From contig CAWHTE010000011.1 in the NCBI GenBank assembly GCA_963832165.1, forward strand, positions 96,001-160,000: DNA of 64,000 bases. The letters run 5' to 3'. A program made the translations under genes and the position numbers. The notes below the pieces were generated by a model. It saw only the letters and a list, made by a program, of their open reading frames with translations, was not told where the DNA came from and did no database searches. Position 1 is the first letter of the stretch. Each line of letters starts with the position of its first letter. Positions 1 through 64,000 of the stretch are shown one piece after another. The stretch comes from an uncultured delta proteobacterium. GTDB taxonomy: Bacteria; Myxococcota_A; UBA9160; SMWR01.

Positions 1-155
1 TTCAACAGCTCTTCCGAAACTCCGAACATTATCCTGCGAAACGTCGCAGCCTAACCGAATCACTCACCGCGCAACCCCGCGATTCGACGCGACTCCCTAC
101 CCACACCGGTAAAATAGGCTGCAAGCTCTCGCAGTATTCGCTGCATGGGGGCGCA

Positions 156-174
156 AGCTAATAAGTAGTTAGCC
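156..174 (+). other. Putative integron attI simple site
   Basis: AGCTAAT, a 5-bp spacer (AAGTA), then GTTAGCC (GTTRRRY core). GTTAGCCG is the exact complement of CGGCTAAC at the end of the following gene. No attC-type long hairpin precedes it. Confidence 0.6.
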
Positions 175-186
175 GGCGGGAAGGCG

Positions 187-567
187 ATGCAGACCTTGCG
201 GTCAATTCTCGTGCTCCTCCTCATCGCGATCATCCCGGCGTCGGCGCTCGCGGAGGTGTCCGACAAGGCACCCACGATTCCGCGCCATTGGGTTATCGCT
301 ATCCCCATCGCTGCAGTTCTCTTCGCGGCGGGAAGCCACCGATGGTGGCTTGGCGCGCTACTCGCCGTCGTTCCCATCTTCATCCTGCTCGGCTCGATCG
401 ACATGACGTTCGATCAGTACGTTGGTCCGGCTCTATGGCGCGAGCAGGGCTGGCCGTACTTCGCAAGCCTCTGGAGCTCGGACCTTCTCATGCTCGGTGC
501 CCTGCTGCTCGGCATTCGTCGCGGCTGGGCACGCCGACAACACTCCCATGAGCTACCCGGCGGCTAA
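187..567 (+). CDS. Gene cassette 1: small hypothetical membrane protein (126 aa)
   Basis: ORF starts 12 bp after the GTTAGCC core and its TAA lies inside the R'' box GGCTAAC. Signal peptide plus about 3 hydrophobic segments. Confidence 0.8.
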   Translation: MQTLRSILVLLLIAIIPASALAEVSDKAPTIPRHWVIAIPIAAVLFAAGSHRWWLGALLAVVPIFILLGSIDMTFDQYVGPALWREQGWPYFASLWSSDLLMLGALLLGIRRGWARRQHSHELPGG

Positions 568-690
568 CAAGCGCTTGAAGCTGCCGAGCCCTGCGAAGCG
601 TATCGAGGCTCGATACTGTCTGGCGTCGGCGCTCGGGGCGGTTCCACTGGCGGTCAGCGGGCTCGCAGCTTAAGCGCCGATCCGTTAGAT
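562..690 (+). other. Integron attC recombination site (129 bp)
   Basis: R'' GGCTAAC at 562-568 and R' GTTAGAT at 684-690. GCGCTTGAAGCTGC (571-584) pairs with GCAGCTTAAGCGC (665-677) with one extrahelical base, and pairing continues inward (CGAGCCC/GGGCTCG). Confidence 0.9.
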
Positions 691-703
691 CCTCTCTGCG
701 CTG

Positions 704-1690
704 TCAAGCGCTCATCGCGCAGAATTTCTCGCCGTCGAAGTTGCTATTGCTCGCCCACATTCCGTGGATGCTATGCAGGAGCTTTCGCTCTACGGCGACC
801 AGGGCTTGGATGGGCTTGAGTCCTCCTGCGAGGCGCTTCTGATAGAAGGTCCTCACACTGGGCTCCTCACGGGCTGCGACCATCGCCGGCATGTAGAGCG
901 CCGCTCGCAGGTGACTGTTTCCCTTCTTGCTGATCCGGGCGGGCTTGTGCAGCGAGGTTCCCGAGTCGTGCGCACGCGGGTCGAGTCCCGCGTGAGCGAC
1001 CCACTGACGAGGGGTCATGTCGGCGGGCAGCACGGCGAGCTCGGCGAGAATGCGCAGTGCGCTGGTGGTCGCGATGCCGCGGACCGAAATGAGCCGCTCG
1101 AAGCGTTGCGCGAGCTCGGGGTGCGCTTGCACGAGCTCGAGCGCCTGCTGCTGCAAACGCTCCAGGCTCTGCGCGAGATGCTCGAGGTGCGCTTCGATGT
1201 CCCAGGCGATCGCTTCGGTGAGCTCCGCACAGCGGCCCGCCGCATGAAGTCGATTGCGCTCCTGGGTTCGCGTGACGGTGAGGGCGCCGATCCGACGGAC
1301 GATCGCCCGTAGATCGAGGATCTCGGGCGCGGGCGGCTGCCACGATGCGAAAGGCATTCGCTGCGCAAACTCCAGCAGCACCCCTGCGTCCACGCGATCC
1401 GTCTTCGAGCGCTGCAGCAGCGCGCGTCCGAAGTCCCGCGCCGCCGAGGGGTTCACCACCATCACGTCGATCGCTCGCGCTCGATGCAGCGCTAATGCCA
1501 AGTCGAGGTGGTAGATGCCCGTCGCCTCCAGGCACACGCGCGCGGCCTTTCCGCGGCGGGTCAGCAACCGAATCAGTCGCTCGTGGCCCTCGATATCGTT
1601 GGCCAGTGTGACCCGCTCGGCACGCCCCTCGATCGCCACCGTGATCTCGTCCGCGCTGACATCGACTCCCACATAGCAGGCTCCACGCAT
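704..1690 (-). CDS. IS110-family DEDD recombinase/transposase (328 aa)
   Basis: Motifs VGVDVS, CLEATG and KTDRVDA (DEDD). C-terminal domain has AGLDP...DSG (catalytic Ser) and GNSHLRAALY. Confidence 0.95.
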   Translation of the reverse strand: MRGACYVGVDVSADEITVAIEGRAERVTLANDIEGHERLIRLLTRRGKAARVCLEATGIYHLDLALALHRARAIDVMVVNPSAARDFGRALLQRSKTDRVDAGVLLEFAQRMPFASWQPPAPEILDLRAIVRRIGALTVTRTQERNRLHAAGRCAELTEAIAWDIEAHLEHLAQSLERLQQQALELVQAHPELAQRFERLISVRGIATTSALRILAELAVLPADMTPRQWVAHAGLDPRAHDSGTSLHKPARISKKGNSHLRAALYMPAMVAAREEPSVRTFYQKRLAGGLKPIQALVAVERKLLHSIHGMWASNSNFDGEKFCAMSA

Positions 1691-1699
1691 GCGTCCCCC

Positions 1700-1865
1700 C
1701 GTGTTACGCTGCTTCCGGGTTCCCCGACCCTGTACCGTCGCCTACCGACCTTGTGGATGCAGGCTCTCGGGCCTCGGATCCTCCACGGCATGGGCGAAGA
1801 GGGCGGGGGACCCATCTAACGGACAAGCTCGTGGCTTCAGGCAGCAACGGTCTCCCCGGAAGCGT
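1700..1865 (-). ncRNA. Putative IS110 bridge RNA (ends approximate)
   Basis: Two stem/internal-loop/hairpin units at 1805-1856 and about 1729-1794. Their loop strands match the insertion site and the element's circle junction. Confidence 0.75.
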
Positions 1866-1917
1866 GATCATGCTAGGTCGGATCGTCGGCACGGCCACGG
1901 GGTAGATACAAGGCGTC

Positions 1918-2296
1918 ATGAGCAGGATCGCCGCAACCGCCGTTCTGTGCGCCTGCTGCCGTCATCGCCATTCAGGCGTGTACACAGGTCGCTGGGACGC
2001 GCGCGTATTCGCTCGATTCCCTGCAAGGCGGTTGGTGGTCAGACTGCAATGATCCCGCCGTCGAGTTTCTAATTCGTGGCACCGAGTACTCAGGCGACTT
2101 CGACGGTGCATACGAGCTCACACTTACCGGTGATGTCCTCGTGTTCACGGATGGGCTCGTCGATGGACACAGCACCAATGTCACCCACAAGCCGCTGTCA
2201 TTTCAGATTCTGACTCTGACGGACGAGCGGCTTGTATTGCGCCCATCGCCTGGCAACCCTCATGTCGGCGACTGGGATCTACTATCCTGCAAGTGA
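1918..2296 (+). pseudogene. Gene cassette 2: probable lipoprotein with a frameshift near 1945-1950
   Basis: ATG 1918 gives MSRIAATAVL. A shifted frame continues APAAVIAIQACTQV...GGWWSDCNDPAVEF...LLSCK* to TGA at 2294-2296. Confidence 0.6.
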
Positions 2297-2349
2297 ACTC
2301 CGCGAGATGAATGGCAGCGCGGACATTAGGCCGACGCGCGAGGGGCGGC

Positions 2350-3085
2350 ATGTTGCCCGAGAGCAGGAACATCGCCGACGCCTACTGGGCTGCAGACCTT
2401 GGTTGTGAAGCGGAGGCGCTCAGGCCGACGGAGCCGCGTGTGCAGCCCGTCAGCGGCAGGCACGCGGACTACAACGGCGCATTCATCCTGGTGCTCGATG
2501 GAGCGCCCGTCGTGTCCGTTCCGCCGTCGCTCCTTGCCGTCGTCTCTCCAAGGTCCGCCGAGTTCCGTGCGGATGTGGTTGCGGACCCGAAGCGGCTTCA
2601 CCCGCTCCTTCCTGGGTCGGACCCGACGCGCATGATTGGACCGGCCCACCTCTATTACGCCGATCGAGACCTGCTTCCGATCCACGTCGGCCCTGCCAGC
2701 GCGCCCGCTGAAACCCCTCGACGAAGCGGCCTTTCGGAGGCTCGAGGCCGCGTGCACACCTGGCGACTGGGAGCCGAAGGGATTCGACTTGGAGCCCGAC
2801 CGCACCCACGGCGCGTTCGACCCTGTTGGAGAGCTGCTTGCTGTCGCGAACTTCCGGGTCTGGGGCGAGCGCATCGCGCATCTCAGCGTCGTCGCCCGTC
2901 CGGATGCGCGCGGCAAGGGTCACGGCACGAGCGCGGTCGCTTCCGTCGCGCTCCATGCGCTGCAGTCCGGGTACCTCCTGCAGTACCGGGTTCTGGCTTC
3001 GAACGCGCCATCCATACGGATCGCGCAGAAGCTTGGCTTCCACTACTACGGTTGGTCCATGGCGGCGAGATTTGGCTCGGCTTAA
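2350..3085 (+). pseudogene. Cassette-like GNAT acetyltransferase, frameshifted near 2670
   Basis: N-terminal part from ATG 2350. The shifted frame carries VVARPDARGKGHG and NAPSIRIAQKLGF. Its stop lies in the R''-like GCTTAAC (3080-3086). Confidence 0.7.
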
Positions 3086-3093
3086 CAAGGGCG

Positions 3094-3600
3094 CTGACGC
3101 TCGTCCGCAGACTCGCTCGGCATGAGTGGCGCGAGTATCGCGAGCTTCGCCTGCGCGCTCTCGCCGACTCACCTTCTGCCTTCGCGACGACGCTCGCTGA
3201 CGCTCGGGCTCGCGGGGACGAAGACTGGTCCCGTCAAGTGGCCTTGGGAGCGGAGTCTCCATCCGAGATCGCGCTCGTCGCGGAGATGCACTCGCAGCTG
3301 GTCGGTCTCGTGTGGAGCCGGATCGACGATTCGGATCCCCACCGTGCTCATCTCTATCAGATGTGGGTCGACCCGGACTTCCGCGGCCTTGGAGCGGGAC
3401 GGGAGCTGCTGGCCTCCGCAATCCGCTGGGTCGCGAGCGTCAACGCCCGTGTCATCGTCCTGTCGGTCACCTGTGGCGACACTCCGGCGACGCGCTTGTA
3501 CGGGAACGCGGGCTTCGAGCCCGTCGGGCATCCCGAGCCCCTTAGGCCTGGATCAGACATACTGGCACAGCCCATGCAGCTCGAGTTGCGTGGTGCCTAA
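3094..3600 (+). CDS. Cassette-like GNAT acetyltransferase; canonical start codon missing
   Basis: LRLRALADSPSAF, MWVDPDFRGLGAG and ATRLYGNAGF motifs. Its stop lies in the R''-like GCCTAAC (3595-3601). Confidence 0.8.
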   Translation: MTLVRRLARHEWREYRELRLRALADSPSAFATTLADARARGDEDWSRQVALGAESPSEIALVAEMHSQLVGLVWSRIDDSDPHRAHLYQMWVDPDFRGLGAGRELLASAIRWVASVNARVIVLSVTCGDTPATRLYGNAGFEPVGHPEPLRPGSDILAQPMQLELRGA

Positions 3601-3714
3601 CAAGGCGCGGTTGCACCACTTGCGGCCGCGGTTGGTGACTCCCTTCCTTAGTCGCCACCCCGTTGACTTTCTCCGCGTGATGTGGCGAGATCCCTGCGGG
3701 GGGAATCGCATCGC

Positions 3715-4941
3715 GTGAGCGAGCCCGCTCGACCCGAAAAAAGCCTCGAGCGCGAGATCCGAGCGTTTCACTGGATCCGCCTGCTCGCGGAGCTCTCGGG
3801 CCGCTTCGCGGGCACCGATCAGGAGGGCGAGGCGGCGCGGCGCATCGAGTCGTGGCTGCGCGAGCTCGGCTTCGACGAGATCGGGTTCGCTTCGGTGCCG
3901 TCGCGGCCGCGCGCGGGTTGGGTGTGGGCCGCGCACTTCGTGCTGGGCGCGCTCGGCTGTGCGCTCGGCGGCCCTGCGGGACTGATCCTGGCGGGAGCTG
4001 CGATGCTCTCGTTCCGGCGCGAGGTCACGGGCGGGGCACCGCTGCTCTCGCGCTTGTTCCCCGCACGCGATTCGCAGAACATCGTCGCGCGCGTCGGATC
4101 GCTGCGGCCGCGCCGGCGCGTCGTGATCACGGCGCCGCTCGACGCCGCGCCCGCGAGCGGGCTGTTCGCGGGCCGGATCGCGGCGCGCAGCGCCGCTCCG
4201 CGTGCGGGCGATCGGCCGCCGCGCGGCCTAGCCGCGCTTCCCGTGTTGCTCTTCGACGCGGCGGCGATCGTCTGCGCGGCCGCTGCGCTGGGTGCGGACG
4301 GCACCGTGGTGCTGGCTGCACGCGCGGTGACGGGCGCAGCGCTCGCATTCGGCGCGCTCGCGGCGCTGCGCTGGGCGAGTGTCGCCGCGTCAGCGGGAGC
4401 GAACGACGCGTCGGGCGTGGCCGCGATGCTGTCGGCCGCCGAGCAGCTCGCGGCGCAGCTCCCTCCCGACGTCGAGCTCTGGTGCGCTGCGACCGGCGCC
4501 GAACACACGGGCTCGCGCGGCGTACACGCGCTGCTCGAGGCGCACCCCGAGTGGCACGACGGCAATACGGCGTTCGCGCACTTCGCGTGGGTCGGCGGCG
4601 GCGTGCTGCACTATGCGTGCAGCGAGGGTGAGCTCAAGCGCGCGCACTATCCGACCTCGCTGCTCGAGCTCGCGCGGCGGATCGCCGCGAGCGGCAGCTA
4701 CGGCGTCGTGTCTCCGGCCGACCTCGCCTTCCATACCGCGGGGGGGCTCACCGCGAAGCGCAGTCCACACGTGCTCTCGCTGGTCGCGCTCGAGCCGAAC
4801 GGCCTGCCGCGCGGCTTCCGCACGCGCGGCGGCGAGCCCGAGCAGATCGACACCGAGCTCGTGGTGCGCGCTGCCGACTTCGGCAGCTGCGTGCTGTCGG
4901 CCTGGCTGCGCGGGGACGCGGAGCCGCTCTCGTACGTGTAG
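3715..4941 (+). CDS. M28-peptidase-like membrane protein with degenerate metal ligands
   Basis: SQNIVAR, VVITAPLD, GANDASGVAAML and TGAEHTGSRG motifs, with hydrophobic inserts. Confidence 0.7.
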   Translation: MSEPARPEKSLEREIRAFHWIRLLAELSGRFAGTDQEGEAARRIESWLRELGFDEIGFASVPSRPRAGWVWAAHFVLGALGCALGGPAGLILAGAAMLSFRREVTGGAPLLSRLFPARDSQNIVARVGSLRPRRRVVITAPLDAAPASGLFAGRIAARSAAPRAGDRPPRGLAALPVLLFDAAAIVCAAAALGADGTVVLAARAVTGAALAFGALAALRWASVAASAGANDASGVAAMLSAAEQLAAQLPPDVELWCAATGAEHTGSRGVHALLEAHPEWHDGNTAFAHFAWVGGGVLHYACSEGELKRAHYPTSLLELARRIAASGSYGVVSPADLAFHTAGGLTAKRSPHVLSLVALEPNGLPRGFRTRGGEPEQIDTELVVRAADFGSCVLSAWLRGDAEPLSYV

Positions 4942-4948
4942 GCGATGT

Positions 4949-4982
4949 GGCGGATTACGCCCTTCGGGCTAATCCGCCCTAC
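4949..4982 (-). repeat. GTAG-type REP-like palindrome
   Basis: Minus strand reads GTAGGGCGGATTAGCCCGAAGGGCGTAATCCGCC. It lies between convergent genes. Confidence 0.8.
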
Positions 4983-5545
4983 AGCCGGATGCGCGGGCGC
5001 GCGCGGCGCCCGTTGGCGCTCTGCACGATCGCGCCCATGAGCATCCCCGCCGCGAGCACGCTCGCACCCGTGATCCACTCGGGCCAACGCGCTCCCGCGC
5101 GAAGCTCGAGATTCTCGCGCGTGAGCGAATCGAGCTCTTCCTTCTGAGCGGCGTCGGCCTCGCTGAGCTTCGTGTTCTCGGTCTCGAGCTGCTTCACGCG
5201 CTCGGTGAGCGTTCCGAATTGCCCGCGGGCCTCGGCGGTCTCCGTTCGCATGCGATCGATTCTCATCGCCGCGGGGGGCTCCGCGGCGAGGAAGCCGTCC
5301 TCGATCCAGCCGTCGCCGAGCTCGGACGACGTGCGCACCTGCACCCAACCCTCGCGGCGCGCGACGATCCCCACGGAATCGCCGGTCTTGATGAACCCCT
5401 TGATCCGGAACTCGTTCCCGGGACCCGAGCGCACGTTGAGGCGCAGCTCGTCCTTGACCCAGGCCGTCTCCGCGTCTGCGGCGAGCGCCGCGAACGCCAG
5501 GATCGCCGTGCCGGCCCACCGCGCCGTACGGGCGAAGCGCATCAT
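4979..5545 (-). CDS. SH3-domain protein (TIGR04211/YgiM-like)
   Basis: Signal peptide, LNVRSGPGNEFRI...GWI, a coiled coil, a C-terminal TM helix and a basic tail. Confidence 0.85.
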   Translation of the reverse strand: MMRFARTARWAGTAILAFAALAADAETAWVKDELRLNVRSGPGNEFRIKGFIKTGDSVGIVARREGWVQVRTSSELGDGWIEDGFLAAEPPAAMRIDRMRTETAEARGQFGTLTERVKQLETENTKLSEADAAQKEELDSLTRENLELRAGARWPEWITGASVLAAGMLMGAIVQSANGRRARPRIRL

Positions 5546-5725
5546 GCCTCGAACCCCCTTGCGTTCGAGGTTTTAACCTCTTCTCGGGCCGATTTCCACC
5601 GCCCGCTCGACAGGTTGCATCGGGGTTGCTGGGGGCGCTTCCGGGGGGGCAACCTAGACTGTCCCCGGGTTCCCGCCGCTCGTCGTGAACCCGGAATACG
5701 GCTCCAGCCGCCGGAGGCCGATCAC

Positions 5726-6408
5726 GTGTCCACGAGTCTGTTCAGCGCTGCGGCGCCCGCCACCGCGAGCGCGCAGAGCTCCAGGAAGTGCACCACCGCG
5801 TCGGGGACAACCTCAGCGTGATCTCGAGCCTGATCGACATGCAGACGCTCCAGGTGCGAGACGCCGCGGGCAGGCGCGAGCTCGAGGAATGCCACAGCCG
5901 GATCGTCGCGATCGCGCAGATCCACGAGCACATCTACCGCGCGAAGGACTACTCGCACGTGCCGTTCTCGGACTATGCGCGCAGCCTCGCGAGCGACCTG
6001 CTCAAGACGATCCCGGGCGCGCGTGCGCGCGTGGCGCTCGAATTCGAGCTCGAAGACGTCGCGCTGCCGATCGCCGTGGCGATCCCGTGCGGTCTGGTGC
6101 TGAACGAGCTGATCACGAACGCGTTCGAGCACGCGTTTCCGCCGCCGCGGAACGGCACCGTCCGCATCGAGCTCGCGTGGCTCGAGGGCGCGCGGCTGCG
6201 GCTCGCCGTGTCCGACGACGGGGTCGGCCTGCCGGAGGGATTCGACCTCCAACGCTCCGGCTCGCTCGGAATGCAGCTCGTCGTCGCGCTCGCGAAGCAG
6301 CTCGACGCGGTGATCGGCGCGGAGGCCGGACGCGGCGCTTCGTTCGCGATGACGCTCGCCGTCCGCAGGCGCTCCGCGGCGCCGCGATCGGAATGGCTCC
6401 CCGGGTAG
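5726..6408 (+). CDS. Sensor-less HisKA_2/HATPase histidine kinase; probable frameshift near 5775
   Basis: EVHHRVGDNLSVISSL, NELITNAFEHAF, DDGVGLP and GSLGMQLV motifs. GGAGG at 5713 precedes GTG 5726, which is out of frame with the 5788-6408 ORF. Confidence 0.75.
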
Positions 6409-6469
6409 GACTTGAACCTACGACCCAGCGGTTAACAGCCGCTTGCTCTGCCAACTGAGCTACCGGGGA
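6394..6469 (-). tRNA. tRNA-Asn(GTT)
   Basis: 76-nt cloverleaf TCCCCGGTAGCTCAG...GCGGCT GTT AACCGC...GGTTCAAGTCC...GGAGCCA. Confidence 0.97.
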
Positions 6470-7815
6470 TCGCCCTCGGGCTGCGGGAGTCTAGAGGCTG
6501 GAGGCTGGATTTCAACGAAGCCCGAGCCGGTCTTCGGCACCGCGATCACGATCGGCCGCGAGGTAGGGGCCTTGCGCCCGTCGCTGCGTTCGAGCTGGAT
6601 CCGGTAGCGGTAGGTCTGGCCCGGCATCACGTCCTCGTCGCGCAGCTCCGCAGTCTCGCTCGTGAACGTGCGCTCCTCGTAGAGCCCCCTCGTGCGCGTG
6701 ATGAGCGCGCGCACGAAGCCCTCGTTGGGACGCGCGTTCCAGGTGAGTCGCACCTCGTTCGGGCTCGCAGAGGCCCGCCATTCGTAGCCGAGGCCGGTCG
6801 CGTTCACGGGCGTCGAGGGCCGACTCTCGAGCCCGTCGCGGTCTACCGCGACCAGCGTGTACTGATAGGTGGCCTCGGCTCCCGCGCGGATGTCCTCGGC
6901 GCTCGTCTTGCTTGCGCCCACGTAGGTGACCGTCTGGGCGGGTTTCCCCTTTCGCCAGCGGAGCAGCCGGTAGCCGAGCAGATCGGTCTCGACGTTCGGC
7001 TCCCACGCGAGCGCGATCGCGCCGAGGCGGCGTCCATCGACGTGCAGCGAGATCGGCGGCAGCGGAGCGGGCTTCGTCACCGCGCGCAGCACTGCGCTCG
7101 GGGCGCCGCGCTCGCCGGCGAGATTGCGGCACGACACGCGGTAGTGTAGAACGCGCAGGTTGCCGAGACCCGTGTCGAGCAGGTGCGTGGTTTGACGGCC
7201 GTCGAGCTCGGCCACCACCTCGAACGGTCCGCCCGGATTGGGGCTGCGCTCGACGATGTAGCCCGACACGGTCGGATCGCTCGAGGGGCTCCACGTGAGC
7301 GGAATCGACCGCGGTTGGTGACTCCACGCGCGCAATCCCTCGGGAGGCGCCGGCAGCGGCGCGCTCGTCGCGGTCACGACCGGCGAGGCGGTCGACGACA
7401 CGTGCCCGTCGTGCGCGAACGCGCGCAGGCGGTAGAAGCGCGTGGCGCCGTCGCCGAGCGGCTCGTTGGGCTCACCGCGATCGACCCACGCGAGCATGCC
7501 GCGGTCGCGCAGCGCCACGCGCGCGCGGAACGGTCCCGACGCGGAGGCGCTGCTCTCGACGACGTAGCCCGCAACGCCCGGGATCAGCACGGGATCCCAG
7601 CGCAGCGGGATCTCGCGGTACTGCCCGTCCGCCGCGCGGACCGCCTCGGGAGCGGGCAGATCGGCGGGCGGGTCGTAGACGAGCGCGGGTTCGGGCGCGG
7701 CGACCGGCGCACGCGCGGCGACCCAGGGCAGCGACGCGTTCGCGCACGCGCTGGCGGCGCCCGCGGCGACGACGGCGAGCGCGTAGAGCGGGATCCGGCG
7801 CCAGCGAGAGTTCAT
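6460..7815 (-). CDS. Fibronectin type III repeat lipoprotein
   Basis: Lipobox-like ASAC after a signal peptide, and repeated LxW...GY.V...Y.Y FN3 patterns. ATGA overlap with the upstream gene. Confidence 0.8.
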   Translation of the reverse strand: MNSRWRRIPLYALAVVAAGAASACANASLPWVAARAPVAAPEPALVYDPPADLPAPEAVRAADGQYREIPLRWDPVLIPGVAGYVVESSASASGPFRARVALRDRGMLAWVDRGEPNEPLGDGATRFYRLRAFAHDGHVSSTASPVVTATSAPLPAPPEGLRAWSHQPRSIPLTWSPSSDPTVSGYIVERSPNPGGPFEVVAELDGRQTTHLLDTGLGNLRVLHYRVSCRNLAGERGAPSAVLRAVTKPAPLPPISLHVDGRRLGAIALAWEPNVETDLLGYRLLRWRKGKPAQTVTYVGASKTSAEDIRAGAEATYQYTLVAVDRDGLESRPSTPVNATGLGYEWRASASPNEVRLTWNARPNEGFVRALITRTRGLYEERTFTSETAELRDEDVMPGQTYRYRIQLERSDGRKAPTSRPIVIAVPKTGSGFVEIQPPASRLPQPEGDPR

Positions 7816-8548
7816 GCCCCGCCGTCGCGCTCGGCGCGCAGCTGCTCGAGCGTTTCGAGCTGTCGTTCGGCGCGCGCGATGTACGCCTGGATCCGCTCGT
7901 TCTCGGGATCGATCAGGAGCGCGCGCCGCCACAGGTCGAGCGCCGTCTCGAGCTGTTCGTCGCCGAATGCGGCGCGACCCGCTTCCACGAGCGATTCGAC
8001 CTGTGCCACGCGCGCCGCACGCGCTCGCTCGCGCCGCTCGCGCCGCTCGCTCCTCGATCACCGCGCGCAGCCTCAGCTCTTCGCTCTGGTACGCGGGCTC
8101 GAAGGGGTCGAGCCGGCGCAGCTTCTCGAGCGCGGGCTCGGCCGAGGCGAGATCGCCGCGCGTGCGTACCTCGCGATACTCGTCGAGCAGCGCGTTGCGC
8201 TGGGCCACGACCTCGCGCGCGAGCCGCTGCACGTGGGCGAGGTTCGCCTCGTCGTCGGGTTGTAACTCGAGCGCGAGGCGATAGTCGATCAGCGCCTCCG
8301 CGAGTCGCCCTTCGCTCTCGAGCATGCGCGCGTTCGAGATGTAGCGCCCGACGCGTCCGGCCAGCTCCGCCTCCACCTCGCGGATCCGCGGCGCGAGCCC
8401 GTCCGGGTCGACCGCGCGCCAGCTCTCGATCGCGCCGTGCAGATCTCCGGCGCTGTAGAGCAATTCGCCTTGCTCGCCCGAGGTGGCGCATCCGAGTCCG
8501 AGCACGCCACATCCGAGCCATCGCGGCCACCGTGCGAGCGGCCCTCAA
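7812..8548 (-). CDS. TPR-like lipoprotein; apparent frameshift(s) near 8030 and near the start
   Basis: LGLGC lipobox, EALIDYRLALELQPDD, and in a second frame ALDLWRRALLIDPENERI ending at 7812. Confidence 0.65.
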
Positions 8549-9954
8549 ACGCGGGCCGCCTTGCCCTCCGCTCCCGCGCCAGCGAGCGGACCGAGGTCGA
8601 CCGAATAGACGTGCACGGGCTCCTCTCGGCCGGAGAGCTGCCGCTCGCCCTCGAAGCGCAGCCGCGCCGCGCCGCGCGCCTGGAGCTGGACCGCCTCGGA
8701 TACGAGGATTTCGCCCGGCCGCGCGAGCTTCTCGAGGCGGTGCGCCACGTTCACGGCGTCGCCGACGGCCGTGAAGTCGGAGCGCCGATCCGAGCCGATG
8801 TTGCCCACCACGACGACGCCGGTGTGGATGCCGATGCCGATCGAGATCGGCACGCCGTCTCCACCCGCGGCGATCTGCACGTTGCGCCGCTCCACGCCGC
8901 GCGCGATCTCGATCGCAGCCGTCACGGCGCGCAGCGCGTGGTCGGCCTGCGGCAGCGGTGCGCCGAAGTAGGCCATCACCGAATCGCCGATGAATTTGTC
9001 GATCGTGCCACCGGCACCCAGGATCAGGTCGGAGATCAGCTGGAAGCACTCGTTCAACAGGCCGACGACGTCGTTCGCGTCCATGCCCTCGGACAGGCGC
9101 GTGAACTGGCGGATGTCGACGAACAGGATCGTCACCTCGCGCTCGATGCCGGACTGTTTCTCGTCGGTGTCGTTCTCGAGCAGCTGGTTCAAGACGTAGT
9201 CGTCGACGTAGCGGCCGAACGCCTGCTGGATCTTGTGCTTCTGCTCGAGCGAGTCGCCCATCTCGTTGAACGCGCGCGTGAGCTCCCCGACCTCGTCGTG
9301 CGATGTCGGCGGCACGCGGACGTTGACGTCGCCCGCGGCGAGCCGTTCGACACCCACGCGCAGGCGCCGCAGCGGGCCGACCAGCAGCGCAACGAAGCCG
9401 ATTCCCGCGAGCACGCCCACCACCACCACCACCACGGCCACCGCTGCGAGCTGCTGTGCATTGCTCGCGACCACGGGGTCGACGAGCAGGCGCAGATCGA
9501 GCTCGACCTGGGCTTCGCCGATCAGCACGTCGCTGTAGATCACGGGCGCGGCGACCTGGAGGCGGCTGCCGTCGCGCGCCACCGAGACGCCGTCGGCCGC
9601 GTTCGGGTGGCCCGCGAGGCTCTCGCGCCGCTGATCGCGCTGGCCGGCATCGCTCGACGCGAGCACGCGTCCCTCGTGGTCGAGCAGCCGGACCGCGACC
9701 ACGCCCTCGCGGTTGCCGACGTCCTGGATCAGCTTGTCGAGCGAGAGCTCGGGCGAAAACGCGCCGCGGCCGGCCTCGAGCAGCGGCTCCTTCGCCGCCC
9801 CCGCGAGGTTCGCGGCGAGCGCACGGGCGCGTTTCTCGACTTCGGATTCGAGCGCGCGTCGCTCGTGCCGGGTGGCCAGCACGGCGAGGACCACACAAGC
9901 CGTCACGAGTAACGCGACGACGAGCGCGCTGAACTTGACCTGGAGCGATCGCAA
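8545..9954 (-). CDS. Membrane class III adenylate/guanylate cyclase with HAMP domain
   Basis: Two TM helices, HAMP (DEVGELTRAFNEM), and ILFVDIRQFT, DKFIGDSVMA, GDAVNVAHRLE motifs. Confidence 0.93.
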   Translation of the reverse strand: MRSLQVKFSALVVALLVTACVVLAVLATRHERRALESEVEKRARALAANLAGAAKEPLLEAGRGAFSPELSLDKLIQDVGNREGVVAVRLLDHEGRVLASSDAGQRDQRRESLAGHPNAADGVSVARDGSRLQVAAPVIYSDVLIGEAQVELDLRLLVDPVVASNAQQLAAVAVVVVVVGVLAGIGFVALLVGPLRRLRVGVERLAAGDVNVRVPPTSHDEVGELTRAFNEMGDSLEQKHKIQQAFGRYVDDYVLNQLLENDTDEKQSGIEREVTILFVDIRQFTRLSEGMDANDVVGLLNECFQLISDLILGAGGTIDKFIGDSVMAYFGAPLPQADHALRAVTAAIEIARGVERRNVQIAAGGDGVPISIGIGIHTGVVVVGNIGSDRRSDFTAVGDAVNVAHRLEKLARPGEILVSEAVQLQARGAARLRFEGERQLSGREEPVHVYSVDLGPLAGAGAEGKAARV

Positions 9955-10083
9955 AAGGGGAGCTGCCTTATGCGGTGGCGGGGGACACCGCGTCTTGGGG
10001 AGGGCCGCACCCTTCCTTCCTTGAAGTTGCGTGCGAGCTTATCGGACCGGCAGGGTCTGTCGACCAAACCTTCCCGGCGGGGC

Positions 10084-10560
10084 TCACTCGAATCGGATCT
10101 TGCGGACCTCGAATTCGCGGGTTCCCTTCGGAACCTGGACCCGAACCACGTCGTCGACCGTTTTCCCGAGCAGGGCCCGGGCGATCGGCGACGAGATCGA
10201 GAGCTTCCCGGATGCGATGTCCGACTCGTCTTCGCCCACGAGCGTGTACGTCACCTCTTCTTCCGTTTCGGCGTCGAGCAGCACCACCGTGACGCCAAAG
10301 CGAACCGAGTTCGGAGCGGGCCCCGAGGGGTCGATCACCTGGGCGCGCGCGAGCTTGTCCTCGATCGCGCGGATCCGCCCCTCGATGTGGCTCTGGCGCT
10401 CCTTCGCGGCGTGGAACTCGGCGTTCTCCGAGATGTCGCCGTGCGCGCGCGCGATCTCGATTTCCTTCACGATCTGCAGCCGGTCGACGTACTTGAGCTC
10501 GCGCAGGTCCGCCTCGAGCTTGTCGTAACCCTGTCGGGTCATGGGCACGCGCTCGGACAT
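10084..10560 (-). CDS. greA: Transcription elongation factor GreA
   Basis: ARAHGDISENAEFHAAKE and SISSPIARAL motifs. Confidence 0.96.
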   Translation of the reverse strand: MSERVPMTRQGYDKLEADLRELKYVDRLQIVKEIEIARAHGDISENAEFHAAKERQSHIEGRIRAIEDKLARAQVIDPSGPAPNSVRFGVTVVLLDAETEEEVTYTLVGEDESDIASGKLSISSPIARALLGKTVDDVVRVQVPKGTREFEVRKIRFE

Positions 10561-10744
10561 GCTCGCTGGTTCTCCGCCCACCGGGATTGCATCTGCGAGG
10601 CGCCGCGCACGACACCCGGGAGCGCGGGGGGCCCGGGTGCGCGGGCGCCTCTCACCGCGCCGGTGTCGCGGAGCCTACCGAGAGGGAAGGGGCTGTCAAC
10701 GCAGCGGAATAGTCGGGTGGGAAGAGGCCTGTGGGCGTGGAATC

Positions 10745-11350
10745 ATGACTGAAATGGTGTCCCGCTCGCCCACGAATGCCGCGAGCGCCGAGCAGGCCCC
10801 GCGCGTGCCGCTGCTGCGCTGGGCGACCATTGCCTACGGCCTGCTCGCCGCGGTCGCGCTCGGATGGAATGGATGGGCGGGCCGGCCCTGGGCCTACCTC
10901 GACCCGGCAGCTGCGGCGGCCGGGATTCGCTGGGGGCGAGACCTCGGGCTCGGGATCGCGTGCGCGGCCGCTGTGATCGCCGCCTCGCACGTGCTCACCA
11001 CCCGGACGCGCTGGGGGGCGGCGCTTGCGCGCGAGCTCACCGAGGCGCTGGGCCCGCTCACGCTGCGCGAGTGTCTCGCGCTCGCGGCGCTGTCGGGATT
11101 CGCCGAGGAGGTGTTCTTTCGCGGCGCGCTCCAGCCGCGCCTGGGCTGGCTCGGCGCGAGTCTCGTGTTCGGCTTCGCCCACATCGCGCCGCGCCGTTCG
11201 CTCTGGCCGTGGACGGGCTTCGCGCTGATCGCGGGCGGTCTGCTCGGCGGGCTGTTCGAGGTGACGGGCAATCTCGTGGCGCCGATCGCCGCTCACGCCG
11301 CGATCAACGCGGTGAACCTGCGCCTGCTCTCGCGCCCGGATCCCCGATAG
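10745..11350 (+). CDS. CPBP/CAAX intramembrane metalloprotease
   Basis: EEVFFRG, FGFAH and HAAIN motifs. Confidence 0.9.
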   Translation: MTEMVSRSPTNAASAEQAPRVPLLRWATIAYGLLAAVALGWNGWAGRPWAYLDPAAAAAGIRWGRDLGLGIACAAAVIAASHVLTTRTRWGAALARELTEALGPLTLRECLALAALSGFAEEVFFRGALQPRLGWLGASLVFGFAHIAPRRSLWPWTGFALIAGGLLGGLFEVTGNLVAPIAAHAAINAVNLRLLSRPDPR

Positions 11351-11720
11351 TCGCGACCGCGTCGATCTCCACAGCGGCCCCCAGCGGCAGCGCCGCAACC
11401 TGCACGGTCGCGCGCGCGGGCGGTACGGCGCCCGGGAAGTGCCGGGCGTAGACCGCGTTGATCCGCGCGAACAGCGCGAGGTCGGTCACGTAGACGGTCG
11501 TCTTCACGACGTGCGCGAGACTGGAACCCGCCGCCTCGAGCACCGCGGCGAGGTTCGCGAGCACCTGCTCGGTCTGCGCCTCGATGTCGCCCGGCACGAG
11601 CGCGCCCGTGCGCGGATCGAGCGGAATCTGGCCCGACGCAAACACCCAGCCCGCGTGGCAGACGGCCTGGGAGTACGGACCGACCGGAGCGGGAGCGCGT
11701 TCGCTGTGGACGCGATCCAC
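11304..11720 (-). CDS. RidA/Rid family enamine deaminase
   Basis: APAPVGPYSQAV, SGQIPLDP, PARATVQVAALP and VEID motifs. Confidence 0.92.
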   Translation of the reverse strand: MDRVHSERAPAPVGPYSQAVCHAGWVFASGQIPLDPRTGALVPGDIEAQTEQVLANLAAVLEAAGSSLAHVVKTTVYVTDLALFARINAVYARHFPGAVPPARATVQVAALPLGAAVEIDAVATIGDPGARAGAGSPR

Positions 11721-11723
11721 GTC

Positions 11724-12071
11724 TCAGGCGTCGAACGACTCGGCGGGCGTCGTGAGCAGCCGCTCCTCGAGCACGCGCAGCAGATAGCCGAGCAGCATCA
11801 GATTCGGCAGGCGCGCTCCGACCGACTTGTCGATCGGGAGCCCCTCGCAGAACTCGCGCGCATAGTGCGTGAAGAACTCGTGCGCTTCGCTCGGGACGTT
11901 CTTCGCCACGAGCTCGGCGAGCTCCTCCGCGGTGAGCTCGTCGAGCACTTCGACGAGCTCCCATGCGAGCTCCTCGCGCGTGAGCTCGGGCTCGTTCTCG
12001 TCGGTGTGCTCGTCCTCGAGTCGCTCGAGATCTTCGGGCGTGAGGCGGATCGGGTGTCGCGGATCGTCCAT
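11724..12071 (-). CDS. Acidic hypothetical protein (115 aa)
   Basis: Protein-like composition from ATG 12071; ends 3 bp before the Rid gene. Confidence 0.65.
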   Translation of the reverse strand: MDDPRHPIRLTPEDLERLEDEHTDENEPELTREELAWELVEVLDELTAEELAELVAKNVPSEAHEFFTHYAREFCEGLPIDKSVGARLPNLMLLGYLLRVLEERLLTTPAESFDA

Positions 12072-12254
12072 CGTTCGCCTCGCGGGACGCCCTCGAGCCA
12101 GTCCCAGGATAGGAGTTGAACGCATCCTGACAGCGGTGTCTTTCCGTGTCAATGCACGTATCCAGTGCTGCCGAAATCGCCGCATACCGCGCTCGCGAAC
12201 TCTTTCACGCGCGGATTCGCGACTTGCACCGGGATAGTTGCCGATCGCTTGCCG

Positions 12255-12779
12255 TCAGATCGACGGGCCGGAATCGGACAGTTGCGCATCGGATGCGGGG
12301 CGCTCGAGCAGATGTTCGCGCACGAAGATTGGCGCGTGCGTGCGCAGCGCGATCGCGATCGCATCGCTCGGCCGCGCGTCGATCTCCACGCGCTGGCCTC
12401 CCGCGCGAATCGCGAGCGTCGCGTAGTACGTGCCTTCGCGCAGATCGGTCACCACCACGCGCTCGAGCTCGCCGTGAAGGCCGTCGATCACGCTGCGCGC
12501 GAGGTCGTGCGAGTTCGGGCGCGGGCTCGCGATCTCCTCGATCGACATCGCGATCGACTCGGCCTCGGCGGTGCCGATCCAGATCGCGAGCCAGCGCGAT
12601 CCATCGCGCTCTTCGAGCAGCACCACGGGCAGGTCGTGCGCGTCGAGACCCACGCGCTGGACGCCCACCGCGACCTCGTGCCCGGACGCGTCCTTCGCGC
12701 GCCCACACGCGAGCGGTGACGACGCGGTGATCGCAAGCGCGATCCAGACCAGCACGGAGACCAGAGGGGAGCCCTGCAC
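12255..12779 (-). CDS. Bifunctional nuclease family protein (DUF151)
   Basis: LAIWIGTAEAESI, RPNSHDL and IDARPSDAIAIALR motifs. Confidence 0.9.
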   Translation of the reverse strand: MQGSPLVSVLVWIALAITASSPLACGRAKDASGHEVAVGVQRVGLDAHDLPVVLLEERDGSRWLAIWIGTAEAESIAMSIEEIASPRPNSHDLARSVIDGLHGELERVVVTDLREGTYYATLAIRAGGQRVEIDARPSDAIAIALRTHAPIFVREHLLERPASDAQLSDSGPSI

Positions 12780-12859
12780 GGACGGTCCTCCACCCCCCGT
12801 GATCCAGAGTAGAGCGGTGGCCGAGCGGGGTCGACTCTGAGCGCGATGAGTGGCTTGAC

Positions 12860-12956
12860 CGCAAGGAGGCCGACGGAGTCGGCCGACGCGCAGCGAGGCG
12901 AAGCCGAGCGAAGGGCCGGGCCCGAGCGCGAACGAATAGTGAGCGCGATGGCCGGC
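12860..12956 (+). repeat. Dispersed palindromic repeat family A, copy 1
   Basis: Aligns with 19211-19308 and the reverse complement of 34113-34210. Confidence 0.85.
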
Positions 12957-12962
12957 CCGGAG

Positions 12963-13039
<77 letters not shown>

Positions 13040-13060
13040 AAACTCCGAACAGCTGGCCGA

Positions 13061-13756
13061 TTATCGCGCCTCGGCGCGCGGAAGCAAGCTGGCCGAGGCC
13101 GCGCGGCGCAGCGCCGCGATCGCATCGCCGCGATCACGCGCACCGAACACCGCGGTGCCCGCGACGAATACATCGGCGCCCGCGCGCGCCGCGAGTGCGA
13201 TCGTCTCGGGACCGATGCCGCCGTCCACTTCGAGGGCGACATCGAGTCCGCGCTCGTCGATCCAGCGCCGCAGCGTCTCGATCTTGCCCAGCATGCTCGC
13301 GATGAACTTCTGACCGCCGAAGCCCGGGTTGACCGTCATCACGAGCACCTGGTCGACGTCTCCGAGCACGTGCTCGATGCTCGATGCGGGTGTCGACGGG
13401 TTCAGCACCACGCTCGCTCGCGCGCCGGCCTCGCGGATCTGCGCCACGCTGCGGTGCAGGTGCGGGCAGGTCTCGACGTGGATGCCCACCGTGTGGGCTC
13501 CCGCGCGCACGAAGTCCTGCACGTAGCGCTCGGGCTCGACGATCATCAGGTGCACGTCGAGCGGAAGCGCAGTGGAGCGGCGCACCGCCTCCACGATCAG
13601 CGGCCCGATCGTGATGTTGGGTACGAAGCGGCCGTCCATCACGTCCACGTGCACCCAGTCGGCTCCGCCCTGCTCGATGCTCGCGAGCTCGCTCGCGAGC
13701 GCCGAGAAGTCGGCGGAGAGGATCGACGGGGCGATCCGCGGCTCGCGCTGGCTCAT
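13061..13756 (-). CDS. rpe: Ribulose-phosphate 3-epimerase
   Basis: [29 protein letters not shown] and VDGG motifs. Confidence 0.97.
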
Positions 13757-15183
13757 GCCGACGCCCTTCGCTCGAGCCGCGCCGCGAAGAAGCCATCGGT
13801 GTCGTGGCGATGGGGCCAGCAGCGCAGCGCTCCGTTCGCGTCCACGAGCTCGCGCACCTCCTCGGGCACCTCTCGCTGCCACACGAAGTTCGGTGAGTCG
13901 CGCAAGAACGATTCCACCAGGGCCTCGTTCTCCTCGGGCAGCAGAGTGCACGTACTGTAGACGAGCACGCCGCCGGGCCTCAACACGCGGCTCGCGCGTG
14001 TGAGCAGCGCTCGCTGCACTTCCGCGAGTCGCGCGGGGTCGGTCGGGCGCACGCGCCAGCGCGCGTCGGGATTGCGGCGCAGGCTGCCGAGTCCCGAGCA
14101 GGGCGCATCCACGAGCACGCGATCGAAGCCGCCCTCGGGTGCGTGCTCGGCGAGGTCGAGCGCGGCGTCGAACGCGCGGCAATCGATCCGTCCGAGCTTG
14201 AGCCGGCGCGCCGTGCGGCGCACGAGTTCGAGTCGGCCCGGGTGGCGGTCGAGCGCGAGCACCCAGCCGCTCTCGCCCACGCGCTCCGCGATCGCAGTGG
14301 CCTTGCCGCCCGGAGCCGCACAGGTGTCGAGCACGCGCTCGCCCGGCTGCGGATCGAGCAGACCCACCACGAGCTGAGAGGCTTCGTCCTGCACCGTGAA
14401 GCGACCCGCGAGGAAGCTCGGCAGCGCCGTGGCATTTCCGCGTCGCCCCAACACGGCTCCGTAGCGCGCAAAGCGACACGGACGTGCGTCGGGGAAGACC
14501 GGGCGCAACTCCGCGAGCAGCTCGTCCATTTTGCACTGGTGCGGATTCACGCGCACGGTGAGCGGCGGCACCTCGGTGCACGCGGCGGCGAGCGCAGCGG
14601 CTTCTGCGGGCCCGTACAGCTCGAGCCAGCGTGCCGCGATCCAGGCGGGCAGGCTCTGCGCGTGCATGAGGTGCCCGAGCGGGTCGCTGTCGAGCTCGGG
14701 CAGCGGCTCGCTCGCGTGGCGCTCGGCGAACGCGCGCAGCACCGCGTTCACGAGACCCGTGACGCGCTCGGCACCCGCGGCGCGCGCGCAGCGCACCGCT
14801 TCGTCGACCGCGGCGCTCGTGGGCACGCGGTCGTTGAACAGGATCTGGTAGGCGCCGAGCCGCAGCGCGGTCGCCGCGATGCCCTCGATCCGATCGAGCG
14901 GGCGATCGAGGAAGCGCCCGAGCAGGTAGTCGATCCGGCCGCGCCAGCGCAGCGTGCCGTACACGAGCTCGGTCGCGAACGCGCGGTCGACCGGCCCGAG
15001 CCCGCTGTGCGCGAGCTGGCTGTGCAGGAGCAAGTCCGCGTAGGCGCCCGCGCGCTGCACGCGCTCGAGCACGCGCAGCGCGAGCAGTCGCGCGCGCGTG
15101 GGCGCGTGTGCGTGCAGGTCCGCACCCGCGCGCCGCGGCGGACCGCGCCGCCGCGTCGGGCGGCCCGTGGGCTTGGCAGGCAT
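13753..15183 (-). CDS. rsmB: 16S rRNA m5C967 methyltransferase
   Basis: NusB-like N-terminus plus DTCAAPGGK, DAPCSGLG and YSTCT motifs. Confidence 0.95.
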   Translation of the reverse strand: MPAKPTGRPTRRRGPPRRAGADLHAHAPTRARLLALRVLERVQRAGAYADLLLHSQLAHSGLGPVDRAFATELVYGTLRWRGRIDYLLGRFLDRPLDRIEGIAATALRLGAYQILFNDRVPTSAAVDEAVRCARAAGAERVTGLVNAVLRAFAERHASEPLPELDSDPLGHLMHAQSLPAWIAARWLELYGPAEAAALAAACTEVPPLTVRVNPHQCKMDELLAELRPVFPDARPCRFARYGAVLGRRGNATALPSFLAGRFTVQDEASQLVVGLLDPQPGERVLDTCAAPGGKATAIAERVGESGWVLALDRHPGRLELVRRTARRLKLGRIDCRAFDAALDLAEHAPEGGFDRVLVDAPCSGLGSLRRNPDARWRVRPTDPARLAEVQRALLTRASRVLRPGGVLVYSTCTLLPEENEALVESFLRDSPNFVWQREVPEEVRELVDANGALRCWPHRHDTDGFFAARLERRASA

Positions 15184-15192
15184 TGCACGAGT

Positions 15193-16140
15193 CTACTCGT
15201 TGCTGCCGGATGCGCCGAGGCGCTCTCCGTCGGAGATCGGGCGCCCGCGCAGATAGGATGCGGTGTCGAGCGGTTTGCCGCCTGCGCGCTGGACCCGCTC
15301 CGGTACGAGCCACCCGTCGCCGGTGGCCACGCGCAGCGGCTCGCCCGAGGGCGCGCGGACCTCTCCCGGCGCGCGATCGGCCGGCCCGGGCTCGACGCGC
15401 GCGGCCAGGATCCGCAGCGGCTCTCCGCGCAGCGCGGTGCGCGCCCCGGGCGCGGGCGCGAATGCGCGCACGCGGCGCGCGATCGCGGCCGCGGGAGCGC
15501 TCCAGTCGATCTCGAGATCGGCGGATTCGATCTTGGGCGCGAGCGTCGCGCGCGCAGCGTCCTGTTCGCGCCAGACCACGCGGCCGTCGGCGATCTGCGC
15601 GAGCGCCTCCGCGATCGCGTCGGCGGCGAGCGGCGCGAGCCGGTCGCCGAGCTGCCCCGCATCCTCGTCCGGCCCGATCGCGAGCGTGCGCACGAGCGCC
15701 ACGGGGCCGGCGTCCATCTCGCGCTCGACGCGCATCACCGAGATGCCGGTCTCCGTGTCGCCCGCGAGCACCGCACGCGCGATCGGTGCGGCGCCGCGGT
15801 GGCGCGGCAACACACTTGCGTGTCCATTCACGAGATAGCCGAGCCGCGGCAGCTCGCGGACCTGGCGCGGCAGGAACTGTCCGAACGCCACCACCACGCC
15901 GAGATCCGGCGCCGCGGCGCGCAGAGCCTCTACCACGTCGGGTGCACCGACGCGCTCGGGTCGCAAGAGCGGGAGCCCGCGCTCGAGCGCCGCGGCCGAG
16001 ACCGCCGACGGTTGCACGCGCCGGCCGCGGCCGCTCGGCCGATCCGGCTGGCTGATCACCGCGGCGATCTCGTGCTCGCGCGCGAGTCGGGCCAGCGTGG
16101 GCACCGCGAACTCGGGCGTGCCGAAGAAGATCAGGCGCAC
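15193..16140 (-). CDS. fmt: Methionyl-tRNA formyltransferase
   Basis: FFGTPEFA, HASVLPRHRGAAPI and MDAGP motifs; lies between def and rsmB. Confidence 0.95.
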   Translation of the reverse strand: MRLIFFGTPEFAVPTLARLAREHEIAAVISQPDRPSGRGRRVQPSAVSAAALERGLPLLRPERVGAPDVVEALRAAAPDLGVVVAFGQFLPRQVRELPRLGYLVNGHASVLPRHRGAAPIARAVLAGDTETGISVMRVEREMDAGPVALVRTLAIGPDEDAGQLGDRLAPLAADAIAEALAQIADGRVVWREQDAARATLAPKIESADLEIDWSAPAAAIARRVRAFAPAPGARTALRGEPLRILAARVEPGPADRAPGEVRAPSGEPLRVATGDGWLVPERVQRAGGKPLDTASYLRGRPISDGERLGASGSNE

Positions 16141-16148
16141 CGGAGCTG

Positions 16149-16688
16149 TCAGGAGGACCGGGGCGAGCGTTCCTCGGCCTCGCGCTTGAGCTGCTTCTTG
16201 CGCCTCGCCACGTAGAGGCTGCGCTTGAGCTTGCTGATCCGATCGATGAACAGCTTTCCGTCGAGGTGGTCGACCTCGTGCTGGAAGCACACCGCCAGCA
16301 GGCCCTCCGCGCGGATCTCGACCTCCTTGCCATCGAGATCGAGCGCGCGCATGAGCACGCGCTCGGCGCGCTTCACCTCGGCCTCGAAGTCGGGCACCGA
16401 GAGGCAACCCTCCTTCCATCCGATCTCGCCTTCCTGCTCGGAGAGCTCGGGGTTCACCAGGATCAGCGGATTCCTCTCGTGGTTCTCGTCCTTCCAGTCC
16501 GTGTCGACCACGATCAGGCGCACGGCCTCACCCACCTGGGTCGCCGCGAGGCCGATGCCGGGCTCGTCGTACATGACCTCGCACATGTCCTGGGCGAGCT
16601 GGCGGATCTCGTCGGTGATCGACTCGATCGGCTTCGCTTCGACGGTCAGCCGTTTGTCCGGGAACTGAAGGACGGGTCGCAGCGCCAT
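16149..16688 (-). CDS. def: Peptide deformylase
   Basis: GIGLAATQ, EGCLS and QHEVDHLDG motifs. Confidence 0.97.
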   Translation of the reverse strand: MALRPVLQFPDKRLTVEAKPIESITDEIRQLAQDMCEVMYDEPGIGLAATQVGEAVRLIVVDTDWKDENHERNPLILVNPELSEQEGEIGWKEGCLSVPDFEAEVKRAERVLMRALDLDGKEVEIRAEGLLAVCFQHEVDHLDGKLFIDRISKLKRSLYVARRKKQLKREAEERSPRSS

Positions 16689-16707
16689 CCGTCAAAAATA
16701 ACGAAGC

Positions 16708-19161
16708 CTAGAGCATGCTCCAGGGACGCACGTCCACGGTGGCCGAGATGCCCTCGCGCAGTCGCGCTGCCGCGGCGATCGCGGCCTGCGCGGCGCACCG
16801 CACCGCGAGCCTCTCGCCCTTGATCAGCAGCTGCTGGCGGTGGCGTCCGCGCAGCCGCGGCAGCGGCGCGGGCGCGGGCCCGAGCAGCTCGCACGAGCCT
16901 GCCGCCGCGATCGCGGTGGCGAGCTGCGCTGCGCCGGCGACCGCATCGCTCTCGAGCGGGGCGGAGACCAGCACGCTCGCGAGATGTCCGAGCGGCGGGA
17001 AGCCGAGCGCGGTGCGGTGGGCGAGCTCCTGCGCATAGAACGTCTCGTAGTCGTGATCGCGCACGGGGCGAATCGCGTAGTGATCGGGCACGAACGTCTG
17101 GACGATCACGCGACCCGGGGCGGTGTCGCGGCCCGCGCGCCCGGCCACCTGGGTGAGCAGCTGAAACGTGCGCTCGGCCGCGCGGAAGTCCGGCAGGTGC
17201 AGACCGATGTCGGCCGCGATCACGCCGACCAGCCGTACGCCCGGGAAGTCGTGTCCCTTCGCCACCATCTGTGTGCCGATCAGCACATCGAGCTGGCCGT
17301 CGCGCAGCCGGCGCAATACGTCCTCGGTGGCGCCGCGGCGCGCCGCGGTGTCGCGGTCGAGCCGCGCGATCCGCGCGCGCGGGAACAGCCCGCGCACTTC
17401 CTCCTCGAGCCGCTCGGTGCCGAGGCCGAGCAGCGCAGTGTCGGGCGCGCCGCAGCCCGCGCAGCGCTCGGGCGGCGGGCGCCGGTGTTCGCAGTAGTGG
17501 CAGTGCAGCGCACCGTCGGAAGTGTGATACACGAGCCCGACGTCGCAGTCGGTGCAGCGCTCGGCGTGGCCGCAATCGAAGCAGAAGATCCGCGTCGAGA
17601 AGCCCCGCCGGTTCAGGAACAGGATCGCCTGCGCGCCCGCGTCCAAGGTCTGCGCTAGCGCGCTCCGCAGCGGCCGCGAGAGCGCGAGCTTGCGCCCGCG
17701 CGGCGCCGCCTCGCGCTCGCGCGCGAGGTCGACGATCTCGACCGCGGGCAGCGGCTGCCCGCCGATCCGGTGCGCGAGCACGAGCCGCGTGAGCTCGCCG
17801 CAATCGGCCGCATAGCGCGTCTCGAGCGAAGGTGTCGCCGAGCCGAGCACTACGGGGCAGCTCGCCGCGTCCGCGCGCAAGCGCGCGAGATCGCGCGCGT
17901 GGTAGCGGAAGCCCTCTTCGTTCTTGTACGCGCCGTCGTGCTCTTCGTCGATCACGACGAGGCCCAGGTTCTCGATCGGCGCAAACAACGCGGAGCGCGC
18001 GCCCACGGCGATCGGTGCCGCGCCGCTGTGCAGCCGCCGCCACTGCTCGAGCCGCTCGCCCGGGCGCAGTCCGCTGTGGAGCACCGCGAGCGAGTCGCCG
18101 AAACGGCCGCGCAGCCGCGCGAGGATCTGGTGCGTGAGCGTGATCTCGGGGACCAGCACGAGCGCGCGGCGACCCGCGTCGAGCGCGGCGGCCACCGCGC
18201 GCAGGTAGATCTCGGTCTTCCCGCTGCCCGTGACTCCGTGCAGCAGGAATGTCTTTGCCTCGCGCGCCCGGACCGCCGCCTCGATCGGCGCGAGCGCCTG
18301 CGCCTGGTCGCTCGTGAGCTGGACGTGGCGCGCGCCCTCGAGCGGCTCGCCCAGCACGTCGCGCGGCGCCCCCCGCCGGTGGACGCGTGCGAAGCCGCGC
18401 GCCACGAGCGCGCGCAGCGCGGCCGAGGGCAGGGCAGGGGCGAGCTGCTCGCCCGCGGCGGCGAGCTGCTCGAGCACGTCGAGCTGCCGCGGCGCGCGCG
18501 CGAGCGCGGCGCGCGCCGCGGCGAGATCGACGCCCGGGGCCAGGCTCGCCACTCGCTCGACGGTGACGCGCGCGCGCGGACCCTGCTCGATCTCGCACGC
18601 CGCGACCAGGCCATCGCGCTCGAGCGAGGAGAGCGCTGCGCGCGTGTCTGCGCCGAGCTGGCGCGCGAGCGCCGCGCGCGCGATCGGGCCCGTGGCGAGC
18701 GCCTCGAGTGCGCGACCCGCGGCGCCGCGCGCGGCGCCGCTCTGGGCGGCCGCGCGGCCGCGCGGCGTGAGCGTGAATCCGCGCGCAAAGAACGGCGCGG
18801 AGCCCGTCGGCAGCGCTGCGGCGAACGCGAGTCCCACAGGGCACAGCACCTCGCGCGCGGCCTCGCGCAGCACGTCGAGCAGCTCGCTCGAGATGACGGG
18901 CGCCTCGTCGACGACAGCTTCGATCGGACGCAGGCGGCCCGCGTAGTCCGAGCGATCGGTGCGTTCGACCACGACGCCGATCAGCGTGCGCCCGCCGAAT
19001 CGCACACGCACGCGACAGCCGGGCCGCACCGTCGCGGCGCGCGCGGCCGGAATGGTGTACTCGAAGAGCTCGTCGACGGGCACCGGCAGCGCCACCTTCG
19101 CCACGCTGTCGCCCGCGCTCACGGAAGGATCGATGCGGACGAGCGGCTGCTGTTCGAGCAC
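16708..19161 (-). CDS. priA: Primosomal protein N'
   Basis: GVTGSGKT, DEEHD, a Cys-rich region and GTQMVAKGHDFP. Confidence 0.96.
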   Translation of the reverse strand: MLEQQPLVRIDPSVSAGDSVAKVALPVPVDELFEYTIPAARAATVRPGCRVRVRFGGRTLIGVVVERTDRSDYAGRLRPIEAVVDEAPVISSELLDVLREAAREVLCPVGLAFAAALPTGSAPFFARGFTLTPRGRAAAQSGAARGAAGRALEALATGPIARAALARQLGADTRAALSSLERDGLVAACEIEQGPRARVTVERVASLAPGVDLAAARAALARAPRQLDVLEQLAAAGEQLAPALPSAALRALVARGFARVHRRGAPRDVLGEPLEGARHVQLTSDQAQALAPIEAAVRAREAKTFLLHGVTGSGKTEIYLRAVAAALDAGRRALVLVPEITLTHQILARLRGRFGDSLAVLHSGLRPGERLEQWRRLHSGAAPIAVGARSALFAPIENLGLVVIDEEHDGAYKNEEGFRYHARDLARLRADAASCPVVLGSATPSLETRYAADCGELTRLVLAHRIGGQPLPAVEIVDLAREREAAPRGRKLALSRPLRSALAQTLDAGAQAILFLNRRGFSTRIFCFDCGHAERCTDCDVGLVYHTSDGALHCHYCEHRRPPPERCAGCGAPDTALLGLGTERLEEEVRGLFPRARIARLDRDTAARRGATEDVLRRLRDGQLDVLIGTQMVAKGHDFPGVRLVGVIAADIGLHLPDFRAAERTFQLLTQVAGRAGRDTAPGRVIVQTFVPDHYAIRPVRDHDYETFYAQELAHRTALGFPPLGHLASVLVSAPLESDAVAGAAQLATAIAAAGSCELLGPAPAPLPRLRGRHRQQLLIKGERLAVRCAAQAAIAAAARLREGISATVDVRPWSML

Positions 19162-19203
19162 GTGCGGATTGTATGCGGCGCCCGCGCGCCTGCGAAGGCT
19201 CCG

Positions 19204-20010
19204 ATGACGTCGCAAGGAGGGCGACGGAGTCGCCCGACGCGCAGCGAGGCGCAGCCGAGCGAAGGCCGGATCCCGAGCGCGAGCGATCAGCGAGCGCGAA
19301 GGCCCGGCGAGTTGGCACGGCGACCGAGCCAACGCGTCTGCGTCGAGAAGCGGCGCGGCGTGTTGTCGCTGCGCGTCGACGGAACCTGGGCGTCGTCGTA
19401 CCGCCCGGACAGCCCGCTCACGGGATCGGTCTGGGACGCGCTCGTGGCGCCGCTCGCGTGGCTGCCGCCCGGGCGCCGCCGCTCCGTGCTCGTGCTGGGG
19501 CTCGGCGGAGGCAGCGCGGCGCGGCTCGTGCGCGCGATCGCGCCGCGCAGCCGCGTGGTGGGCGTCGAGAGCAGCGCCGAGGTGCTCGACGCGGCGCGGC
19601 GCTGGTTCGAGCTCGACGCGCTCGGCATCGAGGTCGTGCACGGCTGCGCGCGCCAGTATCTGCGCCGCTGCCGCGCGCGCTTCGATCTCGTGATCGAGGA
19701 TGTGTTCGTGGGCGAGGGCCGAGCCGTCCACAAGCCGGATTGGCTGCCCACGCCGGGGCTCGCGATCGCGGCGCGCCTGGTGCACCGCGGGGGGCTTCTG
19801 ATCAGCAACGCGCTCGACGAGGCGCGCGACGTCTCGCGTGCGGTGCGCTCGCTGTTTCCCGCGTCGGTGCGGATCGGGGTCGAGGGTTATGACAACGCGA
19901 TCATGGTCGGCGGACCCGGCTCGCTCTCGGCGCGCGGTCTGCGCGCGGCCGCGGCGGCCCATCCTCTGCTGCGCGAGACGCTGCCGCAGTTGTCGTTCCG
20001 GACGCGGTAG
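19204..20010 (+). CDS. Spermidine-synthase-like SAM-dependent methyltransferase fold protein (alternative start TTG 19312)
   Basis: VLVLGLGGG, VVGVE and FDLVIEDVF motifs. Confidence 0.75.
   Translation: MTSQGGRRSRPTRSEAQPSEGRIPSASDQRARRPGELARRPSQRVCVEKRRGVLSLRVDGTWASSYRPDSPLTGSVWDALVAPLAWLPPGRRRSVLVLGLGGGSAARLVRAIAPRSRVVGVESSAEVLDAARRWFELDALGIEVVHGCARQYLRRCRARFDLVIEDVFVGEGRAVHKPDWLPTPGLAIAARLVHRGGLLISNALDEARDVSRAVRSLFPASVRIGVEGYDNAIMVGGPGSLSARGLRAAAAAHPLLRETLPQLSFRTR
19211..19308 (+). repeat. Dispersed palindromic repeat family A, copy 2
   Basis: 98 bp, highly similar to copies 1 and 3. Confidence 0.85.
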
Positions 20011-20023
20011 GTAGGTTCTGAAC

Positions 20024-20686
20024 GTGAACCCGCTCTCGATCGTGTGTGCCGCGGCGACCGCCGCGCTGCTCTGCGCGTGCGACCGCGCCGAGCCCGCACC
20101 CGCGCCGAGCACACCGCCCGTCGACGTGGCAGCGGTGCCCGCACCCGACGAGTCCACGGGATCCACCGAGTCCAGCGAATCCAGCATCGTGGTGATTCCG
20201 CCGTTCGACCCCGCGCTGCCGACGCTCGAGCTGGAGCTCCCGCCGCCCGCGGAGGTACCGGCCGCGAAGCCGCCCGCGCGCGCCCCCCGGCCGCGCCCCC
20301 CGGAGACGACCGCTACCGCCGTCGAGCCGCCCTCGGAGCATCTGCCGCTCGACCTGCTGCTGCGCACTCCGCAGGGAGCGCGCTCCGAGTCGAGCGCGGT
20401 GGATTTCCGAGCGCCCGAGGAGGCTGCGGCGCCGGCAGCACCCAAGCCGCCGGGCACGCTCGACCGCCTCGGACAGAGCATCCGGCTCGAGCGCCGAAAG
20501 GAAGCGATCGGCGTCGCGGGGCCGCGCCAGGGAACCCACTACGAGACGGATGCGGGCGTGCGCATTCCCGTCGACAAGGGTGTCGCGCTCGAGGGCGGCG
20601 TGCGCGTCGACTCGCGCGAGGAGCCCGGCGCGAAGGAGCCGCAGCGCAGCTCGACGCCGCGCGTGGGCGTCGAAGTGCAGTTCTGA
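20024..20686 (+). CDS. Proline-rich hypothetical lipoprotein
   Basis: LCAC lipobox, a Pro-rich linker and beta-strand-like C-terminus ending VGVEVQF. Confidence 0.65.
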   Translation: MNPLSIVCAAATAALLCACDRAEPAPAPSTPPVDVAAVPAPDESTGSTESSESSIVVIPPFDPALPTLELELPPPAEVPAAKPPARAPRPRPPETTATAVEPPSEHLPLDLLLRTPQGARSESSAVDFRAPEEAAAPAAPKPPGTLDRLGQSIRLERRKEAIGVAGPRQGTHYETDAGVRIPVDKGVALEGGVRVDSREEPGAKEPQRSSTPRVGVEVQF

Positions 20687-20698
20687 CCGGAAGCTCCG

Positions 20699-21508
20699 TT
20701 AATCCGCTTCCGAGGCGAACTCGATCACCGCGCGGTTGAACGCCTGCGCGGCCTCGACCATGACGAGGTGCGCGCCGTAGGCGAACGTGACGAGCCGCGC
20801 CCCCGGGATCTCGTCGGCGAGCTGGCGGTGGAATTTGGGCGGAGCGAGCGCGTCGTTGCGGCCGCACACCACGAGCGTCGGCTGATGGATGGCGTGGAGC
20901 CGGTCGAGAGTGTCGTGCGTGAGGCACGCCTCGCACTGGCGCGCGAACAGCTCCGGAGTGAGCGGCGCACCGTCGCGGCTGAAGAACGCGATCATCTGCT
21001 CGATCAGATCGGTCTGCTCGATCGTCTCGTCCTGCGCGGTCCAGAGCAGCCGGTCGCGCACGAGCACCTCGAGCGGCGCCCCGATCCGCGCGAGCTCGCG
21101 CCACTGCGTGAGCAGCATGCGGCGCTTCGCGTCGGGACGCGCGTAGGTGCCCACGAGCACGAGGCGCTCCACGCGCTCGGCGTGCCGCAGCGCGAGCTGC
21201 TGGGCCACCATGCCGCCCATGAACGCGCCGAGCACTGCGGCGCGCTTGATCGCGAGCGAGTCGAGCAGCTCCGCGAGCGTGTCGGCGAGATCGCTCGTGG
21301 TAAACGGTGCGTCGTCGCCCTCGCTGTTGCCCACGCCCGGGTAGTCGAAGATCACCGTGCGGCGGTGTCGCGAGAATTCCGGAACCTGGATCGGCAGCCA
21401 GCCGCGGCACGAGCCGCCGATGCCCATCGCGAGCACGAGCGGTGTGCCAGCCTGATCGCCGTGCTGCTCGTAGTAGAGCTTGCGACCGCGGACGACTGCG
21501 TGGGGCAC
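20699..21508 (-). CDS. Alpha/beta-hydrolase fold protein lacking the nucleophile Ser
   Basis: FDYPGVGNS, GAFMGG (normally GxSMGG), PTLVVCGRNDAL and GAHLV motifs. Confidence 0.85.
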   Translation of the reverse strand: MPHAVVRGRKLYYEQHGDQAGTPLVLAMGIGGSCRGWLPIQVPEFSRHRRTVIFDYPGVGNSEGDDAPFTTSDLADTLAELLDSLAIKRAAVLGAFMGGMVAQQLALRHAERVERLVLVGTYARPDAKRRMLLTQWRELARIGAPLEVLVRDRLLWTAQDETIEQTDLIEQMIAFFSRDGAPLTPELFARQCEACLTHDTLDRLHAIHQPTLVVCGRNDALAPPKFHRQLADEIPGARLVTFAYGAHLVMVEAAQAFNRAVIEFASEAD

Positions 21509-21552
21509 GGCTCCGAAGTCTAAGCGGTCGCGCGCAGGGCTGCCGCGCGGGC

Positions 21553-21987
21553 TCAGTATCCGCCGCCGCCTCCCCCTCCTCCTCCCGCGGGCGAGCCGCT
21601 CGGTATCGCTGCGGCAGGCCGGTTGACGCGGAAGCGCAGCATGGCCCGCACCTCGCGCGGCTTCGAGTCGCGCGGTGCTTCGTACCGCCACTGGTCGAAC
21701 GCCTCGATCGCCGCGCGGTCGAAGATCTCGGCTGGATCCGAGGCCAGCACGATCGGATCGGTGACGAAGCCCCGCGAGTCGAGAATTCCCGAGACGATCA
21801 CCCACCCGCTCGGCCCGCGCGCAGCGACCGCGGCCGGGTACTTCGGCTTCGTTTCCTCCAGAGGCTTGCCACAGCAATCCTCCTCGAGGACCGCTCCCAT
21901 GCGCGCAGGAAAGGACGTGAGCGAGGGCGGCGGCGGAGACAGGCACCCCAGTACGAGAGCGGTCGCGGCGATCGTGACTCTGCGCAT
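21553..21987 (-). CDS. TonB C-terminal domain lipoprotein
   Basis: PKYP...GWV...G.V...FDRAAIEAFDQWRYE pattern, VLGC lipobox and Gly-rich tail. Confidence 0.8.
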   Translation of the reverse strand: MRRVTIAATALVLGCLSPPPPSLTSFPARMGAVLEEDCCGKPLEETKPKYPAAVAARGPSGWVIVSGILDSRGFVTDPIVLASDPAEIFDRAAIEAFDQWRYEAPRDSKPREVRAMLRFRVNRPAAAIPSGSPAGGGGGGGGGY

Positions 21988-21995
21988 GGCTGACC

Positions 21996-22403
21996 TCAGG
22001 CTTCCCTGCTCCGTTCGAACGCAGGAAGCGAATCCGTGGGGCGACTCCAGCGCGGCGCATCGCCGACCCACGCGTGGTAAGAGGGCGGGAACGCCTCCGG
22101 GTCGTCCAGCGTTCGCGTGGTGACGTCGATCTCCGACGGCCTCTTCACGTGCTCGTACGTGAGCGGCGTGCCGCACGACCCGCAGAACCGGCGCGTCACG
22201 GGCGGGCTCGAGTGGAACGCCGCCGTGTCCCCGCGCTCGAAGCGGAACGCATGTGTTTGAAACGTCACCCACGCGACGGCGGTCGCGCCGGACGCGCGCG
22301 TGCACGAGTCGCAGTGGCAGACCATGCTCGACGTGGGGCGGCCGACGGCGCGATAACGAATCGCACCGCACGAACATCCGCCTTCGAACACGGGTTCCGT
22401 CAC
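21996..22403 (-). CDS. GFA/CENP-V family protein
   Basis: [16 protein letters not shown] and [11 protein letters not shown] motifs. Confidence 0.92.
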
Positions 22404-22453
22404 CGTGATCGACAGTGTAGCCGCAGTTCGGCGCAGGTCGGGCGTCGCCCGAC

Positions 22454-23045
<592 letters not shown>

Positions 23046-23077
23046 GTGGTGAGCTGGGATTCTCGAGCCCCGGCCTG

Positions 23078-23572
23078 TCAGACCGAGAACAGGTTGTCGA
23101 TGTCGTCGTCCGTGATCTCGGAGAACGGCGTGCCGCCTCGCGCAGCCGCGCGCTCCGTCTTCTTCTGGATGTCCTCGAACACCTTCGCGAGCTCGGCGCC
23201 GGCCTTCTTCACGCGCAGGCGCACGAGTCCGAGCGAGCTCCGGTCGTCGAAGACCACCACGAGGATGATCCGCTGCGAAACCAGCGTGATGTGCAGGTTG
23301 TCGCGCTGGCCCTGGTGGAAGTGAACCGGGAAGTCGTCCTCACCGACGAGCTTGGCGAGCCCGCCCGTGGCTGCCACGCAGCCCGCGGTCAGCGACGCGA
23401 GGCTCGTCGTGTCGATGCCGCGCATCTCGCCGGCTTCCGCGATCAGCTGGCCGTTGCGATCGACCACGAAGATGCCCTTGGCGTTCGCGTCGCGGACGAG
23501 CCGCTGCACCACGCCGAGAATCCGGCGGTAGTCTTCGTCGTACATCACGAGCTGTGTGTCGCGCATCCGCAA
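23078..23572 (-). CDS. mglB: MglB roadblock/LC7 GAP
   Basis: [24 protein letters not shown] and [14 protein letters not shown] motifs. Confidence 0.95.
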
Positions 23573-23707
23573 ATGTCTCGATAACCGCTCGGGACTAAAG
23601 TGTTTTGCCGGCCCGCAAGGTACCCCCCCGGCGATGCGCGTGGCAACTCGCCAACGCGTCTACGTCTCGGCGTTCTGGGTGCAGATCTTGAGTTGCGCAC
23701 GGCGCAA

Positions 23708-24310
23708 TCACAACGTTCTCCGGTTCTCGACCGACATGCCCACCGTCACGTGATCGGCGTACTCGAGATCGCCGCCGAGCGGCATCCCGAATGCGATCCG
23801 CGACAGGCGCACGCCGGTCGGGCGCAGCGCGTCGATCAGATAGTGCGCGGTGGCGTCTCCCTCGGCGTTCGGGTTCGTGGCGAGCACCACCTCCTCGATC
23901 TCCCCGCTCTTCACGCGCGCCTCGAGCTCTGCGATCCGCAGCTCGTCGGGGCCGACGCCGTCGATCGGCGCGAACGCGCCGCCGAGCACGTGGTAGCGGC
24001 CGCGGAAACGCCCGCTGCGCTCGATCGCGGCGAGATCGGCGGGCTCCTCCACCACGCACAAGAGCTTGCGATCGCGGCGCTCGTCGCGACAGATCTCGCA
24101 CGGCGAGCGGTCGGTGAGGTCGAAGCAGAGCTCGCATAGCACGACGTCCTGCTTCAGCCGCGCGATCGAATCGGCGAGCTCGCTCACGTTCTCGTCGCTC
24201 GCGCCGAGCAGGTGGAATGCGAGTCGCGTCGCAGATTTCTCGCCGATGCCGGGCAGGCGCTTCAGGCTCGTGACGAGCCGGTCGATCGCGACGGAGCGGC
24301 GCATGGCCAC
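23708..24310 (-). CDS. recR: Recombination protein RecR
   Basis: LPGIGEKSA, a C4 zinc finger and the Toprim motif EGDATA. Confidence 0.96.
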   Translation of the reverse strand: MAMRRSVAIDRLVTSLKRLPGIGEKSATRLAFHLLGASDENVSELADSIARLKQDVVLCELCFDLTDRSPCEICRDERRDRKLLCVVEEPADLAAIERSGRFRGRYHVLGGAFAPIDGVGPDELRIAELEARVKSGEIEEVVLATNPNAEGDATAHYLIDALRPTGVRLSRIAFGMPLGGDLEYADHVTVGMSVENRRTL

Positions 24311-24313
24311 TCG

Positions 24314-24640
24314 CTAGACCGGCTTCCCGCCGCCCGCGAACGGCAGCCCGAGCCCACTCGACGCCTTCTGCATCTCTTCCTGCATCAGGCGCTGGGCGTT
24401 CGCGATCGCGGAATTGACGGCCGCTGCCGTGAGGTCCTGGAGCATCTCGCGGTCGCCCGACGCGACGAGTGAGGGCTCGATCGAGATCTTGAGCACGCGC
24501 AGTGCGCCCGAGACCTCCGCGCGCACCATGCCGCCGCCCGCGCTGCCCTCGATCCGGCGCGCCGCGAGCCTCTGCTGCAGCTCCGCGAGCTTGCTCTGCG
24601 CCTCCTGCGCCTTCGCGATCAGCTCGGCGATGTCCGCCAC
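24314..24640 (-). CDS. ybaB: YbaB/EbfC nucleoid-associated protein
   Basis: GSAGGGMV and DREMLQDL motifs; lies between dnaX and recR. Confidence 0.93.
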   Translation of the reverse strand: MADIAELIAKAQEAQSKLAELQQRLAARRIEGSAGGGMVRAEVSGALRVLKISIEPSLVASGDREMLQDLTAAAVNSAIANAQRLMQEEMQKASSGLGLPFAGGGKPV

Positions 24641-26316
24641 TAGCGGCTCCCTCCGAGCGGTCGGATGTCGACGATGTCGGCGCCGAGAATCTCGAGCGCG
24701 CGGTTCACGGCGGGATCGTTGAGCGCCTGCTGGCGCCGCTGGCGCACGACCTCGTTCGACGAAGCGCCGGGCGCGGGTGCCGCCACTTCAGGAGCGTCCT
24801 CGATCAGTACGCGCGTCGCGCGCCCGAAGAAGCTCGCGGCGAGCGCGTCGACCGCGTCCTGGCGCTCGCGCAGCCGGCGTGCCGCGAACGGCTCGGGCAC
24901 GCGGATCCGCACGCGCTCGGGATCGCGCTCGAGCAGCTCCGCGCCATCGAGCGCCGCGAAGATCCCGGGCTGGCTCGCGCGCGCGAACGCGCGCAGGCGG
25001 TCGAGCACGGTCGCGAGCGGCGCACCCGCGTCGGGTGCGGTGTGCGTCTCGGGCGCATCCGCGGGCGCGGCGTCGCTCTTGCGCGCGGGGCCACCGCGCG
25101 GCTTGCCCGAGGCGGCGGGCCCCGGACCGCTCGCGATCGGCGGCGAGCCGCCTTCGCTGCCGTCGGCGCCTGCGAGGCGCTTCTCGAGCGCGTCGAGCCG
25201 CGCGAGCAGCCGGCCCACGTCGTCGCCGTCGGGCATCGTGGCGAGTCGCACGACCGCGATCTCGAGCACCGCGAACGGTTGCGGTGCCCACGCGAGGTCC
25301 TCCTGCTCCTTCACGAGCGCGCGGAACATGCGCCGCAGGCGCGTCGCGTCGCTCTTCTCGGCGAGCGCGCGCAGCTCGGCGATCTCCTCGTCGGCGGCCT
25401 CGATCAGATCGGGCTGCTCGGGCGCGATCCGCACCACGACCAGATCGCGGAACAGCTGCAGGAGCGTCTCCGACAGGCGCTTCGCGTCGAGCCCCGCTTC
25501 GCCGGCTTCGCGGCACGCCGCGAGCGCGGCTGCCGCGTCGCTCTCGACGATCGCGGTGGCGATCCGCAAGAGCACGCGCCGGTCGACGAGGTCGAGCACG
25601 TCGAGCACCGCGGCGTCTTCGATCGCGCTGCCCGCGTAGGAGATCACCTGATCGAGCAGCGTCTGCGCGTCGCGCATCGAGCCGTCGGCTTCGCGCGCGA
25701 TCGCGAGCAGGCTCTTGTTCGACACGTCGATCGACTCGGCACGCGTGATCTCGGCCAGGCGCTCGACGATCTCCGGGGTGCGGATCCGGCGGAGGTCGTA
25801 GCGCTGGCAGCGCGACACGACCGTGAACGGGATCTTCTCGGGGTTGGTGGTCGCAAACACGAACAGGCTGCGCGCGGGCGGCTCCTCGAGCGTCTTCAGC
25901 AGCGCGTTGAACGCGGCCGCCGAGAGCATGTGCACCTCGTCGACGACGAAGATGCGGTACTTGCCCGGGGCCGCGGCATAGCGGATCGCCGAGATCAGCT
26001 CGCGCACGTCGTCGACGCTGGTGCGGCTCGCCGCGTCGATCTCCTGCACGTCGGTCGAGGTGCCCGAGATGATCTCGCGGCACGGATCGCACTCGCCGCA
26101 CGGCGTGTCGGTGGGGCCCTTGTCGCAGTTCAGGCAGCGCGCGAGGATGCGCGCGAGCGTCGTCTTGCCGACCCCGCGCGGGCCCGAGAGCAGGATCGCG
26201 TGCGGGACGCGCCCGGTGCGGATCGCGTTGCGCAGCGGCGTCGTGACGTGCGCCTGACCGCTGACGTCGTCGAACGTCTGCGGTCGCCACTTGCGCGCGA
26301 GTACCTGGTAGGACAT
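24640..26316 (-). CDS. dnaX: DNA polymerase III subunit gamma/tau
   Basis: YQVLARKWRPQTF, GPRGVGKT, DEVHML and SRC motifs. Confidence 0.97.
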   Translation of the reverse strand: MSYQVLARKWRPQTFDDVSGQAHVTTPLRNAIRTGRVPHAILLSGPRGVGKTTLARILARCLNCDKGPTDTPCGECDPCREIISGTSTDVQEIDAASRTSVDDVRELISAIRYAAAPGKYRIFVVDEVHMLSAAAFNALLKTLEEPPARSLFVFATTNPEKIPFTVVSRCQRYDLRRIRTPEIVERLAEITRAESIDVSNKSLLAIAREADGSMRDAQTLLDQVISYAGSAIEDAAVLDVLDLVDRRVLLRIATAIVESDAAAALAACREAGEAGLDAKRLSETLLQLFRDLVVVRIAPEQPDLIEAADEEIAELRALAEKSDATRLRRMFRALVKEQEDLAWAPQPFAVLEIAVVRLATMPDGDDVGRLLARLDALEKRLAGADGSEGGSPPIASGPGPAASGKPRGGPARKSDAAPADAPETHTAPDAGAPLATVLDRLRAFARASQPGIFAALDGAELLERDPERVRIRVPEPFAARRLRERQDAVDALAASFFGRATRVLIEDAPEVAAPAPGASSNEVVRQRRQQALNDPAVNRALEILGADIVDIRPLGGSR

Positions 26317-26347
26317 CGGGGGGTGGTTTTCCTCGGCGCGGAGCGGA

Positions 26348-26450
26348 GATCGCAGGGCACCCCCGCTCGCAATCGAACACCGCTACCGCTGCTTCCTTCC
26401 GGATCTGACGGGGTTCACGGAGTCCGTGATTCGAGCGGGACCCTGCGATC
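26348..26450 (-). ncRNA. ffs: Small SRP RNA (4.5S)
   Basis: Contains GTCAGATCCGGAAGGAAGCAGC inside a long hairpin closed by GATCGCAGGG/CCCTGCGATC; lies upstream of dnaX. Confidence 0.93.
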
Positions 26451-26479
26451 GCAGCTCCGCGCCGGTGGGAACCCCCAAG

Positions 26480-27118
26480 TTAACGCGGGGCGACCCCCGC
26501 GTGCGACTTCCGCGCCAGAACCGCGAGCAGGAGCACGCCCGCGACCAGCTGAGCCGAGCGCCCCGGCTCGGGCACGTTGTCGATGTAGGGGCCTAGCCCG
26601 CTGTGGTCGAGAATCCCGTCGCTGAATTCGACCGTTGATGTCGGACCCGTCGCCGTGACGAAGACCGAACGGTGCGTCCAATTCGTATCTTCGCCGAGCG
26701 ATTGTTCGGTCTCGTTGAAGACCTCCGCCCCGTTCCAGCGGACGACCAGGTTGTAGAAGCTCATGAAGCCCCCGGGACGCGCCGCGAAGTCGAAGTTGAG
26801 CAGGTAGGAGGCGCCCGCCTGCGTCGCCACGGTCTGGCTGATCGCGCCCGAACAGTCCTGAGTGTCCAGCTCCGCGTGTTGCTCGCCGTCGGAGGGCGAT
26901 CCGCAGCAGTGGTCCTGTACCTCGATCCCGCAAAGGCTGAAACCGCTGGAGTCGGTCCAGCCGGGGACGTCCTCGGGGTCGTCGGGGGTCTCAAAGACCC
27001 GCGCGGTGCCGGCCTCGACGTCCGGCTCCTCGAAGCTCCCATTCACGAGCAGGTTCTGGGCGCTGGCCCCTTCCACGAACAGCAGCACCGCACCGATCGC
27101 GAGCAGCAGAATGCGCAT
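26480..27118 (-). CDS. Secreted DUF642/carbohydrate-binding-like protein with a PEP-CTERM-type tail
   Basis: Signal peptide, NLLVNGSFE, ISQTVAT..G..Y.L.F, then VPEP, a TM helix and RK. Confidence 0.8.
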   Translation of the reverse strand: MRILLLAIGAVLLFVEGASAQNLLVNGSFEEPDVEAGTARVFETPDDPEDVPGWTDSSGFSLCGIEVQDHCCGSPSDGEQHAELDTQDCSGAISQTVATQAGASYLLNFDFAARPGGFMSFYNLVVRWNGAEVFNETEQSLGEDTNWTHRSVFVTATGPTSTVEFSDGILDHSGLGPYIDNVPEPGRSAQLVAGVLLLAVLARKSHAGVAPR

Positions 27119-27219
27119 AACTCCCCCGCAGCAACTGAGGAACGCTACCGCTCGGACGGGAGCCTTCCGTACTACAGGGGAAGGCGGAACAGGTCAAGCG
27201 CGAAAAAGGGAAGAGAGAT

Positions 27220-27309
<90 letters not shown>

Positions 27310-27441
27310 GCTCGACCCCCGACGACTCGCTATCGAGCCTCGACGTCGGTGACCCTCGGGGGCCCGATCTTATCGCATCCGCTGGCTCTGGATGACCCGC
27401 TCGACAGCGTTCGATAGTCTGCGAGAGAATCCTCTGGGGCG

Positions 27442-28710
27442 GTGCCAACGGTGATCTCCCTCTTCTGGATCGGGCTCGTCGCGTTCCTGTTACTCGCGCT
27501 CGCGCTCGATCTCGGCGTCTTCCACCGCGAGGCGCGCGAGCAGACCGCCGCCGAAGCGGCGCGCTGGTCGCTGGTCTGGGTCAGCCTGGCGCTCGTCTTC
27601 AACGTGTTCGTCTACTTCGCGTACGAACACCACTGGTTGGGAATCGGCTACGTCGGGGGCGTCGCGGTCGCCGGCAAGGACGCGGCGCTCGAGTTCCTGA
27701 CCGCGTGGGTGGTCGAGGAGTCGCTCAGCCTCGACAACATCTTCGTCATCGCGACGGTGATGGCCTACTTCAGGATTCCGGCCGAGAGCCAGTACCGCCT
27801 GCTGTACTGGGGAGTGCTCGGCGCGCTCGTGATGCGCTTCGTGTTCATCGTGTCGGGCCTCGCGCTGGTCCAGCGCTTCGCATGGACCACCTACATCTTC
27901 GGCGCCTTCCTGATCGTGACCGCCGTCAAGATGATGATCCAGAAGGAGGAGCTCCATCCGGAGCGGAACGGCCTCATGCGCCTGTTCCAGCGCTTCATGC
28001 CGCTGACCTCTGGGTTCCACGGCACGTCGTTCTTCACGCGCGACGCCAACCATCGTTGGATCGCGACGCCGATGTTCCTCGCGCTGCTCGTGGTCGAGAG
28101 CTCGGATCTGATGTTCGCGATCGATTCGCTGCCCGCGGTGATCGCGGTGACCTCGGATCCGTTCATCGCGTTCAGCTCGAACGCGTTCGCGATCCTGGGT
28201 CTGCGGAGCCTGTACTTCGTGATCGCGCCGCTGATCGCGCGCTTCCACTACATGAAGCAGAGCCTGATCTTCCTGCTCGCCTTCATCGGCGTGAAGATGC
28301 TGCTCTCCCACCACTACCCGATTCCGACGGCCGTCTCGCTCGTGTTCATCGTCGGGATTCTCAGCATCGGGATCCTCGCGTCGCTCTTGACCAGGTCCGA
28401 CAGCGACGAGCGAACCCGGCCGGACATGATGCGCAGCGCGCTGCGCACGGCGCGACGCGTGGTGGTGGGGATCATCGGCACCACCGTGTTCTCGCTCGGC
28501 ATCGTGATGATCATCCTGCCCGGCCCCGCGTTCCTGGTGATCCCGTTCGGCCTCGCGATCCTCGCCTCCGAGTTCGTGTGGGCACGGCGCTGGCTCGCGC
28601 GGATCCGCGGGAACGGCACGGCGTCTCCGTCGCCGGCCGCACTCGGAAAGGTGGTCGTGCTCTTCTTCGGCGCGGCGCTGCTCGCCGGATGGGCCGTCAC
28701 CCGTCTCTAG
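27442..28710 (+). CDS. TerC/Alx membrane protein with a C-terminal PGPGW-like domain
   Basis: SLSLDNIFV, DLMFAIDS and SNAFAILGLRSLYF motifs; tail ILPGPAFLVIPFGLAILASEFVWARRW. Confidence 0.9.
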   Translation: MPTVISLFWIGLVAFLLLALALDLGVFHREAREQTAAEAARWSLVWVSLALVFNVFVYFAYEHHWLGIGYVGGVAVAGKDAALEFLTAWVVEESLSLDNIFVIATVMAYFRIPAESQYRLLYWGVLGALVMRFVFIVSGLALVQRFAWTTYIFGAFLIVTAVKMMIQKEELHPERNGLMRLFQRFMPLTSGFHGTSFFTRDANHRWIATPMFLALLVVESSDLMFAIDSLPAVIAVTSDPFIAFSSNAFAILGLRSLYFVIAPLIARFHYMKQSLIFLLAFIGVKMLLSHHYPIPTAVSLVFIVGILSIGILASLLTRSDSDERTRPDMMRSALRTARRVVVGIIGTTVFSLGIVMIILPGPAFLVIPFGLAILASEFVWARRWLARIRGNGTASPSPAALGKVVVLFFGAALLAGWAVTRL

Positions 28711-29999
28711 CGGGTTCTGTCGATCTCGGATCGGAGCCACCAGAGCGCCGCGAGCCGCCCCGCCATCGAGACCGCGAACAGCATCGCGTATCCCTCGAGG
28801 GTGCGGTCCATGTGCGTGAAGATCTGGCTGCCGATCAGGGCGCCGATCGCGATCGCCACCGAATTCGCGAACGTGAACGCGGAGAGCACGCGCGCGCGGT
28901 CGCGATCTTCGATGCCTTCGAAGAACGACATCATCGTGGCGAATTCGAGCGCGGCCCACGACGTGCCCGCGAACGCCTGGAGCGCGAGCAGATAGGCGAA
29001 GTGATTGGAGACGAGCCACAGAACCGGCAGCGGCACGATCCCGAACGCGCCCCAGACCAGCAGCGCGCGGGTTCCACGGCGCTCCGCGAACGCGCCGAAG
29101 AACGGGAGGATCGCGATCCGCGCGACGAGCGCCGTCGCCGTGAGCGCCATGAACTCCGCGTAGGAGAGCCCGAGCGGGCCGAACATGTACGGCGTGAAAT
29201 AGGGGGCGGCGATGTGCACGGTCGCCGTCATCGAGAGCAGATAGACGATCACGCGCCCCGACCCCGCACCGCGAATCGCCTCGCGGATTCCGCTCGCCGC
29301 GAGCGCGCGGTGCTGATCGGCGAGCCCCCTCGCCTCGCTCTGCCGCGCGAGAAAGCTCGCGGAGATCAGGCGCGCGAGCAGCGCACCCGCGAACAGCGAT
29401 CCGAAGAGCGCGAGCGCACTGCCGTGCGAGTCGCCCCATTGCAGCGCGAGGCCGCCGACGAGCATGGCCGTGAGCAGTGCCGCGTGGCACAGGCGCGCTC
29501 GGCGTGCGAAGAAGCGCGCGCGGATGTCGGACGGAACGAGCGTGGTCACCCAGGCGTTCCAGGCGGGGCCGGTCGCCATCCCGAACGACCAGTACGCGAC
29601 GGTGGCGATCGCCACCCAGACGAGCTCGATGTGCCCGCGCCAGCCGCCGAAGGCGAGCGGCGCGAGCGCGAGCGCCTGCAGCGCCGCGCACACCGCCACC
29701 CAGCGCCGGTACGAATGGAGATGGCGCACCGCAAACGGCGTGATCAGCTGGAACACCGCACCCGCGAGCATCGGCAGCGTCGCGACGAGGCCCGCGGCCA
29801 CCTCGCCGTGGCCCGCGGCGAGCACGAACGCCGAGATGTAGGTCTCCCCGAGCCCGACCATCACGCTGAACGAGATGCCGTCCGCGGTGATCGCGCGCAG
29901 GTCGCGCGGCTGGTGCGGCTGCGAGGAGGTGAGTGCGGTCAAGGTTCGCGCAGCGGCGGGCCCGATCATCGGGCCCGCCGCGAGCGCGAGTCTAAACAA
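28707..29999 (-). CDS. MFS transporter
   Basis: About 12 hydrophobic segments and an AERRGTR loop motif; start uncertain. Confidence 0.8.
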   Translation of the reverse strand: MFRLALAAGPMIGPAAARTLTALTSSQPHQPRDLRAITADGISFSVMVGLGETYISAFVLAAGHGEVAAGLVATLPMLAGAVFQLITPFAVRHLHSYRRWVAVCAALQALALAPLAFGGWRGHIELVWVAIATVAYWSFGMATGPAWNAWVTTLVPSDIRARFFARRARLCHAALLTAMLVGGLALQWGDSHGSALALFGSLFAGALLARLISASFLARQSEARGLADQHRALAASGIREAIRGAGSGRVIVYLLSMTATVHIAAPYFTPYMFGPLGLSYAEFMALTATALVARIAILPFFGAFAERRGTRALLVWGAFGIVPLPVLWLVSNHFAYLLALQAFAGTSWAALEFATMMSFFEGIEDRDRARVLSAFTFANSVAIAIGALIGSQIFTHMDRTLEGYAMLFAVSMAGRLAALWWLRSEIDRTR

Positions 30000-30005
30000 G
30001 AACGA

Positions 30006-31990
<1,985 letters not shown>

Positions 31991-32087
31991 GATTCGCTCC
32001 TCCAGTGGAAGTTCCGGGCCGCGGGGCGGGGCCGGTGTGCCGCCATCGAGGCGGACCGGAGCCGGCGACCGTCGGAACGGGCCCAAG

Positions 32088-32116
32088 CGAATAGTCACGC
32101 CCTCGCGCGCCGTCAA
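32088..32116 (-). promoter_or_regulatory. Candidate groESL promoter
   Basis: TTGACG, 17 bp, then TATTCG on the minus strand; the -10 is weak. Confidence 0.4.
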
Positions 32117-32134
32117 GGGGAGGCGGACGCGGGG

Positions 32135-33436
32135 TCAGGTCAGCATCGGCAGGAACAGCAGCGCGAGGCCCAGAAATGCGGCGAAACCGACCACGTCGGT
32201 GACGGTGGTCAGGAAGATCGAGGCCGACTGCGCCGGGTCGCGGCCCAGCGCGCGCAGGCCGAGCGGGATCGCCGCCCCGAACAGCCCGGCCATGGTCATG
32301 TTGGCCACCATGGCGAGCATGATCACGAGCACCAGGCCGGTCCGTCCGTCCCAGATCCACACGGCGAACCCGGTCGCGCAGGCGACGGCGAGGCCGTTCA
32401 GCAGCGCGCCGAGCACCTCCTTGCGCACGAGGCGCCAGGTCGTGCCGGGCACGAGCTCGCGCAGGAAGATTCCGCGCATCACCACGGCGAGCGACTGCGC
32501 GCCGGTGTTGCCGCCCTGGCCCGCCACGACCGGCATCAGGACGGCGAGCGCGGTGACCTGATCGATGATGTGCTCGAACAGCCCGACCACGCTCGCGGCG
32601 AGAAATGCGGTGGCGAGGTTCACGTAGAGCCACGGCAGGCGCTTGCTCACCACGACCGACACCGGCGACAGCGCGCGCTCGTGCTCGCCGGCGCCCACCA
32701 TCTTCTGGAGATCGCCGAACGCCTCCTGCTGGAACGCCTCGAGCACCTCGTCGGGTTTCACAACACCGAGCAGATGGCCGTCGTGATCGACCACGGGCAG
32801 CGCGACGAAGCGGCGGCGCTGGATCAGCGAGGCGACCTCGTCGCTGGGCATGTCGACCGGCACCGTCACGATCTCGCGCTTCACGAGATTCTCGAGCGGG
32901 TCGCGCGGCGACGCGAGCAGGAGCTCGCGCATGTCGAGCACGCCGATCAGCTTTCCGATGCGGTCGGTGACGTAGAGGTAGTAGAGCGTGTCGCGGCGCG
33001 CGCGGCGCAGCGCGGAGATCGCCTCGCGCACGGACAGATCGATCGGCAGCGACGTGAGGCGCATGTCCATCATGCCGCCGGCCGTGTCGGGCGAATAGCG
33101 GAGCAGATCGCGGATCGCGCGGCCGCGATCGGGCTCGAGCCCGGACAGCGCCGCTTCGCGCACCGCGTCCTCGAGGTGGTGCAGGATCGCGGCGGCCTGG
33201 CGCGACGGCAGGCTGCCGAGCAGGTCGCGGCTGCCCTCTGCGCCGATCAGCGAGAGGATGACCGCGGCCGAGTCGGGCGACAGCCGCTCGGTGACGGGTG
33301 CGGCGAGCCGGGTCGGCAGCTGCACGAGCAGCTGCGCGGCCGCGCGCGGCTCGAGGCCCTCGAGCGCGCGGGCTGCGGCCTCGGGATGACCGCTCGCGAA
33401 CGAGCGCACCATCGATTCGAGAGCGGACACTGCCAT
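32135..33436 (-). CDS. mgtE: Magnesium transporter MgtE
   Basis: YSPDTAGGMM, a CBS pair, GGNTGAQS and DPA...TTVTDVVG. Confidence 0.95.
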   Translation of the reverse strand: MAVSALESMVRSFASGHPEAAARALEGLEPRAAAQLLVQLPTRLAAPVTERLSPDSAAVILSLIGAEGSRDLLGSLPSRQAAAILHHLEDAVREAALSGLEPDRGRAIRDLLRYSPDTAGGMMDMRLTSLPIDLSVREAISALRRARRDTLYYLYVTDRIGKLIGVLDMRELLLASPRDPLENLVKREIVTVPVDMPSDEVASLIQRRRFVALPVVDHDGHLLGVVKPDEVLEAFQQEAFGDLQKMVGAGEHERALSPVSVVVSKRLPWLYVNLATAFLAASVVGLFEHIIDQVTALAVLMPVVAGQGGNTGAQSLAVVMRGIFLRELVPGTTWRLVRKEVLGALLNGLAVACATGFAVWIWDGRTGLVLVIMLAMVANMTMAGLFGAAIPLGLRALGRDPAQSASIFLTTVTDVVGFAAFLGLALLFLPMLT

Positions 33437-33448
33437 GCGGACCTCTCT

Positions 33449-34220
33449 TCAGGGGAGCAGCGCCGCGAGCGCCGCGGCGAGCGCGCGCCGCTGCGCGGCC
33501 GAGGCGATCAGGCGTTGGTTGAGCTCGAGCTCGATGCCCAGATAATGGCGTGCCGGGAGCTCGCGCCGCAGCGCCGTCGTGAGTCCGTCGGCATCGCCGC
33601 GGTAGGGCGCGTTGCGGCGCACGCCGACCCCGGGCAGTGCGCGCGCGAGCCGCCGCTGCCAGACGAGCGCGAGCGAGCGCTCCGCGCGGCGCTTCGGGTC
33701 GTAGAGGATTCCGATTCCGAAGTCGCGCCGCATTCCGCGCAGCACGGGTGTGAAGCTGTGCACCGCGAGGTGCAGCACGGGGCCCGTGCGCTCGGCGAGC
33801 GCCGCGCGCACGCGCCGCCAGTGCGGCCGGTGATGCCGATCGAGCAGCGCGTCCCGGCGCGCGCGCGGAAGCCCGCGCGTATGCGCCGAGAACACCGCGG
33901 GGTTGTGCGGCGAGCGGTTGAGATCGACGAGCAACCGCGTGGTGGTCGCAGAGAAGAGCGGCGCGCGCCAGGCACGCGCGAGCCGGCGCGCCACGTCGAG
34001 CGCTCCGGCGTCGAAGCCGCGGTGCGAGGCGAGCGCGCGGCCCGCGTGCGCGAACAGCGAGCGATCGCGGCGCGGGACGCGGTTGCCGCCGTGCTCGCAC
34101 GTCACCACCATTGCCGGGCCTTCGCGCTCGCTGATCGCTCGCGCTCGGGCTCCGGCCTTCGCTCGGCTTCGCCTCGCTGCGCGTCGGCTGACTTCGTCAG
34201 CCTCCTTGCGGCGCTCGGGT

Positions 34221-34228
<8 letters not shown>
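33449..34228 (-). CDS. N-formylglutamate amidohydrolase family protein (alternative start at MVVTCEH, about 34111)
   Basis: TCEHGGN, HRGFDAGA, RLLVDLNRS, HSFTP and RRNAPY motifs. Confidence 0.9.
34113..34210 (-). repeat. Dispersed palindromic repeat family A, copy 3
   Basis: 98-bp reverse-complement match to 19211-19308. Confidence 0.85.
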
Positions 34229-35451
<1,223 letters not shown>

Positions 35452-35465
<14 letters not shown>

Positions 35466-36930
35466 GTCCGTTTCCGAGGCCGCGCGCGTCGAGTCTGCGC
35501 CGGAACCAGCTCATCACCGCGCGGTACAGGCGATCGCCGATCACGGCGTCTTCGCAGCCGGATTCGATGTTGGGGTTGTCGTTGACCTCCATCACGAGGA
35601 AGCGCCCGGCGTATTCCTTCACGTCGACTCCGTAGAGGCCGTCGCCGATCAGGCGCGCCGCGCGCACGGCCACGCGGACCGCCTCGGCGGGCGCATCGTC
35701 GAGCGCCACCGCCTCGACGCGCCCGTAGCGTCGCTTCCCGCCCGCCTCGTGCGACACGATCTGCCAGTGGCCGCGCACCATGTGATAGCGGCACGCGTAC
35801 AGCGCCTCGCTTCCGAGCACGCCGATCCGCCAATCGAACTCCGAGGGTGTGTACGCCTGCGCGATCACGAGCTGCGAGTCGCGCAGGAAGTCGCTCGCGG
35901 CCGCGAGCAGCTCGGCCTCGGTGTCGACGCGCACGACGCCCTGCGAGAACGCCGAGTCGGGGCGCTTGAGCACGCACGGGAGCCCCACGGTTGCGGCGAT
36001 CTTGGCCACGGTGTCCTCGTGCGCCACGACCGTCTCGGGATGCGGGATCGCGTTGCGGTCGAACAGCTCGGCCAGGAAGACCTTGTTGGTGCAGCGCAGG
36101 ATCGAGATCGGATCGTCGATCACGACGAGCCCCTCGGTGGCCGCGCGCCGCGCGAGGCGATAGGTCGAGTGATTGACGTAGGTCGTCTCGCGGATGAACA
36201 GCGCGTCGAACTCGGCGATGTCGGAGGCGTCGTCGTGGTCGATCAGGCGCGCATCGATTCCGACGTCGCGCGCCGCGCGCACGAAATGGCGCAGCGCCTT
36301 CGGATCGGAGGGCGGATCGGGTGCGTGGGGATTGGTCAGGATCGCGAGGTCGTAGCGATAGGTGCGCCGCGCGCGCGACCGCCGCTGCGGGCGCCCGAAG
36401 TGCTGCTCGGCCTGCTCCATCAGGAACGGCCGATGGCTCTCGGGGATCTCGCTGGTCGCGATCGGACGCACCGAGGCGAGGTGCCACTCGCCGCCGCGCC
36501 GCTCGAAGCTCGCGCGCATCATCGGCATCGGGAACTGCTCGTGCAGCGCGCGCGACAGCGCGTCGTAGCGCTTGGCGAAGTTGCGGCCGAAGTACACGGA
36601 GAGCTCGAAGCGCTGTCCGCGAAGCCGCGTGAGGCTCTTCTGGATCAGCTCCTCGAGCTGCTCCGACACGAGCCGCACGACCGGCGACAGACGCAGGTCC
36701 TGGAGCGTTTCGACGGTCGGGAACGGGCGGTGCCCGCGCGCGGCCGCGAGCAGCGACACGTAGTAGCCGAGCGTCTGGTACCCGTAGGTGCGGCACAGGT
36801 TGTAGACGCGCAGCCCGCGCCGGTCCGCCCACGTGCCGCCCACGAGGTAGTCGCGCGCGGATACGATCTCGGCGCCCTCGAAGCGCAGCGGCCAGCGGCG
36901 GACGTTCTCGGTCACGAGGATCGCGCTCAA
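35452..36930 (-). CDS. RimK-like ATP-grasp ligase with an N-terminal RLAN-type domain
   Basis: NLCR.Y.YQ.LGYYVSLLA.ARGH, VLKRPDSAFSQGV, YGVDVK and EVNDNPN motifs. Confidence 0.9.
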
Positions 36931-37655
36931 CCGCGACCCTCCGGCGGATCGAGCACGAGCAGGTTCGCGTCATAGGTGAGCGTGCCGAGCAGGATCGCGT
37001 TGATCACGCGCTCCACGGGGAGCCAGTAGAGGGGCTCGGACGGGCCCTTTGGATCCCGGTACGGGTCGGCTACCCGCACGCTCTGCTGCTGCGCATCCCA
37101 GCCGCACAGCACGACGAAGTGCCCGGTCGGAACGCCGCGCACGTCGTCCTCGACGAGCACCTCCTCGCCGGTCTCGCGCGCGCTGCGGTACAGGAAGGGA
37201 GCCGACAGGCCGGTCAGGATCGGCCGGCGCTGCTCGAGCCAGCGCCGCAACAGGTCCGGCGAGAGATCGTCCATCGCGAGCTCGCCGCCCAGGCGCAGGA
37301 ACTCGAGATAGGACTCGGTCGCCTCGCCGAGCTTGGCGTTGTGCTTCGCGGCCGCCTGGGCGCGCAGGCGGTCGGACAGGTCGCGCCGCTCTCCAGCGAA
37401 CCAGCTCGGATCGAATATGTCGATGTCGTAGGTCACGATCAATGCGCGATAGGAGCGCCGAAGCGCGTGGTTGGCGAGGTTGACGGCGAGTGTCCCGCCG
37501 CCCGCGACGCGCGGGACCCCGGCGATCACATCGTCGAGCAACACCCGATCCTTGAAGTAGTGATAGACCGCGTGCAGGCAGGTGGGCCCGCAGGTCGAAT
37601 CGTCCGGCTGGGGCTGGATCTCGAGGTCGAATGCGCAGCGGCTGGCGCGCGACAT
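36927..37655 (-). CDS. C39-like papain-fold peptidase
   Basis: QPDDSTCGPTCL, GHFVVLCG and VADP motifs (Cys-His-Asp). Confidence 0.85.
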   Translation of the reverse strand: MSRASRCAFDLEIQPQPDDSTCGPTCLHAVYHYFKDRVLLDDVIAGVPRVAGGGTLAVNLANHALRRSYRALIVTYDIDIFDPSWFAGERRDLSDRLRAQAAAKHNAKLGEATESYLEFLRLGGELAMDDLSPDLLRRWLEQRRPILTGLSAPFLYRSARETGEEVLVEDDVRGVPTGHFVVLCGWDAQQQSVRVADPYRDPKGPSEPLYWLPVERVINAILLGTLTYDANLLVLDPPEGRG

Positions 37656-37690
37656 GCGGGCGATATTCTAACCGCGCAGCGCGGGGGCGG

Positions 37691-38965
37691 ATGGTAGGCG
37701 AGAAGAACGCACGGCGGGTGGCGGTGCTCTTCGAGACCGCGTGGGACCGCCGCCAGCTCGCCGCGTGCGCGCCGCACTGGTCGGACGCGTTCGAGATCAC
37801 CTACCCCGCGCCGAGCGACCTGGACTGCCCGGACGATCTCGACCCGGTCGCGTTCGTGGCGGAGGCGGTGCGCGGGGCGTGGGGCCGCATCGACGGCGTG
37901 ATCAGCTCGAGCGACTACCCGGGCGCCGTCGTCGCGGGCGCACTCGCGACCGAGCTCGGGCTCGCGGGCTCGCGACCGGACCGCGTGATCACCGCAGGGC
38001 ACAAGTACTACTCGCGGATCGAGCAGCGCGCGGCTGCGCCCGACGCGGTGCCGGAATTCGCGCTGGTCGATCTGCGCGGAAGTGATGTCGCCCCCCCGCT
38101 CTCGCTGCCGTGTTTCGTGAAGCCCGTGAAGGCCTCGTTTTCGATGCACGCACGCCGGATCGACACGCCGCAGCAGTACCGCGACTTCGTCGGCTCGCCC
38201 GCTTTGGCGGAGTTCGGCGCGGACTACCTGGCGACCTTCAACCGGATGGTGGCGGCCTGGACCGACCTGGCGATCGACGGCCGGGCGTTGATCGCCGAAG
38301 CGCTGCTGGAAGGCGACCTCGTGACCGTCGAGGGCTTCGAGAGCGGCGGCGCGGTCGAAGTGCTCGGAATCGTCGATTCCACGCGGCACGCGAACGGCAG
38401 CTTCGCGCGCTTCGATTATCCCTCGTCGCTGCCCGCGCGCGTGCAGGAGCGGATGGCCGCGGTGGCTCGCCGCGTGATCGAGGCGCTCGGGCTCGAGCAG
38501 ACGCTCTGGAACATCGAGATGATGTACGACGCGGCGGCCGACCGCGTCTCGATCGTCGAGGTGAACCCGCGCATCTGCGGCCAGTTCGCCGACCTCTACC
38601 AGAAAGTCGACGGCACCAACAGCTACGAAATCGCGCTCGCGCTGTGCACGGGCTCGCGGCCGCGCTACGCGCCCGGGCGCGGGCGCTACGCCGCGGCGGC
38701 GAGCGTCCCGCTGCGCGTGTTCGAGCCGAGCGCGGTGCTCGCGGCGCCGAGCGATGCCGACGCGGCGGCGGCCGAGGCGCTGTTCGCGGAGACGCTCGTC
38801 TGGCGCGAGTGCCGCGCGGGCGACGAGCTCACCGACTTCGCGGGCGAGGACGGCGCGAGTCAGCGCTATGCCGTGATCAACGTCGGGGGCGCGGACCGCG
38901 CCGATCTCGAGCACCGCTGCGCCGCGGTGCGCGACCGCCTGGGCTTCCGCATGGAGGCCCTGTGA
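37691..38965 (+). CDS. ATP-grasp domain protein
   Basis: HKYYSR, PCFVKPV, NIEM and IVEVNPR motifs. Confidence 0.85.
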   Translation: MVGEKNARRVAVLFETAWDRRQLAACAPHWSDAFEITYPAPSDLDCPDDLDPVAFVAEAVRGAWGRIDGVISSSDYPGAVVAGALATELGLAGSRPDRVITAGHKYYSRIEQRAAAPDAVPEFALVDLRGSDVAPPLSLPCFVKPVKASFSMHARRIDTPQQYRDFVGSPALAEFGADYLATFNRMVAAWTDLAIDGRALIAEALLEGDLVTVEGFESGGAVEVLGIVDSTRHANGSFARFDYPSSLPARVQERMAAVARRVIEALGLEQTLWNIEMMYDAAADRVSIVEVNPRICGQFADLYQKVDGTNSYEIALALCTGSRPRYAPGRGRYAAAASVPLRVFEPSAVLAAPSDADAAAAEALFAETLVWRECRAGDELTDFAGEDGASQRYAVINVGGADRADLEHRCAAVRDRLGFRMEAL

Positions 38966-38985
38966 CGCCGCTCCATTCGCGGGGT

Positions 38986-39780
38986 TCACACCCACAGCGC
39001 GAGCAGCGCCATCACCCCCGCACCGGCCACCACCCACAGCCACTTCGCGAAGCGCCCGCCCGGCTCGTGGAACTCCTCGCGCAGGATGTCGAGCGTGGCC
39101 ACGTAGGCGAACGTGCCCGCTGCGAGCGAGAGGAATGCCGCCTCGAACGCGAGGCTCGTCGGACCCGCGAACGCGCCGACCGTCGCGCCCGCCACGATCC
39201 CGATCGGAGTCGCGGCCGCGAACAGCCCGAGCAGCGCGGTCGCGCGCGCGGTGGGCACGGCACTGCGCGCGAGACTCACGCCGAGCGCGAAGCCCTCCAT
39301 CGACTTGTGGGCGAGGATCGCTGCGAAGATCACGAGCGCGCTGCGCAAGTCGCGCTGCGCGCCGAGCGCGAGACCCTCGAGCAGCGCGTGGATCGAGAGC
39401 GCGGTCAGGATCGCGTACACCGCTCCGGGCGAGCCCTGGGCGTGCGCGCCGAAGCGGGCGGCCGAGGGTGCGTGGATCGCGTGGTGGGCGTCCTCGGGCG
39501 GAAGCACGTGCTCGAACAAGAGCATCAAGATGATCGCCGCGGCCGCGAGCAGCGTGCCGATCGGGTACTGCCAGCCGAGCTGCTCCCACTGCGCAGTGGC
39601 CGCGGGCAGCATGTGCACGAACCCCGCGCCGAGAAAGATCCCCGCGGAGAACGCATTGCCCCACTCGAGCAGGCGCGGGGACGCGCCGTCCTCGCCGCCG
39701 CGCCGGCGCAGGGGCAGGGCGCCGCAGACGAGCGCCGTCGCGAGCAACGCGAGCAGCAACACGAGCTTGATCCCGATCAC
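38986..39780 (-). CDS. ZIP family metal transporter
   Basis: FSAGIFLGAGFVHMLP, HALLEGLALG and HKSMEG motifs. Confidence 0.9.
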   Translation of the reverse strand: MIGIKLVLLLALLATALVCGALPLRRRGGEDGASPRLLEWGNAFSAGIFLGAGFVHMLPAATAQWEQLGWQYPIGTLLAAAAIILMLLFEHVLPPEDAHHAIHAPSAARFGAHAQGSPGAVYAILTALSIHALLEGLALGAQRDLRSALVIFAAILAHKSMEGFALGVSLARSAVPTARATALLGLFAAATPIGIVAGATVGAFAGPTSLAFEAAFLSLAAGTFAYVATLDILREEFHEPGGRFAKWLWVVAGAGVMALLALWV

Positions 39781-39814
39781 GGGGGCACCCCTTCTGGACT
39801 GCGCTCGCCCATCT

Positions 39815-39869
39815 GATGGTCTTCGCTCGCCTTCGGCTCGCTGCGCGAAACTTGCGCCCGCTGCGCGAA
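39815..39869 (-). repeat. Dispersed repeat family B, copy 1 (intergenic)
   Basis: Reverse complement matches 43509-43563 at 54 of 55 positions. Confidence 0.85.
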
Positions 39870-39966
39870 CCCGTCTGCGCAAAACTCGCATGGTGACGTT
39901 CGGCCGGAACTGCGGCTACCCTGCGGCGCGTCTCGCATCGGGCGGGGCCGAGCAGGGCAGGTAGGA

Positions 39967-40206
39967 TTGGCGCGCGAAGATCTCATCCAGGCCAACGGAA
40001 CCGTCGAGAAGATCCTCGGCGGCGGGCGCTATCAGATCACGCTCGAGACGGGCCAGTCGGTGACTGCCCAGCTTTCCGGGCGCATGCGCCGGTTCCGGAT
40101 CCGCGTGATTCCGGGCGATCGCGTTCAGGTCGGGCTTTCGCCCTACGACCCCTCCCACGGCTTCATCACGTTCCGCCTGCGCGAAGGTCAGAATCCTGGC
40201 TCGTAG
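39967..40206 (+). CDS. infA: Translation initiation factor IF-1
   Basis: SGRMRRFRIRVIPGDRVQVGLSPYD...GFITFR. Confidence 0.93.
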   Translation: MAREDLIQANGTVEKILGGGRYQITLETGQSVTAQLSGRMRRFRIRVIPGDRVQVGLSPYDPSHGFITFRLREGQNPGS

Positions 40207-40294
40207 CTCGTTTCGGGCGGCGATCCAGCTCCGGATCGTCCAGCGCTGGGACCGGCTCCGACTCTCGCGCCTGCGTGCGCGCCATCCCGGGCTC

Positions 40295-40852
40295 GTGTTC
40301 GAACCCGGCGCGAGCACGAATCTCGCCGCAGCGCGCTATGTGCTCGAGCCCGGCGCGCGCGTGGTGTTCGGCGCGGGCGTGCACGCCGATCGCACGCCGG
40401 GCGGCCTGGTCGTGATCGCAGGGCGCGATGCGCTGATCGAGATCAGCGCGGGCACCTGGCTGCGCGGCGAGACGGAGCCGGTCCGCATCGTCGCGTTCGC
40501 GGGCGCGGAGCTGCGCCTGGGGCCCGACTCGTTCCTGAACGGCTGCCATCTCTCTGCGAAGCGCAGCCTGCGCCTGGGTCGCCGCGCGTGGGTGGGGCTC
40601 GGCTCGCGCGTGTTCGATTCCGATCAGCACGATTTCGACGCGGAGCGCGCCGAGGCGATCGCGCCGGTCGAGATCGGCGACTACAGCTGGATCGCGTCCG
40701 ACGTGACGATCCTCAAGGGCGTGCGGATCGGGAGCCACTGCGTGATCGGCACGCGCTCGCTCGTGACCCAGGACGTACCCGACCACAGCCTCGCATTCGG
40801 GACGCCCGCGATCGTGCGCGGCCGGGTCGGCGATCGCAGCAAGACGCGATAG
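40295..40852 (+). CDS. Hexapeptide-repeat acyltransferase (frame is open back to about 40196)
   Basis: DSDQHD and APVEIGDYSWI...ILKGVRIG...GTPA motifs. Confidence 0.85.
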   Translation: MFEPGASTNLAAARYVLEPGARVVFGAGVHADRTPGGLVVIAGRDALIEISAGTWLRGETEPVRIVAFAGAELRLGPDSFLNGCHLSAKRSLRLGRRAWVGLGSRVFDSDQHDFDAERAEAIAPVEIGDYSWIASDVTILKGVRIGSHCVIGTRSLVTQDVPDHSLAFGTPAIVRGRVGDRSKTR

Positions 40853-41017
40853 GGCGCTCCCGAAGCGAAGCCGCGAGCCCGCGCAACGCCCTTTTGCTTT
40901 GAGGGAAGACCCCACCGGCTTCCGTTGGCGTCGAATAACGTCTAAAAGCGAAAACTAACGTGAAATATATCGATGGGCTCTTGATCAAACTGGAAGATCG
41001 CCCTAATCTACACTTCG

Positions 41018-41725
41018 ATGCGTCATTCGGGAAAACAGCTCGAGCTCGATCGGGTCCGACACGGCGGACGAAGGCCCGGCGCCGGACGGAAGGCTGGCCC
41101 GAATTCGCGGATCCGGCATCGATCGCGCAGATCATTCGCCCGTCGGCTTCCGTGTCATGTCACGCTGAAGGTGCGAGCCGGCATGCCGTCGCTGCGCACG
41201 GTGCGGCTCGTGCGCGAGATGGAGCGAAGCTTCGCAATCGGGTGCGAGCGCGAAGACTTTCGGCTGGCCCACTACTCGATCCAGGGGAATCACGTTCATT
41301 TGATCGTGGAAGCCGACAATGAAAACGCGCTCGGTCGAGGGATGAAGGCACTCGGGGCGCGGATCGCCCGAGCCGTGAACAGAATCTTTAGGCGATCGGG
41401 GCCGGTTCTGGCCGATCGCTACCACGTGCGCATGCTCCGCACGCCGCGCGAGGTGCGGAATGCGCTCGCCTACGTGCTCCTGAACGCCCGCAGGCACGCA
41501 GCCAGGGCCGGTCGCACGCTTTCGCGTGCCTTCGGAATCGATCCCGCCTCCTCGGGGCGTTGGTTCGATGGGTGGAGAAACGCAATCCCGGAAACCTGGC
41601 CTTCGCCTCCGGTCGCGTTGCCCCGGAGCTGGCTGCTCGCTGTCGGCTGGAGGAGGAACGGGCTTCTGACGCTGGATGAAACTCCAGGTGCGCTCGCATG
41701 CCGCCGTGCCACGAAAGAAGAATGA
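41018..41725 (+). CDS. HUH Y1 transposase (RAYT-like/IS200-related)
   Basis: PCHVTL, NHVHLIVEA (HUH) and DRYH...AYVLLN (catalytic Tyr). Confidence 0.85.
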   Translation: MRHSGKQLELDRVRHGGRRPGAGRKAGPNSRIRHRSRRSFARRLPCHVTLKVRAGMPSLRTVRLVREMERSFAIGCEREDFRLAHYSIQGNHVHLIVEADNENALGRGMKALGARIARAVNRIFRRSGPVLADRYHVRMLRTPREVRNALAYVLLNARRHAARAGRTLSRAFGIDPASSGRWFDGWRNAIPETWPSPPVALPRSWLLAVGWRRNGLLTLDETPGALACRRATKEE

Positions 41726-42219
41726 TCCGAATCTCGATCGCAGGAGCCGTGGTCCTGGTGGCGGTGGCTTGCTGGGGCCAGGCCACTGCACCGGCGCCCG
41801 CGGATCGGGTGGTCATCGAGAAGAGCGCTCGCCGACTCACGCTCTACTCCCAGGGCCGCGCCATCAGCTCCCATCGGGTTGCCCTGGGCGGAAATCCCGT
41901 CGGACACAAGCAGGAGGAGGGAGATCAGCGGACTCCCGAAGGACTGTACGTGGTAGATGCTCGCAACCCGAACAGCGCGTTCCACCGTTCCCTTCGGATC
42001 TCCTACCCCGACGATCGCGATCGAGCGCGCGCCGCAGCGGCGGGGAAGAATCCGGGCGGCCTAATCATGATTCATGGCATTCGCAATGGCCTTGGGTGGA
42101 TCGGCCGGCTGCATCGGCTCGTTGACTGGACGGACGGTTGCATCGCTGTGACGAACCGCGAAATGGATGAAATCTGGGATTCCGTGAGCGTCGGTACCCC
42201 AGTCGAGATCAGGCCCTGA
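41722..42219 (+). CDS. L,D-transpeptidase (YkuD family)
   Basis: GDQRTPEG, IMIHG and WTDGCIAV motifs. Confidence 0.93.
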   Translation: MIRISIAGAVVLVAVACWGQATAPAPADRVVIEKSARRLTLYSQGRAISSHRVALGGNPVGHKQEEGDQRTPEGLYVVDARNPNSAFHRSLRISYPDDRDRARAAAAGKNPGGLIMIHGIRNGLGWIGRLHRLVDWTDGCIAVTNREMDEIWDSVSVGTPVEIRP

Positions 42220-42307
42220 TCTCGTAGGGGCCTTCTTGCTCTCTTCTGTCCAAAGCCAAACGGCGCAACGCAAGCCGCCGAGGCTGCGATCGGGCTAGCT
42301 TCATCCC

Positions 42308-43228
42308 ATGTCGCTTCGCATCGCGCTGTTCGGCCAGGCTCCGTTCGGACGCGACGCGCTCGTGCGTCTGCTCGACGCGGGGCACGACGTGGTGGGCGTC
42401 TACACGCCGCCCGCGGGCGCTCGCCCCGATCCACTCGCGGCCGAGGCCGAGCAGCGCGGCCTCGCGCTGTTCCGCCACGCGCGTTTCCGCCGCAAGGGCG
42501 TCGCGATCCCCGAGCTCGTCGAAGAGCACCGCAAGCTCGGCGCCGAGCTCAACGTGCTCGCTTTCGTCACGGTGATCCTGCCGCCCGAGATCGTCGACGC
42601 GCCGCGCCACGGCTCGCTCTGCTTCCACCCGTCGCTCCTGCCGCGCTACCGCGGCGGGAATGCGCTCGCATGGCAGATCCTGCTCGGCGCGACCGAAGCC
42701 GGTGTCACGGTGTTCCGGCCCGACGCAGGCGTCGACACGGGGCCGATCGTCGTGCAGAAGGGTGGCGTGCCGATCTCGCCCACCGACACCGCCGCGAGTC
42801 TCTATTTCGACAAGCTCTATCCGCTCGGCCTCGACGCGATCGCCGAGGCGGTCGCCGCGATCGACGCGGGCACTGCGGTGTCGCGTGCGCAGAGCGAAGC
42901 CGAGGCGAGCCACCAGGGGCTCGTCGACGATCAGGTGGCGCGGCTCGACTTCGCCAGGAGCGCAGCGGAGCTCGACCGCTGGATCCGAGGCTGCGATCCG
43001 CAGCCGGGCGCGTGGGCGCAGCGCGGCGACGAGATCGTGCGCTGCTTCGACGGATCGCTCGCGGCGGGCGGCGCCGCGGCGGCCGCGGGCGAGGTGGTTC
43101 GGATCGAAGACGGCGCCGCGTTCGTCGCGGCGCGCGACGGGCTCGTGCGCGTGGGCCGCGTGCGCGTCGGCGACGGCGCGAAGCAGCCCGCCGCGGAGGC
43201 TCTCCGCGTAGGAGACCGGCTCCACTGA
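42308..43228 (+). CDS. Formyltransferase, Fmt-like paralog
   Basis: FGQAPFG, FHPSLLPRYRG, VDTGPI and IRGCDPQPGAW motifs. Confidence 0.88.
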   Translation: MSLRIALFGQAPFGRDALVRLLDAGHDVVGVYTPPAGARPDPLAAEAEQRGLALFRHARFRRKGVAIPELVEEHRKLGAELNVLAFVTVILPPEIVDAPRHGSLCFHPSLLPRYRGGNALAWQILLGATEAGVTVFRPDAGVDTGPIVVQKGGVPISPTDTAASLYFDKLYPLGLDAIAEAVAAIDAGTAVSRAQSEAEASHQGLVDDQVARLDFARSAAELDRWIRGCDPQPGAWAQRGDEIVRCFDGSLAAGGAAAAAGEVVRIEDGAAFVAARDGLVRVGRVRVGDGAKQPAAEALRVGDRLH

Positions 43229-43941
43229 GTGACGACGCGCTGCGGAGCTTCGCATCGATGCTCGACGCCGCGGGACTCGGTCTGCGCGGCGCGATCGAGA
43301 TCGCGCGCTACGACGAAGCGGTTCCCGGAGCGTGGCGCAGCGCGGCGATCCTGCCGCACGCGCGCACGGCGATCGTGGTCGCGAGCGGCGGCCGTTCGCT
43401 CTGGGATGCGTTCGCTCGAGCGCCGGAGTTCGGCGCGGCCACCGATCCACTCGACGCCTACACGCGCCGCATCACGGAAGCCGCCACCGCGCAGCTCGAG
43501 CCGCAAGTTTCGCGCAGCGAGCGCAAGTTTCGCGCAGCGAGCCGAAGGCGAGCGAAGACCATCGGGCCTGCGAGCGAAGGCCATCGGCGTGGCGGAGCTC
43601 GCGCGCTGTTCGCGTTCGAGCGGTGGGGCGGCGTCTATGCGGACTTCGTGGTGCTCGGGCGGCTCGCGGGGCTCGGCGCACCGAGCCGCCTGGGCCTCCT
43701 GCTCCATCCCCTCTATGGGCCGTGGACGTCCCTGCGGGCGGTCGTGCTCACGAGCGGCGAGTGGGACCCTGGGCCCCCGTTGGCATTCGATCCGTGCCCC
43801 CGCTGCGCCGCCCCGTGCGCCCTGGCGCCTTCCTACGCCGCCGCGCGCCGCGCGTGTGTGATTGGCCCCGAGCACATCTATTCCGAGGCCGCGCTGGCAC
43901 ACCACGCACGCCACGCCTCGGCGGGCCCGTCCGCTCGCTGA
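43225..43941 (+). CDS. QueG/CblC-like hypothetical protein with an in-frame repeat insertion (start CTG 43225 or ATG 43258)
   Basis: DPLDAYT, AGLGAPSRLGLLLHPLYGPW.SLRA, PC..C.APC and ARRACVIG motifs. Confidence 0.7.
   Translation: MSDDALRSFASMLDAAGLGLRGAIEIARYDEAVPGAWRSAAILPHARTAIVVASGGRSLWDAFARAPEFGAATDPLDAYTRRITEAATAQLEPQVSRSERKFRAASRRRAKTIGPASEGHRRGGARALFAFERWGGVYADFVVLGRLAGLGAPSRLGLLLHPLYGPWTSLRAVVLTSGEWDPGPPLAFDPCPRCAAPCALAPSYAAARRACVIGPEHIYSEAALAHHARHASAGPSAR
43502..43563 (+). repeat. Dispersed repeat family B, copy 2 (intragenic), including a 2x20-bp tandem
   Basis: CGCAAGTTTCGCGCAGCGAG at 43502-43521 and 43522-43541; match to 39815-39869. Confidence 0.85.
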
Positions 43942-43969
43942 CCCGCCCGGCGCACCCTCGCGCAACCCA

Positions 43970-43997
43970 TTGAAAAACCCCTTGCCACCTCTAAACT
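43970..43997 (+). promoter_or_regulatory. Candidate sigma70 promoter for fusA
   Basis: TTGAAA, 16 bp, then TAAACT in an AT-rich patch about 200 bp upstream of fusA. Confidence 0.55.
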
Positions 43998-44202
43998 TCC
44001 GCGCCTCGCCCGCCGAACCAAGAGCCCGCACGCGGGCGACCCTGCGGTCGGCAGCGCAGACCCCCAGCACAGAACAAGCGGGCTCCACGCGCGTGGAGCT
44101 CATCACCCGGCGCGGTACGGCGGGAAACGGCCGCGGATCGGGCGCTATCCATATCGATACCCGCACGCGCGGCCCGAACGCGCGAAGGCACGAGGCGAAG
44201 CC

Positions 44203-46287
<2,085 letters not shown>

Positions 46288-46318
46288 CGGCAAGCTTCGA
46301 CATGCGGGAGGACCTCCA

Positions 46319-47008
46319 TTGAAGCGACGATTCCTGAATGCGCGCAGCCCGCTGCGCCTGCTCGAGAAGGGTCTCCACGGCGGACTGGGCGCGGGCAATC
46401 TCGGCGTCGTGATCGCGGCGCACGGCGTCGGCAAGACCTCGTTCCTGGTGGGCGTCGCCATGGACGAGCTGTTGCGCGAGGGGCGCGTGCTGCACGCATC
46501 GTGCTCCCACTCCGTGAACCACGTGCGCGCGCACTACGACACGGTCTACGACGAGCTCGCCCAGTCGAAGCACCTCGAAGACCTCGGCATGATCCGCAGC
46601 GAGATCGACCGTCACCGCTCGATCCGCGTCTATCCGCCCAACACGCTCACGCCCGGCAAGCTGCGCGACGCCGTGAAGCTGGCGCGCGAAGCAGACGCCG
46701 CGCCGTCGCTGATCGTGCTCGAGGGTCTCGACCTCGCGCAGCTCACGCGCGCCGACGTCGAGGATCTGCGCAGTCTCGCGCAGGAGCTGTCGGCCGAGAT
46801 CTGGCTCGAGGCGACCAGCGCCAAGGAGCGCGCGGTGGCGGTGCCCCCGGGCATCCAGCCGTTCGAGGACCTGATCAGCGTGATTCTCGCGCTGGAGCCC
46901 GGCGAAGACGTCGTCCGGCTGCGCGCGATCAAGGATCACGCCAATCCCGATGTGTCGGATCTGCACGTGTCGCTCGATCCGCGCTCGCTCTTGCTAATCC
47001 GGAGTTAG
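46319..47008 (+). CDS. RecA/KaiC-like P-loop NTPase
   Basis: GGLGAGNLGVVIAAHGVGKTS Walker A motif. Confidence 0.75.
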   Translation: MKRRFLNARSPLRLLEKGLHGGLGAGNLGVVIAAHGVGKTSFLVGVAMDELLREGRVLHASCSHSVNHVRAHYDTVYDELAQSKHLEDLGMIRSEIDRHRSIRVYPPNTLTPGKLRDAVKLAREADAAPSLIVLEGLDLAQLTRADVEDLRSLAQELSAEIWLEATSAKERAVAVPPGIQPFEDLISVILALEPGEDVVRLRAIKDHANPDVSDLHVSLDPRSLLLIRS

Positions 47009-47040
47009 GTAGCCACCAAACGCGACGAGGTCGCTGGGGA

Positions 47041-47215
47041 TTGCAGGCCGAGTCGATTGGGCTGCGCCGCGTCGCTCCGGAGGCGATCGCCGTCGTCGCC
47101 TGCTCCGTAGCCGTCGGGCTGCTCTTGTTCGCGGCGGGCCGACCCGTGGCGACGACGATCTCTGGTGGCACCTCGCCTGGGGTCAGAGCTTCGCCCGCGA
47201 AGGTCCGTGGCGCGC
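47041..47215 (+). pseudogene. Remnant of a membrane protein N-terminus
   Basis: A TM segment (AIAVVACSVAVGLLLFAA), then DDLWWHLAWGQ in a shifted frame, then a break into palindromic DNA. Confidence 0.4.
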
Positions 47216-47381
47216 CGCGAGAGTGGCTCGCGCCCCGCTCGCGTGCGCGGCGCTGATCCGCCGAACAGGCGCGTTCGATCGCGAGCGAGCTCGCTTCGCC
47301 CCCGGTGTGGTGAGTCCACGCACACGAAGTGGAAGGGCGAGAAGGCAGCGGATAGAGACGTTTCGCGTATGATCTGCCCCC

Positions 47382-48203
47382 ATGCGTAACCTGTCCGCGC
47401 TGCTCATTGCAGCGTTCGTGCTCGGCGGTTGTCAGGTGCCAGGGGTCTCCGCGGATCGGGGTGTCGCGACCGACGCGCGATTGGATCGGATTCTCGCGAG
47501 CGGTGCGCTGCGCGTGGCCGTCTCACCCGACCGCCCACCGCTGGTCCTGAAGAACCGGAGTGGCGCGACGGTCGGCTTCGACGTGGACATCGTGGGCGCG
47601 CTCGCCGCCGCAATGGGTCTCGAGCTGGTCCTCGTGGAGGTGCCGTTTGCCGAGGTGATCCCGAGTGTGGAGAGCGGCCAGGCCGACCTCGGGATCTCCG
47701 CCCTCACGATGACGCCCGAACGCAATGCCCGGGTCGCCTTCGCGGGTCCGTATTTCGTGTCGGGCATGTCGGTGCTCGCGAAGTCGGACGCGATTACCGG
47801 CGTGGAGGCGCCCGCTGTGCTCGACGTCGACGGGCGCCGTTATGCGGCAGTGACCGACTCGACGAGCGCGAAGTTCATCGGCGACGTGTTGCCCCGTGCA
47901 AAGCTCGTCGCGGTCGAGAGTTACGACGCCGGCATTCAGATGGTGATCGATGGGAAGGTCGACGCGCTGTTCGCGGACCACCTCGTGTGCTCCATGGCGG
48001 TCTGGCGCCATCCGAAGGCCGGCCTCTCCGCGCTCGCGACACCGTTCACCGTCGAGCCGCTCGGCATCGCAGTCCCGCCCGATTCACCGCTGCTCCTCAA
48101 TCTCGTGCAGAACTACCTCGCCACGCTCGATCACACAGGCATGCTCCAGGGGTTGAAGGCGAAGTGGCTCGCGGATGGGCGCTGGATCGCGGAGTCGAAC
48201 TGA
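47382..48203 (+). CDS. Family 3 solute-binding lipoprotein
   Basis: LGGC lipobox, GFDVDI and MTPER...FAGPYF motifs. Confidence 0.9.
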   Translation: MRNLSALLIAAFVLGGCQVPGVSADRGVATDARLDRILASGALRVAVSPDRPPLVLKNRSGATVGFDVDIVGALAAAMGLELVLVEVPFAEVIPSVESGQADLGISALTMTPERNARVAFAGPYFVSGMSVLAKSDAITGVEAPAVLDVDGRRYAAVTDSTSAKFIGDVLPRAKLVAVESYDAGIQMVIDGKVDALFADHLVCSMAVWRHPKAGLSALATPFTVEPLGIAVPPDSPLLLNLVQNYLATLDHTGMLQGLKAKWLADGRWIAESN

Positions 48204-48210
48204 GCCCGCC

Positions 48211-49662
48211 ATGTCGCGCACTCGGGTGTCGATTGCCTGGCTGTGCAGCGCCGCGCTGACCGTCGCTCTCGGCTGCGCGAGCTCTCCGAAGTCGAAGGCC
48301 GATGCGCCGAAGAAGCGCACGGTGCTGATGACCGAGTACGACGATGCTCGGGTCGGCCGCGAGGGCGCCCAGGACGTGAAGTCCGAGATCGGTGTGCTCG
48401 ACGATGCAGCGCTCACCGCGTACGTCGACGGAATCGGGCGAAAGCTGCTGCGCGGCGTTCCGCTCCGCGGGTTCGATTACCAGTTCTACGTGCTCGACAT
48501 GGCCGAGCCGAACGCGTTCGCGCTCCCGGGCGGCTACATCTTCGTATCGCGCGGACTGCTCGCGCTCGCGAACAACGAGGACGAGCTCGCGTGCACGATC
48601 GGACACGAGATCACGCACGCTGCGCGCCGACACGCCGCGGCACAGCAGGCGCTCCAGGAGAGTCTGCCGTCGCTCGTGCTGCCCGGCAGCGCAGCCAAGT
48701 TCGCGTCGTACGGTCGCGAGATGGAGCGCGAAGCAGACGAAGGCGGCCAGATTCTGTGCGCCGCGGCCGGGTACGACCCGATCGGGATGTCGACGTTCTT
48801 GAACAGCCTCGCGATGTCCACTCGCCTCGAGCTGGGCCACTCGCGCAATCCGAGCTTCCTGGACACGCATCCGGGCTCGGAGGAGCGCGCGGCGGCCAAT
48901 GCGGTGCGCGCGCGCGAGATCCGCTGGCAGCGCGACCCGGCGATTGGCGATTCGCGCGCGGCGCTCTTGCAACACATCGCGGGGCTCACAGTCGGGCAGC
49001 GACCCGAAGTGGGCATCTTCGAGGGCGATCGCTTCATCCACCCCGCGATCGGCTTCACGATTCGTTTCCCGTCCGGCTGGCGGACCTCGAACTCCAACCG
49101 CGCGGTCGGCGCCGTCCAGCCGCGTGGCGAGGCGGTGGTGTTTCTCACCGCGGATTCGCCTCCGGGCGAAGTCGGGGAGGTGGCGCGCCAATGGCTCGAG
49201 CGGCAGCAGACGCCCTTCGAAGTGGAGGATTCGCGGCCTGCGAAGGTCGGCGGGTTGGATGCCTGGTACGTCGAGGCGAGTGCGGACGGCCGAGGCGGTC
49301 CGATGCTCGCGCAGCTCACGTTCATCTCGTTCCATGACGCCACCTGGCGCATAACAGGCGCGATGCCGGCCCAGCTGGCCAGCCGGCACGAGGCTGTGAT
49401 GCTCTCGACCGCGCGCAGCTTCCGCCGGCTCACGGAAGAGGACCGCAGCGGGATCGAGGTGACGCGCCTGCGCGTCGAGACCGCGCGCGCGGGAGAGGAC
49501 ATCGCCGCGCTGTCGAAGCGCTCGCGAAACGCGTGGAGCATCAACGACACGGCGGTCCACAACGGCGTGTTCGCGGATCACCGCTTCGCGGGGGGCGAGC
49601 TGGTCAAGATCACCGTGCGCGAGCCCTGGGTGGCTCGTGCGAGTCAAGGAGGAGGACGATGA
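48211..49662 (+). CDS. M48 family metalloprotease lipoprotein
   Basis: PNAFALPGG, HEITH, EREAD and THP motifs; extended C-terminus. Confidence 0.92.
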   Translation: MSRTRVSIAWLCSAALTVALGCASSPKSKADAPKKRTVLMTEYDDARVGREGAQDVKSEIGVLDDAALTAYVDGIGRKLLRGVPLRGFDYQFYVLDMAEPNAFALPGGYIFVSRGLLALANNEDELACTIGHEITHAARRHAAAQQALQESLPSLVLPGSAAKFASYGREMEREADEGGQILCAAAGYDPIGMSTFLNSLAMSTRLELGHSRNPSFLDTHPGSEERAAANAVRAREIRWQRDPAIGDSRAALLQHIAGLTVGQRPEVGIFEGDRFIHPAIGFTIRFPSGWRTSNSNRAVGAVQPRGEAVVFLTADSPPGEVGEVARQWLERQQTPFEVEDSRPAKVGGLDAWYVEASADGRGGPMLAQLTFISFHDATWRITGAMPAQLASRHEAVMLSTARSFRRLTEEDRSGIEVTRLRVETARAGEDIAALSKRSRNAWSINDTAVHNGVFADHRFAGGELVKITVREPWVARASQGGGR

Positions 49663-50222
49663 GGGGCCGAGGAACTCGAGTTTCGATGATTGCGCTCGTG
49701 GGGCTCATGGTCGCCGTGGCGTCGACCGTGCCGCGCGCTTCGACTGCGGCCTCCGCGGAGGAGCTCCGCCGCGATTCCGCTGCGGCGCTCCAGAATCTGA
49801 TCGCAACCGAGACGGCCGCGAAGCTGCTCTCCGAGAAGGCGAAGGGCATCCTGGTCTTTCCCTCGATCGTGAAGGGCGGCTTCATGGTCGGCGGGCAGAT
49901 CGGCGATGGCGCACTCTGGAAGGCCGGCAAGCTGGTCGCCTACTACAACTCGGTCGCGGCGTCATACGGACTGCAGGCCGGCATCCAGACGTTCGGCTAT
50001 GCGCTCTTCTTCATGAACGACGACGCGCTGAAGCAGCTCGACGCAACGCGTGGCTTCGAGATCGGCGTAGGCCCGAGCGTGGTCCTCGTCGACAAGGGCG
50101 CCGCGAAATCCATGACCACCAACACACTCACGAGCGACGTTTACGCCTTCGTGTTCAGTCAGAAGGGATTGATGGCCGGACTCGGGGTCCAGGGATCGAA
50201 GATCACGAAGATCGCCAAGTGA
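49659..50222 (+). CDS. YSC84/SYLF lipid-binding domain protein
   Basis: AKGILVFP, ASYGLQAG and GLMAGLGVQGSKI motifs. Confidence 0.88.
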   Translation: MRGRGTRVSMIALVGLMVAVASTVPRASTAASAEELRRDSAAALQNLIATETAAKLLSEKAKGILVFPSIVKGGFMVGGQIGDGALWKAGKLVAYYNSVAASYGLQAGIQTFGYALFFMNDDALKQLDATRGFEIGVGPSVVLVDKGAAKSMTTNTLTSDVYAFVFSQKGLMAGLGVQGSKITKIAK

Positions 50223-50419
50223 GCGAGGGCGCGGGAGCGCCGGCGGCCAGGCGGGGCGACGCGCGGAGCTTGCGAATTCCCTCCGGATCTCGCTGACATA
50301 CGCGCCGCTCGTGCACCTGCTGCGCGCTCCCCAGACCGTTCGAGGGGCGAACAGTATTCGCCGCGTTTGTCGTGTTCGGCGGGTTAAGATGGGCGCCCCA
50401 TCGATCCCCCCCGTCCACG

Positions 50420-51337
50420 ATGAAGCTGCGCCTCCCCACTGCACTGCTGCTCTCGCTCCCGCTCCTGCTCGCGGTCGCCGCATCGGCGGTGATCATCGAC
50501 ACCGGGGATGGGAGCGGAAATACGACCGCGCCCGTGCCGGATCCGGGCCTCGATCACATCGGCGTCCGAAGCAACGGCCTCACCACCGTGTACCTGGGCG
50601 ACGGCTGGATGTTGACGGCGAACCACGTCGGACCCGGCGACGTCGTGATCGGCGGCGTTCTCTATCGCTGGGCGCCCGGCAGCGCGGTGCGCCTGAGCAA
50701 CCCGGACACGAGCCTCGCCGATCTCTTGTTATTCAGGATCATTCCGCCGTATCCGCCGCTCGCGGACCTCACGATCGCGAGTGTCCCACCGCCGACCGGA
50801 AGGCTCATCGTGTTCGTCGGCAATGGGCGCAACCGCGGTGCCGATACGTCATGGGACGCGCCCGGCCCCGGATTCTACACCGGCTACCAGTGGGGCGTTG
50901 GCACTGCGCTTCGCTGGGGCACCAATTTCGTCGAGCCGACGGCGGACCTCGTGAACTACGAGGCCGCATTCGGTACGCAACTGATCTCCACGATGTTTCA
51001 CGAGTCGGGATCAGGCCACTCGACGCATGAGTCGCAGGCCGCGAATGGGGACTCGGGCGGCGCCGTGCTCTCGTGGAACGGCTCGCGCTACGACCTCGTG
51101 GGCATCATGGTCGGCATCACCACCTTCCCGTCTCAGCCCGTGGAGACCTCGCTCTACGGGAACCAGACGTTCTTCGCCGATATCTCCGTCTACCGCGACG
51201 AGATCGTCGAGGTGATGCCAGAGCCGCACGGCGCACTGTGGCTCGGCGTGGCGTTCGTCGCGCTGCTCGCTAGCGCTGGAACTCGGCGAGCTTGTCGCGA
51301 TACTGGCTGCGCAGCGAGCTCGCCTCCGCGCGCGTGA
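50420..51337 (+). CDS. Trypsin-like serine protease with a PEP-CTERM-type tail
   Basis: LTANHV, ADLLL and GDSGG triad motifs; MPEP, TM helix and RR. Confidence 0.85.
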   Translation: MKLRLPTALLLSLPLLLAVAASAVIIDTGDGSGNTTAPVPDPGLDHIGVRSNGLTTVYLGDGWMLTANHVGPGDVVIGGVLYRWAPGSAVRLSNPDTSLADLLLFRIIPPYPPLADLTIASVPPPTGRLIVFVGNGRNRGADTSWDAPGPGFYTGYQWGVGTALRWGTNFVEPTADLVNYEAAFGTQLISTMFHESGSGHSTHESQAANGDSGGAVLSWNGSRYDLVGIMVGITTFPSQPVETSLYGNQTFFADISVYRDEIVEVMPEPHGALWLGVAFVALLASAGTRRACRDTGCAASSPPRA

Positions 51338-51782
51338 AGCCGAGCTCTTCGCCGATCTTCACGATCTCGGCGCTCTCCTCGCTGCGGATCGTGCCGTCGG
51401 CGGCCGCTACTGCGTAGAGGCACGCGAGCAGGTCGGCGCGTTGCTCGCGGCTCGCGATCTGCCGGAACTCGCGCGTGACGAGATAATCCTGCGTCCCGCC
51501 GAGATGACGTGCCTGGCTCTGCGCGATCTGCACGACGAGCGCGGATTCGGCGTCGGTGAGCCCGGCGATCCGGTGCACGATGCTCTCCATCGCGGCGGTC
51601 TCGGTGGTTTCGATCCGCAGATCCGCGTTGGCGATCCGTGCCAGCACATACGCAAACGACGCGAGGTACTTCGCCTGCTCGGGCGGCAGGTGCTCGAGCT
51701 CGCGGGCGATCCGGCGGATCGTGTCGGTTTCGCTTTCGTTCGGTGCCGAACCACCGAGACCCAGGAATCGCAGCAGCGACAT
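51270..51782 (-). CDS. TerB-like family protein
   Basis: RIANADL.I...E and VAAADG.I..EE...I...LG motifs. Confidence 0.85.
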   Translation of the reverse strand: MSLLRFLGLGGSAPNESETDTIRRIARELEHLPPEQAKYLASFAYVLARIANADLRIETTETAAMESIVHRIAGLTDAESALVVQIAQSQARHLGGTQDYLVTREFRQIASREQRADLLACLYAVAAADGTIRSEESAEIVKIGEELGFTRAEASSLRSQYRDKLAEFQR

Positions 51783-51813
51783 GCGCGCTTCGTACGACGC
51801 CGCGGGGCCGCGG

Positions 51814-52146
51814 TCAAGCCCTGCCGGCGAGAGCCCGCTCGCGCGCGATCAAGAACAGCGGGAACGTGACGCTGATCGCGATCGCGAACGAGAGCGCGAC
51901 GTAGAGCCAGACGAACCGGATCGCGTGCCGGCGCGCCTCGACCACCATCCACACGATCGCGGCCGCGGTGAGGAAGAGCAGGTCGTTGCTGAGCGAGGCC
52001 GCGGCCGGACTCGCGTAGGCGTCGCTCAGAAAGGCGGACATGCTCCCGTCGGATGACGCGAAGAACGCCAGATTCTGGGACCACGTGGCGAAGAGTGCCC
52101 CGACGGCCAGCAGCCCATACACGATGCGGAGCGCTCTCGGGCTCAT
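51814..52146 (-). CDS. DUF2834-like membrane protein
   Basis: PAAASLSNDL, EARR and ISVTFPLFLIARE motifs. Confidence 0.8.
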   Translation of the reverse strand: MSPRALRIVYGLLAVGALFATWSQNLAFFASSDGSMSAFLSDAYASPAAASLSNDLLFLTAAAIVWMVVEARRHAIRFVWLYVALSFAIAISVTFPLFLIARERALAGRA

Positions 52147-52851
52147 TCAAACCTCCTCGAATCGCACCAGCGGCGCAGGACCCGGCTGCGCGGCTTTCCC
52201 GCGCTCGAGCCACCACTCCGCGGCGAGTAGCGGAATCACCCATCCCATCCACGTGGAGATCCCAGCAATCGTCCACTGCAGCAGCTGCTCGTTGCCGCCG
52301 AACGCGGTGTCGAGCTGGGGAGCGAGGATGAAGTAGGCGAGAGGTCCCCACAACCGGTTGGTGATGATCGACGCCGTCAGCGCGAAGCTGCGGATCATCC
52401 AGCGCCGGTGCTCGGCGTAGCGGCGCTGGCGCGCCATCCGGTAGCCCGTGATCGTGAACGCGAGCCAGAGCGGTGCCATGAGCGCGCTGCTCGCGCGCGC
52501 GACGGGGCCGAACGGAGAGAGCACGCCCATCGGCAGCGCCGTGAGCCCGGCCGGCAGCACACCCGCGAATACGTAGATGCGGCCGACGATGCGGTGCGCG
52601 GTGGGGTAGCGCCGGCGAAACCAGGGCCAGATCTGGAGGCAGGCCGTGAGCAGAGCGATCGAGCCGAACAGCACGTGCGCCACGAGGAGTCGATGGTGCC
52701 CCGGGAAGCTGGCGGGCACGCGCGAGCGCGCCGGGTCGCCGCTCAGGTAGGGGGGCAGCGAGAAGGCCACGAACAGGACCGCGACGATCGCGAGCGGAGC
52801 GATCCAGGGGCGCCGCCACCAGGGACGCGAGCTCGGGTGGGTAGGGTTCAC
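52147..52851 (-). CDS. DUF2306-like membrane protein
   Basis: HRIVGRIY and HRRWMIRSFAL motifs. Confidence 0.85.
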   Translation of the reverse strand: MNPTHPSSRPWWRRPWIAPLAIVAVLFVAFSLPPYLSGDPARSRVPASFPGHHRLLVAHVLFGSIALLTACLQIWPWFRRRYPTAHRIVGRIYVFAGVLPAGLTALPMGVLSPFGPVARASSALMAPLWLAFTITGYRMARQRRYAEHRRWMIRSFALTASIITNRLWGPLAYFILAPQLDTAFGGNEQLLQWTIAGISTWMGWVIPLLAAEWWLERGKAAQPGPAPLVRFEEV

Positions 52852-52856
52852 GACGA

Positions 52857-52895
52857 ATGCGTATATCATACGCATATAGTGAGTGCCATACGCAT
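52857..52895. promoter_or_regulatory. Putative TetR operator(s)
   Basis: Perfect inverted repeat ATGCGTAT-ATC-ATACGCAT (52857-52875) and a second CATACGCAT half-site (52887-52895) between divergent genes. Confidence 0.75.
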
Positions 52896-52914
52896 CCCGT
52901 ATCCTCGCGGCGAA

Positions 52915-53676
52915 ATGGGTGGCGAAGATCGGCCGGGCGGTGAGCTCCCGCGCAGCCTCGAGCTCCTCTGGCGGCGTGCCGACCGCGGGCGCCGTGCGCC
53001 CAGGCAGGCGCTCTCGCTCGAGCGGATCGTCTCGGCGGCGATCGAGATCGCCGACGTCGACGGCATCGCCGCGCTCTCGATGGCGCGCCTCGCCGAGAAG
53101 CTCGGCTGTGCGCCGATGTCCCTCTATCGACACGTCGCGAGCAAGGACGAGCTGCAGGTGTTCATGATGGACACTGCGCCGGGTCCGCCGCCGGCGCTCG
53201 ATGCGTCGAAGGGCGACTGGCGCGCTGGGCTCGAGCGCTGGGCGCGCGAGCTGCGCGCGGTCTACTTCCAGCATCCGTGGGTGCTGCAGATCACGGGTAG
53301 CAGTCCGCCCCTCGAGCCCGGCCAGCTCGCCTGGCTCGACTGCGGCCTCGGCGTGCTGCGCGGCACCCGCCTGCGCCCCGCGCAACGGCTCTCCGTGGTG
53401 ATGCTCTTGCTCTACTACGTACGCGGCGAGGCGCAGCTCGCGGTCGCGCGCGCGCATCCGGGCGGCCCGCATGACGACGCGGAGTCGATGGCCGCGTACG
53501 GCAACATGCTGGCCCGGCTCGTCGAGCCAGAGCGCTTCCCGGCACTTGCCGAGCTGGTTGCGGCGGGCGGATTCGACCCGGGCCCCAGCGATGGCGGCGC
53601 AGATCCGGAGTTCGACTTCGGGCTCGCGCGCGTGCTCGACGGAATCGAGCAGCTCGTCGACGCCGCGCGCCGCTAG
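52915..53676 (+). CDS. TetR family regulator (TetR_C type)
   Basis: LSMARLAEKLGCAPMSLYRHV HTH and FDFGLARVLDGI motifs. Confidence 0.93.
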   Translation: MGGEDRPGGELPRSLELLWRRADRGRRAPRQALSLERIVSAAIEIADVDGIAALSMARLAEKLGCAPMSLYRHVASKDELQVFMMDTAPGPPPALDASKGDWRAGLERWARELRAVYFQHPWVLQITGSSPPLEPGQLAWLDCGLGVLRGTRLRPAQRLSVVMLLLYYVRGEAQLAVARAHPGGPHDDAESMAAYGNMLARLVEPERFPALAELVAAGGFDPGPSDGGADPEFDFGLARVLDGIEQLVDAARR

Positions 53677-53698
53677 GTCGCCGCCAGGCCACTCCGGC

Positions 53699-54364
53699 TC
53701 AGCGGCGCCGCTTCAGCACCAGCGTGGCGCCCTGTCGATGCATGTCGAAGCGATTCAGGAAGCTCATGCCGAGCAGACCGATCGGGAGCGTCTCGTTGTC
53801 GATCACGACCGCCTCGACGTCGCGCTCCGTCGTCGTGCCGATCCGCACCGAATCGAGCGAAACGCGCCACCCGCGGACCACTCCGTTCACGGTCATGCTC
53901 TGGACCTGCGCGCCGCTCTGGTAGTCGAGGCCGATCCGGTCCGCATGCGCGCGCGAGAGCGCCGTCCACGTCGATCCCGTATCGACGATGAAGCGCAGCG
54001 GGGTTCCGTTCACGGCGCCGCTCGCCATGAAGTGTCCTCCCGCGTCGGCGAGCAGCGTCAGGCTCTCCGCAGCGTCGTCGCTGGTCGAGCCCCGGTACGC
54101 CACGAGCGGCAGCGTCTTCGCGACGCCATGGATCCGGACCACGGCGCTGCGGCGGTTCGCCTCGATCAGCGTGACGCCCTCGACCGTCCCGCCGACCTCG
54201 ATCGTCACGGGCGATCCGCCCCCGATCACGAGATCGGCGGAGGACCCCGGAGAGATCGCGACGACCTGCACGTCGCTGTCCGCCGTGCCGGCCAACGAAC
54301 CGACCAGCAGCGCGGCGACCAGCACGGACCAGCAGACGGAGAGCGGCGCGTTGCGTATCGACAC
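53699..54364 (-). CDS. Retropepsin-like aspartic protease (TIGR02281-like)
   Basis: GHF...VNG, FIVDTGST and LLGMSFL motifs. Confidence 0.9.
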   Translation of the reverse strand: MSIRNAPLSVCWSVLVAALLVGSLAGTADSDVQVVAISPGSSADLVIGGGSPVTIEVGGTVEGVTLIEANRRSAVVRIHGVAKTLPLVAYRGSTSDDAAESLTLLADAGGHFMASGAVNGTPLRFIVDTGSTWTALSRAHADRIGLDYQSGAQVQSMTVNGVVRGWRVSLDSVRIGTTTERDVEAVVIDNETLPIGLLGMSFLNRFDMHRQGATLVLKRRR

Positions 54365-54440
54365 ACGCGCAGCCTACGCGTCCAGCGACCCCCGCGTCAA
54401 TTCGAGCGGTGCACCGAGCCCGCGTGTTCGTAGGAGGAGG

Positions 54441-54635
54441 CTAGTTCTCCTCTTCTTCCTCTTCCTCGTCATCACCCATCCTGCTCTGGCGCTCGCGGCG
54501 CTGGCGCTCCAACTCCTGATCCTGTTGCTTGCGCTCTTTGCCCTCGTCCGATCGGCCCGGCTGACCCGGCCGCGGTCCCGGTATCGGGCTGCCGCCTTGA
54601 TTCGGATTCGGAGTGAACTTCCCCTTTCGCGCCAT
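54441..54635 (-). CDS. Small disordered protein (64 aa) with an acidic tail
   Basis: Strong RBS AAAGGAG before ATG 54635; ends GDDEEEEEEEN. Confidence 0.6.
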   Translation of the reverse strand: MARKGKFTPNPNQGGSPIPGPRPGQPGRSDEGKERKQQDQELERQRRERQSRMGDDEEEEEEEN

Positions 54636-54879
54636 GATGAACTCCTTTCGACTTTCGTCTCGACCGTCGGCGACGGTCACCCACGAATGGTGCACGAAGT
54701 GCGCCAATCCTTTCGCGGGGTTGCGCGCGCACGAGGTGGCGCGCGAGCGATCGCGTGTTGAAAAAAGCGCCTGACGAGCGCTGAGGTGGCCGCGAATCCG
54801 CCAGGCGGTGCAAGTTCTACATCGCGTGGAACACCCTTCCGCGGATGCCCGGCGGGCACGCCGCGGCGGCGCCGCGCCG

Positions 54880-54895
54880 TGGCACGCTGCTTGCT
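54880..54895 (+). promoter_or_regulatory. Sigma54 -24/-12 promoter
   Basis: TGGCAC-GCTGC-TTGCT, matching the consensus. Confidence 0.75.
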
Positions 54896-54923
54896 TTTGC
54901 ACATCGATGTGTGATGTCGAAAG

Positions 54924-55745
54924 GTGAGGAAGCGAGTCATGCTGTTTTCCGCCGAAAATGCACGCGGTGTTATTCAACTAGCACGGGATTCCGTCAGTAG
55001 TTGGCGCGGTCCAAGTCGCCCGCTCGACTGGCACGTAGACGCCGGCGGGGACGCGATCCTTCTCTTGCACGGTCTCGCGGGATCGCCGCGCATGCTGGCG
55101 CCGATGCGAAACTACCTGCACCGCGAGCTCGAGCGGCCCGCGCTCGACATCGCGCTCGGAGTCGGCTTGGGCGACATCCGCGACATGGCGATTCGCGTTC
55201 ACGACCAGCTGGCGCAGCGGGACATCCGCCACTGCGACGTGATCGGCTATTCGATGGGCGGGCTCGTTGCGGCCTATCTCGCAAAGTGTCTCGATCAGGG
55301 CCGCTGCATCCGGCGCGTCGTCACGCTCGGCACTCCGTTCCGCGGCGTACCGTGCCTGACCGATTGGCGAGGGCTTCTCGCCCGCTGGTGTCGCTCGGCC
55401 GATCAGATGCGAGCCGGCTCGGCCTTCCTCGAACAGCTGGTTCGAATTCCGCCTCCGGCGCGCACCCACTTTCTCTCGATTGCCGGCGCGGCGGATACGA
55501 TCGTTCCGCCCGAGAGCGCCCACCTCGACGGTGACGGCTGCCGCAACCTCGTGGTTCCGGGCATCTATCACTGGTCGCTTCCGACCTCGCGGCGCGTATT
55601 CCGATGCGTGAAGGAGGTTCTCGCAGCGGAGCAGGGAGCGTGGCCCACACCGCATCTCGAGGCTGCCCCGCCGGTCCGCCTCCGGTACCCGGAGTCGACC
55701 TCGACGCCGTCGGTCGGTTTCGGCCAGGTCCAGCCCGCGCGGTAG
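54924..55745 (+). CDS. Lipase/esterase-like alpha/beta hydrolase
   Basis: LLLHGL, GYSMGG, LGTPFRG and DTIVP motifs. Confidence 0.85.
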   Translation: MRKRVMLFSAENARGVIQLARDSVSSWRGPSRPLDWHVDAGGDAILLLHGLAGSPRMLAPMRNYLHRELERPALDIALGVGLGDIRDMAIRVHDQLAQRDIRHCDVIGYSMGGLVAAYLAKCLDQGRCIRRVVTLGTPFRGVPCLTDWRGLLARWCRSADQMRAGSAFLEQLVRIPPPARTHFLSIAGAADTIVPPESAHLDGDGCRNLVVPGIYHWSLPTSRRVFRCVKEVLAAEQGAWPTPHLEAAPPVRLRYPESTSTPSVGFGQVQPAR

Positions 55746-55764
55746 CGACGGTCGATGCGTTCAG

Positions 55765-56964
55765 TCAGGGCGCGACGACATCCTTTGCGGGAACGCGCTC
55801 GGGCGGACTCTCTTCGCGCGCGAGGTCGAGCGCGAGGCTGAACACGGGCTTCTCGCCGCGCCCGGACTCGACGACGTTCACGACGAGCACACCCGCTCGC
55901 GTCTCGGTCGTTTCGTGGAAGTCGAACACGATGAACCCGCGATGCGCGTGCGCGAACAGCATTCCCTCGGTCGACGTGACGCGGCTGGTCCTCGTGGCCG
56001 ATCCGCTCACGACGACCAGGCGCGCCTGATCGCCTCCGTCGAGGATCTGCAGGCTGTGGTCGTGGCCGCCTACCATCGCGAGCGGCGGATTCTCCGCGAG
56101 TACCTCTCCGAGCACCTGGACCATCTCGTGGTAGGTCGGCTCGATCATGTCCTGCAGGGTGTAGAACCGGTAGAAGATCTTGATGCCGAGGTCGATCCAC
56201 AGTCCGCGCGTGTAGCCGCCGTGCTCGCCTCCCGAGCGGATCGGATGGTGCGCCACGACGACGACGTTCTCGGCGCGGTGCTCGAGGAGCTCTGTGCGCA
56301 GGCGCGCGATGAAGTCGTCGGTGGTCGCGATGCCTTGACATACCGGGCGAACCGGCTCGGGCAGGAACCACCAGTAGAGATCCAGCGCGATCACCGTGAG
56401 TCCGCCCGCCAAGGCCCGGCTCGGCTTCGCGAGCTGTGAAACGGAGGGCCCCGGACAGCCCTCCTTGGGGTCGAAGGCGGCGTCGAGCTTCGCGTGAGAT
56501 TCGATGAACGCCTGCTGGTTCTTGAGCACGGCAGGCGTGCCCTGCTGGAACTGCGTGTAGCCCCAATCGTGATTGCCCGGAATGAACAGCTTGCGCGCGC
56601 GCGTCGCGTGGAGCTGCTGCAAGAGGATCGCCTCGCCGCGCGCCCGCGCGCGGCCCGTGCCCTGGAGACCGGCCGGGTAGATGTTGTCGCCCAGGAAGAT
56701 CGCGGTGGTGCGAGCGGGGTGTGCGTCTCCCCATTCACCGATCAGCGCGAGCGTCTCGTCCTTGGCGGCCGGTCTGCCCGCATCGCCCACGAGGATCAGC
56801 CGATGAATCGGCTCGCTCCGGAGGTCCTCGGGTTCGATGTGACCCTCGCTCCGATACGGATCGCGATCGGGCCCGAAGTCGACTCCGCGCAGCGGAGCGC
56901 GCCAGCACGCGACACCTAGCAGAGCGGCGCAAGCGGCGAGGATCGCGCAGCGGTGCGTCTTCAG
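55765..56964 (-). CDS. Metallophosphoesterase lipoprotein (start uncertain)
   Basis: GDAG, GDNIY, GNHD, HHP and GHDH motifs; GVAC lipobox. Confidence 0.88.
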   Translation of the reverse strand: MKTHRCAILAACAALLGVACWRAPLRGVDFGPDRDPYRSEGHIEPEDLRSEPIHRLILVGDAGRPAAKDETLALIGEWGDAHPARTTAIFLGDNIYPAGLQGTGRARARGEAILLQQLHATRARKLFIPGNHDWGYTQFQQGTPAVLKNQQAFIESHAKLDAAFDPKEGCPGPSVSQLAKPSRALAGGLTVIALDLYWWFLPEPVRPVCQGIATTDDFIARLRTELLEHRAENVVVVAHHPIRSGGEHGGYTRGLWIDLGIKIFYRFYTLQDMIEPTYHEMVQVLGEVLAENPPLAMVGGHDHSLQILDGGDQARLVVVSGSATRTSRVTSTEGMLFAHAHRGFIVFDFHETTETRAGVLVVNVVESGRGEKPVFSLALDLAREESPPERVPAKDVVAP

Positions 56965-57338
56965 AGAAGCTCGTTGGACTCGCGGTTCCCCGCGCCGAAC
57001 TCGCGGCGCATCACGAGTGCCAGTGCTCCCGTCGACAACACGATGATCATCACCTCGCTCACGGACGCGATCGGTGGACGAGATCGCAGCCAGAAGCCCT
57101 CCAAAAGCGATGCCGCGGCGAGCATCGTGCCGAGTGCGAGCACGACGCCGACCGTCCACGAGCGACCCAGCCAGATCGCGAGGGCGGCCGCGAACGCCAT
57201 CCCGGTCTGGAGTGCGTATGCCGCGACGAGTGCGGGATTCATTTCGGACGCGTAGAGCATGAACCCCAGCGCCGCGCGATGAACCGCGAGCCCGATCAGC
57301 AGAATCGGAATCAGGATCTGCCAGAGCGGACGGTCCAT
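56961..57338 (-). CDS. Hypothetical 4-TM membrane protein
   Basis: 125-aa hydrophobic ORF coupled to the downstream gene. Confidence 0.65.
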   Translation of the reverse strand: MDRPLWQILIPILLIGLAVHRAALGFMLYASEMNPALVAAYALQTGMAFAAALAIWLGRSWTVGVVLALGTMLAAASLLEGFWLRSRPPIASVSEVMIIVLSTGALALVMRREFGAGNRESNELL

Positions 57339-57350
57339 TCTGACGAATCG

Positions 57351-57366
57351 TGCATCGACCGTGCCA
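57351..57366 (-). promoter_or_regulatory. Sigma54-like promoter
   Basis: TGGCAC-GGTCG-ATGCA (GG-N10-GC) just upstream of ATG 57338. Confidence 0.5.
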
Positions 57367-57452
57367 TGCGCGAACGTCGCTCTCGTCGTCGATCACGCGC
57401 GAAAGCGCTGTAGTTCGCACAATTTTCGCGCCGCGATAAGGTAGGACGCGCG

Positions 57453-58061
57453 ATGACTCTCGAGGCGACCTCCGCGCCGGCCGAGCAGCTGATCGACCGG
57501 CTGATCGCGGGCGAAGAGCAGGCCTACGAAGAGCTCGTGCGCACCTACGGCGGCCGACTGCTCGCGGTGGCGCGCCGCTTCCTTCCGGTCGAGGAGGACG
57601 CGCGGGACGCGGTGCAGGACGCATTCTTGTCCGCGTTCCGGTCGATCCACCTGTTCGAGCGCCAGGCGCAGCTCTCGACCTGGCTGCACCGGATCGTCGT
57701 GAACGCGAGCCTCATGAAGTTGCGGACGCGCCGGCGCAAGCCCGAGACGTCGATCGAGGAGCTGCTGCCGGGCTATCTCGAAGACGGCCACTACGAACGC
57801 CCGGCCTCGCCCTGGCGCACCGAGGAGCTCGACCCGGCCGAGCAGAGCGAGCTGCGCGAGCTCGTGCTGCGAAGCATCCATTCGCTGCCGGAGGGACACC
57901 GTAACGTGCTGCTGTTGCGCGACATCGAAGGTCTCGACACGGAGGAGGCTGCTGAGCTGCTCCAGATCAGTCCGGGCGCCGTGAAGACTCGGCTGCACCG
58001 CGCGCGTCAGGCGCTGCGCGAGCTGCTGGAGCCGCACCTGCGGGAGGCCCCGCCGTCATGA
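57453..58061 (+). CDS. ECF sigma factor
   Basis: DARDAVQDAFL, STWLHRI and AVKTRLHRAR motifs. Confidence 0.95.
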   Translation: MTLEATSAPAEQLIDRLIAGEEQAYEELVRTYGGRLLAVARRFLPVEEDARDAVQDAFLSAFRSIHLFERQAQLSTWLHRIVVNASLMKLRTRRRKPETSIEELLPGYLEDGHYERPASPWRTEELDPAEQSELRELVLRSIHSLPEGHRNVLLLRDIEGLDTEEAAELLQISPGAVKTRLHRARQALRELLEPHLREAPPS

Positions 58062-58297
58062 AGTGCCGCGAGTTCGTCGAGTTCCTGATGGAGTACCTCG
58101 ATGGCGCGCTCGGCGAGGCGGAGCGCGACGTGTTCGAAGGCCACATCGAGGACTGTCCCGCGTGCGTGAACTATCTCGACACCTATCGCGAGACGGTTCG
58201 TCTGGGCAGCAGCGTCTGCACACCCGACGACGAGGTGCCGCCCGACGTCCCCGAAGAGCTGGTGCAGGCGATCCTCTCAGCGCGGCAGAAGCACTAG
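58058..58297 (+). CDS. zf-HC2 (ZAS) soluble anti-sigma factor
   Basis: MKC...YLDG...HIEDCPAC. Confidence 0.9.
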   Translation: MKCREFVEFLMEYLDGALGEAERDVFEGHIEDCPACVNYLDTYRETVRLGSSVCTPDDEVPPDVPEELVQAILSARQKH

Positions 58298-58322
58298 CCA
58301 CATCGTGGGCCGCTCGACGCCA

Positions 58323-59852
58323 TCAGCGCCGCAGCGCCATCCAGCGCCCGAGCCATTTCTTCACGGTCGGTGTCGCGCGCGTGCGCGTGTAGAGACCGGC
58401 TGCGCGCTTGATCCCCTCGGCCTGGGTCGGGTACGGGTGGATCACGTCGAGGAACTTGCCGAGCCCGAGCCTGGCGACGATCGCCAGCGTGACCTCGCTG
58501 ATCATCTCGCCCGCATGCGCCGCCACGATCGTGGCTCCGAGGATCTCGTCGCTGCCCTTGCGCGTGTGCACGCGCACGAATCCCTCGTCCTCGCCGTCGG
58601 TGACCGCGCGGTTCACCTGCGTGAGCGGGACGTGATAGGTGTCGACCTCGATGCCCGCCGTGCGCGCGTCGGCTTCGTACAGGCCCACGTGCGCGACCTC
58701 GGGGTCGGTGTAGGTGCACCACGGCATCACGAGCGACGACACCTTCTTGGTGCGCGCGAACAGCGCATTCTGCACCACGATCTTCGCCGCCGCGTCGGCG
58801 GCATGGGTGAACTTCCATTTCATGCAGATGTCGCCCGCAGCGTAGATGCGCGGATTCGTGGTCTGGAGGTAGTCGTTCACGTAGACACCGCGCGCCGCGT
58901 CGTAGCGCACGCCGACCGTCTCGAGCTCGAGCCCCTCCACGTTGGGCGCGCGGCCGACCCCGAGCAGGAGCTCGTCGACCACCGCGCGCTCCGTGCGGCC
59001 GTCGCGATGGCCGAAGTGGATCGCCTTCGCGGCACCGTCCTTCTCCACGCGCACGATCTTGCATCCGTTCACGACGCGGATGCCCTCGCTCTCGAAGCGC
59101 TCCTCGACGATCCGCGCCGCATCTGCGTCCTCGCGCGGCAGGATGTGCGGATCCGCGTGCAGCACGGTGACCTCGCAGCCGAGGCGGCGGAACGCCTGCG
59201 CGAGCTCACAGCCGATCGGCCCCGCGCCGATCACGCCGAGTCGGCGCGGCCGCTCGGTCAGGTTGAAGATCGTCTCGTTGGTCAGGTAGCCCGCGGCCTC
59301 GATCCCCTCGATCGGCAGCGCGATCGCGCGCGCGCCCGTCGCGATCACGGCCTTCTTGAAGCGCAGCGTCGCGCCCGCGACCTCGACGGTGTCCCTGCTC
59401 GCGAAGCGCGCGTTTCCGAGGAAGACGTCCACGCCGAGCTCGTCGCGGTAGCGCGCGGCGGAATCGTCGTGGCTGATCTGGGTGCGGACGCGGCGCATGC
59501 GCTCCATCGCGGCGCCGAAGTCGGCCTGGGCGCCGTCGGCGAGCGCGAGCCCGATCTCCTTCTGCGCGCGGCGCGCCTCGGCGACCATGCGCGAAGCGCG
59601 GATCACGCCCTTCGACGGCACGCAGCCCACGTTCAGGCAGTCGCCGCCGAGATAGTGCCGCTCGATCATCGCCACCTTGGCGCCGAGTCCGGCCGCGATC
59701 GCCGACGTGATCAGCCCCGCCGTACCCCCGCCGATCACGACCAGGTTGTAGCGGCTCGCGGGCTCGGGGTTCTTCCAGTCCGGCGGGTGCACGTTCTGCA
59801 CCAGCGCCTGATTGTGCGCGTCCATCGGCGACACCGGGGGCACTTCGAACAT
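58323..59852 (-). CDS. MerA/LpdA-like FAD-dependent disulfide oxidoreductase
   Basis: GGGTAG, GGDCLNVGCVPSK, GAGPIG and IHPYPTQAE motifs; no C-terminal Cys pair. Confidence 0.9.
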   Translation of the reverse strand: MFEVPPVSPMDAHNQALVQNVHPPDWKNPEPASRYNLVVIGGGTAGLITSAIAAGLGAKVAMIERHYLGGDCLNVGCVPSKGVIRASRMVAEARRAQKEIGLALADGAQADFGAAMERMRRVRTQISHDDSAARYRDELGVDVFLGNARFASRDTVEVAGATLRFKKAVIATGARAIALPIEGIEAAGYLTNETIFNLTERPRRLGVIGAGPIGCELAQAFRRLGCEVTVLHADPHILPREDADAARIVEERFESEGIRVVNGCKIVRVEKDGAAKAIHFGHRDGRTERAVVDELLLGVGRAPNVEGLELETVGVRYDAARGVYVNDYLQTTNPRIYAAGDICMKWKFTHAADAAAKIVVQNALFARTKKVSSLVMPWCTYTDPEVAHVGLYEADARTAGIEVDTYHVPLTQVNRAVTDGEDEGFVRVHTRKGSDEILGATIVAAHAGEMISEVTLAIVARLGLGKFLDVIHPYPTQAEGIKRAAGLYTRTRATPTVKKWLGRWMALRR

Positions 59853-59872
59853 CCCGTCTCCTCTGGCCTGCG

Positions 59873-60601
59873 CTAGGCCGAATCTCCGGTCGCCTCGGCG
59901 AGCGCGCGCCGCGCAATCCGCGTGACGAGCGCCGTGACGACCGCCGTGGCGAGCAGCCCGATCCCGAGCAACACGTACTCGGCACCGCTGCGCTCGCGCG
60001 CTGCGCCTCCCGCGAGTGCGGCGACGTCGCCGATCGCCTTGCCCAAGTAAACGTAGAGCAGCGTCCCGGGGAGCATCCCGACCGACGCGGCGAAGTAGTC
60101 GACGAAGCGCACGCTCGTGAGGCCGAGCGCGTAGTTCAGCAGATTGAACGGAAACGCCGGCGAGAGCCGCAGCAGGAAGACGATCCAACGGCCCTGGCGG
60201 CCGACCGCGCGATCGATCGCCGCGAACTTCTCGTTGCCCGCGAGGCGGCGCTCGATCGCCGCGCGCGCGAGGTAGCGCGAGACCAGGAACGCGAGCGAAG
60301 AGCCCGTCACCGCCGCCGCGAACACGTAGACGGTGCCCGCGGCCACGCCGAAGATCGCGCCGCCCGCGAGCGTCAGCAGCGAAGCGGGCGCGAACGCGAC
60401 GACTGCGAGCGCATAGCCCGCGATGAACACCGCGGGTCCCCACGCGCCGAGCCCATCCACCCACGACGCAAACGCGGGCACGTAGCCGCCCGCGGTCCGC
60501 CCCAGCACCACGAGGCCCGCGAGCGCGGCGAGGCCGATCGCGATCCGGGTCCAGGGCAGCGAGCGGGCAGGGGTGGGCTCTAGCGGTGCAGTGGTGTCCA
60601 T
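59873..60601 (-). CDS. TVP38/TMEM64 (DedA-like) membrane protein
   Basis: LTLAGGAIFG and LLRLSPAFPFNLLNYALG motifs. Confidence 0.92.
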   Translation of the reverse strand: MDTTAPLEPTPARSLPWTRIAIGLAALAGLVVLGRTAGGYVPAFASWVDGLGAWGPAVFIAGYALAVVAFAPASLLTLAGGAIFGVAAGTVYVFAAAVTGSSLAFLVSRYLARAAIERRLAGNEKFAAIDRAVGRQGRWIVFLLRLSPAFPFNLLNYALGLTSVRFVDYFAASVGMLPGTLLYVYLGKAIGDVAALAGGAARERSGAEYVLLGIGLLATAVVTALVTRIARRALAEATGDSA

Positions 60602-60653
60602 GGCCTCTCCGATGCGCGAGCGCTCCGGTGGTTTCGCGGCGAGGTGTTCCGCG

Positions 60654-61619
60654 TCAGGCGAGCGCCCCACCACAGCTCGAGCCGCTGCCGGCGGTACAGC
60701 CGAAGCAGTGCGAGTCGGTCGCGATCGGTGCGTGCTCGAGCTCCGCGAGGTCGTCGACCTCCCAGATCGTGTTCACGCGAGCGCCAAGCGGCATCTCGAG
60801 CATCTGATTGAAATCGCAGTCGTAGAGCGTGCCGTCCCAGCCCACCGACACGAGCGAGCGGCACATCAGCGCCAGGACCGTCGCGGGATTGAAGTGGTTC
60901 ACGAGCAGGCTCATGTACTCCGCGTGCTGCCCGTCGCGCTCGAGCGCGTGCGCGAAGCGCTTGATCGGCATGTTCGTGATCGCGACGAGGTGGTCGAACT
61001 CGATGCCGAAGAGCTCGCGCAGCTCGGAGCGGTAGTCCGTTTCCAACTTGGCCTGGTCTGGCGGAAGGGACGGGCCGAGCGGGTTGTACACGAGGTCGAG
61101 CCCGAGGCTGCGTCCCGGTGCGGCGTAGCCGAGCGCGTTGAGCTTCTGCAGCGCAGCGATGCTGCGCTCGAACACGCGCTTGCCGCGCTGCGCATCGACG
61201 TTCTCGCGCGTGTAGCACGGCAGCGACGCCACCACCTTCACGCCGTGCTCGGCGAGGAACTCGGCGGTGTCCTCCTGGCCGGGCTCGAACAGCACCGTGA
61301 GGTTGCAGCGGTCGATCACTTCGCGTCCGAGCGCGCGCGCCTCGCGCACGAGACCGCGGAAGTTCTCGTTCAGCTCCGGTGCGCCCCCCGTGAGGTCGAG
61401 CGTGCAGACGTCCGGGTTCGCAGCGAGCAGCTCCGTCACGCGGGCCGCGGTCGCTTCGTCCATCGCCTCCGTGCGCTTCGGCCCGGCTTCGACGTGGCAG
61501 TGATGGCACGCGAGATCGCAGCGCTTTCCGACGTTTACCTGCAGCGTCGTGACCGCGGTGCGGCGCAGCTCGGGCAGCGCGTGTTCGGCGAGCGCGGCCG
61601 CAAAGTTAGGGAGGCTCAT
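60654..61619 (-). CDS. arsS: ArsS-like radical SAM protein
   Basis: CDLACHHC, DLTGGAPEL, YDCDFNQ and C-terminal HCFGCTAGSGSSCGG. Confidence 0.85.
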   Translation of the reverse strand: MSLPNFAAALAEHALPELRRTAVTTLQVNVGKRCDLACHHCHVEAGPKRTEAMDEATAARVTELLAANPDVCTLDLTGGAPELNENFRGLVREARALGREVIDRCNLTVLFEPGQEDTAEFLAEHGVKVVASLPCYTRENVDAQRGKRVFERSIAALQKLNALGYAAPGRSLGLDLVYNPLGPSLPPDQAKLETDYRSELRELFGIEFDHLVAITNMPIKRFAHALERDGQHAEYMSLLVNHFNPATVLALMCRSLVSVGWDGTLYDCDFNQMLEMPLGARVNTIWEVDDLAELEHAPIATDSHCFGCTAGSGSSCGGALA

Positions 61620-61699
61620 CGCTTGCGGGAGAGTACCCCCTCGGGCTCGGGCGCTGCTAGGATGCCTGACCCAAGAAACCCTCTAGGAGATTCCCCCCC

Positions 61700-62611
61700 A
61701 TGAGTGAGATCCGTTTCGACGGCCGCGTGGCCGTGATCACCGGCGCCGGTGGCGGCCTCGGAAAGACCTACGCACTCGAGCTCGCTCGCCGCGGCGCGAG
61801 CGTGGTGGTGAACGACCTCGGCGGTTCGGCCGACGGACGCGGGGGCAGCGGCAGCATGGCCGACGCGACCGTGAAGGAGATCATCGAGGCCGGCGGCAAG
61901 GCGGCCGCCAACTACGATTCGGTCGCCACGCCCGAGGGCGGCAAGGCGATCATCCAGACCGCGCTCGACAACTTCGGCAAGGTCGACATCCTCGTGAACA
62001 ACGCCGGGATCCTGCGCGACAAGAGCTTCACGAAGCTCGAGCCCAAGGACCTCGAGGCGATCATCGACGTGCACCTCAAGGGCGCGTTCTTCGTGACCCA
62101 GCCCGCGTTCGCTTCGATGAAGGAGAACGGCTACGGGCGCATCGTGATGGCGTCGTCGGGTGCCGGCATCTTCGGGAACTTCGGCCAGTCGAACTACGGC
62201 GCGGCGAAGATGGGCCTCGTCGGCCTCATGAACGTGCTCGCCGTCGAGGGCGCGAAGAACAACATCAAGGTGAATACGATCGCGCCGATCGCGAAGACGC
62301 GGCTCACCGAGCAGCTGCTCGGCGGCCTGGGCGATGCGCTCGACCCGCGGTTCGTCACGCCGCTCGTGGTCTATCTCTGCTCGGAGAAGTGCGAGCTCAC
62401 GCACGAGATCTTCGACGTCGGCGGCGGCCGCTATGCGCGGATCTTCGTCGGCATGGGCAAGGGATGGGTCACGCCGAAGGGCAAGGTTCCCTCGGCCGAC
62501 GACATCTTCGACCAGATCGACGTGATCCGCGACACGCAGAGCTTCACCATCCCTACGAGCATCGCCGAGGAGACCGGGGCGATCGTCGAAGCGCTGAAGA
62601 GCCAGCAGTAG
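61700..62611 (+). CDS. SDR, MFE-2-like (R)-3-hydroxyacyl-CoA dehydrogenase
   Basis: TGAGGGLG, VVVNDLGG, NNAGILRD and GNFGQSNYGAAK motifs. Confidence 0.92.
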   Translation: MSEIRFDGRVAVITGAGGGLGKTYALELARRGASVVVNDLGGSADGRGGSGSMADATVKEIIEAGGKAAANYDSVATPEGGKAIIQTALDNFGKVDILVNNAGILRDKSFTKLEPKDLEAIIDVHLKGAFFVTQPAFASMKENGYGRIVMASSGAGIFGNFGQSNYGAAKMGLVGLMNVLAVEGAKNNIKVNTIAPIAKTRLTEQLLGGLGDALDPRFVTPLVVYLCSEKCELTHEIFDVGGGRYARIFVGMGKGWVTPKGKVPSADDIFDQIDVIRDTQSFTIPTSIAEETGAIVEALKSQQ

Positions 62612-62627
62612 GCCAGGAGACAACACC

Positions 62628-63485
62628 ATGCCGATCGATCCCAACAAGGCGCGCGGTGCACGACTTCCCGACGGAGAGAGCTCGTACACGAAGGATCAGG
62701 TGATCCTCTACCACCTCGGACTCGGCGCGGGCGTGCCCGCCACCGATCCCAAGGAGCTCGAGTACACCTACGAGAAGAACCTCAAGGTGCTGCCGAGCTT
62801 CGCGGTGGTCCCGGGATTCGGCTCGATGGGCGGGATCGCGAGCGTTCCGGGCATGCAGTTCAACTTCGCGATGCTGCTGCACGGCGAGCAGGAGGTGATC
62901 CTGCACCGGCCGCTGCCGGTCGAGGCCAAGCTCAAGACCAGCGCGCACATCCCCGAGATCTACGACAAGGGCAAGGCCGCGCTCGTGATCCTCGAGGCGG
63001 GCGCGAAGAACGCGGCCGACGATCAGCCGCTGTACACGAACCGCATGTCGCTGTTCATCCGCGGCGAGGGCGGATTCGGCGGCGACTCGGGGCCGAAGGT
63101 CGGCAATGCGGCACCCGAGCGCGCGCCCGACGGCCTCGTGGAGCGCAAGACGCTCCCGCAGCAGGCGCTGATCTATCGCCTCTCCGGCGACAAGAATCCG
63201 CTCCATGCCGATCCCGACTTCGCGAAGATGGGCGGCTTCGACACGCCGATCATCCACGGGCTGTGCTCGTACGGAATCGCCTGCAAGGCGATCGTCGACG
63301 AGGTGCTCGACGGCGACGTGTCGCAGGTGGCGCGCTATCAGGCGCGCTTCGCGGGCGTGGCGTTCCCGGGCGAGACCTACCGGATCGCGTACTGGAAGGA
63401 CGGCGCGAAGCGGATCCTGCTCGAGGCGTCGAGCGTCGAGCGCAGCGCGAAGATCATCAGCAACGCGGTGATCGAGCTGCGGTAA
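62628..63485 (+). CDS. MaoC-like (R)-enoyl-CoA hydratase 2
   Basis: LLHGEQ and YRLSGDKNPLHADP...HGLC motifs. Confidence 0.92.
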   Translation: MPIDPNKARGARLPDGESSYTKDQVILYHLGLGAGVPATDPKELEYTYEKNLKVLPSFAVVPGFGSMGGIASVPGMQFNFAMLLHGEQEVILHRPLPVEAKLKTSAHIPEIYDKGKAALVILEAGAKNAADDQPLYTNRMSLFIRGEGGFGGDSGPKVGNAAPERAPDGLVERKTLPQQALIYRLSGDKNPLHADPDFAKMGGFDTPIIHGLCSYGIACKAIVDEVLDGDVSQVARYQARFAGVAFPGETYRIAYWKDGAKRILLEASSVERSAKIISNAVIELR

Positions 63486-63487
63486 AC

Positions 63488-63526
63488 GGCGGGATCCGCT
63501 CGCTGCGCTCGCTTCTCCCGCCCTAC
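63488..63526 (-). repeat. GTAG-type REP-like palindrome
   Basis: Minus strand reads GTAGGGCGGGAGAAGCGAGCGCAGCGAGCGGATCCCGCC. It lies between convergent genes. Confidence 0.7.
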
Positions 63527-64000
63527 GGTCTTTCGGCGAGGAAGTCGCGCGCGACGTCGGAGGGCGACCGGCCCTCCGCGTCGACCGCGGCGTTCATGCG
63601 GCGCATCGCGTCGGCTTCGATCGTTCCGGCGAGCTCGCGCAGCGCTCCGACCACCTCGGGATGCTCGCGCGCGAGGCGCGCGGCTCGCGAGGACGATCGC
63701 GTCGTAGGGCGGGATCACGCCCAGGTCATCCTCGAGCACGGCGAGCCCGAGCGCCTCGATCCGGCCGTCCGTCGAGTACGCGCTGATCACGTCGACCTCG
63801 CGTTCGCGGAGGGCGCCGTACATGAGCGAGGGGTCCATCGCGCGCTGCGCGCGGAACGCGAGGCCGTAGACCGCCACGAGGGATTTCCACTCCGCGCGCG
63901 CGAAGAACTCGTAGTCGCCGCCGATCTCGAGCTCGGACGCGCGGCGGGCGAGCTCGCTGATCCGGGTCACCCCGAGCTCGCGCGCGCGATCGCGCCGCAT
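63523..64000 (-). CDS. OpuAC-type glycine betaine ABC substrate-binding domain, 3' part; frameshift near 63685
   Basis: VDVISAYSTDGRI, LEDD...PPYDA, then in a shifted frame EHPEV...MRRMNAAVD...VARDFL. Confidence 0.85.

What the first reader, a model, noticed from the sequence alone, without database searches (positions are those of the whole stretch)
681..1917. IS110 element inserted into the attC core while regenerating the attC
Seen: left junction TCCGTT-AG-ATCCTCT and right junction GGGGT-AG-ATACAAG. In element orientation the core is CT, the empty target is CTTGTAT-CT-AACGGA and the circle junction is AGAGGAT-CT-ACCCCG. The element's end supplies AT, so the attC still ends GTTAGAT (GTTRRRY). 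Established: the attC-targeting IS I know of are IS1111-type, with sub-terminal IRs and a downstream non-coding region. This element has no IRs and an upstream non-coding end, like IS621. Inference: a separate attC-parasitising lineage that leaves cassette 1 mobile and rides as the first part of the next cassette.
Basis: partly seen in the sequence, partly recalled or inferred. Interest (0 to 1): 0.85.

Follow-up and report, generated by a model that had tools for sequence, protein, structure and literature searches.

The report
RNA-guided IS sparing integron attC
This is a jumping gene whose own guide RNA appears to aim it at the end of an integron's gene-swapping site, where it lands without breaking the site's consensus, unlike the known insertion sequences that cut such sites in two.

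Summary
Real, but one end was misplaced. The element is an intact IS621-type IS110 bridge recombinase (window 689-1910, AG cores at 687-688 and 1911-1912, not 1904-1905), inserted after GTTAG of the attC R' box; the empty box reads GTTAGGC. A second identical copy sits at the same base of a truncated attC. The upstream non-coding end folds like a bridge RNA; its guides match the attC core and follow the target in retargeted relatives. Among relatives, 76 of 96 insertions with a readable flank have the attC-type AAC after the core; 49 of 57 testable ones show a full attC or its L' half. The protein is not in the IS1111-attC group (AU p=0.0002). That group inserts at the opposite end and splits attC. 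The filled box reads GTTAGAT, but this follows from a donor end shared with IS621. Hitch-hiking on cassettes is unshown; this genome has no IntI. I found no paper on such a lineage. The scan has noted a similar IS110-type attC element on other DNA. Verdict: new variant of a known kind.

The parts
145..174 (+). attI-like site ending in GTTAGCC (168-174); start of cassette 1; no intI beside it
   Evidence: resembles the attI regions of complete integrons in G078 and G102 by eye; 168-174 is the exact complement of R'' at 562-568; no IntI in G000
187..567 (+). cassette 1 gene, 126 aa, no Pfam hit; its stop codon lies in R''
562..690 (+). attC1: R'' 562-568, L'' 574-581, L' 668-674, R' 684-690 (GTTAGAT; the last 2 nt come from the element)
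   Evidence: bottom-strand fold -33.0 kcal/mol, z -2.63; same fold with the reconstructed empty end, -32.9; L-box register 10 pairs
687..688 (-). core dinucleotide (CT in element orientation) at the element's right end
689..1910 (-). IS110 (IS621-type) element without cores, 1222 nt
   Evidence: identical second copy G000:C1:234286-235520; ends fixed by multi-copy relatives G078, G126, G188
689..707 (-). short right end; -35 box TTGACA (707-702) overlaps the stop codon; last bases AT pair with the handshake guide (inferred)
   Evidence: TTG[A/G]C with 17-nt spacing to a TA-n-n-T box across the circle junction in 74 of 74 parsed elements
704..1690 (-). DEDD bridge recombinase, 328 aa; D10, E55, D98, D101 and S243 invariant
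   Evidence: 35% identical to IS621, 25% over 271 aa to ISPa21
1691..1910 (-). upstream non-coding end encoding the predicted bridge RNA (target loop, then donor loop)
   Evidence: consensus fold of 48 relatives; 11 of 27 named pairs have a change on both sides, 98.6% of cells paired
1839..1847 (-). left target guide (LTG) TTGCTGCCT
   Evidence: follows the left flank in relatives, 6.02 of 7 against 5.09 permuted, n=84
1814..1823 (-). right target guide TCCGTTAG (1823-1816) plus handshake AT (1815-1814); reads like the attC top strand at the filled junction
   Evidence: 8 of 8 match in both G000 copies; follows the right flank in relatives, 6.5 of 7 against 5.58 permuted, n=82
1776..1784 (-). 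left donor guide GGAGGATC(C)
   Evidence: G/T at its fifth position follows the element's right end (7 and 65 cases)
1750..1754 (-). right donor guide ACAAG, complementary to core+TGT at the corrected left end
1913..2296 (+). rest of cassette 2: ATG at 1918, frame change near 1950-1960, stop near 2296; no intact attC after it

Best explanation
An active-looking IS621-type bridge recombinase element from a clade, seen here in Myxococcota and in metagenomes, whose target loop is mostly programmed to the R' box of integron attC sites. Inferred cycle, by homology to IS621: excision gives a circle whose junction (AT-CT-TGTAT) builds a -35/-10 promoter and makes the bridge RNA. The target loop opens the attC bottom strand at GC-CT-AAC and the recombinase exchanges strands at the CT core. 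The element lands antisense, 4 nt inside the next cassette. Because the donor end is AT-CT, the R' box changes from GTTAGGC to GTTAGAT and keeps its GTTRRRY consensus and hairpin, so the upstream attC is probably still usable by IntI. The downstream gene is pushed 1.2 kb away from upstream promoters. Shown: ends, insertion point, guide-target matches and their covariation, clade membership. Inferred: RNA expression, catalysis, the circle, and attC activity after insertion.
For: Two identical copies at the same attC base. 76 of 96 relatives with a readable right flank have AAC after the core. Of 57 such sites with at least 150 nt of flank, 27 are full attC and 22 show an L' box only, against 8 and 24 of 715 CTAAC sites in G000; a strict test gave 28 of 57 against 6 of 715 and 0 of 1140 shuffles. 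An RTG ending GTTAG goes with CTAAC in 64 of 68; other RTGs in 1 of 14. An LTG ending AT goes with an AT left core in 5 of 7, as expected if top strands are cut after the core and exchanged (PMC11208158 passages). RNA stems covary. Catalytic residues are intact. Elements of the clade lie in complete integrons in G188, G078 and G102.
Against: No empty allele, circle junction or sized RNA was seen. The single NCR folds no better than shuffles (z 0.09). 8 of 57 AAC sites have no attC feature next to the element (one, L022, is an attC split by a later IS), and 3 of 6 copies in G188 are off attC. 17 of 90 clade rows do not have AAC after the core. Relatives were collected by similarity to this protein and are kin, so the counts overstate independence. 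End parsing used motifs (TGTA[T/C], T before the core) that fix some of the counted letters. G000 (89% complete) has no IntI.
Confidence: 0.85

Rival explanations
1. A member of the known IS1111-attC group with its parts rearranged.
For: It shares the target class and the antisense orientation (PMC3001079 passage), and both proteins pass NF033542.
Against: No sub-terminal IR, upstream NCR, 25% identity to ISPa21 against 35% to IS621. AU test rejects a clade with ISPa21, p=0.0002 (27 rows, LG+G4, long branches present). ISPa21 inserts between the R'' spacer and L'', the opposite end.
Confidence: 0.03
2. The element recognises a short linear sequence only, and attC sites are merely the commonest place where it occurs. 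The spared R' box is an accident of the IS621-type end.
For: Off-attC copies in G188 match the guides. 22 of 57 sites show only an L' half. IS621's donor also ends AT-CT. About ten separate retargeted branches exist.
Against: The same attC guide persists across proteins as little as 53% identical to this one, which suggests selection to keep this target. L032 has a changed donor end and handshake guide and still yields a GTTRRRY box (one case).
Confidence: 0.45
3. The first reader's ends are right (core at 1904-1905) and the shared flank is a conserved target.
For: An AG does occur at 1904-1905.
Against: 34 of 84 left ends lack that core; guides, junction promoter, IS621's start and the canonical empty box all need 1911-1912.
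Confidence: 0.02

Closest known systems
IS621 and ISCro4 bridge recombinases (Durrant 2024, PMC11208160; Hiraizumi 2024, PMC11208158)
   Same: DEDD+Ser recombinase of about 330 aa (E 3e-45 and 4e-46), upstream bridge RNA with target and donor loops, CT core, donor junction AT-CT-TGTAT, junction promoter, AT handshake guide.
   Different: 35% identity and a separate clade; the target loop is aimed at the attC R' box instead of REP; the right end is only 15 nt after the stop.
IS1111-attC group: ISKpn4, ISPst6, ISPa21, ISPa25 (Siddiquee 2024, PMC11187229; Tetu & Holmes 2008 and Post & Hall 2009, both seen only as citations)
   Same: RNA-guided, attC-targeting, antisense to the array.
   Different: IS1111 branch, 13-nt sub-terminal IR, downstream NCR; inserts at the R''/L'' end and splits attC (table in PMC13604230). 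This clade inserts after GTTAG of R' and keeps the consensus. Both kinds occur in one array of G078.
Group IIC-attC introns (PMC3001079)
   Same: Independent mobile lineage that targets the attC bottom strand.
   Different: Retroelement with a different chemistry; it separates a gene from its attC.
ISPpu10 (bioRxiv 10.64898/2026.03.19.712850, abstract only)
   Same: IS110 element whose target carries a stem-loop.
   Different: There the stem-loop is shown to be needed; here a role of the attC hairpin is untested.

Membership tests
IS110 family (broad) | DEDD RuvC domain PF01548 plus C-terminal PF02371 with catalytic Ser | tested here: met
IS110/IS621-type bridge recombinase | long non-coding end upstream of the gene, no long sub-terminal IR | tested here: met
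   220 nt upstream, 15 nt downstream; longest IR 4 nt
IS110/IS621-type bridge recombinase | CT core at both ends; circle junction with -35/17 nt/-10 | tested here: met
   the -10 is a weak TA-n-n-T box and activity is untested
IS110/IS621-type bridge recombinase | two-loop RNA with LTG, RTG, LDG, RDG that covary with target and donor | tested here: met
   kin are not independent and the structure came from the same alignment
IS110/IS621-type bridge recombinase | RNA is expressed, binds the protein and directs recombination | not testable with these tools
   contigs from RNA libraries cover the region but show neither strand nor ends
IS1111-attC group | 11-13 nt sub-terminal inverted repeats | tested here: not met
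   4 nt against 13 nt in ISPa21
IS1111-attC group | non-coding region downstream of the gene | tested here: not met
IS1111-attC group | protein in one clade with ISPa21 | tested here: not met
   (AU p=0.0002); only ISPa21 represented the group
IS1111-attC group | insertion at the R''/L'' end of attC | tested here: not met
integron attC site (562-690) | R''/R' and L''/L' boxes, extrahelical base, bottom-strand hairpin | tested here: met
   the L'-R' spacer is 9 nt, and 8-9 nt in 22 of 29 full attC beside relatives
integron attC site (562-690) | recombined by IntI | not testable with these tools
   no IntI found in G000

The most novel reading that the evidence does not exclude
A third independent attC-parasite lineage that settled on the one position where its IS621-type donor end rebuilds GTTRRRY. 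It does not disable the site, becomes the first part of the next cassette, and so moves both by its own RNA-guided recombination and as a passenger of IntI between arrays and hosts, while uncoupling the downstream gene from upstream or attC-internal promoters.
Probability: 0.3. Interest if true: 0.72.

Novelty: new variant of a known kind. Interest (0 to 1): 0.56.

Why it matters
It would show that bridge-RNA programming reached integron attC sites twice, from both branches of the IS110 superfamily and at opposite ends of the site, with opposite effects on the site. It makes testable whether a mobile element can occupy a recombination hotspot at little cost and borrow the integrase. The clade also offers a natural set of retargeted guides, including AT-core targets, for studying bridge-RNA rules. 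For annotation, such an insertion leaves attC calls intact and makes the IS look like a cassette gene.

Tried and rejected
Empty allele: cassette 2 DNA was found in 0 of 43 other genomes of the family. Reads: of 24 listed runs none holds half of the words; 4 were laid, all as contigs, with no joint and no circle junction. RNA-library contigs covered 1591-1862, 1686-1857 and 1694-1854, but a DNA contig also ends at 1863, so this is not evidence of a transcript. Viral contigs: 42 pattern matches, none confirmed. Rfam: no match in 1-6000. Single-sequence fold of the NCR was uninformative. Hitch-hiking test: 0 of 68 insertions shared a downstream cassette flank; the sample is sparse, so this is no evidence of absence. 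The careful tree did not finish; the quick tree is used; 15 loci were left out as partial or frameshifted and 21 as duplicates or extra copies of an element. IntI in G000: only XerC/D-level hits. Tetu & Holmes 2008 was not held; Post & Hall 2009 was not looked up. I considered that the L002 flank is an attI and rejected it: it matches the 3' part of full attC sites on C2 and C7. No structure, complex, atlas or protein-database search was run.

Full report
Observation. The window begins with an attI-like site, one cassette (gene 187-567) and its attC (562-690), followed by an antisense IS110-family gene (704-1690, 328 aa). The nearest solved structures are ISCro4 and IS621; D10, E55, D98, D101 and S243 are invariant in 7 of 7 aligned proteins. 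The genome holds one more, identical copy on contig C1. Its flank matches the 3' part of full attC sites elsewhere in the genome but lacks R'' and L''.

Ends. The other is not. Both copies and the three relatives from species genomes share sequence beyond 1904-1905, up to a second AG at 1911-1912. IS621 starts with the same CT-TGTAT (supplement of PMC11208160). With the corrected end the empty box is GTTAGGC in both copies, and 54 of 61 reconstructed empty boxes of relatives fit GTTRRRY (one of the 7 misses is a parsing error). The circle junction then places TTG[A/G]C 17 nt from a TA-n-n-T box in 74 of 74 parsed elements, as described for IS621 (PMC11208158 passages). The element is 689-1910.

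Bridge RNA. The 220-nt upstream end alone folds no better than shuffles, but 48 aligned relatives give a target loop and a donor loop; 11 of 27 named pairs have double-sided changes, 98.6% of cells pair, and 0 of 500 shuffles reach this (the structure came from this alignment and the rows are kin). The loops hold LTG 1847-1839, RTG 1823-1816, LDG 1784-1776 and RDG 1754-1750. Guides follow flanks: 6.02 of 7 for LTG (n=84) and 6.5 of 7 for RTG (n=82), against permuted means of 5.09 and 5.58, 0 of 2000 permutations reaching either. More telling than these kin-inflated figures are the retargeted members: 13 of 14 with another RTG have another flank, and 5 of 7 with an LTG ending AT have an AT left core but a CT right core, as the IS621 strand-exchange scheme predicts.

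Target. Loci came from 225 genomes of the class (22 others positive), 401 of the phylum, species genomes (3 loci) and metagenomes (the best 80 of 483 hits). Of 143 loci with a hit, 109 distinct insertions of at least 49% identity had a parsed junction; 76 of 96 with a readable right flank have AAC after the core. Of 57 of these with at least 150 nt, 27 are full attC, 22 show only an L'-like box and 8 neither; among 715 CTAAC sites of G000 the figures are 8, 24 and 683. One of the 8 (L022) is an attC split by a later IS. Targeting is not exclusive: 3 of 6 copies in G188 lie off attC. IntI was found in 5 of 5 chosen element-bearing genomes and 23 of 43 other family genomes, but not in G000. In G188, G078 and G102 the element lies in an array next to intI. 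The host group is Myxococcota, inferred from record labels of L010 and L011, which equal loci of same-order genomes.

Lineage. In a quick tree of 111 proteins the element falls in a 90-row group (SH-aLRT 96) of which 73 carry the attC-type label (AAC after the core, or a GTTAG guide where the end is missing; L072 labelled by hand) and 17 do not, spread over about ten branches. One attC-inserted member (L124) fell just outside. ISPa21 groups with an IS1111-type protein; a clade of ISPa21 with 12 members of this group is rejected (p-AU 0.0002). I took L157 as ISPa21 from its place in the In416 integron (PMC7232449 passages) and its likeness to ISKpn4 as shown. It has a 13-nt IR and a downstream NCR and sits between the R'' spacer and L'', matching the insertion points tabulated for ISKpn4, ISPst6 and ISPa25 (PMC13604230, one table passage). 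One G078 array holds both kinds.

Effect on attC. IntI recombines between the first and second base of GTTRRRY (PMC8876359 passage), so the element lies 4 nt inside the next cassette. The filled box is GTTAGAT in 79 of 79 parsed AAC cases (the parse fixed the sixth letter), and the hairpin is unchanged (-33.0 against -32.9). The two restored bases are the donor end that the AT handshake guide pairs with, and IS621 has the same end. The spared box is thus a pre-existing property and may or may not be why this target was kept. Hitch-hiking is unshown and cannot operate at this locus as assembled: no IntI, and cassette 2 has a frame change and no intact attC.

Literature. Searches: IS110+attC+integron (32 papers, 30 listed), 'bridge RNA'+attC (1, citations only), IS1111+attC (40, 30 listed), named IS1111-attC elements, 'bridge recombinase'+integron (0), a 2024-onward search (36, 30 listed), an attC/IS110-family search and IS621+attC (4). 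I saw no description of an IS621-type attC-targeting element in the listings or in what I read. The clade motif WVAHAG (91 of 91 close proteins, partly by selection) is absent from the ISfinder-derived protein set in the source data of PMC11187229. The attC guide motif was absent from the held, partly cut supplements of PMC11208160, though relatives with the same donor junction are in them. Read: PMC11208160 (passages, section 6, supplement hits), PMC11187229 (first part, passages, supplement hits), passages of PMC11208158, PMC3001079, PMC11616780, PMC11089894, PMC12444791, PMC7232449, PMC5034289, PMC8876359, PMC13604230; abstract of 10.64898/2026.03.19.712850; a term search of 10.64898/2026.08.14.744561 (no 'integron'). 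Subscription papers, bioRxiv supplements and ISfinder itself were not searchable, so an earlier mention is possible.

Verdict. A real, well-supported feature with one corrected end. The mechanism is the known bridge-RNA one. What is new is the natural target, the insertion point and the spared site, in a lineage independent of IS1111-attC. New variant of a known kind; interest 0.56.

Noticed in passing
full attC sites beside L019, L020, L066, L092, L117 and others: 13 of 24 attC sites of at least 95 nt carry TGnTAnnnT (extended -10-like) on the top strand, 2 of 24 on the bottom strand, 3.9% in shuffles: possible attC-internal promoters for the next cassette. The window's attC lacks it.
   Followed up: partly
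L167 (G078:C14) 4548-5900 and 7932-9300: One integron array holds an element of this clade at an R' box and an IS1111-type element between the R'' spacer and L'' of another attC.
   Followed up: yes
L166 (G188:C1) 6416-9300: attC1 was hit by this clade, and an IS1380-like element (label recalled) sits between the two with GTTAG on both sides.
   Followed up: partly
L101, L102, L103, L115, L116, L123: A sub-lineage retargeted to CT-ATCCG sites that share a following repeat-like sequence of unknown kind.
   Followed up: no
window 60-174 and G000:C11:95620-96000: attI-like and promoter-like sequence without intI: an integron that seems to have lost its integrase.
   Followed up: partly
window 1918-3630: Decayed array: cassette 2 has a frame change near 1950-1960; two GNAT genes (2636-3085, 3085-3600) end in R''-like fragments at about 3080-3105 and 3595-3620 without complete attC sites.
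   Followed up: partly
G000 contigs C1, C2, C4, C5, C7: Several small attC clusters without integrase; these attC sites have 8-9 nt L'-R' spacers, and some empty ones match the element's guides.
   Followed up: partly
L045 (Salinibacter plasmid): A 45%-identical relative has a CCGTTAT right guide and an AT core on both sides followed by AAC; attC status not tested.
   Followed up: no
L151 (G000:C3:790699-791634): A second, distant IS110-family gene (28% identity) beside an IS21-like helper gene (label recalled).
   Followed up: no

Follow-up and report, generated by a model that had tools for sequence, protein, structure and literature searches.

The insertion sequence and its recombinase gene

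The window (the whole 64-kb stretch of DNA that was analysed) contains a recombinase gene on the minus strand, within an insertion sequence that interrupts an attC-like site. On sequence grounds the element is assigned to the IS110 type and is IS621-like. Its features and those of the interrupted site are as follows.

689-1912, minus strand: whole IS110-type insertion sequence, 1224 bp with a single CT core counted
1912-1911 and 688-687, minus strand: copies of the CT core
1906-1912, minus strand: left terminus, made up of the core CT (1912-1911) and the right donor half TGTAT (1910-1906)
687-695, minus strand: right terminus, made up of the left donor half AGAGGAT (695-689) and the core CT (688-687)
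704-1690, minus strand: recombinase gene (328 aa; domains DEDD_Tnp_IS110 and Transposase_20)
702-707, minus strand: putative -35 element TTGACA, overlapping the stop codon, with TTGAC invariant in relatives
556-688, plus strand: attC-like site split by the insertion sequence, with R'' GGCTAAC, imperfect inverted arms and R' GTTAG

The predicted protein matches PF01548 (DEDD_Tnp_IS110; 2.9e-18, residues 7-150) and PF02371 (Transposase_20; 9.8e-19, residues 198-284), both above the curated cut-offs, and its closest solved relatives in the PDB are ISCro4 (9t56; 3.6e-46) and IS621 (8wt6; 3.1e-45), with phmmer E values of about 1e-45 over residues 6-323. Residues D10, E55, D98, D101 and S243 align with the catalytic residues of IS621, which are reported as D11, E60, D102, D105 and S241 (PMC11208158); the numbering of the IS621 PDB chain appears to be offset by +2. 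The first-pass annotation of this DNA described the protein as compact at 328 aa, which is an ordinary size for the family: the IS621 chain in the PDB also has 328 aa and that of ISCro4 has 341 aa.

The element was compared with relatives obtained from genome collections (3) and metagenomes (18), together with loci from 19 matching genomes among 400 others of the phylum. Several thousand homologues were also seen, mostly on contigs of about 1.2-2 kb in which flanks are scarce. Right ends were extracted by a pattern anchored on TTGAC, and guides were defined according to PMC11208160 and PMC11208158.

A second copy of the element, 100% identical, is found at G000:C1 on another contig of the same genome. 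When the flanks of the two copies were aligned, identity ran from GATCCGTTAG on the left of the window copy to position 1915 on its right, and the flanks differed beyond both points. Among the relatives, conservation of the left end starts at CTTGTAT (1912-1906) in all left-end alignments, CTTGTAT having two occurrences in the 64-kb window, and conservation of the right end stops at GAGGAT-CT (695-687). In all 27 loci where the pattern identified a right end, GAGAGGAT-CT or GAGTAT-CT invariably stands 13 nt past TTGAC. From the comparison of the two copies' flanks and the limits of conservation in relatives, the element therefore occupies 689-1912, with a left end of 222 nt (1912-1691) and a right end of 15 nt past the stop codon (703-689). 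Inspection of the two ends by eye revealed no subterminal inverted repeats of 7-17 bp. The left boundary had previously been placed at CT-ACC (1905), which is 7 nt too far in, as TGTATCT is common to both copies and all relatives; the corresponding donor, AGAGGAT-CT-ACC, is refuted by the same extension of copy identity and conservation as far as CT-TGTAT.

A distant blastn search of a plasmid collection gave zero matches to the element, and a search of sequencing runs found none with at least half of its words. Small shares of its words, below half, were present in soil, rhizosphere and sediment runs.

A conserved bridge-RNA element upstream of the gene

Upstream of the recombinase gene is a conserved element that can be folded, on the published layout of IS621, into two guide-bearing loops and a hairpin. 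All of the following features are on the minus strand.

1707-1863: conserved bridge-RNA element, 157 nt, with a target-binding loop, a donor-binding loop and a 3' hairpin
1849-1857 (GGGG-A-GACC, with a bulged A) with 1805-1812 (GGUCCCCC): basal stem of the target loop
1839-1847: left target guide (LTG) UUGCUGC-CU, including the core
1825-1837: target-loop hairpin AAGC-CACGA-GCUU, 4 pairs
1816-1823: right target guide (RTG) UCCGUU-AG, including the core
1814-1815: target-loop handshake guide AU, which complements donor positions 6-7 (AT, 690-689)
1786-1797 (UCGCC-CA-UGCCG) with 1738-1747 (CGGUA-GGCGA): basal stem of the donor loop
1777-1784: left donor guide (LDG) GGAGGAUC, against AGAGGAT-C (695-688)
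1761-1774: donor-loop hairpin AGGC-CCGAGA-GCCU, 4 pairs
1750-1758: right donor guide (RDG) AUCCACAAG (AU-CC-ACAAG), which pairs with CT-TGTAT (1912-1906)
1748-1749: donor-loop handshake guide GU, forming G:C and U-G with target positions 7 and 6 (GC)
1717-1730: 3' hairpin GGGU-CGGGGA-ACCC, located past the bridge RNA and ahead of the start codon

The RNA element is better conserved than the protein: in the same relatives, nucleotide identity is 83-87% and protein identity 51-58%. Twenty-four relatives were aligned (A6), and the covariance model derived from them has a single match in the window (1707-1864, 192.4 bits) and also matches homologous elements upstream of the genes of more distant relatives with scores of 28-97 bits.

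When the fold was tested on A6, 92.1% of the cells belonging to the 36 proposed pairs were paired. Thirteen pairs had changed on both sides, compared with 5.3 +/- 1.6 in shuffled alignments (0 of 500 attained this number) and 3-5 in slid controls. The basal stem of the target loop (8 pairs, 94.0% paired) and that of the donor loop (10 pairs, 94.3% paired) each include four pairs changed on both sides, the latter with changes such as G-C to A-U in five rows and U-A to A-U in three. Both hairpins within the loops are 100% paired with one both-side change each, that of the target loop showing A-U replaced by G-C in 4 of 23 rows. The 3' hairpin is near-invariant (91.3% paired, zero both-side changes). 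An outer helix, GCUUCC/GGAAGC, that would surround the RNA was considered and set aside as weak and uncertain (76% paired).

The donor loop had been drawn in the first-pass annotation with a closing helix CCGU/ACGG, which can be formed in this sequence; in relatives it is only 77.2% paired, with two of its pairs unpaired in 8 and 6 of 23 rows, and it is rejected. The covariation-supported structure also differs from the minimum free energy fold of the left end, which over 230 nt was no more stable than those of shuffled sequences (z = +0.66). A scan of window positions 1-4000 against Rfam, with E values up to 1, identified no family.

Guides of the target-binding loop

The first loop is as first drawn, on the minus strand, and the order of the guides (LTG, RTG, LDG, RDG) also agrees with the earlier description. 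Reverse-complementing CT-AACGGA of the right junction (688-681) gives the RTG, and reverse-complementing AT-CT-AACGGA gives exactly the RTG with its handshake bases AU. The 10-base identity reported in the first-pass annotation is real: the 10-mer TCCGTTAGAT has just two places of 0 mismatches in the 64-kb window, 681-690 (plus) and 1814-1823 (minus), and even the shorter CCGTTAG is limited to the same two places.

The RTG matches the flank at 8/8 positions in both copies of the element in this genome. Among the 22 loci with a right flank, it matches its own flank at 8/8 positions in 13, at seven in four, at six in three and at five in two; one locus (L015) has a divergent RTG that matches its own divergent flank at 7/8. 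The AU that follows the RTG complements the AT of the donor, as had been pointed out, and does so in 22/22 loci; both dinucleotides are invariant and hence give no covariation signal.

The LTG is a looser match. In both copies it agrees with the left flank at 4/7 non-core positions (6/9 including the core), or at 5/7 and 6/7 if G-U wobble is allowed. Over 27 insertions the LTG matches its left flank at 116 of 189 non-core positions, compared with 97.0 +/- 4.2 for shuffled flanks (a value reached once in 20000 shuffles), and when three elements not inserted at attC are set aside the signal is modest, with a count of 102 of 168, compared with 96.1 +/- 2.8 and reached by 511 of 20000 shuffles; these shuffle counts are not probabilities, because kin share guides and targets. 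The 27 insertions exclude L045, which has an aberrant left end, L023, L024 and the loci without a left flank. Individual elements illustrate both extremes: the distant L017 and L018 have the LTG UUAGGGG and the flanks CTAGGGG and GTAGGGG, respectively (6/7), and L011 also matches at 6/7, while L030, L033 and L015 match at 0/7, 1/7 and 2/7 in register.

The programmed target predicted earlier is thus half exact, since its right half AACGGA is present at 6/6 positions in both copies and its left half TTGCTGC at 4/7 in both. Allowing up to 3 mismatches, this 14-nt target has 3 matches in the window, where 3.4 are expected, and is therefore not enriched.

Insertion at attC-like sites

The attC site of an integron cassette consists of R'' (RYYYAAC) and R' (GTTRRRY) around imperfect inverted arms, with an overall length of about 57-141 bp. 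The site split by the element is about 130 bp long, its arms are paired in the centroid of a single-strand DNA fold, and its R'' (GGCTAAC) is one base off the consensus; the remainder of the split R', GC, lies past the insertion sequence at 1913-1914. Once the element and one core are removed, the empty site on the plus strand is GATCCGTT-AG-GCGTCA at the window copy and GATCCGTT-AG-GCGGCG at the second, each with GTTAGGC following a long imperfect palindrome that opens with GGCTAAC. Insertion at GTT-AG-GC of an attC-like site is common to both copies and most relatives, and the attC-like targets are all imperfect palindromes.

Unbroken sites, GATCCGTTAGGC, are clustered in the same genome. 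A profile made from nine of them identifies 19 sites, spread over six contigs in small clusters on the same strand, the window having one attC-like site; other versions of R'' in the genome are GTCTAAC and GCCCAAC. With this profile, 16 loci of relatives have a match in their right flank, in every case on the opposite strand to the insertion sequence. The pattern GCCTAAC...GTTAG is absent from the window, which is therefore not a long cassette array. A search with each flank for empty sites in 20 relatives found no homologous flank.

The best candidate for an integron integrase in this 89%-complete genome scores 72.6 bits, where the NCBIfam cut-off is 265. An integron integrase above that cut-off is encoded in four of five relatives' genomes, and in two it is near a copy of the insertion sequence, at a distance of 2.8 kb in G128 and 1.1 kb in G218, which is the same genus. 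The earlier proposal that the RNA is programmed against an attC/cassette junction stands, with an exact right half and a partial left half: the exact right half-site comes from the conserved attC arm, and the partial left half-site from the variable start of the next cassette.

Guides and handshake of the donor-binding loop

The LDG matches AGAGGAT-C at 7/8 positions and has one G-T wobble at the other; the slightly longer pairing proposed earlier, GGAGGAUCC at 1776-1784 with AGAGGATCT, is likewise correct at 7/9. Three states of the LDG are found among the relatives, each with its own terminus: GGAGGAUC with AGAGGAT, GGAGUAUC with GGAGTAT or AGAGTAT, and UGAGCAUC with TGAGCAT. All 22 of 22 loci fit.

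The fourth guide is not the one first named. GGUAG-GC (1740-1746), formerly assigned as the RDG, is the 3' strand of the basal stem of the donor loop, and GGUAG does not covary with CTACC: in L010 the RNA has GGCAG and the DNA still has CTACC, and in L008 GGUAG is found with ATGCC. The RDG AUCCACAAG is instead discontiguous, with ACAAG pairing with CT-TGT and AU with AT while CC is looped out, so that nine RNA bases read 7/7 bases of the donor CTTGTAT. It changes together with its terminus: GUCUACAAG accompanies CTTGTAC in L014, L016 and five copies in G128, and AUCUGCAAG accompanies CTTGCAT in L017, so that A:T has become G:C at each of two positions. The first base of the RDG pairs with donor position 14 in 27/27 loci, which represent just two or three independent changes.

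With the RDG so placed, all four guides covary with their DNA partners. Covariation of guides with flanks had been suggested as a check on the first model, and three of its four guides (LTG, RTG and LDG) are borne out by it, whereas GGUAG with CTACC is not. The original recognition of an IS110-family element whose left end encodes an IS621-like bridge RNA with two loops is upheld by homology to solved bridge recombinases, by compensatory changes in the stems, by guide/flank covariation and by the insertions at GTT-AG-GC.

The two bases past the true RDG are GU (1749-1748), not the GC of the earlier model, and they fit the GC of the target in both copies by G:C and U-G. Among relatives, GU accompanies a flank ending in GC in 10 of 13 loci, and CU accompanies GG in L017 and L018. 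The dinucleotide is AC in 10 further loci and AG in one; in these, no pair is possible between the first handshake base and target C7, and one with donor T7 could form. This is analogous to the G166A mutation of IS621, with which recombination efficiency is reported to be dramatically lower (PMC11208158).

Expression

No sigma-70 promoter or terminator was found by a scan of positions 600-2000 in the integrated form. A candidate -10 element, TATCTA (1908-1903), is 17 nt from TTGACA only when the ends of the element are joined in a circle, and by analogy with the junction promoters described for the IS110 family (PMC11187229), TTGACA-17-TATCTA is probably a promoter formed in the circle alone. 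A conserved TAnnnT box, TAGCAT (1875-1870), is situated 6 nt ahead of the conserved element. Four metatranscriptome studies yielded contigs that span 1686-1884 with 0-9 differences, and three of these contigs end at 1854-1862, adjoining the 5' edge of the conserved element; being short, low-depth and derived from relatives, and because RNA libraries can hold DNA, they are a weak hint that the bridge-RNA region is transcribed. We infer the production of the RNA, its ends and its promoter.

Proposed mechanism and alternatives

The reading that best accommodates these results, to which a probability of about 0.88 may be assigned, is that of an IS621-like element with a minus-strand bridge RNA of about 157 nt, belonging to a lineage specialised on attC and exchanging strands at a CT core as IS621 does. 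The LTG UUGCUGC-CU would pair with the target's bottom strand to the left of the core and the RTG UCCGUU-AG with the top strand to its right, together specifying TTGCTGC-CT-AACGGA, which is an attC site's R' end (TCCGTT-AG-GCnnnnn) in reverse complement. The two donor guides, GGAGGAUC and AU-CC-ACAAG, would read AGAGGAT-CT-TGTAT, formed where the ends of the circularised element are joined. The 328-aa DEDD/serine recombinase is predicted to exchange strands at the CT core, and the handshake bases (AU past the RTG and GU past the RDG) would pair with the incoming non-cognate strand. The chemistry of the reaction is taken to be that of IS621, by analogy.

Other readings differ in how much of this they would replace. 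The exact first-pass model, with a CCGU/ACGG closure, an RDG GGUAG (1742-1746), a handshake GC, a donor AGAGGAT-CT-ACC and an end at 1905, has in its favour that this single sequence allows both the CCGU/ACGG and the GGUAG/CTACC pairings and that GC would be complementary to the predicted target's GC, but it leaves TGTATCT outside a boundary that both copies and all relatives overstep, with the CT core at 1912-1911, and it yields a rebuilt target other than GTTAGGC; moreover, GGUAG/CTACC lacks covariation (L010, L008), the bases around GGUAG pair instead with UGCCG/UCGCC through compensatory changes, and the CCGU/ACGG helix is poorly paired (77.2%), all of which makes that model scarcely credible. 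It is also highly improbable, if a little less so, that the conserved left end serves as DNA or as an untranslated 5' leader (for instance as recombinase binding sites or in translational control) rather than as a guide RNA, its matches to the junctions being remnants of terminal repeats. Such an interpretation would be in keeping with the lack of direct evidence for a discrete RNA, with the scan of 600-2000 that detected no sigma-70 promoter in the integrated form, and with the high conservation of the 3' hairpin and Shine-Dalgarno region without covariation. Against it, compensatory changes preserve Watson-Crick or G-U pairs in four helices, which points to RNA structure; U is tolerated opposite positions with C in the top strand, consistent with RNA-DNA wobble; the protein is closely homologous to two solved bridge recombinases; and the layout mirrors that of IS621 in detail, including the discontiguous RDG.

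A further proposal would refine the bridge-RNA reading rather than compete with it: target choice may depend chiefly on the right half-site or on the folded structure of attC instead of a complete match over 14 nt, with a minor role for the LTG. The right half is exact in 13/22 loci and the left half averages about 4.3/7, the attC-like targets are without exception imperfect palindromes, and both half-match recombination (IS621) and a requirement for a target stem-loop (ISPpu10) have been reported in recent preprints; recombination of this half-match or structure-assisted kind could, as a conjecture, be the reason that a loose left half-site is tolerated. However, the LTG tracks its flanks beyond shuffled expectation, a C at position 5 of the LTG is accompanied by a C in the flank in 6/6 loci, and L017, L018 and L011 match at 6/7. 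This refinement, with its minor role for the LTG, is considered possible but rather unlikely.

Comparison with known systems

Bridge recombinases of the IS110 family were described in 2024 by Durrant et al. (PMC11208160) and Hiraizumi et al. (PMC11208158). The layout reported for the IS110 group, a long left end and a short right end (PMC11208160, PMC11187229), is also that of the present element, whose RNA element (1707-1863) is upstream of the ATG. Resemblances to IS621 and ISCro4 include the recombinase fold family, the catalytic residues, the long left and short right ends, the CT core, a bridge RNA upstream of the gene with its target loop before its donor loop, a 9-nt LTG, an 8-nt LDG and putative two-base handshakes. 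Loop and linker sizes, a bulged A in the stem and a G-U linker past the hairpin further agree with the layout of IS621 (PMC11208158). The RDG of IS621 is reported to pair 9 RNA nt with 7 donor nt while 2 are flipped out (PMC11208160, PMC11208158), which is the discontiguous pattern of the RDG here, and wild-type IS621 has the same donor-loop handshake GU opposite a target GC (PMC11208158). The RTG differs in having 6 non-core bases compared with 4 in IS621, and the guides and termini differ from those of both IS621 and ISCro4, the target here being the attC R' core. The hosts also differ, being soil and sediment Myxococcota-like genomes here and E. coli for IS621.

Insertion at attC is known from another branch of the family, the IS1111-attC elements ISKpn4 and ISPst6, on which Tetu and Holmes in 2008 and Post and Hall in 2009 reportedly published. 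These resemble the present element in having a DEDD-family recombinase, insertion at one end of attC and an element-encoded guide RNA, and RNA-guided attC targeting by ISKpn4 and ISPst6 has been documented (Siddiquee et al. 2024, PMC11187229). In the IS1111 group, however, the seekRNA is reported to lie downstream of the gene, with its target-matching regions reversed, and the elements have subterminal inverted repeats (PMC11187229), whereas here the RNA is upstream, the guides are in the order of IS621 and no long subterminal repeat was seen by eye. The IS110-family bridge-RNA insertion sequences ISPpu10 and ISPpu9 likewise have a natural target in a repeated, structured palindrome, which is a REP stem-loop and not attC; a role for target structure is reported for ISPpu10 and is conjecture for the present element. 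Group IIC-attC introns are another class of mobile elements specialised on attC (PMC3001079), with a retrohoming ribozyme mechanism and unrelated protein and RNA. A literature search found no description of an IS110-type element at attC, which is not proof that there is none in print.

Significance for IS110 elements and integrons

The element embodies no new principle: it is a member of the IS110 bridge-RNA family described in 2024, for which bridge RNAs were predicted in 85.7% of the catalogued elements (PMC11208160). What it provides is a clean natural example whose guides and termini can be read and which has many natural targets. The rules established with IS621 (a discontiguous RDG, a wobble-tolerant LTG and handshake bases) appear to hold in a distant lineage, and its relatives display natural reprogramming, with three states of the LDG, several of the LTG and RTG, and one core change. 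For tool builders, the recombinase comes with a long (6+2) RTG and with a set of mismatches that are naturally tolerated.

For integron biology, attC sites are struck not only by IS1111-type elements: this one, of the IS110 type, is another that can split or ride cassette arrays. As a tentative suggestion that we hold at well under even odds, a soil Myxococcota-like lineage of IS110-type elements may have specialised on the attC R' independently of the IS1111-attC group and may also be spread by integrons. Insertion leaves GTTAGAT on the attC side, which still fits GTTRRRY. If the suggestion is true, an integron integrase could excise or move the insertion sequence and the next cassette as a composite cassette, a bridge-RNA transposon would gain a second, integron-borne route of spread, and the combination of an exact right half-site with a loose left one would exemplify, in nature, targeting that is half-site-based or assisted by structure.

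Integron context

The insertion sequence (IS) splits the single attC-like site found in the window, and the gene content around this site is cassette-like. The upstream small gene encodes a hydrophobic protein of 126 aa that matches no Pfam family. On the downstream side, a small open frame with an apparent frame change near 2050 is followed by a gene for a GNAT acetyltransferase (PF00583, 9.1e-09).

Small genes flanking the split attC (window coordinates)
187-567, small gene
1919-2296, small gene
2636-3085, small gene

Elsewhere in the same genome (G000, 89% complete), attC-like sites occur in clusters of two to five, on a single strand within each cluster and spaced 0.4-2 kb apart. No integron integrase scored above the NCBIfam cut-off in G000, and these look like either attC clusters without an integrase or clusters whose integrase lies in the unassembled 11% of the genome.

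Clusters of attC-like sites in G000 (contig:coordinates)
C2:366199-369984
C2:471735-475126
C7:816554-817522
C5:197473-198086
C4:694867-695734
C1:226105-235584

In a genome of the same genus (G218), the right flank of a related element (L013) is a short canonical attC of about 65 bp (L013:1745-1812, GCCTAAC ... GTTAG, opposite strand). The strand that carries this attC also bears an integron-integrase gene at a distance of 1.1 kb, which suggests an integron with an integrase co-oriented with its cassettes.

Variation among related elements

In the stretch of the IS that separates the bridge RNA from the Shine-Dalgarno sequence, GGGUCGGGGAACCC (window 1717-1730) can form a 4-bp hairpin and is nearly invariant in relatives, even at 35-40% protein identity.

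In a metagenomic relative (L045:440-530), the expected position of the left terminus CTTGTAT is occupied by CTGCCGT-CT-AACGGATCGCGG, which resembles an intact target, complete with left half, core and right half, adjoining the inner left end. The right target guide (RTG) of this element is also divergent (AGCGUUAG), and the element may be rearranged or 5′-truncated.

Five of the related loci are copies in a single genome, G128 (L012, L030, L033, L035 and L036). Two occupy sites that match the RTG at 8/8 positions and the left target guide (LTG) at 5/7; the other three, in poorer sites (right half 5-7/8, left half 0-4/7), appear to be naturally occurring off-target or half-site insertions.

At the left junction of another relative (L011, genome G278) the core is AT and the LTG reads ...GCCGC-AU, while the right junction and RTG retain CT and AG, respectively. 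L011 is a natural element in which the LTG appears to be programmed for an AT core, and this applies to the left side alone.
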